From Gammaproteobacteria bacterium (lineage in GTDB: Bacteria > Pseudomonadota > Gammaproteobacteria > UBA4575): a stretch of DNA of 64,000 nucleotides. Shown in pieces: positions 1-64,000 of the stretch. Location: the NCBI GenBank assembly GCA_965222615.1, contig CBDCUI010000007.1, positions 416,001 to 480,000 on the forward strand, in the 5' to 3' direction. The first letter of the stretch is position 1. Each line of letters begins with the position of its first letter. Under the pieces are notes generated by a model, which was not told the DNA's origin, ran no database searches, and saw only the letters and a program-made list of their open reading frames with translations. The translations under genes were made by a program, and so were the position numbers.

Positions 1-282
1 TTGCTAACAAATGTAGTATCTAACAACGCCGCCGCCGTGATAGGAACACCAGTAGCAGTCAGCATTGCTCAGCAACTCGATCAACCTGCTGTACCGTTTA
101 TACTTGCAGTTTTATTTGGTGCAAATATGAGTTATATCACTCCAATGGCCTACAAAACTAACTTGCTGGTAATGAACGCAGGTGGTTACAAGTTCATTGA
201 CTTTGTAAAGGTAGGCACACCGCTTACCATAATAATGTGGCTTACTTATTCATGGTTATTGCCACTTATCTATAAGCTTTAA
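1..282 (+). CDS. SLC13/CitMHS-family (TrkA-C type) permease, C-terminal part (5' truncated by window)
   Basis: Hydrophobic ORF with VSNNAAA and YITPMAYKTNLLVMNAGGYKFIDF motifs typical of SLC13 permease C-termini. Confidence 0.8.
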   Translation: MLTNVVSNNAAAVIGTPVAVSIAQQLDQPAVPFILAVLFGANMSYITPMAYKTNLLVMNAGGYKFIDFVKVGTPLTIIMWLTYSWLLPLIYKL

Positions 283-367
283 TATTTGAGCACACTAATA
301 ATAATAAGAACCGCTAGCTTCAGTTATAGTAAAACTTTAGTAGTTCTATGGGCTTACGGCTTTTAGC

Positions 368-865
368 ATGAATAAACGCATATTTGTAATTATTTTATTT
401 TCACTCCTTTTACCAATGCTATTCGCATGTTCACATGCACCTAAACAAACTGAAAATAATTCTAGCAAATCAACGTATATCAAAAATGAGCCACCATCTC
501 TCGGACAGCAAATAGCAAATTTAGCAAAATTACAAGTTGGTAAACCGTATCGATATGGTGGAGCTTCACCAAATGGCTTTGACTGTAGTGGTTTAGTGTA
601 TTACACCCATGGAAAGTTTGGCATTAACACACCAAGGACATCATCTGCTCTTTTTAATTACGCCCGCCCGATTAAATTAAATCAACTTAATTTAGGTGAC
701 GTGGTGTTTTTTAAAATTGACAGAAAAAAAATTTCTCACGTAGGTATTTATATTGGCAAAGGTCAATTTGTACATGCACCGAGTTCTGGCAAAAAGGTTG
801 CCACTAATTACTTAAATGATCCCTATTGGAAAACACGTATCGTGAGTGCCGGTCGGTTGTATTAA
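368..865 (+). CDS. NlpC/P60 (C40 family) lipoprotein peptidase
   Basis: Lipobox LFAC; GKPYRYGG..GFDCSGL catalytic Cys; HVGIYIG..FVHA. Confidence 0.92.
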   Translation: MNKRIFVIILFSLLLPMLFACSHAPKQTENNSSKSTYIKNEPPSLGQQIANLAKLQVGKPYRYGGASPNGFDCSGLVYYTHGKFGINTPRTSSALFNYARPIKLNQLNLGDVVFFKIDRKKISHVGIYIGKGQFVHAPSSGKKVATNYLNDPYWKTRIVSAGRLY

Positions 866-997
866 CTATCATTAAGCTGGTTGTGATCCACTTCAAGCTC
901 TGCTTTATGCTATCCCCACTAATCACTGTTCAAACACCATTAATCGAGATCGCTTATTCGACATCCAGCCTGTCACCTATGATAAATGGGCCCTAAC

Positions 998-1008
998 TAC
1001 AAGGATGT
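998..1008 (+). promoter_or_regulatory. Candidate CsrA/RsmA binding site upstream of a small ORF
   Basis: TACAAGGATGT matches the CsrA SELEX consensus RUACARGGAUGU; further GGA motifs at ~1013, ~1022 and ~1028. Confidence 0.5.
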
Positions 1009-1019
1009 GAATGGGAAGT

Positions 1020-1175
1020 ATGGAAACGGATGTCAGACAGACGGTGAGAAAAATATTTGAAGATTTGAGAAAACGTCAACCCAAAACGCGATCTAGAAAA
1101 AGTGACCGTGTAAACGTGGACCAGATCTTAAACGAATTTAATCAAAGACACCCCCACCAAGAAGATATCGATTAG
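1020..1175 (+). CDS. Unannotated small protein, 51 aa (METDVRQTVRKIFEDLRKRQPKTRSRKSDRVNVDQILNEFNQRHPHQEDID)
   Basis: Read directly: ATG 1020 (in-frame ATG also at 1011) to TAG 1173-1175, purine-rich upstream region, fills the gap converging on dsbA; below the ORF-track length cutoff. Confidence 0.55.
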   Translation: METDVRQTVRKIFEDLRKRQPKTRSRKSDRVNVDQILNEFNQRHPHQEDID

Positions 1176-1184
1176 ATAGATTCT

Positions 1185-1895
1185 CTATTCTGCGTTATCT
1201 GCTTTTGTAGCTATCTTTGCTTCTTTCTCAGCCAAATAATTTATTAACTGCAATAAACGATCATAGCCACCTGCGTCTCCTGCTGTACTCCTATATTTAC
1301 CATCAATAATAACTGTCGGTACTGCACTTGACCCATATTGCCGTACCAATTGATTCGAGCGCTTTATTTTTGTCTCTACATAAAATGAGTCGTATGCCTT
1401 TTTAAACTCATCGGCATCAATACCATGCTGAGATAAAAAACGTGCCATTGAGTCCATGTCTCTCAGTCTTCTACCCTGTGTATGTATAGCTTCAAATATT
1501 ACAGAATGCATTTTATCGATCTCGCCCATGGTTTCTAATGCATAGTAAGCTCGCGCATGTGGAATCCAACCACGATTTAATACCGCAGGCATGCGTACAA
1601 ACTCGATATTTTCGGCTTTATTCTGCTTCCAATCCTTTAAAAATTTTTCAAATTCAAAACAATGTGGGCAGCCATACCAAAACAACTCTAAGACCTCAAC
1701 TTTGTCAGGACTGACGTCAGTAGACACAGGTGGAGAAATCTCATGGTAATGTTGACCGACTCGAAAATCATTGTGGTTGACATGGGTGTGAGAAGTCTGT
1801 TCTCCCCCATCGGCAATTGCTATTTGCAAAACCATTACCATCACAAAAACCAATGAAAGTACGGATAAAACACGAATGCGATTTGAAATAGCCAT
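1185..1895 (-). CDS. dsbA: Thiol:disulfide interchange protein DsbA
   Basis: Signal peptide, ELFWYGCPHC active site, cis-Pro AVPT; usual position downstream of cytochrome c4. Confidence 0.93.
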   Translation of the reverse strand: MAISNRIRVLSVLSLVFVMVMVLQIAIADGGEQTSHTHVNHNDFRVGQHYHEISPPVSTDVSPDKVEVLELFWYGCPHCFEFEKFLKDWKQNKAENIEFVRMPAVLNRGWIPHARAYYALETMGEIDKMHSVIFEAIHTQGRRLRDMDSMARFLSQHGIDADEFKKAYDSFYVETKIKRSNQLVRQYGSSAVPTVIIDGKYRSTAGDAGGYDRLLQLINYLAEKEAKIATKADNAE

Positions 1896-2008
1896 AGATT
1901 TTAGGGAAGGAATTTTGGTTACTTATTAAGACTATAAACGACCTATTTAGTTCTACTTTACCGTGCCTATAGACTAGTCACATAGACACCATTTATCTGG
2001 AATTCGGC

Positions 2009-2638
2009 CTAGTGCAACCCGGCAATATATTCTGCCACCGCTTCAATTTCCTGTTCAGTCATATAACTAGCAATATCTTTCATCATATTCAAATTATCAT
2101 CGATTTGATAACGTGCCCCACTTCGATACGCACGTATTTGTGCAGCGGTATATAGCGCATGTTGACCAGCTAGACGAGGAAATTTAGCAGGAGAATTACC
2201 AACCCCGTTGGGGGCGTGACAAGACATGCATGCCGGAACCCCTGTTTCAGGATTACCCCCTCTATATATACGCTCACCGATAACATATATTTGTTCACCC
2301 TGGAATTCTTTCTCTGGATCAGCAGCACCTTTACTTGGGGCTTGACTAGAATAAAATGCCGCTAAATCCAGCATATCCTGCTCAGATAAGTTTTCGGCCT
2401 GTGGATTCATCAAAGTATTGATGCGAATTTTTTCTTTAAACAGTTGCAACTGATCAACAAGATATTTCTCACCTTGACCAGCCAGCTTCGGCCATGCGGG
2501 GTTAACGCTATTGCCATCTACACCATGACAGGCTGCACATGGAGCTGACTTTTGTTGACCAACTTTGGGATCACCTGCGGCAATAGCAGAATTCATACCC
2601 AGAAAGAAAATAACGATCAAACAACACAGCTTTTTCAT
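2009..2638 (-). CDS. Di-heme cytochrome c4
   Basis: Two CxxCH motifs (CAACH, CMSCH), PKLAGQ; divergent from engB as in other Gammaproteobacteria. Confidence 0.93.
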   Translation of the reverse strand: MKKLCCLIVIFFLGMNSAIAAGDPKVGQQKSAPCAACHGVDGNSVNPAWPKLAGQGEKYLVDQLQLFKEKIRINTLMNPQAENLSEQDMLDLAAFYSSQAPSKGAADPEKEFQGEQIYVIGERIYRGGNPETGVPACMSCHAPNGVGNSPAKFPRLAGQHALYTAAQIRAYRSGARYQIDDNLNMMKDIASYMTEQEIEAVAEYIAGLH

Positions 2639-2869
2639 GTAATAAATTCCTTACTATAAATAATATATTTTGTGTTCTATCCTAGTCTTAATTTGCTAAT
2701 GACCACAGCAAAAGCGGCTGTTTGTATACCATAAAGAACTTGTCGCCGCAAAAAATCACCTATGCCATAACTAAAGCTGAGCATTCTTGACTAAATCCCT
2801 ATAGTCTTGGAAGTTCATGAATAGCAAGAGTTGCACAATTTTAGAGAATTTTGTATTTCCATCTACATC

Positions 2870-3484
2870 ATGAGCATCTCATTTACCCAAGCACGTTTTT
2901 TAAAAAGCGCGTCATCAAAACAAGACTTTCCACAAGATAGTGGTGCTGAAATCGCTTTTTGTGGTCGCTCTAACGCAGGCAAATCGAGTGCCATTAATGC
3001 CATATGCCGCCAAAAAAACCTTGCGCGCACCAGTAAAACACCAGGACGTACGCAGTTAATCAACTTTTTTAAATTAGATGGTGATGCCTATTTAGTCGAC
3101 CTACCTGGTTATGGCTATGCCAAAGCCCCTCGTCATATTCAACAGCATTGGCATAAATTGATGGAAATTTATTTGATGAATCGCCAAGTTTTATGTGGCT
3201 TAGTTTTATCCATGGATATTCGACATCCGTTGACGGATATTGATTGGGCCATGATTCACTGGAGCAAATATTATCAATTACCCTTATATATCCTGCTAAC
3301 CAAAATTGACAAAGTGAAAAAAAATCAAATGACGAAAACCATCACTAAGGTATCTTCTGAGCTAGAACTAAACGATTTTGAATTTGGAATTCAACTGTTT
3401 TCAGCTACCAAGCATATTGGCATTCACCAGGCACAGGAAAAAATTTCTGCGTGGTTTATGCGGGCCTTAATTGATCAACATTAA
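2870..3484 (+). CDS. engB: Ribosome biogenesis GTP-binding protein YihA/YsxC (EngB)
   Basis: GRSNAGKSS, SKTPGRTQ, DLPGYG, TKID motifs; ATG 2870 preferred over TTG 2831. Confidence 0.95.
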   Translation: MSISFTQARFLKSASSKQDFPQDSGAEIAFCGRSNAGKSSAINAICRQKNLARTSKTPGRTQLINFFKLDGDAYLVDLPGYGYAKAPRHIQQHWHKLMEIYLMNRQVLCGLVLSMDIRHPLTDIDWAMIHWSKYYQLPLYILLTKIDKVKKNQMTKTITKVSSELELNDFEFGIQLFSATKHIGIHQAQEKISAWFMRALIDQH

Positions 3485-3491
3485 ATCAGCT

Positions 3492-3605
3492 AAAAAAGCG
3501 CCCCGGTTAAATGGGAAAAAAAACCGGGGCCAAGTAGGACTCGGTTGGGGAGCCCGAGCCTAAAACGCCCGCTAAGGGAGGGAAGCGGGTAGCGCTGTTG
3601 CGCTA
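3492..3605 (-). ncRNA. Candidate sigmaE-dependent sRNA with three C-rich stem-loops (ErsA/sX13-like)
   Basis: Minus strand folds into UAGCGC/GCGCUA, CCCGCU[UCCCUCCCUU]AGCGGG, UAGG-CUCGG[GCUCCCCAA]CCGAGUCCUA and a GCCCCGGUU/AACCGGGGC terminator with U6; lies between polA and engB. Confidence 0.75.
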
Positions 3606-3609
3606 TGTA

Positions 3610-3636
3610 TTAGAGGGTACTAAAGCTTAAAAGTTC
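3610..3636 (-). promoter_or_regulatory. sigmaE (RpoE/AlgU) promoter
   Basis: GAACTT-N16-TCTAA on the minus strand, directly upstream of the structured RNA. Confidence 0.75.
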
Positions 3637-3668
3637 GCGATTTGCCTAAATAACGTGAGGTGATGCTA

Positions 3669-4034
3669 TTAAAATCGCTGCTTTACAGATACTCCATAGG
3701 CCTCCACATCTTCCTCGGGTAACTTCACACCGTGATATCTGTGCGGATCCTTGCGCAAATCATCTAGGCCATCACCTCTGTAGATCTGTAATGAAAACTT
3801 TCTTTGTTCAGAACTAGACGAATTCGCGGGACTGTCGCTGCCATACCTTGGAGAGGTATTCAAACTATAGCCCGATGGTGGTGTTATGACCGGAGTCCAA
3901 ATATATGGATGGTAAGGGTCAGTTAACGATAAATTCCCCAAATTTAAATCCAATGCCATTGCTACCTGAGCAATCGAACCCATCGAAATGACAATGGTAA
4001 ACAATAGGGCTGATTTAATGATGTTCCTTATCAT
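3669..4034 (-). CDS. Hypothetical exported protein
   Basis: Signal peptide from MIRNII...VAMA; ends in YGVSVKQRF, resembling an outer-membrane C-terminal Phe signal. Confidence 0.6.
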   Translation of the reverse strand: MIRNIIKSALLFTIVISMGSIAQVAMALDLNLGNLSLTDPYHPYIWTPVITPPSGYSLNTSPRYGSDSPANSSSSEQRKFSLQIYRGDGLDDLRKDPHRYHGVKLPEEDVEAYGVSVKQRF

Positions 4035-4272
4035 TTTAAAATCCCTGTGTAGTGAGCCCATTGATACTAGGCTCACATTGTTCCAACTCAAAATCCTATT
4101 GACGAATGATTATATTTACCCGTCGTGAACCGGCGTATGAAGGTTGATAAAAGGCTATGGCTGATAGATGAAGCGTAGCTTTGCACTAGCAGCAAACTTC
4201 AGACTTGCGAACTCAATCACATAATATTTGCTGCTTTACCAGCTATTGAGCTTAGCTCAAATCTGGCATAGA

Positions 4273-6558
4273 TCAACTATCTTCGTAACTAATAATTTGT
4301 ATTTTATCTATTTGTTGTTTGATATCTGCATCACTAAATGGAATGGATTGAGCCTGTTTGTATAAGAACGATGAAGTGTTGTAATTTTTATTTTGAGACT
4401 CGAGGTCTGCCCAATTAAGGTAATAGCTTTTAATAATTAATAAACCCGCCTTTGCAGCTTCACTATAAGGATATCTCTTTAGTATTTTCTGATAAGCCAT
4501 TTGTGCATCAAGAAATATTTGATAGTCACGATTATTTGAAGCTAAGCCAGTTTCAATTTGTTGCAATTTTTCATTAGCTTTGGCTAAAACTATTTGAACC
4601 TCAGTTGGTTCATTTTGTGTCAGTAGCAAAAGATTTTTTCTATTAACAAAATCACTTTTTAATTTTTCTAGACCCTTTAAAGCACTCAAGGTTTTCTCAT
4701 TTTGCGGTTCAAGCATAAGTGCTTTGTTGAGAAAGCCTTTCGCACGATTTGTTTCGTCATTTTGGATATAGTAATTAGCCCAACTTATATACTTGTCGTG
4801 AATCTTTTTTATGCCTTTGAGCGCAGCAGGATGCTTGGGGGCAGTAAATAAAATAAATTGATAAGTTTCATAGGCATTATCTCCCGCTGGCGTAGTTAAT
4901 TTTTTGGCTTTGAACTGCTGGGCAGCTAGAACAAGCAATCTATCAAGCTCTTGTTCTTTACTTATAGAATCAGATTGCACTGGTATATCAGTATTATCAA
5001 CTGATAATTCATCTTCTAAAGACACCATATCAACAATGCTTTCAACTGTAGTATTTGGTTTATCTGTTTTTTCTAATGATAGCACTTTGCTTTCTTTAGT
5101 TACTGTCGCAATATCTGTAGGAATAATATTTGAATTTTTTTCTACAAGTTGTTGCTGATTGTCGATTTTCGGTTCAATATTTCCATCCTGCATACGATAA
5201 GATACTAAAAACACCGCTGTGACCACTAACGCCATCAGCGCAGAACTTATATTCCAACTTGATGATCCTTTTTTAGCAAAAAGCAACTCATGAGTTTGCT
5301 TAATCTTATTACTAAAAGTGACAATAGTTTGACGCAAAAACTTTATGATTGCATCGACCATTAAATCGTAATGTTTAAGAATCGATGCCAGCACACCTCG
5401 AGTTTTGCTGATAAGTACTTCAATCTTTGATTTAACTCTAGAGTTACTATTACGTGTCGATTCACATAGCTGTCGCGCATAATTTTTTCGCTCTATAACA
5501 AATCTTTTAACCGTATTGAATAACTTGAGCTTTTTCGCAAACAGGAAATTAGCTAGTGTAGCCGAACCAGCTGAGAATAAATTGACTGTCTGATATAGTG
5601 GTTTTTTAATTCCGTCTTTAGCCTTAATTAGTACTTGTTTAAAATTAAAGCTGTTTACATTTGGTTTAGTCTTTTGCTTCTTAGCACTTATTGATTTCGT
5701 GGATTTGAAAAAGCGATTGAAAAATGTAGTTAAAACTTGTAAAGATTTATGTTCAAAATCAGCTCTGACTTCAAATAAATTTTGATTATATGCGAGATCG
5801 CTTATATCTGATTTAGTTCTTCGCATTTTCATGCGTGTTTGTTTCGTGGGCCTAACGAAACGATTTAAAAATGTTCTTAAAGTTTGTAATGGTTTATATT
5901 CAAAATCAGCTCTGACTTCAAATAAATCCTGATTAAATTCAGATTCATTTTTATCTGATATTACTGCTTGCTGCCTATTCGAAGATATGGAACCAATGGT
6001 TTTTTTGTTCGGCACATCAATTGAAGAATGCATAATATTTTGTGCTGTAAAGTAATCTATACTTTGCAGCTTTTTTTGCAGTCCTGGTGAGCCTACCAGA
6101 ATAAACTGTACAGTATGATTCTCTGCTATATCATGCGCATTAATTTTGAACAAAGACGTAAGTTTCTCTGCAATTAAACTATCTGCATCATCGATCATCA
6201 CTACTAATTTTTTGTTCGACTTGATCGACTGAATAATATGATCAATTAATAAGCTGAAATTATGGATATAAGATTTTCTATCTCTGTTTCTTTGCAAATC
6301 AATTTTGAACTTTATCGTTTGTGTAGAGAACGATAAGTCTTTTCCTCTAACAAATATTAAATGACTATTCGTTGTAATATTTTGAGCTAATGTCGATAGC
6401 AGTCTATTTCTGCTACTTCGTTTTTTTCCTATCAGAACAATATATTTAGTCTCGCTATGCAAGGCACGCATAATTTCCATCTGTCCACTTTGTAATCGCG
6501 CAGCATCTGTTTCCGCGATAAGCGGCTTTTTGTCATAGGCTGGAAATATGGTGCTCAT
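4273..6558 (-). CDS. Membrane-anchored protein with a degenerate ExeA-like AAA domain and TPR-like periplasmic repeats
   Basis: Walker-B-like VVMIDDA and QFILVGSPGL but degenerate Walker A (GKKRSSRNR); one TM; LTTPAGDNAY..AALKG repeats; start uncertain (6558 or upstream). Confidence 0.6.
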   Translation of the reverse strand: MSTIFPAYDKKPLIAETDAARLQSGQMEIMRALHSETKYIVLIGKKRSSRNRLLSTLAQNITTNSHLIFVRGKDLSFSTQTIKFKIDLQRNRDRKSYIHNFSLLIDHIIQSIKSNKKLVVMIDDADSLIAEKLTSLFKINAHDIAENHTVQFILVGSPGLQKKLQSIDYFTAQNIMHSSIDVPNKKTIGSISSNRQQAVISDKNESEFNQDLFEVRADFEYKPLQTLRTFLNRFVRPTKQTRMKMRRTKSDISDLAYNQNLFEVRADFEHKSLQVLTTFFNRFFKSTKSISAKKQKTKPNVNSFNFKQVLIKAKDGIKKPLYQTVNLFSAGSATLANFLFAKKLKLFNTVKRFVIERKNYARQLCESTRNSNSRVKSKIEVLISKTRGVLASILKHYDLMVDAIIKFLRQTIVTFSNKIKQTHELLFAKKGSSSWNISSALMALVVTAVFLVSYRMQDGNIEPKIDNQQQLVEKNSNIIPTDIATVTKESKVLSLEKTDKPNTTVESIVDMVSLEDELSVDNTDIPVQSDSISKEQELDRLLVLAAQQFKAKKLTTPAGDNAYETYQFILFTAPKHPAALKGIKKIHDKYISWANYYIQNDETNRAKGFLNKALMLEPQNEKTLSALKGLEKLKSDFVNRKNLLLLTQNEPTEVQIVLAKANEKLQQIETGLASNNRDYQIFLDAQMAYQKILKRYPYSEAAKAGLLIIKSYYLNWADLESQNKNYNTSSFLYKQAQSIPFSDADIKQQIDKIQIISYEDS
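5752..5927. repeat. In-frame 147-bp tandem duplication within the ExeA-like gene
   Basis: Identical 29-mer ttcaaaatcagctctgacttcaaataaat at 5752 and 5899 (LFEVRADFE twice). Confidence 0.9.
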
Positions 6559-6912
6559 ATCATCTTGATCAAAAATACTATTATCAGTATTCAATGATAT
6601 AGGAAATTGCAAAAAAATAATCAGATTACTGATTGTATAAATTTGCAAAAACTATGAAAAAATGTTTAAAAAGTGAATTGGCCTAAAAAATTATATGGAA
6701 ATAAATTCCCCTTCAAAAATTCTGGGTAATCGTTTTACGATTTGTTTAAATTTATTTTATCTGGCTCTATTTGGTATTTAATGAAGCAAGTAACATTTTC
6801 GAATATTAGTAATCATAAAAATCAAGTTTTTTGTTAAGAATAAAAGTAGAAATAGAAAGCGATGCTAACTGACAACTTTACATTCGCGTATCAGATAGAT
6901 TTATAACAAGAT

Positions 6913-9648
6913 TTAATGGGCTTCATCCCAATTGCTACCATACGCAGCATCTACAACTAATGGCACAGACAGTTCTGCTGCGTTTACCATATATTCAATA
7001 ATGGTGTCTTTTATTTTTTCGTCACACTTTTCGGGCACTTCAAAAACTAATTCATCATGTACTTGCATAATCATTTTACAATCTGAATGCTTTTGTTGTA
7101 GCCAATCATCAATTTGAATCATGGCGCGCTTAATGATATCAGCTGCTGTACCCTGCATCGGCGCATTTATTGCAGTGCGTTCGGCGTATTGCCGTCGCTG
7201 TACATTTTTATTATTGATATCGGGCAGATAGAGTCTTCTGCCAAACAATGTTTCAACATAACCCTGTTCACGTGCCTGCTCGCGAATATTATCCATATAC
7301 TTTTTAACCCCTGGATAACGTTCAAAATATAAACTTACATATTGTTGTGCTTCGGTACGTGTAATGCCTAATTGGCGTGCCAATCCAAACGCCGACATAC
7401 CGTAAATCAAACCAAAGTTTATCGCCTTTGCGGCACGACGCTGTTCTGCTTCAACCTTGTTCAGTGCAATACCAAAAACTTCTGCAGCAGTAGACCGATG
7501 TATGTCTTCTCCCTTTGCAAAGGCTTCACCTAATCTTTCATCTTGGGATAAATGAGCCATGATTCTCAATTCAATTTGAGAATAGTCAGCTGCTAAAATC
7601 TGCTGGTCTGTTGGAGCAATAAATGCCTGCCTAATACGTCTACCTTCTTCTGTACGTATTGGAATGTTTTGTAAATTTGGATCGGAAGAAGATAGCCTAC
7701 CCGTTGAAGCTACCGCTTGATGATAAGAAGTGTGGATGCGATTAGTAGAGGTGTTAATTAATGTTGTAAGCTTATCTGTATAGGTTGATTTAAGTTTACT
7801 TAAAGTGCGATGCTCAAGTAATAATTTTGGTAACGGATAATTCTCTGCAAGTTCTTGTAATACATCTTCTGCAGTAGAGGGCTGACCCTTTGGTGTCTTA
7901 CGTATAACCGGCAGGCCTTGTTTCTCAAACAATATTTCTTGAATTTGTTTTGGCGAGCCTAAATTAAATTTTTGTCCAGCGAGTTCAAACGCTTGTTTTT
8001 CTGTATCTTCTATTATTTTTTGAAACTCTTTGCTAAGCCGTTGTAACTGCTTGGCATCTAACAAAACTCCATTACGCTCCATATTCGAAAGAACTTTAAG
8101 CATGGGTAGCTCGATGCTTAAGTATAGGCTTTTTTGTTTGGATTTTTGCTTTTGTTCTAGCTCAGACCAGAAGATTTGATGTAGCTGCAATACCATATCC
8201 GCATCTTCTGCCGCATATTCGACAGCCTTATCTAACTCTACTTGATCGAAAGTAATTTGCTTACTGCCTTTGCCTGCTACATCTTCAAAATGAATATTGG
8301 CATGGCCCAGATGCTTCTCACACAAGGAATCAAGATCATGTCGACTGGCGACCGAGTTACAAACATAAGACTGCAGCATGGTGTCATGCTGTATGCCATC
8401 TAATTGAATATCATGATTTAGCAAAACACTGCGATCATATTTTAAATTATGGCCAATAATCTTGCTGGGATCAGCATTTAAAATTGGCTCAAGCTTTTGA
8501 AGGATCTCTTCTCTATCTAACTGTTTAGGTGCGCCAGGATAATCATGCTTAAAAGGAACGTATGCGGCTTCACCCGGTGTAACGGCGAAGGAAAGGCCAA
8601 CAACATTGGCCTGCATATAATCAAGATTGTCTGTTTCCGTGTCAAAGGCGACCAAATCTGCCTGCTGAAGTCGATTTAACCAACGATTCAAATCTTTTTT
8701 AGTAAGAATACATTCATAATTCCGTTGCTTAGTTTCTGCACTGGGTTTTGGCGCAACTTCTTCCTCAATTATTTCATTTGCTTCAGACTCAAGTTTTTTT
8801 AACCAGCTTTTAAATTCAAGCTCTGTGTAGAGCTGCTTTAATAGTTTTAAATCTGCTGTTTGAATTTTTAAATCTTCGATACCGATATCTAAATCCAAAT
8901 CACAACGTATAGTGGTTAGTTCATATGACAGAGGAAGTTGTTTGATATGTGCGCGCAGCTTTTCACCTACCTTGCCTTTAATCGTGTCTGAGTTTTCGAT
9001 TACTCCGTCCAGCGATTCATGTTCATTCAGCCATTTGGCCGCAGTCTTTGGGCCGACACTAGGTACCCCAGGTATATTGTCGGACTTATCGCCCGTTAGC
9101 GTTAGATAGTCGATAATTTGACTGGGTGTGACCCCGAACTTTTTCTTAACCCCTGAAGCATCCATTTTGGTATTTGTCATGGTGTTAACTAACGTGACAT
9201 GGTCATTGACTAATTGAGCCATATCTTTATCACCTGTAGACACCAATACCTGTCGTCCTTGCTCGGCTGCACGTTTGGCTAAGGTGCCGATCACATCATC
9301 TGCTTCTACACCAGGCTCTAAAATAAGTGGTAAACCCAATGCTTGCACAATGTTATGTAACGGCTCGATTTGCTGCTGCAGCTCCTCCGGCATCGGTGGT
9401 CGATTGGCTTTATAGTCTTTATACATATCATGTCTAAAGGTCTTGCCTTTGGCATCAAATACAACAGCCATATGCTTTGGTCGTTCATCGTTGAGCAATT
9501 TATTAAGCATATTGACCACACCATATATTGCGCCTGTGGGCTGGCCTGATGATGTGCTTAAATGTTGTAAATTCGGTACATGAAAAGCCCGATACAAATA
9601 AGAGGAGCCATCAACCAATATCAGCGGAGGTGTATTATTTTTAGCCAT
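6913..9648 (-). CDS. polA: DNA polymerase I
   Basis: LVDGSSYLYRAFH 5'-3' exo, DTET 3'-5' exo, DYSQIELR, AKAINFGLIYG, QVHDE. Confidence 0.98.
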   Translation of the reverse strand: MAKNNTPPLILVDGSSYLYRAFHVPNLQHLSTSSGQPTGAIYGVVNMLNKLLNDERPKHMAVVFDAKGKTFRHDMYKDYKANRPPMPEELQQQIEPLHNIVQALGLPLILEPGVEADDVIGTLAKRAAEQGRQVLVSTGDKDMAQLVNDHVTLVNTMTNTKMDASGVKKKFGVTPSQIIDYLTLTGDKSDNIPGVPSVGPKTAAKWLNEHESLDGVIENSDTIKGKVGEKLRAHIKQLPLSYELTTIRCDLDLDIGIEDLKIQTADLKLLKQLYTELEFKSWLKKLESEANEIIEEEVAPKPSAETKQRNYECILTKKDLNRWLNRLQQADLVAFDTETDNLDYMQANVVGLSFAVTPGEAAYVPFKHDYPGAPKQLDREEILQKLEPILNADPSKIIGHNLKYDRSVLLNHDIQLDGIQHDTMLQSYVCNSVASRHDLDSLCEKHLGHANIHFEDVAGKGSKQITFDQVELDKAVEYAAEDADMVLQLHQIFWSELEQKQKSKQKSLYLSIELPMLKVLSNMERNGVLLDAKQLQRLSKEFQKIIEDTEKQAFELAGQKFNLGSPKQIQEILFEKQGLPVIRKTPKGQPSTAEDVLQELAENYPLPKLLLEHRTLSKLKSTYTDKLTTLINTSTNRIHTSYHQAVASTGRLSSSDPNLQNIPIRTEEGRRIRQAFIAPTDQQILAADYSQIELRIMAHLSQDERLGEAFAKGEDIHRSTAAEVFGIALNKVEAEQRRAAKAINFGLIYGMSAFGLARQLGITRTEAQQYVSLYFERYPGVKKYMDNIREQAREQGYVETLFGRRLYLPDINNKNVQRRQYAERTAINAPMQGTAADIIKRAMIQIDDWLQQKHSDCKMIMQVHDELVFEVPEKCDEKIKDTIIEYMVNAAELSVPLVVDAAYGSNWDEAH

Positions 9649-9808
9649 ATTTTATTTAACTAAGGGCACACTAGTGGTCACTCTAGTAGAACGTTATCAT
9701 GTCACTAAAAATTGCAGCATGAAAGATTGCAAATATATTCCACATCTTGAGTCAGGTATCTTATGTGGATTATGTTGGTCCAGTTTTTATGCAAAATTAT
9801 TATCCTCT

Positions 9809-9944
9809 TATGAAAGCTCTGATTTATTAATGAACATGGCTGAGACGAGGCAAAGATATTTTTCAGAAGCGGAGTTTACAAGTTTGTAAATGAACATTAA
9901 AAAATATCTTTAACAAAGTATCAGAGTAAACCAGAGTTTTCTCA
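9809..9944 (+). repeat. Palindromic intergenic element family A, copy 1
   Basis: Arms gaaagctctgatttatt / agtaaaccagagttttc; core gaagcggagtttaca..tgtaaatgaacatt; between polA and thrB. Confidence 0.9.
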
Positions 9945-9976
9945 ATAGTTAAAATAAGAACCACACTTAATAAAGT

Positions 9977-10918
9977 ATGTCTGTCTATACAAACATCGAG
10001 CGCGATGAGCTTGAAACTTTTCTTAAAAACTATTCTCTCGGTGCCTTAATCAGCTTCGCAGGAATTAATGCCGGCATTGAGAATACCAATTACTTTGTGT
10101 CTACAGAAAATGGTGAATTTGTATTAACAATTTTTGAAGAGATCGGTTTTGATACTTTGCCCTATTATTTAAATTTAATGGCGCATTTATCAGATCACGG
10201 CATGCCAACTGCTCACCCCATTGCTGATCTGGATGGCAATTATTTACGCACGTTGAAAAATAAGCCTGCAGCAATTGTGCGACGCTTGGAAGGTCATAAC
10301 ATACTTGAACCTACACCGATACATTGTGCATGTGTAGGACATGCCTTAGCACAAATGCACATGGTTGGTGAATCTTTCAATGCAAAATTAGAGAATCCGC
10401 GCGGTATCGCTTGGGCTGAACATACTGCAAGTCGACTGGAAAATAAAATATCGAGAAATGAATTAAAGTTACTGCAAAATGAAGTTAACTATCGAAAACA
10501 AAATTTACCAACCGATTTGCCTAAAGGTGTGATTCATGCAGACTTATTTCGTGACAATGTCATGTTTAAAGACCACACATTAACTGGAATTATCGATTTT
10601 TATTATGCATGCAATGACTACTTACTTTACGACCTAGCGATAACGGTAAACGATTGGTGCAGCCTTGACAATGGTGAACTTAATGAAGAGTTATACAGTG
10701 CTTTAGTTAGCTCTTATCGTACAGAGCGTGCATTTCAGCTACGAGAAATTGATGCCTGGGAGTATATGCTGCGTGCAGCAACGCTTAGATTTTGGCTATC
10801 TCGTTTACAAGATAAACACTTTCCGAAAGACGGCCATATAACTCATATTAAAAATCCAGATGCCTTTAAAAACATTTTGTTATCGCGTATTAACAATGTG
10901 CCTAGTTTAAATATTTAA
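9977..10918 (+). CDS. thrB: Homoserine kinase type II
   Basis: MSVYT, GIENTNYF, GVIHADLFRDNV, IIDFYYAC, LRFWLSRL. Confidence 0.93.
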   Translation: MSVYTNIERDELETFLKNYSLGALISFAGINAGIENTNYFVSTENGEFVLTIFEEIGFDTLPYYLNLMAHLSDHGMPTAHPIADLDGNYLRTLKNKPAAIVRRLEGHNILEPTPIHCACVGHALAQMHMVGESFNAKLENPRGIAWAEHTASRLENKISRNELKLLQNEVNYRKQNLPTDLPKGVIHADLFRDNVMFKDHTLTGIIDFYYACNDYLLYDLAITVNDWCSLDNGELNEELYSALVSSYRTERAFQLREIDAWEYMLRAATLRFWLSRLQDKHFPKDGHITHIKNPDAFKNILLSRINNVPSLNI

Positions 10919-10938
10919 TTTCATCTTCATTAAACTAC

Positions 10939-11451
10939 TTGAAAATTAAATTAAAAAATTTATGCGATGCAATTGATGCGTTTAATGAACGTATTGGTCG
11001 AATTACCGCATGGGCACTGTTGTTGATGGTCGGCGTTACGTTTTTGGTCGTCGTTTTGCGCTATGGATTTAACTTTGGACGCATTGCCCTACAAGAGTCG
11101 ACAACCTATCTACACGCTTTTGTATTTATGATCGCTGGTGCTTACACATTAAAGCACAATGAACATGTGCGTGTTGATATTTTTTATCAGGATATGTCAC
11201 CAAGAAACAAAGCAAAGGTTGATTTATTCGGCAGTGTTTTTTTACTACTTCCTTTTACTTTGTTTATCCTATGGGTAAGTTTCGATTATGTTTTAAAGTC
11301 TTGGCAACTATTGGAACAATCTCGCGAAGCGGGTGGCTTACCTTTCGTATATATATTAAAAAGCTTTATACCGGTAATGGCAGGGCTTTTGTTCTTGCAG
11401 GCGCTTTCATTATGTGGACACGCATGGCTTTCACTGACTAAAGCAAAGTAA
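10939..11451 (+). CDS. TRAP transporter small permease (DctQ)
   Basis: Four TM segments, HVRVDIFY motif; precedes DctM. Confidence 0.9.
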   Translation: MKIKLKNLCDAIDAFNERIGRITAWALLLMVGVTFLVVVLRYGFNFGRIALQESTTYLHAFVFMIAGAYTLKHNEHVRVDIFYQDMSPRNKAKVDLFGSVFLLLPFTLFILWVSFDYVLKSWQLLEQSREAGGLPFVYILKSFIPVMAGLLFLQALSLCGHAWLSLTKAK

Positions 11452-11458
11452 AACTATT

Positions 11459-12838
11459 ATGGAAGTTATTGCGTTTATATTATTTCTAGCAGTGATTTTT
11501 GTATTACTGTTTGGTTATCCGGTCGCTTTTACACTAGGCGGTGTTTCCTTATTATTTGCTTTGCTTGGAGTACTGACTGGTACATTCGAGCCGGCCTTGC
11601 TACAAGCATTTCCTAGTCGCCTGTTTGGCATTATGACGAATGAAACGCTGATTGCTGTACCCTTATTTGTTTTCATGGGTGTAATGTTAAAGCAATCCAA
11701 TATTGCCGATGAGCTATTGGAAACCATGGCCTCGTTATTTGGGTCTTTACGCGGTGGACTAGGCGTATCGGTCATTTTAGTTGGAATGTTGCTTGCGGCA
11801 AGTACCGGGATTGTCGGCGCGACGGTAGTCACCATGGGCTTGCTATCACTTCCCACCATGCTGAAACGTGGCTATCAAGCAGAAGTTTCCACTGGGGTAA
11901 TTTGTGCCTCCGGTACGTTAGGTCAAATCATTCCACCATCCATTATTTTAGTCCTTCTTGGTGATGTGTTGTCATCGGCCTATCAGCAATCTCAACTTAG
12001 CCAAGGTAATTTTTCACCTGATACCGTTTCAGTGGGGGACTTATTTGTCGGTGCAATTATTCCAGGCTTGCTACTGGTATTCCTTTATCTTGTTTACTTA
12101 ATCTTTGTCGCCTGGTTTAAGCCTGAATATATGCCAGCGATTCCACAACAAAAAAGCATTAGTTTATCCGCATGGGTGAAACGCATTTCGCATGCGTTAC
12201 TACCACCCATTTTACTGATTGTTGCCGTATTAGGTTCAATAATTAAAGGTGTGGCGACGCCAACGGAAGCAGCATCTGTCGGTGCAGTCGGTGCAATATT
12301 ATTAGCACTATTTAATCGTAGACTGGATCTAAATTGCCTACGAGAAGTCATGCGAAGATCTATTCGTATCACGTGTATGGTGTTTATGATCTTTATCGGT
12401 GCTTCAATATTTTCATTGGTGTTTCGTGGCTATGGGGGAGACGAAGCAGTACATGCATTGTTAACCCAGTTACCTGGTGGGGCATTTGGCGCAATATTAG
12501 TGGTGATGGCATTAATGTTTGTGCTGGGCTTTATTTTAGATTTTATTGAAATTACGTTTGTAGTAGTTCCTATCGTAGGACCCGTGCTATTAACTTTAGG
12601 GGTTGACCCCGTTTGGTTAGGCATCATGATTGCAATAAATCTACAAACTTCTTTTTTAACGCCACCATTTGGATTTGCATTATTTTATTTGCGCGGAGTC
12701 GCACCCAAAGAAGTACAAACTAAACAAATCTACCGAGGCGTTGCACCTTTTATTGCAATACAAGTGTTTGCATTAGCAATGATCGCTACTTTTCCAGAAT
12801 TGGCTACCTGGCTTCCAGATAAAATTTATTCAAACTAA
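11459..12838 (+). CDS. TRAP transporter large permease (DctM)
   Basis: GYPVAFTL, SGTLGQIIPPS, ATPTEA, LTPPFG. Confidence 0.93.
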   Translation: MEVIAFILFLAVIFVLLFGYPVAFTLGGVSLLFALLGVLTGTFEPALLQAFPSRLFGIMTNETLIAVPLFVFMGVMLKQSNIADELLETMASLFGSLRGGLGVSVILVGMLLAASTGIVGATVVTMGLLSLPTMLKRGYQAEVSTGVICASGTLGQIIPPSIILVLLGDVLSSAYQQSQLSQGNFSPDTVSVGDLFVGAIIPGLLLVFLYLVYLIFVAWFKPEYMPAIPQQKSISLSAWVKRISHALLPPILLIVAVLGSIIKGVATPTEAASVGAVGAILLALFNRRLDLNCLREVMRRSIRITCMVFMIFIGASIFSLVFRGYGGDEAVHALLTQLPGGAFGAILVVMALMFVLGFILDFIEITFVVVPIVGPVLLTLGVDPVWLGIMIAINLQTSFLTPPFGFALFYLRGVAPKEVQTKQIYRGVAPFIAIQVFALAMIATFPELATWLPDKIYSN

Positions 12839-12880
12839 ACAGAGTCCAGCCATTAACTTACTATGTAACTCAATAGCTGG

Positions 12881-12949
12881 ATGAGTATTTCGAGACATTT
12901 TTTAACGCCCTAAAAAAATTAATTAAGGCAGAATAAATCAGCGTTTCTA
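12881..12949 (+). repeat. Family A element, partial copy 2 (right half)
   Basis: atgagtatttcgagacattttttaacgcc...ggcagaataaatcagcgtttcta matches the right half of copy 8. Confidence 0.8.
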
Positions 12950-12955
12950 GTATTT

Positions 12956-13195
12956 TTATTCGTATGGAGAGAAAGTCGGCACTAACTGTAAATACGCAAC
13001 CACGGTTAGCACTGCATAGCCAAGCCCAAATGCAATCATAATTCCACGATTCATGGCGGTAATGTCTTTACCTGAAGAACGAAATGGCAGCCATGTCACG
13101 TAAATTGCAAAAAGCAAATTAAAAAGAAAAAATATCTGCGTGGTATATTCTTTGGCATCCCACATGGTGCGCCATTTGACAAATAACTCTTCCAC
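12956..13195 (-). CDS. Small two-TM hypothetical membrane protein
   Basis: 79 aa, two hydrophobic helices, GGAGG SD upstream. Confidence 0.7.
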   Translation of the reverse strand: MEELFVKWRTMWDAKEYTTQIFFLFNLLFAIYVTWLPFRSSGKDITAMNRGIMIAFGLGYAVLTVVAYLQLVPTFSPYE

Positions 13196-13258
13196 TATAC
13201 TGCCTCCTTTCCTGTACTTTTTTTATGGTTATTATTCTATATTAACTATAGTTGTATT

Positions 13259-14368
13259 CTATCCTGTGCGTAAGTTCAAGTAGGCGCGTTCTGAAATATC
13301 TAGCCATGCACGTGATTTTTTAAAGAAATTGCTATACGAATCAAAGATCTTGCGTGCTAATGGATCGGTATATCCTAATTCTGCAGTGACTTCTGTAGAT
13401 AGTTCCGCTAGTTTTTTGATCACTTCTGCAGGTAATTCACGTAACTCGACATTATGTTCATTGACCAAAGTCTCTAACGCATCATTATTGCGCGCTATAT
13501 ATTCAGATAGCATATCTTGATTCGCGACACGACACGCATTAAGCACGATGCTCTGTAAATCGACAGGCAGCTCTTCAAAGGCTTTTTTATTGATAAAACA
13601 CTCTAGCGTCGTGCCGGGTTCATGCCAACCCGGGTAGTAATAATATTTGGCAATTTTATGAAATCCAAAGGCCAAATCATTATAAGGTCCTACCCATTCC
13701 GTAGCATCGATATTGCCGGATTGTAAAGAAGTAAATAATTCTCCACCGGGTAAATTTACCGGTGTTCCACCTGCTCGCTTTAATACTTCGCCTGCTAAAC
13801 CAGGAATACGCATCTTGAGGCCCTCTAGATCCTCTAATGTATTAATCTCTTTATTAAACCAGCCTGCCATTTGTACACCGGTGTTACCGGATGCTGCAGG
13901 CACCAAGCCAAACTGACCATAGGCTTCTTTCCAAAGCTCCATGCCACCACCGTGATATAACCAACTATTCATCTCCATTGCCGTCATACCAAATGGAGTG
14001 GTTGAAAAAAATTGCAAGGCAGAATACTTACCTTTCCAATAATAAGCCGAACCATGTCCCATCTGCGCAGAACCATTCGCCACCGCATCAAATATTTCAA
14101 ATGCAGGCACAAGTTCACCTGCCCCATATACCTTTACATTGATACGCCCATTGGACATAGCATTGATTTGCTCGGCCAAAAATTCAGCACCGGTTCCCAA
14201 ACCTGGAAAATTTTTCGGCCATGTAGTAACCATTTTCCAATCCCAAGTTTTACTAACTATGGCAGGCGCTTGTGTAGAGGTTGGCGAGCTTTCTTCTTTA
14301 CATGCCGTCAAACCTGCACCTAAGGCGGCACTTGCCCCTGCATACTGTAAAAATTTTCTTCTTTGCAT
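13259..14368 (-). CDS. TRAP substrate-binding protein (DctP, TakP-like), Tat lipoprotein
   Basis: RRKFL Tat motif, WKMVTTWPKNFPG, KMRIPG, YYYPGWHEP. Confidence 0.92.
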   Translation of the reverse strand: MQRRKFLQYAGASAALGAGLTACKEESSPTSTQAPAIVSKTWDWKMVTTWPKNFPGLGTGAEFLAEQINAMSNGRINVKVYGAGELVPAFEIFDAVANGSAQMGHGSAYYWKGKYSALQFFSTTPFGMTAMEMNSWLYHGGGMELWKEAYGQFGLVPAASGNTGVQMAGWFNKEINTLEDLEGLKMRIPGLAGEVLKRAGGTPVNLPGGELFTSLQSGNIDATEWVGPYNDLAFGFHKIAKYYYYPGWHEPGTTLECFINKKAFEELPVDLQSIVLNACRVANQDMLSEYIARNNDALETLVNEHNVELRELPAEVIKKLAELSTEVTAELGYTDPLARKIFDSYSNFFKKSRAWLDISERAYLNLRTG

Positions 14369-14414
14369 AATTACTTTGCCTATTACTAAATTAGTTACTA
14401 TCCATCCATGTTAA

Positions 14415-16583
14415 TCAAGCTAATACATCAAGATTAGCATAAGCGAGCACTAACCACTTACTTCCAACTTCTTCAAAATGTATTTGCACACGTGCACTAC
14501 TGCCTTTGCCTTCACAGTCTAATACTACACCTGCTCCAAATTTTGCATGTGCAACTCTTGCACCAATTTTAATCCCAGTTTCTTCTTCAAATGAATTGGT
14601 CTGCGTGACGTTACGCACGGGTTGAGTAACCATGGCACGAGGCCGTACCTCGGCAATTAACTCTGCTGGAATTTCACTGATAAAGCGTGATGGTGGGTTG
14701 TAATTATCGGACCCATATTGTCGTCTTGACTCAGCATAAGTAAGTACTAATTGTTGTCGTGCTCGCGTGATCCCCACATAACACAAACGCCGTTCTTCTT
14801 CTAAGCGTCCGGGTTCTTCCATCGACATACTGGAGGGAAACAATCCTTCTTCCAAGCCTACGATAAACACCAAAGGAAACTCTAGACCCTTGGCGGCATG
14901 TACAGTCATCAACTGTACACAATCATCCCACTGTGTACCCTGACCTTCACCCGCCTCTAGTGCTGCATGTGTCAAAAAGGCATCTAACGGCTGCATGTCT
15001 GCATATAATTCATCGTCGATATGAAAACCTCTAGCAGCTACCACCAGTTCCTCTAAGTTTTCCACACGTGATTTTGCCTTTTCACTGCTATCTTTGCCAT
15101 GAAAGGCCACTAAACCCGAAGCTTTAATAATATGATCGACTTGCTCGGATAATTCTAAGCTTTCCAAATCTTGGCTCAACTTAACTATGAGTTGTATAAA
15201 TGATTGCAATGCGTTGGATGCGCGTGCTGCCAATAAACTTGACTGCAATATTTTTTCAGCAGCTTGCCAAAGTGTTAATTGATGTTGTTTGGCAAAATCA
15301 CGCAACGTGGCAACCGTGCGTTGACCAATGCCGCGGGTAGGAACATTTATAATACGTTCAAATGACGGGGCATCAGCTGAATTTTTTGCTAGACGCAGAT
15401 AGGCAAGTGCATCTTTAATTTCTGCACGTTCAAAAAAGCGTAACCCACCATAAACACGATAGGGAATACTTTGCGAAATAAACACTTCTTCAAACACACG
15501 TGACTGTGCATTCGATCGATATAAAATGGCGATTTCATCACGCCTACCATTACATGTTTCTATCCAGTGTTTAATTTTATCTGCAACAAAACGCGCCTCA
15601 TCTTGCTCATTAAAGGCTGCATAGAGATAAATAGGCTCGCCATCATCACCATCCGTCCAAAGTTTTTTCCCCATGCGACTTTGATTATTATCGATTAAGG
15701 AATTTGCCGCAGACAATATGGTATTAGTAGAACGATAGTTTTGTTCTAACCGAAACACTTGTGTTTTTTTATAATCTTTTTCAAAGCTGTGAATGTTTTC
15801 TATGCGTGCACCACGCCAGCCATAAATGGATTGATCATCATCGCCTACCGCGAAAATAGGATTATGCTCACCTGCAAATGTTTTTAACCATTGGTATTGA
15901 ATCGAGTTAGTGTCTTGAAACTCATCTACTAAAATATGACGAAATTTTGTTTGGTAATGATTCAATATTTCAGCTTTTTGGGTTAATAATTCCAAACTGC
16001 GCAACAGTAATTCCGCAAAATCGACTAATCCGGTCTGTTCACAAGTTTCTTCATAAGTGCTATAGATGCGTATTAGCTGCCGATCTGTAACATCTCCATG
16101 ATCTTGCAAATCTTTGGGGCGCAAACCTTCTTCTTTACGACTGTTGATATACCAGCGCGCTTGTTTTGGTGGCCACTTGGCATCATCTAAACCTAAGCCA
16201 GTAATAATTCGCTTGACTAAGCGTAGTTGATCATCGCTATCCAATATCTGAAAATTTTGTTTAAGTCCGGCCTCTTGCCAATGAGCTCGCAACAAGCGGT
16301 GAGAAAGCCCATGAAAAGTGCCGATCCACATACCTGCAAGGCTTGAGTTCAAAAGACTTTCTACTCTTGCGCGCATCTCGGCCGCCGCTTTATTGGTAAA
16401 GGTAACTGCAAGAATGCTATACGGTGAGACCGATTCAACTTCACACAACCAGGCAATGCGATGCACTAACACACGTGTCTTGCCGCTGCCTGCTCCGGCA
16501 ATCACCAAGGCCGGTAACATTTCTGAAGCCACGGCTTCACGCTGTGCTTCGTTTAAAGGGTCAAGAATTGGCGATACATCCAT
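14415..16583 (-). CDS. uvrD: DNA helicase II
   Basis: AGAGSGKTRVL, VDEFQD, LEQNYRS, HAAKGLEF, EEERRL, KWLVLAYA C-terminus. Confidence 0.97.
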   Translation of the reverse strand: MDVSPILDPLNEAQREAVASEMLPALVIAGAGSGKTRVLVHRIAWLCEVESVSPYSILAVTFTNKAAAEMRARVESLLNSSLAGMWIGTFHGLSHRLLRAHWQEAGLKQNFQILDSDDQLRLVKRIITGLGLDDAKWPPKQARWYINSRKEEGLRPKDLQDHGDVTDRQLIRIYSTYEETCEQTGLVDFAELLLRSLELLTQKAEILNHYQTKFRHILVDEFQDTNSIQYQWLKTFAGEHNPIFAVGDDDQSIYGWRGARIENIHSFEKDYKKTQVFRLEQNYRSTNTILSAANSLIDNNQSRMGKKLWTDGDDGEPIYLYAAFNEQDEARFVADKIKHWIETCNGRRDEIAILYRSNAQSRVFEEVFISQSIPYRVYGGLRFFERAEIKDALAYLRLAKNSADAPSFERIINVPTRGIGQRTVATLRDFAKQHQLTLWQAAEKILQSSLLAARASNALQSFIQLIVKLSQDLESLELSEQVDHIIKASGLVAFHGKDSSEKAKSRVENLEELVVAARGFHIDDELYADMQPLDAFLTHAALEAGEGQGTQWDDCVQLMTVHAAKGLEFPLVFIVGLEEGLFPSSMSMEEPGRLEEERRLCYVGITRARQQLVLTYAESRRQYGSDNYNPPSRFISEIPAELIAEVRPRAMVTQPVRNVTQTNSFEEETGIKIGARVAHAKFGAGVVLDCEGKGSSARVQIHFEEVGSKWLVLAYANLDVLA

Positions 16584-16594
16584 AATTAATTCAT

Positions 16595-16727
16595 GAAACT
16601 TTGATTTATCCTGATACGTCGTTAAAAAATGATCTCGAAATGCTCATGTATGTCCCATATACACTGCGCGTTCTCGACATTTTTTGCCTCGTCTCAGTCA
16701 TTGCATTAATAAATCAAAGTTTCCTTA
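16595..16727 (-). repeat. Family A element, copy 3
   Basis: Perfect 15-bp arms gaaactttgatttat / ataaatcaaagtttc; shared core; between ubiB and uvrD. Confidence 0.92.
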
Positions 16728-16743
16728 AGTACTGACAGAATTA

Positions 16744-18306
16744 CTAGAAATACCAGAGGGCAAATAAGATTACTGCACCTGTAAGAACCCATACGTAAAT
16801 TAAATTGCGGTTTGATTTTTTAATTTCTTTTCTAATTTCTTCAAGTTCTTGACTATGCCATGCAAGCTTGGCTTCTCCTTGCTCAAATTTTTTCATAGCC
16901 GAATAAATCAAATCGGGCATTTCAGGTAAACGCTCTGCCATACGTGGTAATTGTTTACGTAAACTAGATGCCAATGCACGTAATCCGACTTGTTCACTCA
17001 TCCAGCGGTCTAGAAACGGTTTTGCGGTTACCCAAAGATCTAGATCAGGATCTAACTGTCGGCCCAGACCTTCAATATTCAATAATGTCTTTTGTAACAA
17101 AACTAATTGCGGTTGTACTTCCATATTGAAACGTCGTGCCGTTTGAAATAGACGCAATAATAAATTGCCAAATGAAATTTCACTCAAAGGTCGTTGGAAA
17201 ATAGGTTCACATACGGTACGAATTGCAGACTCAAACTGATCAACACGTGTATCAGAAGGCACCCAGCCAGATTCTAAATGTAATTCAGCAACTCGACGAT
17301 AATCACGATTTAAAAATGCCAATAGATTTTCTGCCAGGTAACGCTGATCCGAAGGTGACAATGTCCCCATGATGCCAAAATCGACTCCCACATATTTTGG
17401 ATCTTCGGGATTATCGTAAGAAACAAAAATATTACCCGGATGCATATCGGCATGGAAAAAATTATGGCTGAAAACTTGAGTAAAAAAGATATGACTACCA
17501 CGATCGGATAATTTTTTAAGATTTACTCCATGTGCACGCAAAGCTTCGATGTCGTTAACCGGTATTCCCTTTATACGTTCCAGTACCATGACATTTCTAC
17601 GGCATAAATTGAAATAAACTTCTGGCACATAAAGATCGTTTGAATTTTCAAAATTCCTACGCAGTTGGTTGGCATTTGCCGCCTCGCGCATTAAATCCAG
17701 CTCATCCATAATGATTTGTTCATATTCTTTTACGACTTCTTTGGGTCGAAGCCGACGCCCATCTTCCCAATAGCGATGCGCAATTGATGCTAATGCATGC
17801 ATTAGCTCTAAATCTTTACGGACGCGTTTCTCAATTTCTGGGCGCAACACTTTTACAACTACCTTAGTGCCGTCATGAAGTGTTGCGGCATGCACTTGGG
17901 CGATCGAAGCCGATGCCATGGGTTCCACACTAAATTCTGCAAAAGCGGTCTGTACTGACTGTTTTAGTGCCTTTTCAATAAGGTCTTTGGCGATCTCACC
18001 TGAAAAAGGCGGAACTTGATCTTGCAATTTTGCCAGTTCATTGGCGATGTCTTCGGATAGCAAATCGCGGCGTGTTGACAGCGCTTGACCAAACTTTACA
18101 AAGATAGGGCCAAGGTCTTCCAGTGCACGTCGGATGCGTGCACCATGGCTAATTTCCAGCTTACGAAACCAATGCCAAGGCAAAAGAAATAGCAAAAAAC
18201 GGATGGGGCGGAAAAAAGGCACTGCTAGCAGCACCTCTTCCAATCCATGACGTACTAAAACGACATTAATATGCAGAATGCGGAATAGTAGGCGAATATA
18301 GCGCAT
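16744..18306 (-). CDS. ubiB: Ubiquinone biosynthesis protein kinase UbiB
   Basis: LGPIFVKFGQ, SASIAQVH, FFHADMHPGN, DFGI; ubiE-ubiJ-ubiB order. Confidence 0.96.
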   Translation of the reverse strand: MRYIRLLFRILHINVVLVRHGLEEVLLAVPFFRPIRFLLFLLPWHWFRKLEISHGARIRRALEDLGPIFVKFGQALSTRRDLLSEDIANELAKLQDQVPPFSGEIAKDLIEKALKQSVQTAFAEFSVEPMASASIAQVHAATLHDGTKVVVKVLRPEIEKRVRKDLELMHALASIAHRYWEDGRRLRPKEVVKEYEQIIMDELDLMREAANANQLRRNFENSNDLYVPEVYFNLCRRNVMVLERIKGIPVNDIEALRAHGVNLKKLSDRGSHIFFTQVFSHNFFHADMHPGNIFVSYDNPEDPKYVGVDFGIMGTLSPSDQRYLAENLLAFLNRDYRRVAELHLESGWVPSDTRVDQFESAIRTVCEPIFQRPLSEISFGNLLLRLFQTARRFNMEVQPQLVLLQKTLLNIEGLGRQLDPDLDLWVTAKPFLDRWMSEQVGLRALASSLRKQLPRMAERLPEMPDLIYSAMKKFEQGEAKLAWHSQELEEIRKEIKKSNRNLIYVWVLTGAVILFALWYF

Positions 18307-18311
18307 TGATG

Positions 18312-18920
18312 TTATTGGTTGATCGTTTGTAAGAGTCGCTGAGTACGAGCCTCAAGTCGATCGAGATCGGCTTGTAATTGATCCACGTCTTTTAAAAACT
18401 TATCTATCTCAATTTTTGTAGGCATAAGGCGCGATTCTTCTTGTAAATACTCACCAACATCTAACTTGAAATTTTCTACCGAACGTTGTTTATAGTCTTT
18501 TATGCGTCTTGAAAAATTGCCTAACTGATAGGCAAAGGCATCGCCTACATATTTTGACGCAACTTCTTCCCAGTCGATATCAATATTCATAAATACTTCT
18601 CTCACTTGAGTAGCAAACTCTATATCGCCATCAACCTTTAACAATTCATTATTTAACATAGACTGATAATCTGCACCGAAAGCCAAACGCAATAGTGAAA
18701 TTGCATCAGTAGAAATCGTTGTGTTTATATTATTTTCTTCCTCATCTGAATACGAAGATACGACTAATGTTGATTGAGCAATTTTAATAAGAAATTTTTG
18801 CTTAATATCCGTTAATGAAAGCAATAAATACTGGCCATCAAATGCTTTTAGCGAAGCGGAAATTTCTGGATCAGTATCGAGATACTTTTGAATCGCATTA
18901 TTGATAAATTTGAGCAACAT
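18312..18920 (-). CDS. ubiJ: Ubiquinone biosynthesis accessory factor UbiJ
   Basis: SCP2-like domain, DIDWEE..VGD, EYLQEE, DRLEAR; synteny. Confidence 0.88.
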   Translation of the reverse strand: MLLKFINNAIQKYLDTDPEISASLKAFDGQYLLLSLTDIKQKFLIKIAQSTLVVSSYSDEEENNINTTISTDAISLLRLAFGADYQSMLNNELLKVDGDIEFATQVREVFMNIDIDWEEVASKYVGDAFAYQLGNFSRRIKDYKQRSVENFKLDVGEYLQEESRLMPTKIEIDKFLKDVDQLQADLDRLEARTQRLLQTINQ

Positions 18921-18927
18921 ATTACTT

Positions 18928-19677
18928 TCAGGCACAAAGTTTATAACCACGATGAATACAAACGAGTCCGCCAGATAAATTTATAAAATCACATTGTTCA
19001 AACCCTACATCTTCTAACATAGTTTGCAAAGTTTGTTGATCAGGGTGTTTACGAATAGACTCTGCTAAATATTTATAACTTTCTTCATCTTTGGCAATGA
19101 TTTTCCCCATACGCGGTAAAAGATTAAACGAGTAGTTATCATATAAAGCCTGCATCCACTTTTGCGGTTTGGAAAATTCCAGAATTAGTAATTGCCCACC
19201 TGGTTTAATTACACGAAAGATTGAACATAATGCTTGATCTTTGTCAGTAAAGTTACGTAATCCAAACGCAAGGGTTACCCGATCAAAATGATTTTCAGGG
19301 TAAGGCAAGTTCTCTGCATAACTTTGTACATAGAAAATATTTTTTAGCAAGCCTCGATCAATAAGACGATGCCGACCTTCTTCTAACATCGCGGCATTTG
19401 CATCACACATGATGACCATACCTCTATCATTCAACTTAGGTGCGAATGCTGCAGTAATGTCGCCAGTGCCCGCGGCTAAATCTAGAACTTGGTGGTCCGG
19501 CCGAATATTTGCAATATGGGTAAAATAACGCTTCCACATACGATGCATACCGAGTGACATGACATCATTCATGACATCGTATTTACCCGCCACCGAATCA
19601 AAAACCGCGCCTACCTTTTGCGTCTTTTCTTCAGGGCTTACGTCTTGATAGCCAAAGTGTGTGGTTTTATCAGGCAT
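18928..19677 (-). CDS. ubiE: Ubiquinone/menaquinone methyltransferase UbiE
   Basis: TTHFGYQ, YDVMNDVMSLG, LDLAAGTGD, YKYLAESI. Confidence 0.97.
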   Translation of the reverse strand: MPDKTTHFGYQDVSPEEKTQKVGAVFDSVAGKYDVMNDVMSLGMHRMWKRYFTHIANIRPDHQVLDLAAGTGDITAAFAPKLNDRGMVIMCDANAAMLEEGRHRLIDRGLLKNIFYVQSYAENLPYPENHFDRVTLAFGLRNFTDKDQALCSIFRVIKPGGQLLILEFSKPQKWMQALYDNYSFNLLPRMGKIIAKDEESYKYLAESIRKHPDQQTLQTMLEDVGFEQCDFINLSGGLVCIHRGYKLCA

Positions 19678-19813
19678 CTTAATCTAATGTCTTATTCTTC
19701 TAGTACTTACAGTTTAAACAAAATTAGCCTGTAATAGTGAATAAGATTTAATACTGCTAGGATTAGATTGTATTACGTCCTGTGAGGTTAAATTATATGA
19801 GGGATTTAACCCT

Positions 19814-19843
19814 TTATGATGCTTTCAACTAAAAGCGCACAAT
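19814..19843. repeat. 11-8-11 palindromic site (family P), left boundary of the small-gene array
   Basis: ttatgatgctt-tcaactaa-aagcgcacaat. Confidence 0.5.
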
Positions 19844-19884
19844 CAATATTAGGCTAAATAATTCATTCAAATAGAGTTTCTGAA

Positions 19885-20433
19885 ATGGGCAAAGTTTACG
19901 ACCAAATAGATTCTGACATGGCTAGTTGGATAAGGCAGCAGAAAGTATTTTTTGTTGCCACTGCCCCGTTGTCAGCGGACGGCCACATTAATTGTTCTCC
20001 TAAGGGTGGTGACACTTTCTACATAATTGATCCGCATACAATCGCTTACTTAGATTTTACAGGAAGTGGAATAGAAACAGTTGCTCACATCAAAGAAAAT
20101 AAACGAATACTTGTTATGTTTTGCGCTTTCGAAGGAGCACCAAAAATCTTACGTCTGCATGGCGAGGGAGAAGTTATTTTACCTGGTGATGTAGAGTATA
20201 AGAAATTAATTGAAAACTTCTCGCCATATAATGGCTCAAGATCAATCATTAAAGTTAATGTCAAACGCATTAGTGATGCATGTGGATTTGGCGTGCCGAT
20301 TATGCAATTCAAATCTCACAGAGATGACCTAAAACGTTGGGCCGAAACTAGAAGTACAGATGAACTTGCACAATTTCGTACTGATAAAAACATGATAAGT
20401 ATCGATGGACTACCAGGTCTTAACGAGAATTAA
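19885..20433 (+). CDS. Pyridoxamine 5'-phosphate oxidase-family FMN-binding protein
   Basis: FFVATAPL..GHINCSPKG, YLDFTGSGIET, FCAFEGAP, CGFGVP. Confidence 0.88.
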   Translation: MGKVYDQIDSDMASWIRQQKVFFVATAPLSADGHINCSPKGGDTFYIIDPHTIAYLDFTGSGIETVAHIKENKRILVMFCAFEGAPKILRLHGEGEVILPGDVEYKKLIENFSPYNGSRSIIKVNVKRISDACGFGVPIMQFKSHRDDLKRWAETRSTDELAQFRTDKNMISIDGLPGLNEN

Positions 20434-20458
20434 TGTATCGAATAACCCATATTAGGAA

Positions 20459-20488
20459 AAAGTCAGAATAATCATAAAAGTGCATTCT
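20459..20488. repeat. Degenerate family P site
   Basis: aaagtcagaat-aatcataa-aagtgcattct. Confidence 0.3.
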
Positions 20489-20499
20489 ATATAAAAAAT

Positions 20500-21024
20500 A
20501 TGAACAATTTATACAGCTCACCTGAAAGTGATGTGGCGTTAAATAAAGATGATGGCAAGTCATCTATGCTAGGTAATACCTTGGGTGAAACAATTAGTAA
20601 AGCACTTTTAATCTTAGAATTATTTTTTATAGTGCTACCTTTAAGCCTATTACTGATTATAGGTAGTAAAATAATTATTTTTGATATGTTTACATTTTAT
20701 TCTGAAGAAATTTATTATGAATTGCTCACAGCCTTTGTAATTTACTGTGCATTGGTTGCTGTACCTATTGGTTGGTATTTTGCTATTAAATTTTTAATTA
20801 AAGGCAGAAAGTCTTTAAAAAAGGATTCTATTATATTGTTCAGCATTCCAGTTATCGGCATGTTAACCCCCTTGCTACCTATATTTCATTCTTTAATTAA
20901 ACAATATTTTAATGCTCAACACGAAAACTATATGGATACGGTAGCTGATATAGCTCCCTTTGGTATATTCTTTGTTATACCATTTATTCACTTAGTTTTA
21001 GAATTTATATTTTCAAGACGTTAA
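20500..21024 (+). CDS. Hypothetical multi-TM protein with N-terminal NLYSSP motif
   Basis: 174 aa, about 4 TM segments, AT-rich. Confidence 0.7.
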   Translation: MNNLYSSPESDVALNKDDGKSSMLGNTLGETISKALLILELFFIVLPLSLLLIIGSKIIIFDMFTFYSEEIYYELLTAFVIYCALVAVPIGWYFAIKFLIKGRKSLKKDSIILFSIPVIGMLTPLLPIFHSLIKQYFNAQHENYMDTVADIAPFGIFFVIPFIHLVLEFIFSRR

Positions 21025-21053
21025 TAGTAGCTAACCCAGGTGATATTGAGAAA

Positions 21054-21083
21054 AATGTCAGCTTTGCGACTCAAGCTAACATA
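21054..21083. repeat. Family P 11-8-11 palindromic site
   Basis: aatgtcagctt-tgcgactc-aagctaacata (near-perfect inverted arms). Confidence 0.75.
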
Positions 21084-21321
21084 CAATTAAAACTATGTGC
21101 TATTTTCTGTCCTTAATTGCTACTCTCAATCTATAGCAGTAATTCAGTAGATACCATTGATTCAGTAAATTAGTCCTTATAGAGGCTATCTGCCTGAAAT
21201 GGCTTTATTCATCAGTATGATTTTTATCGGTTGGCTTAGATATTCATCAATTTATACCATAAGTAACTCGAATCTCTAGCTCATATGGAAATAGTTAAAA
21301 ACGATCAAGGAAGGTATCAAA

Positions 21322-21804
21322 ATGGGAAATATATTTAAAATTATCACATTCGTGTTGATTTTGTTGTCTCTTGCAGCTTGTAGTTTTGTTAAAGGAAAGG
21401 CGGAAGCCGAAAAACTCGCAGAAACTACATTTCAAGAAAGAATAAATCGTGGGGGCTTTGCTCATGATCGCTACTACTCAAAACTGTTTTGGGAAAATAC
21501 AGATGAGGCTGACTGGTCAAATATTAAAAAATTAGTAGCGAATGCTATGGGGGATCTTAAAAGCTATACACTCTCAACTTGGAATATTGAATCAAATATT
21601 AATACTAGTGATATTTCAGGAACGATCGTAATTTTACAATACGAAACAGAATATGAAAAAGGCAAAGGAATAGAGATCCTTACGCTTCACAAACCCCTCT
21701 CAGGCAAAAAGTTTACAATACTCGGACATAATTTTAATTCTGATAATATTCAAAAATATATTCAGAAAGGTATTGAGCAAGCTGCCTTAATTGAAAATTC
21801 TTAA
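21322..21804 (+). CDS. Hypothetical lipoprotein (DUF4019-like fold possible)
   Basis: Lipobox LAAC, AAGGAAGG SD; LQYETEYEKG..E..ILGHNFNS pattern. Confidence 0.7.
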   Translation: MGNIFKIITFVLILLSLAACSFVKGKAEAEKLAETTFQERINRGGFAHDRYYSKLFWENTDEADWSNIKKLVANAMGDLKSYTLSTWNIESNINTSDISGTIVILQYETEYEKGKGIEILTLHKPLSGKKFTILGHNFNSDNIQKYIQKGIEQAALIENS

Positions 21805-21897
21805 AGTACACAAGAAATAGAAGCTGATATTGAAACATTGCTTTTAATCAGAAACAGCTAATCGGTGAAAATTACTTACTCAATTTTTGAGGAGCCC

Positions 21898-22293
21898 ATG
21901 AAAACTTTAATCCCTACCCTACTCGTTATTTTCCTTACATCAGCTTTAGCTTTTGATGATGACCAAATCTTATTTGATAAAATTACAGGGATATGGCTTT
22001 TTGAAGCCTCTAATGGTGATATGTATATTAAAGCTACTGAAAATTATAAAAGTGATGGGACAATTGATACACATGGGAAAATTTACATAAAAGGTGAGCT
22101 GGTTGAAGAATATAAAGTAAAATCAAAATGGAATGTCATGGATGGTTACTCACATGTAGAAGTACTTGAATCAAATAATGATTATTTAAAACCAGGCCTT
22201 AAAATTACAGATAAAATTATCTCAGTGAATGACAAAGAATTTACATTTGAATCTGATGATGGAAAACAAACAACTATAATTCGAATTAAATGA
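21898..22293 (+). CDS. Hypothetical exported beta-rich protein
   Basis: GAGGAG SD before ATG 21898, signal peptide ending SALA, ITGIW lipocalin-like start. Confidence 0.7.
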   Translation: MKTLIPTLLVIFLTSALAFDDDQILFDKITGIWLFEASNGDMYIKATENYKSDGTIDTHGKIYIKGELVEEYKVKSKWNVMDGYSHVEVLESNNDYLKPGLKITDKIISVNDKEFTFESDDGKQTTIIRIK

Positions 22294-22323
22294 TTTATCC
22301 GCTAACGAACCAAAGCAAGCATT
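22294..22323. repeat. Family P 11-8-11 site
   Basis: tttatccgcta-acgaacca-aagcaagcatt directly after the stop codon. Confidence 0.55.
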
Positions 22324-22345
22324 CAATTCTAATTTCTAAATCAAA

Positions 22346-22753
22346 ATGGAAAACCCATATTCCTCACCTAAAAGTGAATTAGCTGGAAAGAGCATAAGTA
22401 AAAAAAAGAAGAAACCTATAGCTATATGGTTAACGTCAATTGTAGCAATTATCACCTCTCTGGCTATAGTATGGCGGGCTTACGAAACACAATGGTTGGC
22501 AGCTATCACATTTGCTTTACCATATTTGGTAGCTGGAATTGCCTTGATTATGAATAAAAGCTGGTCTCAATATATTTTTTATACTATGGCAGTAATAGGG
22601 ATAGGCGTATGGTTGTATGCTATCTACGGGTATCAAATATTAGAAAATCTAAATCAACTCAATGTCATGATAAGTTTAATTCCTGGGGTGTTATTTGTTA
22701 TTGTAAATATTGGAATAGTGTCTGTTGTTTATAGACATTTTCATGAGTCTTAA
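22346..22753 (+). CDS. Hypothetical four-TM protein with N-terminal NPYSSP motif
   Basis: 135 aa, four hydrophobic helices, AT-rich. Confidence 0.7.
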   Translation: MENPYSSPKSELAGKSISKKKKKPIAIWLTSIVAIITSLAIVWRAYETQWLAAITFALPYLVAGIALIMNKSWSQYIFYTMAVIGIGVWLYAIYGYQILENLNQLNVMISLIPGVLFVIVNIGIVSVVYRHFHES

Positions 22754-22795
22754 ATGACCACTTATGACTGCCGATCACAGCCGAAAGCGGCCACT
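22753..22795. repeat. Family P site with expanded spacer, right boundary of the array
   Basis: aatgaccactt-atgactgccgatcacagccga-aagcggccact. Confidence 0.65.
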
Positions 22796-22804
22796 TTAAA
22801 TACA

Positions 22805-23170
22805 CTAATCTATACCTTTTCTTTCGTACCCTGCTTCTTTCAATCTTTCTAAATATTTAAGCCAGTTGGTTTCTTTATTTATTCCCAAATTATATAGATG
22901 ATCCCAGGAATAAATGCCTGAATCGTGATTATCATCAAATACGAGTTGTACGGCATAGTTGCCAACTGGATTAATGGCCGTGATGTTTACATCTTCCTTG
23001 CCTACTTGAAGTACTTCTTGTCCGGGACCATGACCTTGTACTTCTGCAGAGGGTGAATGCGTGCGCAAATATTCGCAAGTGAGTTCAAAATGTTGCCCAT
23101 CATCAAATTCTATTTCCAAAATTTTGGATTTTTGATGTAGCTCAATCTTTGTCGGAGTTGCAATTGCCAT
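22805..23170 (-). CDS. DUF971 / gamma-butyrobetaine hydroxylase-like N-terminal domain protein
   Basis: EYLRTHSPSAEVQGHG, PVGNYAV..FDDNHDSGIYSW; usual hslU-DUF971-ubiE synteny. Confidence 0.92.
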   Translation of the reverse strand: MAIATPTKIELHQKSKILEIEFDDGQHFELTCEYLRTHSPSAEVQGHGPGQEVLQVGKEDVNITAINPVGNYAVQLVFDDNHDSGIYSWDHLYNLGINKETNWLKYLERLKEAGYERKGID

Positions 23171-23210
23171 TTTTATAATCCTGAAATTTTAGCCTCTCTC
23201 CTAACGAAAT

Positions 23211-23341
23211 GGGGCTTTGATATGTTTTTAGATAAGGCAACAAAATTTATGAAAAGCGGAGCTTACATTTAGTTTGCGTTTTCAGCGCCCCGCATTTTAA
23301 GAAATTTTATTAACGAAATACAAAGACATATCAAAGCTCCC
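23211..23341 (+). repeat. Family A element, divergent copy 4
   Basis: Arms ggggctttgatatgt / acatatcaaagctcc; core gaaaagcggagcttaca...gcatttt. Confidence 0.8.
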
Positions 23342-23344
23342 TGC

Positions 23345-24673
23345 TTACAGAATGTAGCGGCTTAGGTCTTCGTCTTTAATGAGTTCACCAATATTTTCAT
23401 CTACATAACCTGCATCCACGGTAACTGATTTACCGCTTTCATCGGGCGCAGAAAAGGAAATATTCTCTAATAATCGTTCCATTACGGTATGTAATCTGCG
23501 TGCACCAATATTCTCAGTAGACTCATTAACATCATGCGCAATTTGTGCAACTTTGCGTACACCATCTTCAGCAAAGCTTAACGTTACACCTTCGGTCGCC
23601 AGTAAAGCGGTATATTGTTCTGTTAACGATGCATCTGGTTCAGTCAAGATGCGTACAAAATCATCTGCCGACAAAGCCTTAAGTTCAACGCGAATCGGTA
23701 ACCGCCCTTGCAGCTCGGGTATTAGATCAGAGGGTTTGGAAACATGAAATGCACCCGAAGCAATAAAAAGAATGTGGTCAGTCTTCACCATGCCATATTT
23801 AGTATTAATGGTGCAGCCTTCTACCAAAGGCAACAAATCTCGTTGCACACCTTCGCGCGATACATCCGCACCACTGGTTTCTCCACGCTTGGCGACTTTA
23901 TCGATTTCATCTAGAAATACGATGCCATTTTGTTCAACATTTTCAAGTGCACTTGCTTTTAGTTCTTCTTCATTAACTAATTTATGCGCCTCTTCATCGG
24001 TAATGATTTTCATCGCATCTTCAATGCGCATTTTTCTGGTCTTCTTTTTGCCAGTGCTTAAGTTTTGAAACATACCTTGTAATTGACTGGCCATTTCTTC
24101 CATACCGGGTGGAGTCATGATCTCTACACCAAGTGGTGCGGCAGCGACATCAATTTCAATTTCAGTGTCGTTTAGATCACCTTCACGTAACTTTTTTCGA
24201 AACTTTTGACGCGTCTCACTAGCAAATTCGCTTTTATCATCCGCCAATGGATCCATTCTTGGCGGTACCAGCACATCTAAAATGCGTTCTTCTGCAGCTT
24301 CTTCGGCACGAAAACGCACTTTTTCCATTTCGATTTCACGCGTCATTTTGACTGAGGTATCGACCAAGTCTCGAATAATGGAGTCCACTTCTTTGCCGAC
24401 ATATCCGACTTCGGTAAATTTCGTGGCTTCAACTTTAATAAAAGGGGCATTGGCAAGCCGGGCAAGACGTCTGGCAATTTCTGTTTTACCTACACCTGTT
24501 GGCCCCATCATTAAAATATTTTTTGGAGTCACTTCGACACGCAGCTCTTCTGTCAATTGTTGCCTGCGCCACCGATTACGCAAAGCAATGGCAACTGCAC
24601 GTTTGGCCTCATCTTGACCAATTATATGCTTATCGAGCTCTTGAACGATCTCTCGCGGTGTCATGTTTGACAT
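23345..24673 (-). CDS. hslU: ATP-dependent protease ATPase subunit HslU
   Basis: [26 protein letters not shown]. Confidence 0.98.
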
Positions 24674-24719
24674 GGAAAACTTACTACCTTACAAATGTTT
24701 TTGTTCTACAACTCTTCTT

Positions 24720-25253
24720 CTATAATTCTTCTAGGGCAATATTTGTATTGGTGTAAATACAAATGCTGGCTGCAATATTTAAAGCCTTTTTGACAATTAC
24801 ATTAGCATCCAATTCGGTATTATCTAACATCGCTCTAGCGGCGGCTTGGGCATACGGTCCACCAGAACCGATCGCGACTAATGAGTCTTCTGGTTCAATT
24901 ACATCTCCATTGCCAGAAATGATAAGCGAGGTTTTAGCATCTGCTACTGCCAGTAACGCTTCGAGTCTACGCAACATGCGATCAGTGCGCCAATCTTTAG
25001 CAAGTTCCACTGCAGCACGTGCTAGTTGACCATTATGTTGTTCAAGCTTGCCTTCAAAGCGCTCAAACAAGGTAAAGGCATCTGCGGTGCCTCCTGCAAA
25101 ACCAGCGATTACTTGGTCTTCATAGAGACGTCGAATTTTTCGTGCATTGCCCTTCATGATGGTATTGCCAAGTGAAACTTGACCATCTCCACCGAGTGCA
25201 ACTTTTCCATTTCTGCGTACAGAAACGATCGTAGTACCTTTGAATTGTTCCAT
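24720..25253 (-). CDS. hslV: ATP-dependent protease subunit HslV
   Basis: [19 protein letters not shown]. Confidence 0.98.
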
Positions 25254-25295
25254 GGATGGTTTGGTGTGTTAATTCGAGTTTTTCTTGCACATTAT

Positions 25296-25324
25296 ATATG
25301 AAGACACCGTCGATCTTTTTCAAG
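25296..25324 (-). promoter_or_regulatory. sigma32 heat-shock promoter of hslVU
   Basis: CTTGAAA-N14-CTTCATAT on the minus strand upstream of hslV. Confidence 0.7.
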
Positions 25325-25374
25325 ATCAGACTAAAAAATAATTAAAGGCTAATTAACTAGATTAATTATGTGGC

Positions 25375-26328
25375 TTATTCGTCGTTTGACTTGGGATCGT
25401 CTGCTTGGTGCGCCTTTTTAGCGCGAGGGTGAGTACTATCATAAACCTGAGCAAGATGTTGAAAATCTAAGTGAGTATAGATTTGTGTAGTGCTAATGTC
25501 GGCGTGGCCAAGCATTTCCTGTACTGCTCGAAGATCACCACTGGACTCTAATAAATGACTAGCAAAGGAATGACGTAACATGTGTGGGTGTACATGTTTC
25601 TCTAAGCCTTGTTCTCTACCAAGCTGTGCCATACGTTGTTGTACGGCACGTGGTGATAAGCGTTTACCGCGGTTATTGACGAATACGGCAATTTCATCTT
25701 CCGCCGCAATATTCGGGCGCGCATCCAGCCAACGTCTTAATGCCTTACAAGCTTCTGTACCAATGGGCAAATAACGTGATTTATTGCCTTTACCGTGTAC
25801 ATGTACTTGGCCATGCGCTAAATCAACCATGTCAAGATTTAGATCAACTAATTCCGCCAATCGCAAACCTGATGAATACATTAACTCCATCATGGCGTAA
25901 TCACGTAATTTAAGCGGATTTTGCGGGCCTTCAGTTAACAAGCGATTAATTTCATCTACATCCAGTAGATCGGGTAATTTTTTCTCGATACTTGGCGCAC
26001 TTACATCCGCAACGGGATTGTTCTCCACCAAGTCTTCACGTTGCAAAAAATTATAAAATCTCCTGATCGCACTCAAACAACGATGTAGGCTACGTGCCGA
26101 TACGCCACGACGGCGCCGGGAACCGGCAAAGTTCCTTACATGCAAGCTATCTACCTCACAACAATCAGTAACATTGATGGCTTGTAGAAATTCTGCAAAT
26201 TGCAATATATCGTGCTGATAAGCTTCTATAGTTGCAATGGAGTATCTACGCTCATCACGCAGATAACGCAAATAACGATCGAGGAGTTCTTGAGTGGTTG
26301 CTGGACTCGTAACTATTGCCATAAACAC
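25375..26328 (-). CDS. xerC: Tyrosine recombinase XerC
   Basis: GLRLAEL, GKGNK, HPHMLRHSFASH, LGHADISTTQIYTHLDFQHL; dapF-DUF484-xerC synteny. Confidence 0.96.
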   Translation of the reverse strand: MFMAIVTSPATTQELLDRYLRYLRDERRYSIATIEAYQHDILQFAEFLQAINVTDCCEVDSLHVRNFAGSRRRRGVSARSLHRCLSAIRRFYNFLQREDLVENNPVADVSAPSIEKKLPDLLDVDEINRLLTEGPQNPLKLRDYAMMELMYSSGLRLAELVDLNLDMVDLAHGQVHVHGKGNKSRYLPIGTEACKALRRWLDARPNIAAEDEIAVFVNNRGKRLSPRAVQQRMAQLGREQGLEKHVHPHMLRHSFASHLLESSGDLRAVQEMLGHADISTTQIYTHLDFQHLAQVYDSTHPRAKKAHQADDPKSNDE

Positions 26329-26476
26329 ACTTACAGAGGTTTGAGTAATAACTACGTTATCACTAATTCTTTGCAGATGGAAATTTAAGCCTTAAGGATT
26401 ACGATAAAGCTCTGTTCTCGCGGGTTAAACGGGGTAATTGTTTTTAAATTTAAACTAGTAAAGAATTTTATTGTTT

Positions 26477-26693
26477 AAAGAAGCCCTGGTTTATTCTGCC
26501 CTACAAATGTTTCATGGCGTTAAAAAAATTTCTCAAAATACTCATATATTCCCATATACACTCTGTTTTGACTCGCATCTTCCTGGTGCTCGGCCTACGG
26601 CTAGCAAAGCTTTCCAAATCTGCTTCTGGCAGATTTGTCTCGAAATCTTTTTGCCTCATCTCAGTCATTTCATTAATAAATCAAGGCTTCTTT
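26477..26693 (-). repeat. Family A element, copy 5, interrupted by a family C insert
   Basis: Arms aaagaagccctggtttatt / aataaatcaaggcttcttt; about 68 bp longer than sister copies. Confidence 0.9.
26570..26637 (-). mobile_element. Small nested element family C (GGA hairpin)
   Basis: Minus strand caaatctgccagaagcagatttg...gccgtaggccgagcaccaggaagatgcgagtc; absent from other A copies; same architecture as 49479-49557. Confidence 0.7.
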
Positions 26694-26697
26694 TGGG

Positions 26698-27432
26698 TTA
26701 AGTCGTGACAAATTGATGCAATTTAGCACCTAGTATTTCGCCCAAATTACCTAAAAATAAGGTGCCCATGCCGCTTTGAAACCGATTCGCATCAGTACTA
26801 CCTAAAAATAATACTCCAAGTTGTTGCCGATTTTTCTTTAACGCCACTGCTGCTGCAGATCGTATAGGTTTTTTATCTTGTTCCTGGGCAAAAACACTCT
26901 CAATCTGGCGTTTAGTCAGAAAGGCTACCCCACGCCGGCGGCTAGAAAACAAGTCTTGAACCAGCTTAGATTTCGATAAGCTTGTTTTCATATAACCACA
27001 TTCCTTTACTTTTGTATTTGGCATTATTTCAAATAATCGCATATACACTTTAGTCCCTGGGAAGTCCGCATGTAGTAATTCTTGTATGCCACTTAAAGTC
27101 GATTCAAAACCCTTGATTGAAACAATAGATAAGGCCATGGTGTGTAAGCGTCGACTGACCCGCTCATTATCTTTCGCTACCGTGATCAGTTGTTGGAGTT
27201 TGCGTTCTAGCTCTTTATTTTTGCTACGCAACAACTCCACTTGGCGTTCAACCAAGGAAACGGCTTCTCCTGTTTCATGTGGGATGGCGAGTGTCTCAAT
27301 CAATTCAGAATGGTGCATAAAGAAATCGCTGTGTGTACGCAAATAACGTGCTACATCTTCACGATTCAGTTTAGATTTAGAAACTGCTACTTGACTACTG
27401 CTCGTTAAATCAGGCTTGGTCTGTATGGTCAT
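26698..27432 (-). CDS. DUF484 (YigA-like) protein
   Basis: VARYL..H.DFF, AVSLVERQ, F..GMGTLFL; between dapF and xerC. Confidence 0.92.
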   Translation of the reverse strand: MTIQTKPDLTSSSQVAVSKSKLNREDVARYLRTHSDFFMHHSELIETLAIPHETGEAVSLVERQVELLRSKNKELERKLQQLITVAKDNERVSRRLHTMALSIVSIKGFESTLSGIQELLHADFPGTKVYMRLFEIMPNTKVKECGYMKTSLSKSKLVQDLFSSRRRGVAFLTKRQIESVFAQEQDKKPIRSAAAVALKKNRQQLGVLFLGSTDANRFQSGMGTLFLGNLGEILGAKLHQFVTT

Positions 27433-28259
27433 AGAGTTAGGCTCCCCTCAAAACTTAATTCCGCCGGTCCAGTCATAAGTACTGGCCCGCTTGGATGATT
27501 ACACTCTATTTGCAAAATACCGCCTGGCAACTCTACAGCTACTTCACTTTCAAGGAGACCCTGGGCTTGTCCTACTGCAACGGCAGCACAAGCTCCGCTG
27601 CCACATGCACTGGTTTCGCCAACATCCCTCTCAAAAACACGCAACTTTATATGTTGTGTGTCTAATAACTGCATAAAGCCAACATTTACTTTATTCGGAA
27701 ACATAGAGTGTGTTTCGATTTTGGGGCCTAAGGTGGTGACGGGCGCATTATCGATATTATCAACTTGTATAACTGCATGTGGGTTACCCATAGAAACCGC
27801 ACCTATTTCAATTTGCTGCCCTTCGACGTCAAGCGTGTAACTTGGTGAAGTTGTAGCATATGTAAATGGGATTTTCTTTGGTTCAAAAATTGGCACACCC
27901 ATATCGACAGTAACAAAATCATCGTCACGAAGATAAATACGATATACACCACTAATTGTTTTAATATTAATCGAACTTTTGTTGGTTAATCCATTGAGCG
28001 ATAGAAATTTTCCTACACATCGAGCTCCATTTCCACACTGCTCAACTTCTTCTCCATTGCTGTTATAGATATGATAATTAAAGTCGACTTCACTGTCATT
28101 AGCTGATTTGACGACTAAGATCTGATCACATCCAATACCTCGTCTTCGATCTGCAATCCAACGTAACTGCTTTTTAGAAAGATGCACATCCTGATTCACA
28201 GCATCAAAGACTGCGAAATCATTACCTAATCCGTGCATTTTTGCAAATTGTAATTGCAT
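27429..28259 (-). CDS. dapF: Diaminopimelate epimerase
   Basis: KMHGLGNDF, EQCGNGARC, MGNPH, ETSACGSG. Confidence 0.97.
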   Translation of the reverse strand: MQLQFAKMHGLGNDFAVFDAVNQDVHLSKKQLRWIADRRRGIGCDQILVVKSANDSEVDFNYHIYNSNGEEVEQCGNGARCVGKFLSLNGLTNKSSINIKTISGVYRIYLRDDDFVTVDMGVPIFEPKKIPFTYATTSPSYTLDVEGQQIEIGAVSMGNPHAVIQVDNIDNAPVTTLGPKIETHSMFPNKVNVGFMQLLDTQHIKLRVFERDVGETSACGSGACAAVAVGQAQGLLESEVAVELPGGILQIECNHPSGPVLMTGPAELSFEGSLTL

Positions 28260-28332
28260 AACAACTATAAGCTTGTGGAAAGTTGAAAATTAAACCCTCA
28301 AATTAAGAATACCTTTCAGAATATTGCTAATG

Positions 28333-28749
28333 TTACTTCATTAAACGCATATACTCTTTATAAATACACTTATCCATTACGGTTAAAACATTTTCATTGC
28401 TAGCTTTAATCGCACTATCCGCATCTTTAACCCCTTCCTGTAACCACATTACCTTAACTTTCTTGTCGATACATTGATCAGCAATCTCTGCTACATACTT
28501 CGATGCACGAAATACATTGACTAAATCAACTTTAAAAGGAATATCTTGCAAAGACCGATAAGCTTTTTGTCCTAATATCTTTGTAACTGCTGGACGTACC
28601 GGAATAATATCGTAACCAAACTCTTGCATATGCTTGGCCACATGATGACTGGGGCGATCTGATTTGGGTGACAACCCTATTACAGCAATGCTTTTAATAG
28701 ACTCAAATAGCTCAATAAGCGCCGTATCACCCGGGGTTTCATAGTGCAT
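28333..28749 (-). CDS. CoA-binding protein (YccU-like)
   Basis: IAVIGLS..RPSH, DLVNVFR, WLQEG, DKCI. Confidence 0.9.
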   Translation of the reverse strand: MHYETPGDTALIELFESIKSIAVIGLSPKSDRPSHHVAKHMQEFGYDIIPVRPAVTKILGQKAYRSLQDIPFKVDLVNVFRASKYVAEIADQCIDKKVKVMWLQEGVKDADSAIKASNENVLTVMDKCIYKEYMRLMK

Positions 28750-28752
28750 ATT

Positions 28753-29415
28753 CTATATATATCCAAAGATTAATATATGTCTGTCACTAATTTTTTTCAC
28801 ATTCAAACTATTTAAACTTGCAGTCTTTAATTGATCCTGTACTTCATCAATTGTAAATGCCGCTAATAAAGAGTTATAAAAGTCACGGCGCAGGATGTCT
28901 GGTTCATTCTTTGTATACTCCGTAACAAGCCGTTTTGCAGAAATTTCAGATTCAGGCCGAATCAAGTCACAAACAAATACTGCGGTGCCTGACGTTGCAT
29001 ATTGTCGTACACAGGACCATAAATGCTGTGGCTCATGCAGATGATGTAATAAGCTATTCGATACAATCACATCATAGTGTTGATTAGGTAATTCACAATC
29101 TGGTATACGATATAAATGTAGTGTGATGCGATGCTGCAAAGACTCCGATTCAATCCTATGTTGTGCCTGAATTAACATTTCTTTCGCACCGTCTACGGCA
29201 TCGACTTTGCAGTTAGGGAATTTGTGTGCAAATCGAATTGCCATGTCGGCAGGACCACATCCCAGATCTAATAGCGTGGCTATATCAACTAGATCAGGAA
29301 AGACTTCATCAAAGTGATTGACAATGTTGCTATGGGCATCGTCGAAATTTGCTTGGCTATAGGCGATCACTTGTTGTGCATCGTCCATCAACTCTGGCTC
29401 GACTATTCTTTGCAT
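28753..29415 (-). CDS. Class I SAM-dependent methyltransferase
   Basis: LDLGCGPAD, SNSLLHH. Confidence 0.9.
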   Translation of the reverse strand: MQRIVEPELMDDAQQVIAYSQANFDDAHSNIVNHFDEVFPDLVDIATLLDLGCGPADMAIRFAHKFPNCKVDAVDGAKEMLIQAQHRIESESLQHRITLHLYRIPDCELPNQHYDVIVSNSLLHHLHEPQHLWSCVRQYATSGTAVFVCDLIRPESEISAKRLVTEYTKNEPDILRRDFYNSLLAAFTIDEVQDQLKTASLNSLNVKKISDRHILIFGYI

Positions 29416-29460
29416 TTTATTTGGGTTTCATTTACTTGATTTACATTGACCCGCTTTGTA

Positions 29461-30708
29461 TCAATCAGGAATAATTTCGTTTTCAAATAATTGATTTATC
29501 GTCTCGCGTCGGCGAATCAAATAGGCTTGCTCACCATCCACTAAAATTTCGGCTGCACGTACACGTGAATTGTAATTACTTGCCATAACAAACCCATAAG
29601 CACCTACGGCATGGACTACCAATAAGTCACCCTCTTGAGCTTTTATTAAACGATCTTTGGCAAAAAAATCTCCAGTTTCACAAACTGGTCCGACTACATC
29701 ACAAAGTATTTCGTTGCCACTATTTTGTTTAATATTATTTATGTCGTGCCAAGCTGAATATAATGACGGACGTAAAAAATCATTCATGGCTGCATCAACC
29801 AAGACAAACTTTTTATCGATATTGTCCTTAATGTGTTCTACTCGAGTGAGCAATATTCCTGCCTCACCCACAATTGCGCGTCCGGGTTCAACTAACAGCT
29901 CCAGCTTTCTATCTTGCATGAAGCTTGCTACCAGTTGCGCATAATCGTTTATGGACGGTGCCTGGTCATGGTCTTCGTAACGAATTCCAAGCCCGCCGCC
30001 TAAATCAATATGCTGGAGGTGAATTCCGGTATCACTTAATTCATCAATTAGTTTGAAAACTCGTTCAAAGCAAGTTTCAAATGGCACCAAATCTAATAAT
30101 TGTGAACCAATGTGGCAATCCACACCAATAGCATGCAGATGACTACATGCTGTAATCTGCTTATAGATGTCTACAGCTTGCTTGATATCAACACCAAATT
30201 TATTTTCCTTCAACCCAGTAGAAATATAGGGGTGGGTTGTGGAATCGACATCAGGATTTACACGTAACGACACCTTTGCATGCACATCCATTTCACGTGT
30301 AATAGCATCTAAACGCACTAACTCAGGTATAGACTCTATATTGAAACAATAAATTCCTGTTAATAAGGCGCGATGAATTTCATCTGCACGCTTAGCCACT
30401 CCTGAAAACACTACTTTAATAGGATCGCCCCCTGCGCGAACCACACGCTCAAGTTCACCAATAGAAACAATGTCGAAGCCTGCACCAAGTTTGGCTAGCA
30501 AATTTAAGATTGCCAGATTTGAATTGGCTTTTACTGCATAACAAATGCGAGTCGGTAAATTCTGAAATGCTTGAGCAAAAGCTTGGTAATTGCTTTCAAT
30601 TGTAGCTTTTGAATAGACGTAACAAGGCGTGCCATAGGCATTGGCAAGTTCCAAGAGATTTACATCTTCAGCAAATAACAAATTGTTGCGATAGTGACAG
30701 GACTTCAT
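29461..30708 (-). CDS. lysA: Diaminopimelate decarboxylase
   Basis: YAVKANSN, HPYISTG..KFG, HIGSQ, GPVCETGD, MASNYNSR. Confidence 0.97.
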   Translation of the reverse strand: MKSCHYRNNLLFAEDVNLLELANAYGTPCYVYSKATIESNYQAFAQAFQNLPTRICYAVKANSNLAILNLLAKLGAGFDIVSIGELERVVRAGGDPIKVVFSGVAKRADEIHRALLTGIYCFNIESIPELVRLDAITREMDVHAKVSLRVNPDVDSTTHPYISTGLKENKFGVDIKQAVDIYKQITACSHLHAIGVDCHIGSQLLDLVPFETCFERVFKLIDELSDTGIHLQHIDLGGGLGIRYEDHDQAPSINDYAQLVASFMQDRKLELLVEPGRAIVGEAGILLTRVEHIKDNIDKKFVLVDAAMNDFLRPSLYSAWHDINNIKQNSGNEILCDVVGPVCETGDFFAKDRLIKAQEGDLLVVHAVGAYGFVMASNYNSRVRAAEILVDGEQAYLIRRRETINQLFENEIIPD

Positions 30709-30771
30709 AAAGTGTTTAACAGCTATAACAATTGAATTTTGAGCATACTACATGCTCATTCGATTTTGAGT

Positions 30772-30921
30772 TCAATTCTTGGATTGATCTTTAGACTTTT
30801 GTTTAGAATTGTCTTCTGCAGGGTCTTCTGGTAGATATAAATCACCAGTCTGGCCACAGCCAATAATGCTCGCCAGTAATAAAATCACAGGAATAACAAT
30901 AAACAACTTGAACTTGGACAT
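30772..30921 (-). CDS. lptM: Lipoprotein LppL/YifL (LptM)
   Basis: MSKFKL...IIGCGQTGDLYLP motif immediately upstream of lysA; ATG at 30921. Confidence 0.85.
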   Translation of the reverse strand: MSKFKLFIVIPVILLLASIIGCGQTGDLYLPEDPAEDNSKQKSKDQSKN

Positions 30922-30983
30922 CGTAATACGCTTTCTTTCAACTCTATTGTATAGAGCTCGAGCTTGACAGGGAACCACTCAAC

Positions 30984-31661
30984 ATGACGCTTTCCACCAT
31001 ACAAATGGATACTCAAGCTAATCCTGATTGCGCGGTCATTTGGCTTCATGGTCTTGGCGCCAGTGGCCATGACTTTGAACCGATTGTTGAACAGTTGAAT
31101 CTACCCAAAACTTTACGGGTGCGTTTCATCTTTCCACATGCCCCCGTTCAACCAGTAAGCCTTAACCATGGCATACCAATGCCCGCCTGGTACGACATTT
31201 ATGGACTGGAAATTGAAAGTAAAGAAGATGCTGAGGGAATCAAACGAATAAAAACTGATATCGATGCATTGATCGCGACGCAGAAGAATGACGGAATTCC
31301 CGTAGAGCGTATTGTGCTAGCAGGTTTTTCACAGGGTGGAGCATTAACTTTGTTTGTCGGTTTAAGTCATACACAAAAGTTGGCAGGACTCATTGTCCTG
31401 TCTGCTTATCTACCGCTACGTCATGAGCTAGAAGACTATGCAGCACATACGGATCGCAGCTTACCATTATTTTTAGCACACGGAAGTTATGACGATGTTG
31501 TGCCTTTAGAGTTTGCCCAAATTGCTCAACAAAAGCTTGAACAACAGGGCTTTAATATTGATTTAAAGTTATACCCCTGTGCACACAACGTTTGTGCAGA
31601 AGAAATCAGTGATATTCGAGCTTGGCTACTCAAAACATTCAAAAACCATCTAGCACGCTGA
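30984..31661 (+). CDS. Phospholipase/carboxylesterase (alpha/beta hydrolase)
   Basis: WLHGLGA, MPAWYDI, GFSQGG, HG..DDVV. Confidence 0.93.
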   Translation: MTLSTIQMDTQANPDCAVIWLHGLGASGHDFEPIVEQLNLPKTLRVRFIFPHAPVQPVSLNHGIPMPAWYDIYGLEIESKEDAEGIKRIKTDIDALIATQKNDGIPVERIVLAGFSQGGALTLFVGLSHTQKLAGLIVLSAYLPLRHELEDYAAHTDRSLPLFLAHGSYDDVVPLEFAQIAQQKLEQQGFNIDLKLYPCAHNVCAEEISDIRAWLLKTFKNHLAR

Positions 31662-31724
31662 TCCTGCGTTGTCTAAGCCTGCTATCTACTATTTTGAAAT
31701 ATGGTTTACTTCTATTAAGTTTTC

Positions 31725-33143
31725 TTAAGCTTTGAACTTTTGCAGACGTTGTTGTGCTAGTTTTATTTGTTCGGACACTCGTGCGGGCGAAGTTCCTCCA
31801 TAGGTATTCTTCGAGTTAACTGATCCCTCTAATGAAAGAATATCAAAAACATCTTTGCCAATGGAGGGACTAAATTTTTGTAGCTCATGCAACCCAAGCT
31901 GATGTAACTGTTTATTTTCGGAAATAGCATACTTAACGGCTTTTCCTACTACTTCATGCGCATCTCGAAACGGTACTTTCTTTTTTACTAAATAATCTGC
32001 CAAGTCGGTTGCCGTGGCATAGCCTTGTTGTACAGCCTGATATAACTGCTCACGATTAACTTTCATATGCGGTAACATATTGGCAAATGCGGTAAGGCAA
32101 GCATGCACCGTATCGATGCTATCAAATAACGGTTCTTTGTCTTCTTGATTGTCTTTGTTATACGCTAAGGGCTGGCTTTTCATCAAAGTCAATAATGCCA
32201 GTAGATTTGCATACACACGTGCACTTTTGCCACGCACCAATTCGGGTACATCTGGATTCTTTTTTTGCGGCATGATCGAAGAGCCTGTGCAAAAGCGATC
32301 AGGGAGCTCAATAAAATTAAATTGTGCCGAGGTCCACAATATTATTTCTTCCGCCATACGCGAAAGGTGAGTAAATAAAATTGCCGCAAAGCTACAAAAT
32401 TCTATGGCAAAATCTCGATCACTTACCGCATCCAGACTATTATGACATGGGTTATCAAACTGCAATTGTTTTGCAACATAGTCTCGATCTAAATCGAAGC
32501 TACTACCGGCAAGCGCCACAGCACCCAGAGGCGATTGATTCACACTCACTTTACATTGCTGTAAACGCACACGGTCACGATAAAGCATTTCAAACCAAGC
32601 TAACATGTGATGCCCAAATGTAATCACTTGTGCTACTTGCAAATGGGTGAAGCCAGGCATGATGGTTCCGGCTTCTTGTGCCGCAAGTGATAGAATGGCC
32701 TGTTGCAAATTAGCAAGCTGTCCATCAATAGCATCGATTGCTTCGCGCAAATAGAGACGTACATCGGTGGCGACCTGGTCATTGCGTGAACGACCGGTAT
32801 GCAATCGCTTACCTGCTTCGCCCACGAGCTCAGTAAGACGTGCTTCAATATTCATATGCACATCCTCCAAACTAGTGTTCCACTTAAAGTTTCCTGCCTC
32901 TATTTCGGTCTCAATCTCGTCAAGGGCCTGCAGCAATTGGTCACGGTCTTTTGCGCTCAACACACCAATATGGGCAAGCATTTGTGCATGTGCCTTAGAG
33001 CCTAGAATGTCATATTTATAAAGACGTTTATCAAACTCCACAGATGCGTTAAATTGCTCTACAAATTCATCTGTGGCCTCAGTAAACCGACCACCCCAGA
33101 GTTTTGAGCTTTTATCCTTCATCAGATTATTTTCTAAAGACAA
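31725..33143 (-). CDS. argH: Argininosuccinate lyase
   Basis: [27 protein letters not shown]. Confidence 0.98.
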
Positions 33144-33205
33144 AATAGCAGTATAGCATTAGGCTTATCAAACAAGATTGACTGACTCATCTCAGATTAT
33201 TCATC

Positions 33206-34291
33206 GTGACTAAACCTGACACTAAGCAAAATTCAAAACCTGACTCCGCCGTAGAAGAGCGAACGTTTTTGCCTGATTTTTGCAATACGCGCGTGATCTT
33301 CTTAGTGATTTTAATTGCGCAGTTACTGGCTCTAGTATTGACCTTGGCAGGAGGTATTCAGCGCACAGATTTTTGGGTATACCTAGCCTTAGTGTCTTTA
33401 TTCGTTACCTGGATTGCGTTAGGTAACATCTTGGTTTTATGCGTCAGCCGCCGTTTTCTACAAAAACTTCACCCTGCTGTTGCGTCCTTCAGTTATTATG
33501 CTCTCAGCCTGAGTGTTACTTTGATTGTGACATTAGTTGCGATGTGGTTTACACCTTCGGAAAATTTGCAAGCTACAATGTTTCCGGCCTTATTGAGTAG
33601 CGATTTACTAATTCGAAATATGGCGATAAGTGCTATTGTCTCCGCTGTGGCGTTACGGTATTTCTATGTACAACATCAGTGGAAATCCAATATTCAAGTA
33701 GAAGCACGTTCTCGTATTCAGGCCCTACAGGCTCGTATTCGCCCGCATTTCTTATTTAATAGTATGAATACCATTGCTAGCCTCACGCACACCAGCCCCG
33801 ACCTAGCCGAAAAAGCGGTAGAAGATTTAGCGGACTTATTTCGTGCATCGCTTGGCCACCAAGATCAGGTGACCCTAAAAGAGGAGCTAAACTTCACGCG
33901 GCGCTATATCAATATGGAAAAACTGCGTTTAGGTAAGCGACTTAAAGTTGAATTAAAAATACAAGAAGGTATAAGCTTGAGTACCAAGGTGCCAGCTTTA
34001 ATATTACAGCCAATTGTTGAAAATGCCATTTACCATGGGGTGGAACCTCTCACTGAAGGCGGCACCGTAAATATTGACATAACCTCTACACGACACGATT
34101 TACATTTTATAATTAGCAACCCGGTCGGAGATATCAATATTGACCAAAAGCGTCCGGGCAATAAAATGGCGCAAGAAAATATCAAACAGAGGCTCCAATT
34201 GGCCTACGGTGATTTTAGTAAAATGGAAATTCGCCACGCTCAGGGTTTTTATACGGTATCATTCAATATTCCTATCGAGGCAGATGCATGA
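33206..34291 (+). CDS. algZ: LytS-type sensor histidine kinase FimS/AlgZ
   Basis: FLPDFC, LQARIRPHFLFNSMN, QPIVENAIYHG; argH-algZ-algR-hemC synteny. Confidence 0.88.
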   Translation: MTKPDTKQNSKPDSAVEERTFLPDFCNTRVIFLVILIAQLLALVLTLAGGIQRTDFWVYLALVSLFVTWIALGNILVLCVSRRFLQKLHPAVASFSYYALSLSVTLIVTLVAMWFTPSENLQATMFPALLSSDLLIRNMAISAIVSAVALRYFYVQHQWKSNIQVEARSRIQALQARIRPHFLFNSMNTIASLTHTSPDLAEKAVEDLADLFRASLGHQDQVTLKEELNFTRRYINMEKLRLGKRLKVELKIQEGISLSTKVPALILQPIVENAIYHGVEPLTEGGTVNIDITSTRHDLHFIISNPVGDINIDQKRPGNKMAQENIKQRLQLAYGDFSKMEIRHAQGFYTVSFNIPIEADA

Positions 34292-35019
34292 AAGTATTAA
34301 TTGTTGACGACGAAGCACCCGCACGTGACAGGCTGTCACATATGTTAAGCAGTATGGACGACATCCAAAATGCTGGTGAGGCCAGTAATGGCATTGAGGC
34401 CGTGGAAATGGTGCAATCTACACGGCCCGATGTGGTATTGATGGATATTCGTATGCCTGGCATGGATGGTTTAGAAGCAGCCAGACATCTTACCGAAATG
34501 GATGAGCCTCCGGCGATTATATTCACTACTGCATACAGTGAGCATGCATTGGAAGCATTTGATACGTCTGCGGTAGGTTATTTAGTCAAGCCCGTGCGCC
34601 AGGAAAAATTAGAAAATTCCATTGCACGTGCAAAAAAACTCACTAAAGCTCAAATTGCCACCCTAAATCAAGAAACGGATAGCCCAGGTCGCAGTCATAT
34701 TTGTGCACGCATTCGAGGCAATTTAGAGTTAATTCCAGTTGACGAAATTCTCTATTTTCAGGCCGATCAAAAATACATTACCGTTCGACACCTGGGTGGC
34801 GAGGTCTTAATCGAAGATGCCCTGAAAAATTTAGAAAATGAATTTGAAGGCAAACTAATCCGTATTCACCGTAACGCTCTGGTAAGTACTCACTACATCA
34901 GCGGCATGGAAAAAAATCAAGATGGTCGTTTTGTGGTTACCTTTCGTGAAATCGAAGACCGTTTAGAGATTAGTCGGAGGCACGTAGCCGAGGTCCGTAA
35001 ATTCCTCAAATCACGCTGA
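34288..35019 (+). CDS. algR: LytTR response regulator AlgR
   Basis: REC domain plus LytTR (ADQKY, RIHRNALV, ISRRH). Confidence 0.9.
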   Translation: MKVLIVDDEAPARDRLSHMLSSMDDIQNAGEASNGIEAVEMVQSTRPDVVLMDIRMPGMDGLEAARHLTEMDEPPAIIFTTAYSEHALEAFDTSAVGYLVKPVRQEKLENSIARAKKLTKAQIATLNQETDSPGRSHICARIRGNLELIPVDEILYFQADQKYITVRHLGGEVLIEDALKNLENEFEGKLIRIHRNALVSTHYISGMEKNQDGRFVVTFREIEDRLEISRRHVAEVRKFLKSR

Positions 35020-35141
35020 CAGACTCTGATTTATTTTGATACTTCGTTAAAAAATGACTCGAAATGCTCATGTATGTTCATATACACTCCGCTTCCTCGT
35101 CATTTTTCGCCTCGTCTCATTAATAAATCAGTGCCCGTCTA
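35017..35141 (-). repeat. Family A element, copy 6
   Basis: Arms gacagactctgatttatt / aataaatcagtgcccgtc; begins at the algR stop codon. Confidence 0.9.
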
Positions 35142-35205
35142 AATATTACACTTAATTAATAATTCTATAATCCTTATTTACTAATAAGGTAACCCATAAT
35201 CTCCT

Positions 35206-36120
35206 GTGCTTATTAGAATTGCGACTCGGAAAAGTGCGTTGGCTTTGTGGCAAGCTGAAGAGGTCTCGCGTCGGTTACGTGAAATTCACACTGATCTAAG
35301 TGTAGAGCTCGTCAAAATGACAACCACGGGTGATCGTTTGTTACAAGAATCTCTCGCGACTCAAGGTGGAAAAGGTCTTTTCGTAAAAGAACTTGAACGT
35401 GGTTTATTAGAAAACCAAGCGGATATTGCCGTGCATTCTATGAAAGACGTACCGATTGAATTACCTCCAGCACTACATCTCCCTGTAATACTGGAACGCG
35501 AGAACCCCTGTGATGCATTCATTTCTAACCAATATACAACTTTGCAATCACTGCCAAAGAAAGCGGTATTAGGTACTGCCAGTGCACGTCGTGCCTGCCA
35601 AATTAAGGCTGCTCATCCACACTTAGAAATTAAATTATTGCGCGGCAATGTAAACACACGTCTTGCTAAATTAGACCAAGGGCACTATGACGCAATTATC
35701 TTGGCGGTTGCGGGTCTTAAACGTCTAGGTTTAGTTGAACGTATCCGTTCTATTCTTACTACTGAAGAATCACTTCCTGCCATTGGACAAGGTGCAATTG
35801 GCATTGAGTGTAGACACGGAGACGACGTGATTGAACCAATCATCAAACCATTAAATCATGCCGATACTTTGACTTGTATCAGCGCTGAACGCGCCGTCAG
35901 CCAAACTCTGTTGGGTGGCTGCCAGTTACCGATTGCGGGCTTCGCTGAACTAACCAGTGACCATTTAAGACTGCGTGCTTTGGTGGGCGACCCAAATGGA
36001 GAAAAGATTTGTCGCAGCGAAAAATTTGGTCACAAGCATGACCCGATACAATTAGGGAAAAGCGTTGCGACAGACTTAAAGGCTCAAGGTGCAGACGATA
36101 TATTAGCAACGCTATTATAA
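35206..36120 (+). CDS. hemC: Hydroxymethylbilane synthase
   Basis: RIATRKSALALWQ, GGKGLFVKELE, VHSMKD, LRGNVNTRL, GGCQLP. Confidence 0.97.
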   Translation: MLIRIATRKSALALWQAEEVSRRLREIHTDLSVELVKMTTTGDRLLQESLATQGGKGLFVKELERGLLENQADIAVHSMKDVPIELPPALHLPVILERENPCDAFISNQYTTLQSLPKKAVLGTASARRACQIKAAHPHLEIKLLRGNVNTRLAKLDQGHYDAIILAVAGLKRLGLVERIRSILTTEESLPAIGQGAIGIECRHGDDVIEPIIKPLNHADTLTCISAERAVSQTLLGGCQLPIAGFAELTSDHLRLRALVGDPNGEKICRSEKFGHKHDPIQLGKSVATDLKAQGADDILATLL

Positions 36121-36165
36121 CAAAGTAATAGTTACAATTTTTAATTATGAACTTTTATCTAACTT

Positions 36166-36945
36166 ATGGATTCCAATAAACAGCTTATTGGTAAAACAGT
36201 GGTTGTTACTCGACCACTTGAGCAGGCACAAAAAATTTGTGAGTTATTAGAGCGCTACCAGGCAACTGTTATACACTTTCCTGTATTAACTATAACCCCA
36301 TTAGTAGAAACAGAACTTGCGAAGCAGAAGTTTCAACAATTAGATAACTACCATATGATATTTTTTGTCAGTGCAAATGCCGTTCACTACGCTGTGAAGT
36401 TGTCACAAGAAATTGGTATAAACTTCATCAACAGAAGATTGATTGCTATAGGCCCGGCAACAAAAATAGCATTAGAAAAGTATGGTCTTAATATCGATAT
36501 CACCCCTTCTGCAAGTTATACCAGTGAGGCTTTACTTAAAGAAGAGCCATTACAAAACGTTCATGATAAAAGAATTCTTATCGTTCGGGGGCATGGAGGG
36601 CGTGAGAGATTACGGCAGGAATTAGAAGCACGCGGTGCTAAGGTAGAATATGCTGAGGTATATCAGCGCGAACTTCCAAAACAACGTAGTAGCATAGACC
36701 TTAGCGAACTTTCTAGTACTGATACTGCAATATTGATCTACAGTGTAGAGTCTGCACAAAACTTGTGGTCACTTTGTAGTATTAATGAACAACGGTGGTT
36801 AACTAACGCTACTCTTATTACGGGGGGAAACCGTATAGCTAATGCTACAAGTGAGGTAGGATTCGCAAAAACGCCTATAATAGCGGAAAATCCTAGTGAC
36901 GAGGCTATGTTAAATGCTCTTGTCATTTGGGCCAATACAAGCTGA
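36166..36945 (+). CDS. hemD: Uroporphyrinogen-III synthase
   Basis: VVTRP, FVSANAV, RGHGGRE, EVYQR. Confidence 0.93.
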   Translation: MDSNKQLIGKTVVVTRPLEQAQKICELLERYQATVIHFPVLTITPLVETELAKQKFQQLDNYHMIFFVSANAVHYAVKLSQEIGINFINRRLIAIGPATKIALEKYGLNIDITPSASYTSEALLKEEPLQNVHDKRILIVRGHGGRERLRQELEARGAKVEYAEVYQRELPKQRSSIDLSELSSTDTAILIYSVESAQNLWSLCSINEQRWLTNATLITGGNRIANATSEVGFAKTPIIAENPSDEAMLNALVIWANTS

Positions 36946-36977
36946 CAATAATAGAATTAAAAAATAGAGAAGCTGTA

Positions 36978-38066
36978 ATGTCAGATACAAATCAAAATAA
37001 ACAACCACCAAAAACAGTTAAAAAAAATAAGCACAGTTCCAGTGGCAGTTTTTTTACTGGTTTCATTGCATTTCTTGCGTTATTGCTAGCTGCAAGTGGA
37101 ATTGGTCTGGGTTATTTCGCATGGCTTGAGCTAAATAAACGACTCGATCAAGCTGCAGTAGATCGAAAATCAATTGCACATGATATCGCCACAATTGATG
37201 AAAATGTTAAATTGCAAGGCTTCAAGAAAAAAATTAATCAAAATATCGAAGATGTGGACCAAAAATTTGTTGAATTATCGCAACAATTCGAACAACAAGC
37301 AGATCAACAAGATAAACTTCAGCAATCAACTCAAGAAACCATTGCACATGTAAATCGAAGTCGGTTGGGCTGGGGATTAAAAGAAGTTGAGCATGTTCTA
37401 AGAATGGCCAATCATCGCTTGCATATTGAGCGCGATATCGGTAGTGCAATTACAGCACTTAAAGCAGCCAACACTCGTGTTCATGAACTTAAAGATGCCC
37501 GCTTACTACCTGTTCGTGAGTCTATTTCTAAACAAGTAGGGAAATTAAAAAATTTCCCCTATCCGGACTGGGTAGGAATTAGTTTGCAACTTGATAATAT
37601 TCTTGCTGGACTTAAACGAGATCTTATTAATGATAGCCAACAACAAAAAAGTGACAATGTAAAAGTCGATGACGATAGATCCGAAAGTAGTGAGCAGAAA
37701 TCTGGTTGGGGGAAATTTACCGAAGATATTAAAAATTCTATAAGCAATTCTGTAAAAATCACACGTGAAGAACAAAAACTTAAGTTGTTTATCAGCCAAC
37801 AAGAAAAACAAAGTGCATATGAGTTTTTACGTATGAAACTACTAGGCGCAAAATATGCCGTTGCTAGTCGCGATAATGAGAGTTACCACCGTGAACTTGA
37901 AGCTGCGACAGCATGGCTTGAAGATACTGAGTCAATGAACAACAGCGAAGATTTGATCAATGAACTAAAAGATTTATCAACTGTAAATCTTGAACCAGAT
38001 TTGCCCGATATCACTGAGCCCAATACATTGCTTGTCGACATCTTGGAAACTATAGAGAATAACTAA
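36978..38066 (+). CDS. hemX: HemX family protein
   Basis: N-terminal TM, coiled coil, EVEHVLRMANHRL, LPDI; hemCDXY order. Confidence 0.88.
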   Translation: MSDTNQNKQPPKTVKKNKHSSSGSFFTGFIAFLALLLAASGIGLGYFAWLELNKRLDQAAVDRKSIAHDIATIDENVKLQGFKKKINQNIEDVDQKFVELSQQFEQQADQQDKLQQSTQETIAHVNRSRLGWGLKEVEHVLRMANHRLHIERDIGSAITALKAANTRVHELKDARLLPVRESISKQVGKLKNFPYPDWVGISLQLDNILAGLKRDLINDSQQQKSDNVKVDDDRSESSEQKSGWGKFTEDIKNSISNSVKITREEQKLKLFISQQEKQSAYEFLRMKLLGAKYAVASRDNESYHRELEAATAWLEDTESMNNSEDLINELKDLSTVNLEPDLPDITEPNTLLVDILETIENN

Positions 38067-38079
38067 CCGAGAAAAATAA

Positions 38080-39270
38080 ATGTTAAGAGCACTAATAATT
38101 TTTATTTTCTTTTTACTGGTTTTTGCAGGACTGACGTTCTTTTTAATGCAAAAACCTGGCTTTGCTGTGTTTAATTACGGCGATTTAAGTATAGAGCTTC
38201 CTTTAGTAAAATTTGTTATTGGTTTATTTATTTTTTTTACCATCCTCTATTTCATTCTACGTTTACTAAGCTTTTTGTTTGGCGCACCAAAACGCATTCA
38301 CCAATCCGTCTCACGTAGCAAACAACAAAAAGCCATCAGCACGACTAAACAAGGCCTAACTCAATTTATTCTGGGCGATTGGCAGAAATCTGAAAAACTT
38401 TTATTAAAGGGAGCTGACAATATAGACAATGCATGTGTTAACTATATCTGGGCTGCACGGTCTGCCCATCAAGCAGGTGACTATGAAACTCGCGATCATC
38501 ATCTGAGTATGGCAAAAGAATGCACACCTGATGCAAAGGCAGCACTCAATGTATTACAAGCAGAATTGTTACTCGATCAAGGTTTACCAGAACAAGCCCT
38601 TGCAAGTTTAAATCAACAAAGCAATAAAATTCATTCAAATCCAAAAATAGCCATGTTATTTGCAGCAGCTTATGAACAATTAAATGACTGGCAAAAATTA
38701 GCCACCATTATCCCTGACTTAAAACGCACAAAAGGCCTTGATAAACAACAGCTTAACAAAATTGAAAGAAAAACGGTACAGGGTTTATTGAGCGGCAACT
38801 TTAACAAACTTAACGCTGATGAAGCCATTAAAATTGGATCACAATTTAAAGAAGTAATCGCTGCCGATCACGATCTCACTGTCGCTTATATTGAAGCGCT
38901 ATGTGAACAAAACAAATATACCGAAGCTGAAACCCTTATTACTAAAAGCCTGAATGACAAATGGAATAGCAAACTAATCTATCTATATGGCTTATTGGAG
39001 TTGGATGACTACAGTAACGCCCTCAAAAATGCTGAGCAGTGGGCCAAAACTCAGACCAATGATGCAAACTTGTATTTAACTTTAGGCCGACTTTGTAAAC
39101 GCGCACAATTGTGGGGCAAAGCGAAATCGTACTTTGAATCAAGTCTAAGTCGCAAACCCTTACCTGAAGCCTATGCAGAACTTGCCGCTCTACACGAACA
39201 GCTAGATGAAGCCGATGACGCGTACCAATGTACAAAAAAAGGCCTAAAACTTGCTGCCAAAGTAATATAA
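38080..39270 (+). CDS. hemY: HemY (TPR) family protein
   Basis: Two TM segments, GDWQKSEK, LGRLC..QLWGKA. Confidence 0.9.
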   Translation: MLRALIIFIFFLLVFAGLTFFLMQKPGFAVFNYGDLSIELPLVKFVIGLFIFFTILYFILRLLSFLFGAPKRIHQSVSRSKQQKAISTTKQGLTQFILGDWQKSEKLLLKGADNIDNACVNYIWAARSAHQAGDYETRDHHLSMAKECTPDAKAALNVLQAELLLDQGLPEQALASLNQQSNKIHSNPKIAMLFAAAYEQLNDWQKLATIIPDLKRTKGLDKQQLNKIERKTVQGLLSGNFNKLNADEAIKIGSQFKEVIAADHDLTVAYIEALCEQNKYTEAETLITKSLNDKWNSKLIYLYGLLELDDYSNALKNAEQWAKTQTNDANLYLTLGRLCKRAQLWGKAKSYFESSLSRKPLPEAYAELAALHEQLDEADDAYQCTKKGLKLAAKVI

Positions 39271-39372
39271 ATCTACATCACCTCGATCTCTAGCTATACG
39301 ATTTCATCAATTTTTTACATTAATCGACTAGATTTACAAACCGATAGCCCGTCTTAGGATTTGGCATCACGT

Positions 39373-39389
39373 ATAGTGAATTTCACTAT
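39373..39389. promoter_or_regulatory. Perfect palindrome, candidate operator upstream of the mrp operon
   Basis: ATAGTGAA-T-TTCACTAT about 100 bp upstream of mrpE. Confidence 0.35.
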
Positions 39390-39486
39390 TTCAACCTGTG
39401 CAATGTCTGCTTGAATATTTTTTCAAGCTTACGTATTTTAAGTCACTAACAGCCGCCATATATGTTGAAAAATTGACGCCATAACC

Positions 39487-39993
39487 ATGCTCGGTCGTAT
39501 ATTAGTAATTGCTATTATTTTATTCGTTTTGTGGCTATTGTTATCTGGTCATTTTGAGCCTCTGCTATTATCACTTGGTTTAATTAGCTGTATTTTTGTC
39601 GCATGGTTAACAATAAAATTAAATTTACTCAGCCCTGATTCTCATGCACTATGGTTCAATTTAAAACTACCAACGTTTCTACCTTGGTTTTTTCTTGAAA
39701 TAGTAAAATCAAATTTAGAGGTAAGTTGGCGAATATTGCATCCCAAATTACCTATTAGCCCCACTATAAGTTCGGTGCCTATCACTAAGCACAATAATAT
39801 TGGAAAAGCAGTTTATGCTAATTGCATAACTTTGACGCCTGGCACCTATAGCTTGGATATAAATCCTGACTTTATTGAAGTGCACTCATTGACAAAAAAC
39901 TTAGCCGAAGGATTGGATCAAGACAATATGGGCAAAAGAATTTTAGCGCTGCAAAAAAATATTCCCGATATCGATAACTCTAAAAAGCTTTAA
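39487..39993 (+). CDS. mrpE: Mrp/Mnh Na+/H+ antiporter subunit E
   Basis: WLLLSGH, ANCITLTPGT. Confidence 0.9.
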   Translation: MLGRILVIAIILFVLWLLLSGHFEPLLLSLGLISCIFVAWLTIKLNLLSPDSHALWFNLKLPTFLPWFFLEIVKSNLEVSWRILHPKLPISPTISSVPITKHNNIGKAVYANCITLTPGTYSLDINPDFIEVHSLTKNLAEGLDQDNMGKRILALQKNIPDIDNSKKL

Positions 39994-39999
39994 GATAGA

Positions 40000-40269
40000 A
40001 TGTTTCTTACTACTACCATTGCAATTCTACTGGTCATGCTATTTTTATTAATACGCGCAACACTTGGGCCAACTGTGTTCGATCGAATTCTCGCTATTAA
40101 TACCTTTGGTACCACAACAGTATTGTTAATTGCATTATTTGGATTCTTAACTAAACGCCCTGATTTTATGGATATAGCCCTGCTATATGCACTGATTAAT
40201 TTTATTTCGACTATTGCAGTATTAAAGCTGTTTAGATACGGAAGCCTTGGTAAAACCATTGATGATTAA
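40000..40269 (+). CDS. mrpF: Mrp subunit F
   Basis: GPTVFDRILA, DIALLYALINF. Confidence 0.9.
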   Translation: MFLTTTIAILLVMLFLLIRATLGPTVFDRILAINTFGTTTVLLIALFGFLTKRPDFMDIALLYALINFISTIAVLKLFRYGSLGKTIDD

Positions 40270-40281
40270 GGATATCTTAAC

Positions 40282-40572
40282 GTGATTATACTGGGTTGGT
40301 TATTACTATTGCTAGGCAGTGCCTTTTGTTTGATCGGCACTCTAGGGCTCATGCGTTTACCTGATTTTTTTACTCGTGTTCACGCAGCAGGCATCATAGA
40401 CAGCTTAGGTGCAATTCTTATTTTGTTAGGACTTATTACCCAGACTCAAGATATTTTAGTCATTATAAAACTATTGCTAATTTTACTTTTTATGATGATA
40501 ACTGGACCAACCGCCGTACATGCTTTAGCACGCGCTGCTTCATTATCTGAAAAAAAATCAAACATTGATTGA
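40282..40572 (+). CDS. mrpG: Mrp subunit G
   Basis: RLPDFFTRVHAA, PTAVHALARAA. Confidence 0.9.
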   Translation: MIILGWLLLLLGSAFCLIGTLGLMRLPDFFTRVHAAGIIDSLGAILILLGLITQTQDILVIIKLLLILLFMMITGPTAVHALARAASLSEKKSNID

Positions 40573-40596
40573 AAATACTTAATCGTAGCTAGAAAA

Positions 40597-41133
40597 ATGG
40601 ATATAGAAACAACCGTCAACATATGTTTATTAACATTGTTGATATTCACTGCACTCACATTAGTACGTATTCAAAGTTTATTGGCAGTTGTTCTATTAAG
40701 TGGTATTTATAGTTTACTGTCTGCAGGCTTGTTCGTAACACTTGATGCAGTCGACGTCGCTTTTACTGAAGCTGCTGTTGGTGCAGGCATAACAACGGTT
40801 TTATTACTCGGCGCCGTCGCAATTACAGGCAGGCAACAAACCGTTACGCGACATGGCAAATTATTGCCTCTAGTCGTGATCGGAATTACAGCAAGTGCAT
40901 TAATCTACGGTACTTTGGATATGCCGCTTTTTGGTAACCCGAATGCACCAATTCATACTCATGTAGCACCTCGTTACTTAACCCAAAGCGCTGATGAGAT
41001 CGGTATTCCTAATGTCGTGACATCTGTGCTGGCAAGTTATCGCGGTTATGACACTTTAGGCGAAGTTACAGTCGTGTTCACAGCTGCAATAGGCGTGCTG
41101 CTGCTGATAGGTAGATCTAAAAACAAATCCTAA
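40597..41133 (+). CDS. DUF4040/MnhB-related Mrp subunit (B')
   Basis: AVDVAFTEAAVGAG; PNVVTSVLASYRGYDTLGE. Confidence 0.88.
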   Translation: MDIETTVNICLLTLLIFTALTLVRIQSLLAVVLLSGIYSLLSAGLFVTLDAVDVAFTEAAVGAGITTVLLLGAVAITGRQQTVTRHGKLLPLVVIGITASALIYGTLDMPLFGNPNAPIHTHVAPRYLTQSADEIGIPNVVTSVLASYRGYDTLGEVTVVFTAAIGVLLLIGRSKNKS

Positions 41134-41142
41134 ATCAATATT

Positions 41143-41565
41143 ATGGATAAAAAGACCAGCTTGATTCTGCGCGAAGTTTGTAATTTCACAATCCCTGCAG
41201 TCATGCTTTATGCCTTGTATGTCCAATTTCATGGCGACTATGGGCCAGGCGGTGGTTTTCAAGCAGGTGTGATTTTCGCAGCTGCGGTAATTCTTTATGC
41301 CCTAGTTTATGGAAGAGAGAGGGTACAACGAATCTTCCCTACCAATATCGTACGAATATTTGTATCTATTGGCTTACTCCTTTATGCATCCGTAGGTGTC
41401 GCTACGATGTTTATGGGTGGTAATTTTCTTGATTACGACGCCCTGTTACATGATCGCCAACATGCGCAACACCTAGGTATCTTTCTAATCGAATTAGGAG
41501 TAGGTATCACGGTTGCTGCTGTAATGATTGTTATCTTTTACGCACTCGATGAGTTTACTGACTAA
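41143..41565 (+). CDS. mrpB: Mrp subunit B
   Basis: HGDYGPGGGFQAG. Confidence 0.9.
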   Translation: MDKKTSLILREVCNFTIPAVMLYALYVQFHGDYGPGGGFQAGVIFAAAVILYALVYGRERVQRIFPTNIVRIFVSIGLLLYASVGVATMFMGGNFLDYDALLHDRQHAQHLGIFLIELGVGITVAAVMIVIFYALDEFTD

Positions 41566-41568
41566 CAT

Positions 41569-41928
41569 ATGATTGCAGATTTTTATAATTACTGGGTCGT
41601 TATCATATTAATGATGATTGGTTTTTATATCGTTATTTCAGACTCAAACTTAATCAAAAAAAATATTGGGCTTACTATTTTTCAAACTTCAGTATTTATT
41701 TTGTTCATTTCTATGAGCAAAGTAGATGGTGGAACTGCGCCCATTTTAATAGATGCACCAATCTTATATAGCAACCCTTTGCCACACGTTTTAATTTTGA
41801 CAGCGATCGTAGTAGGGGTTGCCACTACAGCATTGGGATTGGCACTCATTGCAAGAATACACAGAGCCTATGGCACAATTGACGAGACCATTATTCAAGA
41901 ACGGGATGAAGATGAAGAAGATACCTAA
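41569..41928 (+). CDS. mrpC: Mrp subunit C
   Basis: NLIKK, NPLPHVLILTAIVVG. Confidence 0.92.
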   Translation: MIADFYNYWVVIILMMIGFYIVISDSNLIKKNIGLTIFQTSVFILFISMSKVDGGTAPILIDAPILYSNPLPHVLILTAIVVGVATTALGLALIARIHRAYGTIDETIIQERDEDEEDT

Positions 41929-42061
41929 GGAAGCTCTGATTTATTCTGATATGTCGTTAAAAAAATGTCTCGAAATGCTCATGTATTCACCTATACACTC
42001 CGCTTTCTCAACATTTTTTGCCTAATCTCAGTCATTTCATTAATAAATCCGAGCTTCCTTA
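41926..42061 (-). repeat. Family A element, copy 7 (intact, TA-bounded)
   Basis: TA-aggaagctctgatttatt ... aataaatccgagcttcct-TA; fills the whole mrpC-mrpD gap. Confidence 0.93.
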
Positions 42062-43546
42062 GTGTTTACTCATCATCTTCCTATACTGCAAGTAATTATC
42101 CCTTTAATCCTTGCCCCGGTCTGCGCACTATTCACAAATAAAAAATTAGCGTGGTTACTTGCAACAACTGCAAGCATTATCACTTTTGTTATCGCAATAC
42201 TTTTAGTTCGTGAAGTATCTGAGCATAGCGTACTTTCTTATGAGCTTGGTGGCTGGGCGCCTCCTTGGGGGATTGAATACCGAATTGATTACTTAAGTGC
42301 GTTTATCTTAATTATTGTTTCTGCGACTGCGAGTATTACTATGCTCGCAGCACGAAAAAGTGTAGAACAAGAAATTGCAGCAGAAAAAATTCATTTATTT
42401 TATGCAGCCTATTTGCTTTGCCTCACTGGTCTATTAGGTATTATCGCTACCGGAGATGCATTTAATATATTTGTATTTTTAGAAATAAGCTCCTTGTCAT
42501 CCTATGCATTAATCGCAATGGGAAATGATCGCAAATCTCTAACAGCTTCTTACCAATATCTAATTATGGGGACAATTGGTGCCACTTTTATTTTGATTGG
42601 AATTGGCCTGCTATATATGCTTACTGGCACATTAAATATTATCGATTTGCAACAAAAAATACCTGCCTTGATTACGTCGAGAACGCTTCATGCAGCATTT
42701 GCATTTTTCACAGTCGGCATCTCTTTAAAACTTGCATTATTCCCTTTGCACTTGTGGCTACCAAATGCTTATGCATTTGCGCCTTCTATGATTACTGTAT
42801 TTCTTTCTGCTACAGCAACTAAAGTTTCCCTATATGTGTTGTACAGATTTTTCTTTGGGGTATTTTCTGACGAAATCTCTTTTGAATATTTCCATCTAGA
42901 CAAAATCCTTTTACCACTTTCTGCGGTCGCAATATTCATAGCATCTTTAGTTGCAGTTTTTCAGGATAATATAAAACGTATGCTTGCGTATTCTAGTGTC
43001 GCGCAAATTGGTTACATGACATTAGGCATTGGATTAGCGTCTAAAAGTGGAAGTGTTGCCAGTTTAGTCTATCTGTTTAACCATGCCATAATAAAGGGTG
43101 GTCTATTTTTGGCCATGGCATGTGTTGTATTTCGAACTCAATCTGTCAAATTAGAAAACTTTAATGGCTTAGGCAAACGCATGCCTTGGACGATGGCTGC
43201 AATTGTGTTGTTAGGTCTAGGCCTGATCGGTGTACCATTTACTGCGGGTTTCATTAGTAAATGGTATTTATTAGCAGCTGCCGTTGAACAAGATCAATGG
43301 ATGGCAGTTATAGTTATCGTTGGTGGCTCTTTGCTTGCGCTTCTATATATATGGAAGATTATTGAAGCAGCATACTTTAAAGCCCCAGCAGGTGAGTTTG
43401 GAAATGCCCAGGCAAGCTGCTCAGAGGCTCCTTTACAAATGCTCATTCTGCTTTGGATATTAGTGGCAATGAATTTTTATTTTGGTTTAAGCACTTCTTT
43501 TAGTTTCGAGTTTGCTCATAGCGCAATTCGTTTTTTATTTAATTAG
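42062..43546 (+). CDS. mrpD: Mrp subunit D-like proton-conducting membrane protein
   Basis: GGWAPPWGIE, DAFNIFVFLEI, PLHLWLP.AY, KRMLAYSS. Confidence 0.9.
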   Translation: MFTHHLPILQVIIPLILAPVCALFTNKKLAWLLATTASIITFVIAILLVREVSEHSVLSYELGGWAPPWGIEYRIDYLSAFILIIVSATASITMLAARKSVEQEIAAEKIHLFYAAYLLCLTGLLGIIATGDAFNIFVFLEISSLSSYALIAMGNDRKSLTASYQYLIMGTIGATFILIGIGLLYMLTGTLNIIDLQQKIPALITSRTLHAAFAFFTVGISLKLALFPLHLWLPNAYAFAPSMITVFLSATATKVSLYVLYRFFFGVFSDEISFEYFHLDKILLPLSAVAIFIASLVAVFQDNIKRMLAYSSVAQIGYMTLGIGLASKSGSVASLVYLFNHAIIKGGLFLAMACVVFRTQSVKLENFNGLGKRMPWTMAAIVLLGLGLIGVPFTAGFISKWYLLAAAVEQDQWMAVIVIVGGSLLALLYIWKIIEAAYFKAPAGEFGNAQASCSEAPLQMLILLWILVAMNFYFGLSTSFSFEFAHSAIRFLFN

Positions 43547-43549
43547 CGG

Positions 43550-45004
43550 ATGGCACAAATTTTACAACATTACGAATTTGCAGTTCTGATCCCACTTTTA
43601 GGGGGGTTATTGATACTTTTTTTTCACAAATATGAACAACTGAGAGAGGCCAGCTCTATATTTACTGGTTTCATTTTATTTTTATATGTTCTTCTTCTGT
43701 TCAGGTCATACACTCCTGATGGAGATTTACACAGCATCTTAAATATTACACCTGGACTTTCTATCACGTTTCATCTTGAACCACTTGGACTTGTATTTGC
43801 GTTACTTGCATCCAGTCTCTGGATCGTTACAACAATCTATTCAATAGGTTACATGCGTGGTAATAGCGAAAAAAATCAAACTAAATTTTATGTTTTTTTT
43901 ACATTCTCCATTGCTTCCACGATGGGAATCGCTTTTGCAGCAAATTTATTTACCTTATTCCTTTTTTATGAAGCCTTAACACTATGCACATATCCTTTGG
44001 TGACTCATAAAAAAACAAACGATGCTCAAACAGGTGGACGCACATATTTAGGAATATTACTGGGCACCTCTATTCTATTTTTCTTACCGGCCATTATCAT
44101 TACTTGGTCAAATGCCAGGACATTGGATTTTATCGAAGGCGGAATTCTAGATGGAAATATAACTGGGCTAAGTAGCGTTCTTCTTTTTACTCTGTTTATG
44201 TTTGGCATAGGTAAAGCAGCTTTACTTCCATTTCACCGTTGGTTACCTGCTGCAATGGTCGCGCCGACGCCTGTCAGTGCATTATTGCATGCAGTTGCAG
44301 TAGTAAAGGCAGGGGTATTTTCTATATTGAAAATTTCCATCTATATATTTGGTATTGACTTTCTGGCCTCACAACATATTTCTAATTTAATTTTGTGGGT
44401 AGCTGTAGCAACTATGCTAATCGCTTCAATTATTGCCCTAACAAAAAATAATTTTAAAGCAAGACTTGCCTACTCTACGATAAGTCAACTATCTTACATT
44501 GTTATAGGTGCCAGCTTGGCAAGCCCGATTGCAGCCTTAGGGGGTGCATTACATATGGTGACCCATGCATTTGGCAAAATAACTTTATTCTTTTGTGCTG
44601 GAGCAATTTATACCGCGACAAAGTTTACTGAAATTAAACAGTTTGATGGCCTAGGCCGACAAATGCCATTTACCTTTACCGCCTATTTAGTTGCCACTTT
44701 AAGTATTATCGGTTTGCCACCTTTAGTCGGCAGTTGGAGTAAATGGTTTTTAATGGAAGGCACCATCAGCACACAAAATTATATTGTCTTGTTTGCATTT
44801 GGAGTAAGTACTTTATTGAACTGCGCATATTTATTGCCAGTAGCATTACGTGCCTTTTTTAAATCTAATAATGAACCATCGAGAATAAAAGAGGCACCTC
44901 TTGCATGTGTCATACCATTATGTATAACTGCTTTCTGCACACTTTTATTATTCTTTTACTTTCAACCTTTTTATGAATTTCTTTCCCCACTATTTTTGCC
45001 ATGA
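43550..45004 (+). CDS. Second MrpD/A-like proton-conducting membrane subunit
   Basis: WLPAAMVAPTPVSALLHAVAVVKAG, RLAYSTISQL. Confidence 0.88.
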   Translation: MAQILQHYEFAVLIPLLGGLLILFFHKYEQLREASSIFTGFILFLYVLLLFRSYTPDGDLHSILNITPGLSITFHLEPLGLVFALLASSLWIVTTIYSIGYMRGNSEKNQTKFYVFFTFSIASTMGIAFAANLFTLFLFYEALTLCTYPLVTHKKTNDAQTGGRTYLGILLGTSILFFLPAIIITWSNARTLDFIEGGILDGNITGLSSVLLFTLFMFGIGKAALLPFHRWLPAAMVAPTPVSALLHAVAVVKAGVFSILKISIYIFGIDFLASQHISNLILWVAVATMLIASIIALTKNNFKARLAYSTISQLSYIVIGASLASPIAALGGALHMVTHAFGKITLFFCAGAIYTATKFTEIKQFDGLGRQMPFTFTAYLVATLSIIGLPPLVGSWSKWFLMEGTISTQNYIVLFAFGVSTLLNCAYLLPVALRAFFKSNNEPSRIKEAPLACVIPLCITAFCTLLLFFYFQPFYEFLSPLFLP

Positions 45005-45252
45005 AAATTTATAAAGACAAACCATACTGGCTAGATAAACCAAGCAACGTTAATAAAATACTTTACGTATTGTATGCGGTTTGCTTTCTTTTATTGATCG
45101 CAGATTTCTTTTATCACAAGCACGTTCATTTTTCTTTTGAAAACTGGCATGGTTTTTTTGCCTGGTTTGGCTTTTTAGCGTATTGCTTTATTATTTTCAG
45201 TGCTAAGTTTTTACGCAAAATTATTAAACGTGATGAGCGATACTATGATTAG
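45001..45252 (+). CDS. Small two-TM protein of the mrp operon
   Basis: 83 aa, WLD..., ends KRDERYYD; overlaps both neighbours. Confidence 0.8.
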   Translation: MKIYKDKPYWLDKPSNVNKILYVLYAVCFLLLIADFFYHKHVHFSFENWHGFFAWFGFLAYCFIIFSAKFLRKIIKRDERYYD

Positions 45253-46945
45253 TATTTTCACTCATCCAGCTTTAATTTTAATTTTCGGAGGATTTCTTTC
45301 TTTATTAATTCCGAATAGTTTCAAAAAGATATTCAATCTTACCTTACCACTAGTTGCTTTATTTGCATTACTAAATATTTCTCATGGCGACTATGGGCAT
45401 TATGAGATTTTTTCTTTTCAGCTTACTTTATTACGACTCGATCACTTAAGCTTTATTTTTGCGCTTATTTTTCATATCGCTTTATTCATAGCCTCTATTT
45501 ATTCAATACATCAGAAAAATGTTCATGAAACCGCTGCAACATTTATTTACGCAGGAGCCGCAATTGGCGCTGTATTAGCAGGTGACTTACTTAGCGTTTT
45601 TATTTATTGGGAAATCACAGCGATTGCATCTGCATTAATTATTTGGACGAATAAAACCCCTCGCTCTTATTCGGTCGGTTTACGTTATTTCATTATTCAT
45701 GTAACTTCCGGTTTGCTTTTGCTAGTTGGTACAATTTTTCACTATCAAGAAACCGGTTCACTCGCGTTTAATCATCTTGGTATCGATACTTGGGCAGGCA
45801 GACTTATTTTCTTTGCATTTGGTATTAAATGCGCCTTTCCACTACTACATAATTGGCTACAAGACGCTTATCCAGAAGCCAGTCCTACAGGGACGGTAAC
45901 CTTATCGGTATTTACTACAAAGCTAGCGATATATGCCTTAGCACGCGGCTATGCCGGAACCGATGAATTGATCTGGATCGGTGCAACCATGACTGCCTTC
46001 CCCATCTTCTTTGCCGTAATCGAAAACGATATGCGTCGAGTGCTTTCATACAGCTTGAATAATCAATTAGGCTTTATGGTGGTTGGTGTCGGTGTTGGTA
46101 CCGAGATGGCATTAAATGGTACTGCCGCACATGCTTTCGCACATATTTTGTATAAAGCTTTGCTATTTATGAGTATGGGTGCGGTCTTGCACCGAGTAGG
46201 AACCATTAAGGCTTCAGAGTTAGGTGGTTTATATAAATCAATGCCATGGACCACAATATTCTGCATAGTTGGATCATTATCGATATGTGCTTTCCCTCTA
46301 TTCAGCGGCTTTGTTTCCAAATCGATGATCCTCTCTGCTACGGCAGATCAAGGCCATTGGTTAATATGGTTAGTGTTATTGTTTGCTTCTGCAGGAGTAT
46401 TAGATCACTCAGGAATAAAAATACCTTTCTTTACTTTTTTTGCGCACGATAGTGGTAAACGCTGTGATGAAGCCCCTTTTAACATGTTACTAGCCATGGC
46501 CATTACGGCATTTCTTTGTATTGCAATTGGCGTGTATCCAAATGCATTATATAAAATTCTTCCTTTTGCGGTGGATTATGCTCCTTATACAACTACTCAT
46601 GTTATTACTCAATTACAGTTGCTGTTATTTTCTGCGTTGGCGTTCGCAATTTTATACCGCACAAAAATATATCCGCCTGAAATCCCAGCAACCAACCTAG
46701 ACTTTGATTGGCTATATCGAAAACCCGGTGCCATCCTTGCAAACTACGTCATGTTGTTTATCGCAGCTGCAGAAAAATGGATCATTGTTACCATCAAGAA
46801 ATTTTCTTTTATTATCAGTTCACGTTTACATCATCATCACGGTCCACAAGGAATTCTATCCAGAACATGGCCAACCGGTAGTATGGTGATGTGGGTAGCG
46901 TTTCTACTTGGGGCCTATCTAATATTTTATTACGTATATGAATAA
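45245..46945 (+). CDS. Third MrpD-like Na+/H+ antiporter subunit
   Basis: LHNWLQDAYPEA, FTTK, RRVLSYS, FVSKS; ATG at 45245. Confidence 0.88.
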   Translation: MISIFTHPALILIFGGFLSLLIPNSFKKIFNLTLPLVALFALLNISHGDYGHYEIFSFQLTLLRLDHLSFIFALIFHIALFIASIYSIHQKNVHETAATFIYAGAAIGAVLAGDLLSVFIYWEITAIASALIIWTNKTPRSYSVGLRYFIIHVTSGLLLLVGTIFHYQETGSLAFNHLGIDTWAGRLIFFAFGIKCAFPLLHNWLQDAYPEASPTGTVTLSVFTTKLAIYALARGYAGTDELIWIGATMTAFPIFFAVIENDMRRVLSYSLNNQLGFMVVGVGVGTEMALNGTAAHAFAHILYKALLFMSMGAVLHRVGTIKASELGGLYKSMPWTTIFCIVGSLSICAFPLFSGFVSKSMILSATADQGHWLIWLVLLFASAGVLDHSGIKIPFFTFFAHDSGKRCDEAPFNMLLAMAITAFLCIAIGVYPNALYKILPFAVDYAPYTTTHVITQLQLLLFSALAFAILYRTKIYPPEIPATNLDFDWLYRKPGAILANYVMLFIAAAEKWIIVTIKKFSFIISSRLHHHHGPQGILSRTWPTGSMVMWVAFLLGAYLIFYYVYE

Positions 46946-46978
46946 TTAATATATAATTTTTGGGCCGTCTACCTCATT

Positions 46979-47128
46979 TAAGGAAGCTCTGATTTATTAA
47001 TGAAATGGCTGAGATTAGGCAAAATGATTTCGAAAAAACGGAGTGTATAGCTACATACATGAGTATTTTGAGAAATCTTTTCAACGCCATAAAATATTTG
47101 TAGGGCAGAATAAATCAGTGCTTCGTTA
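46979..47128 (+). repeat. Family A element, copy 8 (TA-bounded)
   Basis: TA-aggaagctctgatttatt ... aataaatcagtgcttcgt-TA; the right arm encodes the last codons and stop of the SnoaL gene. Confidence 0.93.
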
Positions 47129-47534
47129 AGTTAGTGGTTTCTACTGTGGAATGCAGTGTAGGTGAGGCATGATGAAGGACCATATGCCAGCCTTTACTGG
47201 TCTTACAATACACATTTGTCGCGATAATCTCAGAAGCCAATTTGCCGTTCAATGAAAGTACCTCGATAACATGGTGAATAGCTATATCATCACTGGCAAA
47301 TACCTTTTTATGTTTAAGATCAAAGCTTAAACCTTGTTCATGCGAGAATATTTGTACCCAGCTATCTCGAATGCTATTTAGGCCTTCCAAGCGCGAACCA
47401 CCAGGATGAATACAACATATGTCTTTATCTTTAGACCAAACCGACATCATCATTTCAATATCACACTGCTCAAACGCCAGGTAAAATGTATCCTCAGCAC
47501 TTTTTGAGGAAGAAAAAATTTTCCAGTCCTTCAT
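47115..47534 (-). CDS. NTF2/SnoaL-like domain protein
   Basis: FYLAFE..D, CIHPG, ATNVY, W.MVLHHAS. Confidence 0.88.
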   Translation of the reverse strand: MKDWKIFSSSKSAEDTFYLAFEQCDIEMMMSVWSKDKDICCIHPGGSRLEGLNSIRDSWVQIFSHEQGLSFDLKHKKVFASDDIAIHHVIEVLSLNGKLASEIIATNVYCKTSKGWHMVLHHASPTLHSTVETTNLTKH

Positions 47535-47578
47535 GTTCCAAATCGATATTTAGATAAATACAAAAATTATATAAACCT

Positions 47579-47926
47579 ATGACATCTGCGCGCATAAAAT
47601 TATTTAACTATGATGAATTATCAGATCCTGGGAGTAAAGGCCTAATTATTACCATTAATGGTACTGAATTAAGTCTTTTTGCTGTAAAAAAAGATAGGAA
47701 AATTTTTATTTATGAGAACTCATGCCCGCATACATTTGGACCATTAGACTGGATGCCAAATAATTTCTTGGACGAGGATCAAAAATACATAATGTGTGCG
47801 AATCATGGTGCATTATTTCAAATTGATAACGGCCTATGTATATATGGCCCATGTAAAAAACAAAGCCTTCGCACTTTACCTTTTAAAATCGATGACGGTA
47901 TTGTATATCTACTAGATTACGCCTAA
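47579..47926 (+). CDS. Rieske [2Fe-2S] ferredoxin-like protein
   Basis: NSCPH ... CANHGA.F ... GPC. Confidence 0.9.
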   Translation: MTSARIKLFNYDELSDPGSKGLIITINGTELSLFAVKKDRKIFIYENSCPHTFGPLDWMPNNFLDEDQKYIMCANHGALFQIDNGLCIYGPCKKQSLRTLPFKIDDGIVYLLDYA

Positions 47927-47932
47927 TTCCGA

Positions 47933-48868
47933 ATGCTTAATCGTTTTAATTTCTTATTTCCAATTTGGGCAATATTACTCTCTGTTGTTGCTTACTTAAA
48001 TCCAGAAATATTTATCCCACTAAAACCAAGCATTATCTATCTTTTAGCTATCGTAATGTTTGGCATGGGGATAACACTTAAACCAAAAGACTTTCTTCAG
48101 CTTGCTAAATTGAAAACTATTCTTCTAGTGGGCTTAGCATTACAGTTTCTAATTATGCCGCTGGCTGCTTGGTTAATTAGCCTTGGTTTCAGTCTTACCA
48201 CCCCTCTACTTACCGGTATGGTTTTAGTGGGTGCCTGTCCTGGCGGTACTGCGTCTAATGTGATTTGTTATTTGGCGCGTGGCAATGTTGCACTTTCGAT
48301 TGCACTGACTACAGCTTCTACTTTACTCGCCGTGCTTGCAACGCCATTATTTACTTGGCTTTATCTGGGTCAGAGTGTAGATGTTCCTTTACTACGCATG
48401 ATGTATACCGTACTTCAAGTGATCGTTTTACCAGTAAGCATAGGTGTATTGATTAATTATTTTTTTGGAGAACGCATAGCACCTATTACTCGATTCTTTC
48501 CAAGTGTCTCAGTGATTTTTATTTGTATAATTATCGCGATTATTGCCGCAAGCAACCATACCAAGCTACATAGTATTGCAGCTATAGTAGTCGTAGCGGT
48601 TATGCTGCATAATTTTGTTGGGCTGCTTATTGGCTACTTGGTAAGCTACTTACTTGGCTATGACAAAACCATACGAAAAACCATTGCTATAGAAGTGGGA
48701 ATGCAAAATTCAGGCCTAGCTGTAGCCTTAGCGATAGAATATTTCAAGCCACTTGCAGCTTTGCCTGGCGCAGTTTTCTCAATATGGCATAATCTATCAG
48801 GAGCCTTGCTTGCAGTAATTTGGTCTAAACAAACAAAGAATAAAACTACTAACGGATTCGAATCATGA
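47933..48868 (+). CDS. Bile acid:Na+ symporter family protein (PanS/YocS-like)
   Basis: MFGMG, CPGGTASNV, IEVGMQNSGL, IWHN. Confidence 0.93.
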   Translation: MLNRFNFLFPIWAILLSVVAYLNPEIFIPLKPSIIYLLAIVMFGMGITLKPKDFLQLAKLKTILLVGLALQFLIMPLAAWLISLGFSLTTPLLTGMVLVGACPGGTASNVICYLARGNVALSIALTTASTLLAVLATPLFTWLYLGQSVDVPLLRMMYTVLQVIVLPVSIGVLINYFFGERIAPITRFFPSVSVIFICIIIAIIAASNHTKLHSIAAIVVVAVMLHNFVGLLIGYLVSYLLGYDKTIRKTIAIEVGMQNSGLAVALAIEYFKPLAALPGAVFSIWHNLSGALLAVIWSKQTKNKTTNGFES

Positions 48869-49158
48869 CATTAAACACTTCCATTTCCTTTTTCAGTGCT
48901 TTGATAAGTTGGGCACTAGCCATTTTTTTAGTTACTCAATTATTATCTGGTACGTTTGATACGCGTACTTGTCAAACTACATGTGTAAACGTCTTGTTTT
49001 GGATGTCGTTTGCAATTGCCGTGATAGGGCTAGTTTTTAGCATCGGTGGAATATCGATTGGCCAGTCTAGCCGAATAAAAACGATTTCGATACTTGCACT
49101 GCTTGGTTTATGCGGAATTTATGCAACGACCATGTTCATCGGCACCTTCGGTATCTAG
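48865..49158 (+). CDS. Small three-TM hypothetical protein
   Basis: 97 aa, hydrophobic, CQTTC; followed by a family P site. Confidence 0.65.
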   Translation: MTLNTSISFFSALISWALAIFLVTQLLSGTFDTRTCQTTCVNVLFWMSFAIAVIGLVFSIGGISIGQSSRIKTISILALLGLCGIYATTMFIGTFGI

Positions 49159-49191
49159 AAATACTCAAAATCAAACGTATAGTTAATTCTA

Positions 49192-49233
49192 AATGTCCGC
49201 TTACGACTGTGATTTCAACCGAAAGTGGTCTTT
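49192..49233. repeat. Family P site with expanded spacer
   Basis: aatgtccgctt-acgactgtgatttcaaccga-aagtggtcttt. Confidence 0.65.
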
Positions 49234-49278
49234 CATTTTTTTATTAACTATTGATCAAACTATCTCTTGACTTCCCAT

Positions 49279-49569
49279 TATTTACTTGACGAGCAAGTAG
49301 ATAAGACTGCTGACAAATGAACATGGATGTTCATTTGAGACATGCTGAGCAGGATGCGAATCATGTCGACAGCGAAGTCGTTCTGTGAAGCGAGTGTACC
49401 CGATAGGGCAAGTAAATTCGGGGGTCTTTTCTTTTGGTTCCCTTGTTTAATATTTAAATGGCTTTGGACAAGCAAAGACAAAATCGTCTGGAACGATTTT
49501 GAACATTGTCATTTCATGACGATGGCCTGAAGGGCAAAATACAGGGAAGTATTTTGTAAAATGAACAAT
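49279..49569 (+). repeat. Composite multi-hairpin element (family B) with GGA loops
   Basis: Hairpins tatttacttg/caagtagata, caaatgaaca[tgga]tgttcatttg, gacatg..gcaggatgc..catgtc; tcttttggttc...tttggacaagcaaag module. Confidence 0.7.
49479..49557 (+). mobile_element. Family C element nested in family B
   Basis: caaaatcgtctggaacgattttg...ggcctgaaggg caaaatac[agggaa]gtattttg, splitting gcaaaga^aaa. Confidence 0.65.
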
Positions 49570-49646
49570 TAAACTTAATATATTTAATTCAATGAACTGA
49601 TCGTTCCCTTCTTGCTGATGTAAGAATCAGAAAAACAACCTATATA

Positions 49647-51731
49647 TTAAACTTGCCCAAACTCAATCGACTTCCCTAACCATCTTTGAATCACTGCATC
49701 CACTGTTTGTGGATGTTCCACTTGCAACATCTTTGCAGTTTCTTGCACCAGAGGAATCAAGTCTTGATCACGCATGAGGTTGGCAATGCGCAGTTGCAAC
49801 ATGCCAGTTTGCCGAGTACCTAATACTTCACCTGGTCCACGAATTTCAAGATCCACTTGTGCAACTTTAAAGCCATCGTTGGTATTGCGCATAGTATCTA
49901 TACGAACTTTGGCATTTTCAGTTAAGGGTGGATCGAATAGCAAGACACAGCTGCTTTCTTCACTACCGCGACCTACACGTCCACGCAACTGATGTAATTG
50001 TGCAAGTCCCAAGCGCTCAGCATTCTCAATAATCATTAAACTTGCATTGGGTACATCGACACCAACTTCGATGACCGTGGTGGCAATGAGCAAATCAATT
50101 TCTCGAGTCACAAACGCCTGCATCACTGCATCTTTTTCCTTGCCTTTCATACGACCATGTACGAGGCCAACTTTTACTCCACGCAATAGTTCTTTAAGTT
50201 CTCGATAAACATCTTCTGCGGCCTGACACTGCATCGCCTCTGATTCTTCTACTAAGGTACATACCCAATAGGCTTGTTGACCATTTCGACAAGCATTGGC
50301 AACACGCTGTACAACTTCATTGCGTCGCTCTAATGGAATGGCAATGGTATTTATTGGTTTGCGACCTGGCGGTAGCTCATCGATAACTGAATAATCCAAA
50401 TCTGCATACGCAGTCATGGCCAATGTTCTCGGAATAGGTGTGGCGGTCATAATCAATTGGTGCGGATACATGCCATCTTGTACACCTTTTTCACGCAATG
50501 CCAAACGTTGATGAACTCCAAAACGATGCTGCTCATCGATTACCACTAAGGCCAAATTCTTAAATGTCACCCCTTGCTGAAATAAGGCGTGGGTTCCAAC
50601 AATAGCATTAGCAGTTCCGGTCTTTATCAACTCTTTCATTTCATTACTTTTACTAGCTGTCAACTTACCCGACAACCAAGCAATACTAACCCCCAAAGGT
50701 TCTAACCATTTATAGAAATTTCTTAAGTGCTGTTCCGCCAATATTTCGGTAGGTGCCATCATGACCGCTTGATAACCTGCTTCAATTACATGTAAACATG
50801 CTGCGATTGCGATCAAAGTTTTACCACTGCCAACATCACCCTGAACTAGACGTAACATTGGGTAATCGTTTTTTAAATCTGAAAATACTATATTGATTAC
50901 ACGTTGTTGTGCATTAGTGAGTTGAAACTCGAGATTGTTTAGTAATTTTGAATAGAGATTACCATTACTCACAATCGCAATCGCCGATTGTTTTTGCATT
51001 TGCAACCGTAATTTTGCAAGACTTAACTGTTGTGCCAACAGTTCTTCGAACGCAAGCCTGCGTTGCATAGGATGCTTGCCTAGAGTTAATAATTCAGTAT
51101 CCGCATCTGGAGGTGGGCGATGCACAAATTGTAAAGCGTCTTCTATAGAAACACGCTGACCATCAATCTCAGGTGGGATCGGTAATAGATCAAGTCCTAG
51201 TGTATCTTTAGTTCTTATCCACTGCAGTGCTTGCGAAGTTAAACGTCGCAGACTAAGTTGATGTAAGCCTTCAGTAGTGGGATAGATTGGCGTTAAATGG
51301 TCTTCGACTTTAGCAATATAGTCGTTATGTTGAATTTCATACTCAGGATGTACCATTTCCGGCCCTTTTAACCCACGCCTAACTTCACCGAAACAACGCA
51401 CATTTACACCACGTGAAAAATTTTCTCGTTGTGTATTGTTGAAATAAAAAAAGCGTAACAGTACTCTTCCCGTACCATCATCCACACTTACTAGTAGCAT
51501 GCGTCTTTTTCTATATACGATCTCGCTATGTTCTACAGTCCCAATCACCACACATTCATCACCTGGACGCAAAGCTGCAATGGCTCGAATCTGGGTTCGA
51601 TCCTGATAGCGTATGGGTAAGTGAAACAGTAGGTCTTGGATTGTATAGATATGTATACGTGCTAAGCGTTCTGCAACACGAAGACCAACACCTTTAAGCG
51701 TGCTTACCGATGGGAAAGTTGTATCGTTCAA
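49647..51731 (-). CDS. recG: ATP-dependent DNA helicase RecG
   Basis: QGDVGSGKT, DEQHRFG, TATPIPR, HQLRGRVGRG, GTRQTG. Confidence 0.98.
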   Translation of the reverse strand: MNDTTFPSVSTLKGVGLRVAERLARIHIYTIQDLLFHLPIRYQDRTQIRAIAALRPGDECVVIGTVEHSEIVYRKRRMLLVSVDDGTGRVLLRFFYFNNTQRENFSRGVNVRCFGEVRRGLKGPEMVHPEYEIQHNDYIAKVEDHLTPIYPTTEGLHQLSLRRLTSQALQWIRTKDTLGLDLLPIPPEIDGQRVSIEDALQFVHRPPPDADTELLTLGKHPMQRRLAFEELLAQQLSLAKLRLQMQKQSAIAIVSNGNLYSKLLNNLEFQLTNAQQRVINIVFSDLKNDYPMLRLVQGDVGSGKTLIAIAACLHVIEAGYQAVMMAPTEILAEQHLRNFYKWLEPLGVSIAWLSGKLTASKSNEMKELIKTGTANAIVGTHALFQQGVTFKNLALVVIDEQHRFGVHQRLALREKGVQDGMYPHQLIMTATPIPRTLAMTAYADLDYSVIDELPPGRKPINTIAIPLERRNEVVQRVANACRNGQQAYWVCTLVEESEAMQCQAAEDVYRELKELLRGVKVGLVHGRMKGKEKDAVMQAFVTREIDLLIATTVIEVGVDVPNASLMIIENAERLGLAQLHQLRGRVGRGSEESSCVLLFDPPLTENAKVRIDTMRNTNDGFKVAQVDLEIRGPGEVLGTRQTGMLQLRIANLMRDQDLIPLVQETAKMLQVEHPQTVDAVIQRWLGKSIEFGQV

Positions 51732-51784
51732 CAGTTAAAAACCGAGTACTCTATAAATCTAAGTCGAACCATTAACAAAATAGT

Positions 51785-51890
51785 AGATAACAAGCTTAGA
51801 CTAAGGTGCAAAACTAACGAAAAGCGGAGTTTACAATCAGTATATGAGCAATTCTTGGAAATTCTAAAACGAAGCATTAACTTGCTATAT
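51785..51890 (+). repeat. Family A element, divergent copy 9
   Basis: Core gaaaagcggagtttaca..gtatatgagca..aacgaag; short arms ataacaag / cttgctat. Confidence 0.65.
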
Positions 51891-51906
51891 GCATTTTGAA
51901 ACGCTT

Positions 51907-52290
51907 CTACTGAATCTCCATAACGGCATCCATTTCCACACTCACATCTTTTGGTAAAGATGCCACACCGACAGCTGCACGAGCTGGATAGGGTCGTGAG
52001 AAATATTCTGCCATTACTTCATTTACTAATGGGAAATGTGTGAGATCGGTTAAAAATATATTTAATTTAACTACTTCACTAAACGAACCACCTGCAGCAT
52101 CCGCTACGGCCTGTAAATTATCAAACACCTGACGAATTTGTTCTCGCATATCTGTAGCAACCACTTGCATGGTTTTTGGATCCAATGGAATTTGACCGGA
52201 TAAATATACAGTTGTGCCAACTTTTACGGCTTGTGAGTAAGTACCAATTGCCTCGGGTGCGTTTGCCGTATTAATAATTTCTCGCGTCAT
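51907..52290 (-). CDS. ridA: RidA family enamine/imine deaminase
   Basis: [23 protein letters not shown]. Confidence 0.92.
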
Positions 52291-52302
52291 TAACTTCTCC
52301 TG

Positions 52303-54471
52303 TTACATTCGTTTTACTTTATATATTTTTGGTATCTTACGGATCGCTCGCATGATTTTGGCTAAATGATCACGATCTTTAGCCGTCAACAAAACTGTAA
52401 TGGTAGTTGTCGCACCAAATTTATCTTCAAACACAATATTTTCAATATTAGAGCCTTGATCTGAAATGGTAGCTGCAACTACCGCAAGAACACCCCGTTC
52501 ATTAGCTGTTTTAATGCTAATTTCTGCTACGAATTCACTGCCGGGATCCCGTGCCCAACTAACATGAATCCACTTGTCTCGACTGTGTTTCTCACGCCTA
52601 GTGTTTTTACATTTTATATAATGTACTACTAAGCCTTTTCCAGCAGTCATAATTCCAATAATGGAATCGCCAGGTATGGGATGACAACATTTTGCATAAC
52701 TCACGACCATACCTTCTGTGCCACTGATGGCTAATGGAAGCTTAGTTTCACTTTTGCGTCGTAATTTAATCCAGCGACCACGCAGTGACACCAAGTGTTT
52801 CGCAACAAACGGTGCCATACGGTCACCTAAACCAATTTCTTGAAATAATTGTTCTTGTGAGTCAAGTTGTAACTCTTCTAATAAATTAGCAACCTCTCGC
52901 TGACTTATATCATTCCAATTTTTGCCGTATGCACTCAGTGCTTGATTAAGTAAGCGTTTACCAAGGTCAGTGGCTTCATCTCTTTGTAAATTCTTTAAGA
53001 AACTGCGAATGTTGGAACGAGCCTTAGCCGTAACAATAAAATTAAGCCATGCGGGATTAGGTCGACCACTAGGCGCAGTAATAATTTCCACAGTTTGGCC
53101 GTTTGCTAATACAGTACTGAGAGGCTCTAATCTTCGATTAATTTTTGCGGCGACACACTGATTTCCAATATCAGAATGTACAGCATAAGCAAAATCAACT
53201 GCTGTTGCATTGATTGGTAATTCCATAATGTCTCCAGCTGGAGTAAAGACATATATTTCGTCACGAAATAGATCAACTCTTACACTTTCCAAAAATTCAA
53301 GTGAACTTCCTGATCGATGTTGCATTTCCGAGACGGTTTTAAGCCATTCTCGCGTGCGCACATGTGGGGCAGCCTGCTCATCATTACCAACTTTATACAT
53401 CCAATGTGCCGCAATTCCAGACTGCGCAACCTGGTCCATTTCCTCAGAGCGAACCTGCACCTCGATTGGAATACCTTTAGGGCCAAAAAGAATAGTGTGC
53501 AATGATTGATAAGCATTTTTCTTTGGTATAGCAATATAGTCTTTAAACTTCTCAGGCACAGGTTTGTACAAATTATGAATAACACCTATGACCCGATAAC
53601 ACGTGTCTACATCTTTAACTACGATTCTAAATGCAAATACGTCGAATACCTCGGAAAACTGCAGACGTTTTTCTTTCATTTTTCTGTAGATGCTGTAAAT
53701 ATTCTTCTCGCGACCATAAATCCTACTGACAATATTTGCTTGTTCTAATCGTTCACAAATATTTTTTTCAACCTCTTCTAACAAAACTTTTCGATTTACA
53801 TTGGTGCGTTTTATCGCTTCACTTAAAACTTCAAAGCGCCTTGGCCACAGAGTTTGAAAAGATAGTTCTTCTAGCTCTACGCGTAAATCATGCATACCTA
53901 AACGTAGTGCAATGGGCGCATAAATATCTAAGGTCTCGCGTGCAATTCGTTTACGTTTTGTATTTGACATAACACTCAGGGTACGCATGTTATGTAGACG
54001 ATCTGCGAGCTTGATGATAATGACGCGCACATCCTTCACCATCGCAAGCATCATCTTACGAAAGTTTTCTGCTTGTGCTTCTAATTTAGACCCAAACTCT
54101 AGATGAGTAAGCTTACTTACACCATCGACAAGGTCAGCGACCTCATCTCCAAATTTTCGTGTTATTTGCTCTTTTGCGGTTTCTGTATCTTCGATGACAT
54201 CATGCAATATTGCAGCGGTAATCGTTTGTGCATCCATATGCATCTCTGCCAATATTTTAGCCACTGCGAGTGGGTGATAAATATAAGGCTCACCTGTAAG
54301 TCGAGTTTGACCTTCATGCGCATCAGCACTGAACAAATACGCGCGGTAGACTGTTTTAACTTGTTTAGATGATAGATAAACTTCAAGCAGTGCACATAAG
54401 TCACTAATTAAAAAGCGTGATGGCTGCTTGCTAGTAATCGTTGTGCTAGCGGATTCAGCAACACTAGCCAT
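52303..54471 (-). CDS. spoT: Bifunctional (p)ppGpp synthetase/hydrolase SpoT
   Basis: HD domain LHDVIED, KLADRLHNMRT, TGS and ACT domains; gmk-rpoZ-spoT synteny. Confidence 0.96.
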   Translation of the reverse strand: MASVAESASTTITSKQPSRFLISDLCALLEVYLSSKQVKTVYRAYLFSADAHEGQTRLTGEPYIYHPLAVAKILAEMHMDAQTITAAILHDVIEDTETAKEQITRKFGDEVADLVDGVSKLTHLEFGSKLEAQAENFRKMMLAMVKDVRVIIIKLADRLHNMRTLSVMSNTKRKRIARETLDIYAPIALRLGMHDLRVELEELSFQTLWPRRFEVLSEAIKRTNVNRKVLLEEVEKNICERLEQANIVSRIYGREKNIYSIYRKMKEKRLQFSEVFDVFAFRIVVKDVDTCYRVIGVIHNLYKPVPEKFKDYIAIPKKNAYQSLHTILFGPKGIPIEVQVRSEEMDQVAQSGIAAHWMYKVGNDEQAAPHVRTREWLKTVSEMQHRSGSSLEFLESVRVDLFRDEIYVFTPAGDIMELPINATAVDFAYAVHSDIGNQCVAAKINRRLEPLSTVLANGQTVEIITAPSGRPNPAWLNFIVTAKARSNIRSFLKNLQRDEATDLGKRLLNQALSAYGKNWNDISQREVANLLEELQLDSQEQLFQEIGLGDRMAPFVAKHLVSLRGRWIKLRRKSETKLPLAISGTEGMVVSYAKCCHPIPGDSIIGIMTAGKGLVVHYIKCKNTRREKHSRDKWIHVSWARDPGSEFVAEISIKTANERGVLAVVAATISDQGSNIENIVFEDKFGATTTITVLLTAKDRDHLAKIMRAIRKIPKIYKVKRM

Positions 54472-54500
54472 TGCCTTAACGAGGGTACACTAGGACATAC

Positions 54501-55061
54501 CTAGAACCCTTGGTCTCCTTCTTCAGAGGCTTCGGACGGTGATGACGGCGCTATCTCGTCAGTAGATGGAGCATCTTCTTCCTCTGGAGTAACTGTTGGT
54601 GTGCTGGCCGCCGCAGTATCGTCATTTGCGCCAGTACCGAATAACGGACTCAGTGGCAAGGATGATGATACTTCCTGCTGGGGTGGCAAGGGTTCCGTTG
54701 TTTGTGCTTCAACGCTAGAGGATTCAGTAACCTGAGGCTCTTCTTTTGTCGTTGTTGTTTCTTCCGTTGTTTGGCTGAGCTCACGACTGATCTCGGCGTG
54801 CAACGCGGCTGCTAAATCGTCTTCAGCAAATTCTGACTCTTCTTCGACCTGTGGCGCAGCTAGAGAGGCTCGCATCATTTCTTCATTAACGAGGTTTTCG
54901 GCAATTTCACGCAGTGCAACTACGGTAGGCTTATCATTTTCCCATTCTACTAGTGGTTCAGTGCCTAATGAGAGCTGTCGTGCACGTTTACTCGCCAACA
55001 ATACTAGTTTAAAGCGATTTTCTATATTTTCTAGACAGTCCTCTACCGTGATTCGGGCCAT
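54501..55061 (-). CDS. rpoZ: RNA polymerase omega subunit with long acidic C-terminal extension
   Basis: [37 protein letters not shown]. Confidence 0.95.
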
Positions 55062-55137
55062 TTCTTACTCCTAATTATACTGTTAATAACGAGCTTAGCC
55101 GATTGAGTGTAACGAATTTATCCACCTGCTTCTAGCA

Positions 55138-55752
55138 CTATGACAATAAATCCATTGTTAAGGAGTGCAGCTTTTCCTTATTCATTGACTGGTATCTCTC
55201 TGAGCCTGATAAAAGTGCGGTTAACTGCTGTAACGCTTTGTCGAAGTCGTCATTAAGAATTACAAAATCAAATTCATCAAAATGGGCCATCTCACTTTGA
55301 GCATCGCACATTCTTCTTGCAATAACTTCGTCACTATCCTGTCCTCGATTACGTAAACGGGTCTCTAGTTCAGCTTTGGATGGAGGCAGAATAAATATCG
55401 ATTTCGTATTCGGCATCTTGGCACGTACTTGTGCTGCACCTTGCCAATCTATCTCAAGGATAACATTGAACCCTTGATCAAGTTGTTTTTGCACAGATGA
55501 TTTCGATGTGCCATAAAAATTATCAAATACTTTTGCATATTCCAAAAACTCTCCGCGTTCAATCATCACTGTAAAATTTTCAACGCTGATGAAGTAGTAG
55601 TCTTTACCGTCGATCTCACCTGGACGCATTGGGCGGGTGGTGTGTGAAATAGACACTCGTACTTGCTGTAATTGTTTGATGAGCGCCTTGACCAAGCTTG
55701 TTTTACCCGCACCAGACGGAGCTGAAATGATAAATAATTGACCTTTATTCAT
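55138..55752 (-). CDS. gmk: Guanylate kinase
   Basis: [23 protein letters not shown]. Confidence 0.97.
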
Positions 55753-55812
55753 ATTTATTAATAACAGTATATATCTTTAAAAATCCAATAAGACTATATT
55801 CTACCAAATAAT

Positions 55813-55838
55813 AAAAAAGCCCCGCACTGCGGGGCTTT
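55813..55838 (-). terminator. Rho-independent terminator after the OmpA-family gene
   Basis: aaaaaagccccgca-c-tgcggggcttt. Confidence 0.85.
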
Positions 55839-55871
55839 AAGATTTATTAAATATATTTAATATTTATCACA

Positions 55872-56549
55872 TTAACTTTTCGTCAGTGGCACTAATGCAA
55901 TTTCCACACGTCTATTTAAACTCCGACCAGCTGGATCAGAATTACTTGCAACAGGATAATCTTCTCCATAGCCATATGTCGCTAAACGCAGAGCTTGAAT
56001 ATCGCGGCTTTGAAAATATCTAGACACTGCATCTGCACGACGCTCTGATAATCTTTTATTATAATCACTTGAACCCGTACTATCGGTATGCCCCATGACT
56101 TCAACAAGTGTTTTGTCAAACTCATCAATCACTAAGGTTACTGAATCCAAAACTGCAAAAAACTCTCCGTTGATATCAGCGCTATCTACTGCAAAGGTAA
56201 TATTTCCTGGCATATTGAGAATGATGTTATCACCATCGCGTGTGACACTAACTCCAGTACCTGCCAATTTTTGACGTAACTTTGCTTCTTGCACATCCAT
56301 ATAATAGCCAACGGCGCCACCAGCTAATGCACCAACACCTGCGCCAATTAATGCATGTTTTCGACGTTCACGACTATCATCACCGCTGATTACTCCAACC
56401 ACAGCACCGGCTGCAGCTCCTGCACCAGCACCAATAGCTGCTTTACTTACTTGTTTTTCACCAGTATAGGGATTGATTGTTGAACAAGCTGTAAAAACTA
56501 ACAATATAAAACAAGTCCCCATGATTCGTATTTGTTGCAATGTTTTCAT
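55872..56549 (-). CDS. OmpA-family lipoprotein (YiaD-like, glycine zipper)
   Basis: Lipobox FTAC, glycine zipper, GHTD..G..YN..LS.RRA, NRRVEI. Confidence 0.92.
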   Translation of the reverse strand: MKTLQQIRIMGTCFILLVFTACSTINPYTGEKQVSKAAIGAGAGAAAGAVVGVISGDDSRERRKHALIGAGVGALAGGAVGYYMDVQEAKLRQKLAGTGVSVTRDGDNIILNMPGNITFAVDSADINGEFFAVLDSVTLVIDEFDKTLVEVMGHTDSTGSSDYNKRLSERRADAVSRYFQSRDIQALRLATYGYGEDYPVASNSDPAGRSLNRRVEIALVPLTKS

Positions 56550-56877
56550 TTATACCTCCATATGCAAGGATTCAATCATCCATAAAGACATTATTACTAT
56601 ATGCATTCAGCCTAGTTTGACCAAGGCAATAATATAATTATCTCCCAGTTGATCACTATTTGATGCCGTTTGTACTTCCATACATCGGCATAACCCACCC
56701 ATATATCAAGTGCCTCTTATTCCTTGTTTCGCATACCTACAAATACAGTCAAAATTATTAAGATTAAATGCAAAACCTCTGTAAACAGTAAAGGAGGTTT
56801 AAGCGTAGAAGAGTTTTGCCAACTCTTACAAATGAATAAACATAATAATCATTGGTTTCAAATAGTTAGTTAAACAC

Positions 56878-57456
56878 ATGCAGCAATATATACTTAGTGA
56901 AGTTCAACAGTGGTTACCTGAAATAGATGCCTGTCAAATTGACCTTGAAAATAGCTCTGTAGAGAAACAACATCATCAAGAGTTAACTCAAATAATCGAA
57001 AACCTGCTTAACTGGGCTACTACGATATTAGAAAAAGCTAATCTTCCATCTACCTCTCACGAAGCTAAGGCACTGCTTAATAAATATAGTCATACAAGCG
57101 ATGAAGGCTGCGCACTACATATTGTAATCGAACTGGATGCACTGCAAGCTTCATTGCGCAACATCGATTCAAATACCGCAGCGATTTCAGGCATGAAACT
57201 ATTTGAGACAATTTGGAAACGTGCCATTACAACAAAACATCAACCAAAACAAGAAAGCAACACAAAACAAAAGAAAGATAACTTATTATCTACTTCACAA
57301 GAAAGTGAAGAAAACCTAAAGCTATATCAAAAAACTATTAATGAATTAAAAACCAAATACCCACATTGTAATGTGAATGCACTGCGTTTGCTTGCGTCTA
57401 CAAGATTAAATGTCACTAAACAAAAACTCGATGATTTGGGAATTTCACCCGAATAA
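56878..57456 (+). CDS. Hypothetical protein, paralog of the downstream ORF
   Basis: 192-aa ORF; C-terminal ~43 aa align with the C-terminus of 57467-58693. Confidence 0.7.
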   Translation: MQQYILSEVQQWLPEIDACQIDLENSSVEKQHHQELTQIIENLLNWATTILEKANLPSTSHEAKALLNKYSHTSDEGCALHIVIELDALQASLRNIDSNTAAISGMKLFETIWKRAITTKHQPKQESNTKQKKDNLLSTSQESEENLKLYQKTINELKTKYPHCNVNALRLLASTRLNVTKQKLDDLGISPE

Positions 57457-57466
57457 ATAATAGATT

Positions 57467-58693
57467 ATGGACACTGGAACTAATTTATTTAGCGCTTCCC
57501 TTGAGACAATTGACTCAAGTAAGCGTACGGATAAATTTCAGCGCTTTTTTTCAGAATTTCAGCGTGAATGTGATGTCATTCTTAGTAATGCACAAGAATG
57601 GATAAAAGCCGAATTACCCATTGTGGAAAGTTATATTGAGCTGGCTCCATTAAAAGAGGAGTTAAAATCCAATAAGATCTCTACTAGACGCAAACATCTA
57701 TTATCTGCTTTAATTTTTGAACAAGTGGCTCGTGATGCAGTACGTAAACACCAGGCTGCGACCGCAGGTTTAATGTCAATACACATGCTTAATCATATTT
57801 GGCAAGCAAGGCTCGAAATGAATCAAGTGCAGGTTTCATCTGCGCAAGCTAACATCACTAAACAAGATCTACCACGAGTAAAAACGAAAGAAGAACAAGA
57901 ACATGATTTAAAAAGAGAACAAATCCTGTCTTCTTTAATAAAGAAAGGCGAAAAATTATTAAGCGAATCGCAAATTCAAAAACAACAACAAAATAATACT
58001 TCAATTAAACCTATTCCTAAAAAACAAGCTAAACCAAAGCAACAAGCTACCTCAAAAAAGAAAAATGTATTCACTAAAAGTCAGAAGGATTTATGGGCTG
58101 AGGCCGCTGAAAAAGAAAAATTGAGCAGATTAAAATCACAAAACGACAAAAATGGTACTAACAAAAAAAGGAAGCAAAAAACCGGTGGTGTACTTTCTAA
58201 AGTGCGCACAAAGTTTCCTTTAAAAAGAAAATCAAAAAACAACGATGACCCTTCACAAACTGGCATACAGGCTAATACAAATATTTCGCCGAAAAAACCA
58301 GAAGATAGTCTTTTAGACGACCCCAATGCTTCTGCAATTATGGTAAGTTCAGGTATATACAAAGACATTGACGATTCATTAATTCAAGCACGTCCTCGCT
58401 TTTCCGATAATGTGGATGAATCTGGAATTACGGTGCGCAAGGTATTAAAAAAACGCGAACATGAAACACATGAACCAGGTAGTAACACGATCATTATGAA
58501 GCTAGCATCGAGCGCAGGTCGAGGTGACACCGCAAAAATGTCTGTACCTGAGCAATGTCAACAAGCTGTAAATGATATCTCCGCACAATTTCCAGGTTAT
58601 GATCTTGTGGCAATTCGTAATATGGCCGCAGAAAAAGTTGGTGTTTCCCCTCAATATATTGAGAATCTTAATATCCTTCCGGAAAAAACTTAA
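57467..58693 (+). CDS. Hypothetical protein with a Lys/Gln-rich disordered linker
   Basis: 408-aa ORF 10 bp after the previous one; shared N- and C-terminal modules. Confidence 0.7.
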   Translation: MDTGTNLFSASLETIDSSKRTDKFQRFFSEFQRECDVILSNAQEWIKAELPIVESYIELAPLKEELKSNKISTRRKHLLSALIFEQVARDAVRKHQAATAGLMSIHMLNHIWQARLEMNQVQVSSAQANITKQDLPRVKTKEEQEHDLKREQILSSLIKKGEKLLSESQIQKQQQNNTSIKPIPKKQAKPKQQATSKKKNVFTKSQKDLWAEAAEKEKLSRLKSQNDKNGTNKKRKQKTGGVLSKVRTKFPLKRKSKNNDDPSQTGIQANTNISPKKPEDSLLDDPNASAIMVSSGIYKDIDDSLIQARPRFSDNVDESGITVRKVLKKREHETHEPGSNTIIMKLASSAGRGDTAKMSVPEQCQQAVNDISAQFPGYDLVAIRNMAAEKVGVSPQYIENLNILPEKT

Positions 58694-58709
58694 CCATTCA
58701 AGCCTTGAT

Positions 58710-60008
58710 TTACGTACTAGTAGAATATTGAAATACGTTATCCCAAATATAATCCACAATTTTCTTTGCGGACTCAATATTACATGCTTGATAACTACCA
58801 TCAGTTAGCTTTTTAACAATCGACTGCATTTCTTCTTGCGTTCCTATTGGAGCTTGGAGAGCTACTAAGCGGTCAAGTACAGGATCTAAATTAATTGAAG
58901 ATTTTAAAGAAAATTGAGATTCTATCCATGCGGTAGATTTAGTATCAATTTCTTGTTTAGTAAGTGGGCCATCTTCATTTAATAATAGATGATAGACAAG
59001 CAACATTTCTTTACATTGTTCCTCTTCAGCTGAATCTACTATCGCATTCAATACTCCCTGACATATATCTAAGCTCTTAAAAAAAAGCACATCTGTTACT
59101 TTTTTCAAAAATTCTAAGCGCTTACTTTTATATTTAATATATTGCCTTGCAACAAATCCCCCTATAGCAACAAATGCAGAAAGTACTGCAACTAGTAAAG
59201 GGTATACTGCTTTTGAATCACTTATATCTACATCAAATTTACCACCTAGATCCCAGCCAAATACAACTAACGCAATTGCACCAACTAACAGTCCCAAGGC
59301 TGGTAATATTTTTATTAACATAGGAATCGCAGCACCCAAGGCTGGCACAACCAGCATAAGTTTGTCGCGCAAATTCATGCTGATCTTTACATTGGGAAAC
59401 AAAAGTTCCAAATCATAATGTGGAATATTTTTATACAGATAAAGATAGATCTTACCGGGCGCAAAATCTAGTTCATCTTTACGTTTTTCTTTGCTGTCAA
59501 AAAATTCCTTCTCTTTAATTTGCAATAACACAGCTACTTGATCATAGTTTGCAAACTTTATTTTTCTATTTCTCAGAAATCGCTTGATAGACACTTCTTT
59601 TGTGCTACTGCCGCGGTAGAACAGCATAATACGTTCGTACTCATTTAAGTCGACGCTAGTATTAACAGGTATTAACGACGACTGATGTAATGCTTCTTCT
59701 ATATTTTTTTGGAATAGCTCTCGATAATTGGCATTTTTTAATATGCCTTCAAAAGTATCGGCTAATATTTGTGCCTGTTGAGTTTTTTCTTCTGGTTTTA
59801 ATTTTGGAAATATCGGCGTATCTTGATTCGGATTGAAATAGGCATAAGCTTGCTTCATCAATTCTAAATTTTTTAGTGCCTTAAAATGTACATAGGCGTT
59901 TAGTATTTCTGCAAATGAACGGAATTGATTTATTTGACCTTCATTGAATGCTGATGATTTACAGCATTTATTGATTAATACATGTCTACTACATGGAATG
60001 AAATGCAT
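58710..60008 (-). CDS. DUF3754 / TMEM143-family protein
   Basis: HFIP.., LYLYKNIP..DLELLFPN, two TM segments, AEEEQCKEMLL.Y; ATG 60008 lies downstream of the upstream terminator. Confidence 0.8.
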   Translation of the reverse strand: MHFIPCSRHVLINKCCKSSAFNEGQINQFRSFAEILNAYVHFKALKNLELMKQAYAYFNPNQDTPIFPKLKPEEKTQQAQILADTFEGILKNANYRELFQKNIEEALHQSSLIPVNTSVDLNEYERIMLFYRGSSTKEVSIKRFLRNRKIKFANYDQVAVLLQIKEKEFFDSKEKRKDELDFAPGKIYLYLYKNIPHYDLELLFPNVKISMNLRDKLMLVVPALGAAIPMLIKILPALGLLVGAIALVVFGWDLGGKFDVDISDSKAVYPLLVAVLSAFVAIGGFVARQYIKYKSKRLEFLKKVTDVLFFKSLDICQGVLNAIVDSAEEEQCKEMLLVYHLLLNEDGPLTKQEIDTKSTAWIESQFSLKSSINLDPVLDRLVALQAPIGTQEEMQSIVKKLTDGSYQACNIESAKKIVDYIWDNVFQYSTST

Positions 60009-60045
60009 CACGATTACCCAGGCATTCTTATGATGCTCTACATAC

Positions 60046-60077
60046 AAAAACGCCCAGATAAAAAATATCCAGGCGTT
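60046..60077 (-). terminator. Rho-independent terminator after the GlsB-family gene
   Basis: Minus strand aacgcctggata...tatctgggcg followed by ttttt. Confidence 0.65.
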
Positions 60078-60117
60078 GTTCTCTTCACATTGAAGTGATA
60101 ATCAAACTTACATATTT

Positions 60118-60366
60118 CTATCTTTTAATAAATCGATAAAGAATAAGTAACAATAGTGCACCTAATACAGCAATCACTAAACTTATTATATTGAATCCTG
60201 TAACGGTACCAAAACCTAAAAGAGTACTAATATACCCTCCAACAAAGGCACCCGCGATACCCAGCAATATGGTAACAATAATGCCGCCCGGATCTTTGCC
60301 CGGCATGATTAATTTTGCAATTGCACCAACAATGCCTCCAAGAACAATCCACACTAAAAATCCCAT
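60118..60366 (-). CDS. GlsB/YeaQ/YmgE family stress-response membrane protein
   Basis: WIVLGGIVGAIAKLIMPG, TILLGIAGAFVGG. Confidence 0.93.
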   Translation of the reverse strand: MGFLVWIVLGGIVGAIAKLIMPGKDPGGIIVTILLGIAGAFVGGYISTLLGFGTVTGFNIISLVIAVLGALLLLILYRFIKR

Positions 60367-60417
60367 AATACCTCCTGTTATTTTACTGTTATATGACTAA
60401 GCCACCTGTAAATCTTT

Positions 60418-60813
60418 TTATTCTTTACTCATCTCTTCTACTTTATCTTTTACCTGCTCGACAACTTCTTCGGCTTTTTCCATCATAGTAGAGCCTTCTT
60501 CTGCTGTTGTTTCTTCTTCTATCGGAGGTAACGAATCCCAATCTGGAAGGTCTTCTACTTCGGGTCCTTTCATACCACCGTCAGTCACCTCTTTGGTTGC
60601 ATCAGCAGCATCACTCGCCATTTCTTTAGTTGCATCAGCCGCATCACTTGCCATTTCTTTGGTCGCTTCAGCAGCATCTTCAGCCATTTCACCAGCCTTT
60701 TGCACGGCATCGTCAGCCATCTCACCCGCTTTTTCCGCTGCATCTTTGGCTTCTTCTTTACTACAACCAAATACGAACGCCGAGACGAGTAATAGTATTA
60801 TTAGTTTACGCAT
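60418..60813 (-). CDS. Lipoprotein with 11-aa A/E/K/D/M repeats (LEA/YtxH-like)
   Basis: Lipobox VFGC; repeats such as KEMASDAADAT (33-bp period, ~60590-60750). Confidence 0.8.
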   Translation of the reverse strand: MRKLIILLLVSAFVFGCSKEEAKDAAEKAGEMADDAVQKAGEMAEDAAEATKEMASDAADATKEMASDAADATKEVTDGGMKGPEVEDLPDWDSLPPIEEETTAEEGSTMMEKAEEVVEQVKDKVEEMSKE

Positions 60814-60849
60814 TTCGAACTCTCTTCTCTGTGTCTTATTTTTTATATA

Positions 60850-61260
60850 TTAATATGTGACCTTAGGCGGCAAATCTTTGGCTTGTTCAATCCAATCAGT
60901 AACGGTTTTAAGTGCAGGCAATTGTCTGACTAATTTTTTTTCAGCATTAACTGCTTCCATTGCAGTAGTTAAATTTTCAGCATTGCGATTACGTAATTCT
61001 TTTACTGTATCCACACCAGATGCTTCCAGTAATTCCGCATATTCACCGGCTACGCCCTTAATTCGAAACAAGTCACACATATTGACCCATTTAAGAATTT
61101 GACCCTCACTACAGCCCGATTTTTCTGCGCATTCCTTACGCCCTGCAGGCGTGCAACCTGCCTCTAGCAAACCATCTGTGTCAGTTATGCCGGCCTTGGC
61201 CAACATTTCAGCGTATTTTGGCCCAATCCCTTCGACTTCTTCTATTTTATTATTTGCCAT
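60850..61260 (-). CDS. DUF4332 domain protein
   Basis: EVEGIGP, DLFRIKGV..EYAELLEASGVDTVKEL, WIEQAK. Confidence 0.9.
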   Translation of the reverse strand: MANNKIEEVEGIGPKYAEMLAKAGITDTDGLLEAGCTPAGRKECAEKSGCSEGQILKWVNMCDLFRIKGVAGEYAELLEASGVDTVKELRNRNAENLTTAMEAVNAEKKLVRQLPALKTVTDWIEQAKDLPPKVTY

Positions 61261-61454
61261 TATGCTCTCCTGGATAAATCAGGCAATTGTTATGAATTTA
61301 TTATTGTTTCTGTACTTAAGTAGGATATAGATCCTCGCATGATGTGCAGTAACAGTAAATAATTATATCAAGCAGTTAAGGGTTTGGAATTGTAAATTAA
61401 AGTTAACACTTGCGGAAGCAAGCAAGACGTTGATTTATAAAGACTTATTTATCT

Positions 61455-62180
61455 TTATTCATTATCCACGTCTAGTACTTCACCTTTTACTTGGTCGAAA
61501 CTGGTATGACGGATGTCTTTGCCGGCAACGGTATAAATGACATATTCGCAAATATTTTTTGCGTGATCCCCGATTCGCTCTAATGAACGTGCACACCACA
61601 TTACTCGCAGTGAGCGCTTAATGGCACGCGGATCTTCCATCATATGGGTAATAAGTTGACGTGTGAGCGAATCATATTCATCATTAATTTCACGATCACC
61701 TTGCGCAATCATTAAAGCACTTTCAGAGTCCATGCGTGCAAACGCATCCAGACAATCATGCAACATCTGGCGAACCTTTTCGCCCAAATGCTTTAATTCT
61801 GAAAAATAAGTTGGCGTGCGTTCTGCGGAAGCAAGTTTTACCGCATGGCGACCAATCTTTTCTGCCTCATCGCCAATTCTTTCTAAGTCTGTAATTGTTT
61901 TAATAATTGTTACTACTAATCTGAGATCGCTTGCAGTTGGCTGTCGTCGTGCAATGATTTGCGTACATTCTTCATCAATCGCAACTTCCATGGAATTAAT
62001 TTTGTAATCGCTAGTCGCAACGTCCTCAGCTAGGCTACTATCAGAACGAGTTAACGCCACAAGTGCATTATCGACTTGCTTTTCCACCAGGCCGCCCATG
62101 TTCAGCACCTTGCTACGTAAAGATTCCAGATCTTCATCAAATTGATGTGAGATATGTTGCCCGATGTCTTGATATACCAT
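61455..62180 (-). CDS. phoU: Phosphate signalling protein PhoU
   Basis: HISHQFD, ARRQPTASDLR, DLERIGD, ERIGDHAKNI. Confidence 0.97.
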   Translation of the reverse strand: MVYQDIGQHISHQFDEDLESLRSKVLNMGGLVEKQVDNALVALTRSDSSLAEDVATSDYKINSMEVAIDEECTQIIARRQPTASDLRLVVTIIKTITDLERIGDEAEKIGRHAVKLASAERTPTYFSELKHLGEKVRQMLHDCLDAFARMDSESALMIAQGDREINDEYDSLTRQLITHMMEDPRAIKRSLRVMWCARSLERIGDHAKNICEYVIYTVAGKDIRHTSFDQVKGEVLDVDNE

Positions 62181-62215
62181 TTATGCTGCCTCTAACTAGT
62201 TATAGTGCTAGAAAG

Positions 62216-63058
62216 TTATCCGTAACGACCTGTGATGTAATCTTCTGTTTGCTTTTCAGATGGATTAGTAAATAACTGATCCGTTGCACCAAATTCAATA
62301 AGCTCACCTAGATATAAAAATGCTGTGTAATCAGATACACGAGCTGCTTGTTGCATATTATGTGTAACAATCACAACTGTGTAGTTCTCTTTCAATTGAA
62401 TAATGAGTTCTTCAATTTTTAATGTAGAAATGGGATCTAGTGCTGAAGCCGGCTCATCCAATAAAATTACTTCGGGTTGAATCGCAATAGCACGTGCGAT
62501 TACTAAACGTTGTTGCTGCCCACCAGATAACCCCAAGGCATTATCTTGTAAGCGGTCTTTTACTTCATCCCAAAGTGCCGCACCTTTTAGCGCCCATTCT
62601 ACACGCTCATCCAACACTCGTTTCTTATTTAAGCCTTGTAAGCGCAAACCATACGCAACGTTTTCATATACGGTTTTAGGGAAAGGATTAGGCTTTTGAA
62701 AAACCATACCAACTTTGCGTCTTAGCTCAGCAACATTCACAGACTTTTTATTAATATCTTCACCATGTAAAAACATATAGCCTTCTAGCCTCACTATATC
62801 AATCAAATCATTCATACGGTTCATACATCGCAATAATGTAGACTTGCCACAGCCACTTGGACCAATAAATGCGGTTACACGCTTCTCTGGTATAATTAGA
62901 TTGATATTCTTTAGCGCCTGGTTAGAACCATAAAACAGTCCAAACTCCCTGCACTCAAAACATGCAGTTTCATTTTCGATATTTTGACTCTCTCGATTGA
63001 GCAACACATCTTGTGAAATTGTCGGTGCAACCATAGTCATTTTTTCCTTATCTCCCAC
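62216..63058 (-). CDS. pstB: Phosphate ABC transporter ATPase PstB
   Basis: [32 protein letters not shown]. Confidence 0.97.
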
Positions 63059-63114
63059 AGAGCCTTACATAATTAATATACATTCGCAATCTCAAACTAT
63101 TGAATTACATACAT

Positions 63115-63247
63115 GGGGTTCTGATTTAGTAATGTAACAACTGAGACGTGGCAAAAATATCGAGATGAGTAATGTATATGTTTTTCTACATGAGCAAAAT
63201 CGAGGTCATTTTTTTACAACGTATCAGAATAAATCAGAACCTCCCTA
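63115..63247 (+). repeat. Family A element, copy 10
   Basis: Arms ggggttctgatttagt / aataaatcagaacctc; ends at the pstA stop codon. Confidence 0.88.
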
Positions 63248-64000
63248 GTTTTGTTCTAAGTCTTTATATTTCTCCCTTAAATGATTTCTTGTGTAGATTG
63301 CAGCCAGATTTAAAATAACGATTACAATTACTAATATAAGTGCTGTTGCATATACCAGTGGACGGGCCGCCTCTACATTAGGACTTTGAAAGCCCACATC
63401 ATATATATGAAACCCTAAATGCATAAATTTACGTTCTAAATGGATAAATGGTGCATTACCATCCAGTGGCAAAGAAGGTGCAAGTTTAACCACACCAACC
63501 AACATCAATGGCGCAACTTCACCAGCGGCACGTGCTATAGCAAGAATTAACCCGGTCATAATTGCCGGACTAGTCATCGGTAATATAGTTCGCCATAGAG
63601 TTTCGGCCTTAGTCGCACCTAACGCCAGTGAGCCTTCACGTATTGAACGCGGGATTCGTGACAAACCTTCTTCAGTAGCAACAATCACCACCGGCACTGT
63701 AAGTAAGGCCAATGTTAATGACGCCCAAAGCAACCCTCCAGAACCAAAGGTAGGTGCCGGCAACGCCTCAGAATAAAATAATTCATCAATGGTGCCACCG
63801 ACGACATATACAAAAAAACCAAGGCCAAATACTCCATATACAATGGAGGGTACGCCAGCAAGATTATTTACCGATATTCTAACAAGTTGTGTAAAGAAAC
63901 CTTGCTTAGCATATTCTCGCAGGTAAATCGCAGCAATGACACCAAATGGCATTACTACAACAGACATCAGCATAACAGTTAGTACAGTTCCAAATATTGC
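63245..64000 (-). CDS. pstA: Phosphate ABC transporter permease PstA (5' truncated by window)
   Basis: NLAGVPSIVYG, EGSLALGAT, ARAAGEVAPL; frame open to the window edge (AIFGTVLTVM). Confidence 0.95.
   Translation of the reverse strand, partial: AIFGTVLTVMLMSVVVMPFGVIAAIYLREYAKQGFFTQLVRISVNNLAGVPSIVYGVFGLGFFVYVVGGTIDELFYSEALPAPTFGSGGLLWASLTLALLTVPVVIVATEEGLSRIPRSIREGSLALGATKAETLWRTILPMTSPAIMTGLILAIARAAGEVAPLMLVGVVKLAPSLPLDGNAPFIHLERKFMHLGFHIYDVGFQSPNVEAARPLVYATALILVIVIVILNLAAIYTRNHLREKYKDLEQN

Follow-up and report, generated by a model that had tools for sequence, protein, structure and literature searches.

Small genes and polar palindromes between ubiE and a DUF971 gene: a possible decayed array of gene-plus-site units in an uncultured gammaproteobacterial family

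Five small genes at a variable locus

Five small genes lie between ubiE and a DUF971 gene in the genome of an uncultured gammaproteobacterium. How did they get there, and are the palindromes at their boundaries part of the answer? We analyzed a window of 64,000 nucleotides, i.e., the whole stretch of DNA considered here, together with a sample of 56 genomes of one uncultured gammaproteobacterial family, in which G000 is the genome containing the window. As stated in a preliminary description of this DNA, hslU, the DUF971 gene and ubiE are normally contiguous; of 15 related loci, 11 follow this order with gaps of 36-222 bp. In the window, the conserved left flank is ubiE (18928..19677, minus strand; Pfam Ubie_methyltran, E 3.8e-85; synteny in 15/15 related loci), and the conserved right flank is the DUF971 gene (22805..23170, minus strand; Pfam GBBH-like_N, E 4.1e-33, and synteny). 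The gap holds five co-oriented ORFs on the plus strand with a GC content of 0.30-0.34, compared to 0.38-0.48 in the flanks. ORF list and GC values agree with the original observation of AT-rich small genes on the strand opposite to their neighbors.

Gene 1 (19885..20433, plus strand, like the following four) encodes a PNPOx-like FMN-binding protein of 182 aa (Pfam PNPOx_N, E 1e-10), gene 2 (20500..21024) a membrane protein of 174 aa, gene 3 (21322..21804) a lipoprotein-like product of 160 aa with a sub-threshold match to Pfam DUF4019, gene 4 (21898..22293) a secreted protein of 131 aa, and gene 5 (22346..22753) a membrane protein of 135 aa. The Pfam search assigned no family to genes 2, 4 and 5.

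The gap between ubiE and the DUF971 gene is a hot spot in the clade of the window, with different genes in each species. It measures 0.4-6.4 kb and contains unrelated ORFs in G000, G001, G006 and the g7 genomes, and none of the five window genes was found at this position in any relative compared. At least one palindrome site is present in 9 of 13 expanded intervals; those of G033, G043, G040 and G038 have no detectable site.

A polar palindrome family and its members in the window

Palindromes had been reported at six boundaries of the array. When the proposed pattern of 11-base arms around an 8-base spacer was scanned over the window with up to three mismatches, it fitted one of the six array sites, at 21054 with two mismatches, and matched nowhere else (0.00 expected from 100 shuffles). 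The window alone yields this single consensus match; the earlier observation is largely right, but becomes visible only by comparison with relatives.

Among the 56 family genomes, 34 contain the strict pattern (at most one mismatch) in 1-184 copies each, with 7 in G000, 175 in G006 and 184 in G039; the control pattern read backwards was found in none of the 56. The consensus of 88 sites consists of inverted arms of 11-12 bases and a polar 8-base spacer of two partly complementary types, A and T. The palindromes belong to a polar family with the geometry originally noted. The sequence, including both spacer types, is kept across at least eight genera. In the relatives, an intact array reads A site, ORF, T site, linker, A site, ORF. 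The A site lies about 25-50 nt before the start codon, the T site on or just after the stop codon, and the spacer points with the gene. G032 and G007 carry about seven successive co-oriented small ORFs, every one of them preceded by an A site and closed by a T site at the stop. With respect to polarity, 58 of 111 sites are located -15 to +150 nt past the stop of a co-oriented ORF, compared to 26 with the polarity flipped, and 42 have no ORF end just upstream. The sites are also associated with accessory genes: at the G006 loci, a G000 homolog exists for 17 of the 58 ORFs that lie no more than 200 nt from a site, compared to 132 of 175 ORFs farther away. The larger G006 arrays contain diverse small accessory genes, and their recombinase genes amount to a single one of IS6 type.

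A T site, the linker of about 50 nt and the next A site fold as one imperfect hairpin of about 115 nt (-31.5 kcal/mol, z -4.4), and intact doublets have a pitch of 59, 73 or 83. Inverted doublets of short palindromes with fixed pitch are the layout of REPINs. The main rival explanation, which we judge rather unlikely, is that the palindromes are self-multiplying REP/REPIN-like intergenic repeats, maybe 3' stem-loops or terminators, which pile up where they are tolerated, while the hot-spot genes turn over by unrelated routes. Indeed, as in REP, REPIN and BIME systems with their RAYT, short extragenic palindromes in two sequence variants often form inverted doublets that make a long hairpin. 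Their copy number differs widely between genera, some G006 sites follow well-conserved genes whose G000 orthologs have no site, and the stretches between doublets in G001 contain little or no ORF. A spacing of 60-70 bp is given for Pseudomonas REP doublets in an excerpt of PMC3390384, and E. coli BIMEs likewise lie beside strain-specific loops, according to an excerpt of PMC1525189. Other properties differ. The association with accessory genes, rather than with the older core, is the reverse of Pseudomonas, where the excerpted text of PMC3390384 places strain-specific genes in REP deserts. Moreover, RAYT (PF01797) was detected in 8 of the 56 genomes and gave no match in G006, G039, G031, G043, G032 and G007, so that no cognate transposase is present in the genomes richest in copies.

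Two models were used to score sites in G000. Model (a) is a half-site matrix built from 18 flanks of IS and MITE ends elsewhere in the genome, and model (b) is an HMM trained on the 88 sites from relatives. In a genome-wide matrix scan with model (a), of the kind suggested earlier as a check, 20 inverted pairs scored at least 20, compared to 4 everted and 3 direct control pairs, and 10 inverted pairs scored at least 24, compared to none in the controls. The spacer letters, which were not used in building model (a), also agree with the palindrome family.

The scores support three of the six array sites (21054, 22294 and 22753). The palindrome after gene 2 (21053..21084, plus strand, 12-8-12) has family-like arms and a divergent spacer; its arm pair score of 20.7 under model (a) ranks 19th in the genome, and it reaches just 5.8 bits under the HMM of the relatives. 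A second, weak palindrome 61 nt past it (21114..21145, plus strand, pair score 10.3) is possibly what is left of a T-linker-A doublet, judging from a pitch of 61, compared to 59, 73 or 83 in intact doublets. The A-type site that starts at the stop codon of gene 4 (22293..22324, plus strand) has a pair score of 14.1 under model (a), and seven of its eight spacer bases equal the consensus. The HMM gives 14.0 bits at 22298 (E 1.4e-4 in a 3.7-kb region, E 0.12 genome-wide), and 11 of 400 random 3.7-kb segments reached 14 bits. Its position relative to the stop codon is identical in the gene-4 homologs of G039 and G038. The T-type site directly at the stop codon of gene 5 (22752..22796, plus strand) is interrupted by 13 nt, its arms (12.5 left, 12.9 right) standing 21 nt apart, and it occupies the same place on or beside the stop as the T site of the gene-5 homologs in G032 and G007.

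The remaining three fared differently. A decayed A-type site 41 nt 5' of gene 1 (19814..19844, plus strand) falls below both score models (-0.6 in model (a), 3.4 bits in the HMM) and was recognized by homology only: the site and its 41-nt leader up to the ATG align with the corresponding region of the gene-1 homolog in G063, where the A site is intact. At 21821..21832 (plus strand), 5' of gene 4, there is a right-arm half-site (score 10.4) whose left arm is absent. The gene-4 units of G039 and G038 would predict an A site at this place, but the half-site is 77 nt from the ATG, compared to about 37 nt in these units. The site between genes 1 and 2 (20459..20490, plus strand), already called weak, is unsupported, as it is outside the top pair scores, has no nhmmer match at E ≤ 100, and folds with a z of -0.3. 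The additional copy reported at 49192, after a small orphan membrane ORF of 97 aa (48865..49158, plus strand), is a true family member (49191..49238, plus strand; HMM E 0.059 genome-wide) with an exact left arm, where left arm and spacer start had served as the query.

Folded as RNA, the sites at 21054 (z -0.5) and 22294 (z -0.3) do no better than shuffles. The site at 22753 folds on the minus strand (-24.3 kcal/mol, z -5.0), and the one at 49192 at -15 kcal/mol (z -3.4). These two unfolded window sites, together with the failure of 20459 in every test, count against the reading favored below. In 3.7 kb, one terminator-like structure was called (minus strand, 21055-21082), compared to 1.8 expected. 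A T run follows the site at 49192; intact sites end in merely 2-3 T.

Could the recurrence in the window be a chance likeness among AT-rich terminator hairpins with no shared history? The single pattern match and the two sites that fold no better than shuffles would fit, and half-sites alone are near chance in the genome (359 and 464, compared to about 390 by a hand estimate). However, paired sites are far above their controls, the spacer letters fit the family, the local E-value of 22294 is low, and the flanking homology extends to intact sites in other genomes. This explanation is thus largely refuted and retains very little probability.

Units that recur at other loci

We then compared the five genes with the other 55 family genomes. 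Homologs of gene 1 occur in four of them, none at the locus considered here: in G063, the A-gene-T unit is complete although this genome contains only one strict site, G017 has both sites in decayed form, G043 the T site only, and G001 none. No homolog of gene 2 or of gene 3 was found in the 55 genomes. Gene 4 has homologs in eight, again at other loci; those of G039 and G038 have sites on their flanks, that of G033 retains a remnant, and those of G043, G006, G001, G015 and G048 have none. The two homologs of gene 5 (G032 and G007) both lie within regular A-ORF-T arrays. Sites are therefore missing from five of eight gene-4 and one of four gene-1 homologs, a point against the reading favored below. 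The site-on-stop position is kept between homologs that are just 39-52% identical.

The same unit was also seen in different contexts. G039 and G038 have in common one stretch of 88% identity, which starts with the first T-site base, covers the linker, the A site and the gene-4 homolog, and stops halfway through the 3' site. Beyond this stretch, whose ends lie at or inside sites, the two are not homologous. In the arrays of G032 and G007, the gene-5 unit is the sole shared part, and the 84% match of one G006 cassette to G033 is confined to the stretch between the two sites that flank it. Since single homologs of genes 1, 4 and 5 are found at other loci together with the same sites on their flanks, and homology between G039 and G038 stops at or within such sites, the earlier proposal of single-gene units with a recurring boundary site and no integrase alongside holds. 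For repeats that multiply on their own, as in the REP/REPIN-like explanation, neither the stop-codon position kept at such low identity, nor a complete unit in a genome with one strict site, nor the conservation of both spacer types across genera would be expected; here, the sites have a strict polarity with the gene and move with genes between genera.

On balance, we slightly favor the view that the five genes are the decayed remains of an array of mobile gene-plus-site units, which a putative recombinase would move. The units would be single genes of a cassette-like system common to this family, an intact unit consisting of an A palindrome before the start, one small ORF and a T palindrome at the stop. 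Gene and sites may travel together between arrays, hot spots and genera, and recombination would add and remove units at the sites, which we infer to be the recombination points of a dedicated enzyme acting in trans. Homologous recombination between the 115-bp repeats could serve as a fallback mechanism; breakpoints at repeats are equally expected from it, which weighs against the favored reading. In G000, the system appears nearly dead, as judged from its few sites and their degenerate state in the window.

Candidate enzymes and known systems

No enzyme that moves the units was identified by profile searches of the 56 family genomes; the tyrosine recombinase in trans of the preliminary description had been derived from site geometry alone. 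The sites do not track the integron integrase, RAYT or the IS30-type transposase, the last being present in 5 of 56 genomes. For the integron integrase, 5 of 56 genomes have a match above cut-off as well; among genomes with at least 97 strict sites, G002 is the only one to carry it, and it is absent from G006, G039, G031, G043, G032, G007 and G014. ORF list and Pfam revealed none in the window, as had been claimed; for the genome the claim fails, because G000 encodes its only integron integrase on another contig (C9:397324-398262; 490.5 bits, cut-off 265), beside an array of cassettes on the minus strand whose attC sites are of the classical type.

This integrase could in principle serve the palindromes in trans, as unusual attC sites, with the array as a CALIN-like outpost. 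The doublet has the two-part hairpin architecture of attC, and IS1111-type elements sit in attC, as an IS110-family element does in the palindromes. Like integron cassette arrays, including sedentary ones and CALINs, the arrays consist of co-oriented, small, diverse and mostly promoter-poor ORFs, each with one structured repeat, here an imperfect palindrome of some 115 nt at the ORF stop that combines two simple sites; their content varies between relatives, cassettes recur in different arrays, and there are arrays with no integrase next to them. However, the integrase is missing from most site-rich genomes, and the attC sites of G000 share no sequence with the palindromes in a by-eye comparison, so that the palindromes do not qualify as attC sites with conserved inverse core sites at both ends. 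Rfam gave no match, no integron-type integrase adjoins the array, no attI or Pc was identified, and the arrays occupy many loci, including gaps between core genes. We therefore consider an attC origin highly improbable.

Arms of 11 bases with a short spacer are also a Xer-like geometry, and an ordinary chromosomal xerC lies 2.6 kb from the array (25375..26328, minus strand; ORF with tyrosine-recombinase profile matches). Host XerC/XerD might use the sites much as happens with the dif modules on Acinetobacter plasmids, and the nearby xerC would then be relevant. According to an excerpt of PMC13141974, these modules are a known integrase-less system and are shuffled between replicons. Like the units, they are small genes bounded by short recombinase-type sites with 11-base arms and a short spacer, with no recombinase gene inside. 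In the site-rich G032, XerC and XerD are the sole tyrosine recombinases besides one 411-aa integrase. Against this, site-free genomes have 2-5 tyrosine recombinases, XerC and XerD included, so that G032, with 3, is no higher. The only good dif candidate (C9:261058), a single hit to a short motif and hence a weak test, has arms unrelated to the palindrome, and neighboring array sites do not alternate in orientation: their spacers keep the polarity of the gene, though T and A are partly complementary. The units further differ from dif modules in being chromosomal, in their 8-base spacer and in the bacterial group. The neighboring xerC was rejected as a special recombinase, as it is a conserved gene that keeps this place in 12 of 15 related loci, with expanded and unexpanded gaps alike, and is not within the stretch compared in the other three. 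Use of the sites by Xer has, in our estimation, scarcely any likelihood.

No excised or deleted forms, such as the excised circles proposed as a check, were seen in the contigs of three runs, all belonging to a single study that probably also yielded the assembly. This result, the lack of a mover enzyme, the sparse integrase, RAYT and IS30 transposase, the unrelated dif, the four site-free expanded intervals, the 42 sites with no ORF end just upstream and the G006 sites behind well-conserved genes all speak against mobile units.

A bolder version of the gene-plus-site reading would add a third gene-cassette system to integrons and dif modules. Small genes would be bounded by heterospecific, polar, lox-like A and T sites, and the T and A sites of neighbors would join into an attC-like hairpin. 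The system would occupy many chromosomal arrays, exchange units between genera and depend on a trans-acting enzyme that is not IntI, not RAYT and probably not Xer, with the window as a dying outpost. We put this forward tentatively, as a possibility somewhat on the doubtful side. If a dedicated enzyme moves the units, they would represent a new gene-capture platform with a compact, well-defined site pair, and uncultured marine-type Gammaproteobacteria would hold a large natural cassette pool and a recombinase to be found. On a more modest reading, the palindromes are an unusual REP-like family without RAYT that marks the flexible rather than the core genome. The 30-base site can serve as a simple annotation marker of accessory-gene islets in these genomes.

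Insertion sequences at the sites

IS30- and IS110-family elements insert specifically into the palindrome sites. All 18 ends of IS30-type elements (transposase domains HTH_38 and rve) or of their MITE of about 285 bp in G000 are flanked by half-sites, and so are copies in G040, G053 and G050. In four of five complete MITE copies, insertion occurred at the spacer centre with a 2-nt duplication, which was also found in G053. All four IS110-family copies examined lie within A sites. The sites that remain in G000 act as specific landing pads for the IS30-family element, its MITE and the IS110-family element. IS30 itself uses a near-palindromic target and duplicates its central 2 bp, as stated in an excerpt of PMC9333248, and the IS30-type element and MITE found here behave alike. 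The IS110-family element, in turn, resembles the REP-targeting IS110/IS1111 elements in choosing a fixed point of the palindrome. Known IS targets include REPs, and this preference, reported in an excerpt of PMC1525189, is in favor of the REP-like alternative; the IS30 family is not among the five REP-targeting IS families given in that excerpt. Such targeting tells which elements make use of the sites, but says nothing about the nature of the sites themselves. Even on the modest reading, a precise target shared by two unrelated IS families offers a clean natural setting in which to study how IS30-type elements and RNA-guided IS110-type elements choose their targets.

Traces of such insertions may be present in the window as well. 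The 13 nt inside the site at the stop of gene 5 resemble both tips of the IS30-type element, with matches to the initial 7 and final 4 bases of the MITE ends, plus the 2-nt duplication, which suggests the scar of an IS30-type element. The site at 49192 contains a remnant of 11-12 nt that is similar to an IS30-type end.

Gene order and cargo between ubiE and DUF971

The source genome comprises 3.10 Mb in nine contigs (GC content 39%). According to ORFs and Pfam, the minus strand of the window (C7:416001-480000) carries uvrD, ubiB, a ubiJ-like gene and ubiE (18928-19677), followed, beyond an interval of 3.1 kb, by DUF971 (22805-23170), hslU, hslV and xerC. Five small plus-strand genes lie in this interval, where the GC content is 0.30-0.34 compared to 0.38-0.48 in the surroundings. 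Gene 1 (19885-20433) is PNPOx-like, and gene 3 (21322-21804) gave only a sub-threshold match to DUF4019. Genes 2 (20500-21024), 4 (21898-22293) and 5 (22346-22753) match no Pfam family. A similar N-terminal motif, N-x-Y-S-S-P, opens genes 2 (20500-20520) and 5 (22346-22366); the searches made detected no kinship of these two genes with each other or with any Pfam family.

The preliminary description held that hslU, DUF971 and ubiE are normally contiguous in many Proteobacteria. Indeed, this order is retained in all 15 related loci, and in 11 of them the gap measures 36-222 bp. These short gaps contain no palindromes, including that of G002, a genome with 110 strict sites (at most one mismatch to the site pattern) elsewhere. 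Expanded gaps between DUF971 and ubiE were found in the source genome (3.1 kb) and in its relatives G001 (6.4 kb), G006 (3.2 kb), G007 (1.1 kb) and G014 (2.2 kb), and in other members of genus g7 the gap is 0.4-2.9 kb long. None of the five window genes is present at this hot spot in the related loci compared, and the sole ORF common to the arrays of different genomes is a small membrane gene beside ubiE. At least one site occurs in nine of 13 expanded intervals, and none in those of G033, G038, G040 and G043. The membrane ORF (60-81 aa) is conserved in G001, G014, G038, G040 and G043. It is missing from the source genome (19677-19885), where about 100 bp of ubiE-proximal DNA is still alike.

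Palindromic sites and the elements inserted into them

Palindromes with 11-base arms and an 8-base spacer had been proposed at 19814, 20459 (weak), 21054, 22294 and 22753, with a half-site at 21821 and a further copy after a small orphan gene at 49192. Judged from the window alone, the evidence for them looks thin. With up to three mismatches allowed, the proposed pattern matched the window once, at 21054 (two mismatches; 0.00 expected), but at none of the other positions. A general inverted-repeat search of the array returned no claimed site among the 25 longest of 27 repeats. In RNA folding, 21054 and 22294 were no better than shuffled sequences, 22753 was strong in its minus-strand form (z -5.0), and the plus-strand form of 49192 reached z -3.4.

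A 19-base piece of the site at 49192 has ten matches in the genome at up to three mismatches, and several of them run on into common sequence. This includes a MITE of about 285 bp with five complete copies (C9:926717-927000, 266285-266568, 787113-787394 and 675288-675567; C8:4381-4667) and one partial copy; in their interiors, the copies agree at 97-100% over about 250 bp. An insertion sequence of about 1.26 kb (C9:256819-258046; C7:815452-816662) encodes a 386-aa transposase with HTH_38 and rve domains, which assigns it to the IS30 family; the MITE is derived from it. A palindrome half-site lies next to every one of the 18 element ends. About a quarter of the flanking bases vary among copies, yet the two flanks of one copy pair with each other, indicating that the arms are the target and no part of the element. 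We therefore rejected the idea that they belong to its inverted repeat, as they differ from copy to copy while the MITE interiors are near-identical. The element termini are TG...CA, insertion is at the spacer centre, and a 2-nt duplication accompanies four of the five complete MITE copies. IS30 itself behaves in the same way at near-palindromic hot spots, as described in PMC9333248. Copies of the same clade in G040, G053 and G050 are likewise flanked by half-sites.

An IS110-family element of about 1.36 kb with a 347-aa DEDD transposase occupies one and the same position within A-type sites in all four copies examined (C8:465-1850; C7:816753-818138; C7:820791-822176; C9:253713-255096). RNA-guided IS110/IS1111 elements have reportedly been described. 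REPs also serve as targets of insertion sequences, and PMC1525189 names the IS3, IS110, IS4, IS256 and IS5 families and not IS30. A 332-aa open frame with 37% identity to the IS30-type transposase occurs at C8:548453-549831, C9:660233-661183 and C7:251045-251995; since the three copies give an equal match and score, they represent a second, distant IS30-like element. The copy on C8 adjoins the only Y1 (RAYT-like) transposase gene of the genome.

A half-site matrix was trained solely on the 18 insertion flanks, and inverted pairs 4-12 nt apart were counted throughout the source genome. Pairs scoring at least 20 numbered 20, versus four in the everted and three in the direct control; at a score of at least 24 there were ten, versus none in either control. 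The best-scoring sites have an 8-nt spacer in two conserved forms, neither of which the matrix had seen. Three claimed sites were recovered: the arms at 21053 score 20.7, those at 22293 score 14.1 with a spacer that fits the family at seven of eight bases, and 22752 has good arms (left 12.5, right 12.9) with 21 nt between them. At 21821 there is a right arm (10.4), but it stands alone, and 20459 fails. The site at 19814 fails as well, but it aligns, leader included, with the A site (the type preceding an ORF) and leader of a unit in G063, so that it is real but decayed. The 13 extra nucleotides in 22752 correspond to seven bases from the start and four from the end of the MITE, with 2 nt in addition, and are probably the scar of a lost insertion; 49192 contains a similar remnant of 11-12 nt.

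Could the window palindromes resemble the sites by chance? With an HMM built from 88 sites of genomes other than the source, 22298 scored 14.0 bits (E 1.4e-4 for the 3.7-kb region, 0.12 genome-wide) and 21053 only 5.8 bits, and 11 of 400 random 3.7-kb segments reached at least 14.0 bits. Next to the matrix controls, we consider a chance resemblance very improbable. A role as DNA-uptake sequences was set aside, as unpaired half-sites occur at about the chance rate in the source genome by a hand estimate.

Single-gene units and their boundary sites

The strict pattern is present in 34 of the 56 genomes of the family and missing from three genera; the backwards control gave zero everywhere. Counts range widely, with seven sites in the source genome, six in G001, 175 in G006 and 184 in G039. 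Over 88 sites of both types together, the consensus of the A type is AATG(A/T)C(C/T)GCT, a spacer region AACGACCCA and then AAGCGGACATT. The T type, located at the stop of an ORF, reads AATGACCGCT, a spacer region (A/T)TTGGCCGA and then AAGC(A/G)GACATT. The arrays in G032 and G007 consist of about seven ORFs each in a regular layout: an A site precedes every ORF, a T site sits on its stop codon, and a linker of about 50 nt leads to the next A site. A tRNA gene lies just beyond the end of the G007 array that holds a gene-5 homolog (L173:1301-1374 on G007:C1; Rfam, 74.6 bits). For the sites and doublets themselves, Rfam gave no family.

The T-linker-A doublet spans about 113 bp, doublets are 70-83% alike, and in folding the T site pairs with the A site in a single long hairpin (-31.5 kcal/mol, z -4.4). 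This layout would suit a REP/REPIN-like repeat that lacks a RAYT and spreads on its own, which is the main rival to a cassette-like system. In G006, conserved genes also precede sites, which likewise argues for such a repeat. The sites are, however, associated with accessory genes: in the G006 loci, a homolog in the source genome exists for 17 of the 58 ORFs located no more than 200 nt from a site, versus 132 of 175 other ORFs. The opposite is described for Pseudomonas, whose strain-specific genes are found in REP deserts (PMC3390384). BIMEs have been reported beside strain-specific loops (PMC1525189). Across 412 kb of relatives' loci, the end of a co-oriented ORF precedes 58 of 111 sites, versus 26 with flipped polarity. 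The cargo of the G006 arrays includes sulfatases, cupins, RRM, OsmC, DJ-1, MerR and HMA proteins and many unknowns, and one IS6-type transposase is their sole mobility gene.

Homologs of the window genes lie at other loci. Among the 55 other family genomes, gene 1 has homologs in four, gene 4 in eight, gene 5 in two, and genes 2 and 3 in none. Both gene-5 homologs are units within the G032 and G007 arrays, which have nothing else in common, and there, as in the window, the stop codon is directly adjoined by the T site. The gene-4 homologs of G039 and G038 have a T-linker-A upstream, and their stop codon lies inside the left arm of the 3' site, an arrangement that window gene 4 shares with five extra bases. 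Between these two genomes, 88% identity begins with the first base of the T site and stops midway through the 3' site; the sequences outside are unrelated. Elsewhere, G033 retains a site remnant at its gene-4 homolog and five others have no site. The conserved placement of sites on the stop codon among distant homologs argues against a repeat that spreads on its own, as does G063, where a complete A-gene-T unit with a gene-1 homolog sits between core genes in a genome with one strict site. Of the other gene-1 homologs, that of G017 has two decayed sites, that of G043 a T site only and that of G001 none. One G006 cassette matches G033 at 84%, confined between its two flanking sites, and two further G006 blocks are site-bounded while their orthologs in the source genome have other neighbours and no sites.

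The earlier proposal, in which single genes form units that share a recurring boundary site and have no integrase next to them, is borne out, chiefly by relatives, and the window shows a decayed example. We lean, with some reserve, towards a cassette-like system in which a gene moves as one unit together with its A and T sites, and regard the self-spreading repeat as rather unlikely. For the gene-1 unit, no clean empty site was found in genus g3, where one of five genomes (G059) has the flanking gene, in a rearranged locus. The array is intact, free of joints, indels or variants, in three public runs from one study; these are contigs that probably were the assembly source and that drop rare forms, so they are silent on excision. 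The literature search found no account of such arrays, although supplementary REP consensus tables of PMC1525189 and PMC3390384 might hold similar repeats; this silence is a weak sign of novelty.

Candidate enzymes

RAYT (PF01797) was rejected as the spreading enzyme, since it occurs in eight of 56 genomes and in none of G006, G039, G031, G043 and G032. The IS30-type transposase was rejected with just five of 56. The source genome also harbours a classical chromosomal integron outside the window (C9:380300-398300). Its integrase (C9:397324-398262, plus strand; 490.5 bits at a cut-off of 265) lies beside about 24 minus-strand ORFs (380.3-397.2 kb), with classical attC sites between many of them. 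These attC sites bear no resemblance to the palindromes; IntI exceeds the cut-off in only five of 56 genomes (G000, the source, and G002, G040, G053 and G056) and was rejected as well. We hold action of IntI in trans on the palindromes to be highly doubtful.

Tyrosine recombinases number three in G032 (XerC, XerD and one 411-aa integrase) and two to five in five site-free genomes. A single candidate dif, identified with a short motif (C9:261058, minus strand), has arms unlike the palindrome, and use of the sites by the host Xer recombinases appears remote. None of these candidate enzymes fits, which argues for a self-spreading repeat. In the cassette-like reading, units would move by recombination at the sites through some further enzyme or, as a fallback, the 113-bp doublets would serve as substrates for homologous recombination. 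Modules based on dif are described in PMC13141974. Within a few kb of the candidate dif of the source genome, copies of the IS110-family and IS30-family elements form a cluster (C9:253-260 kb).
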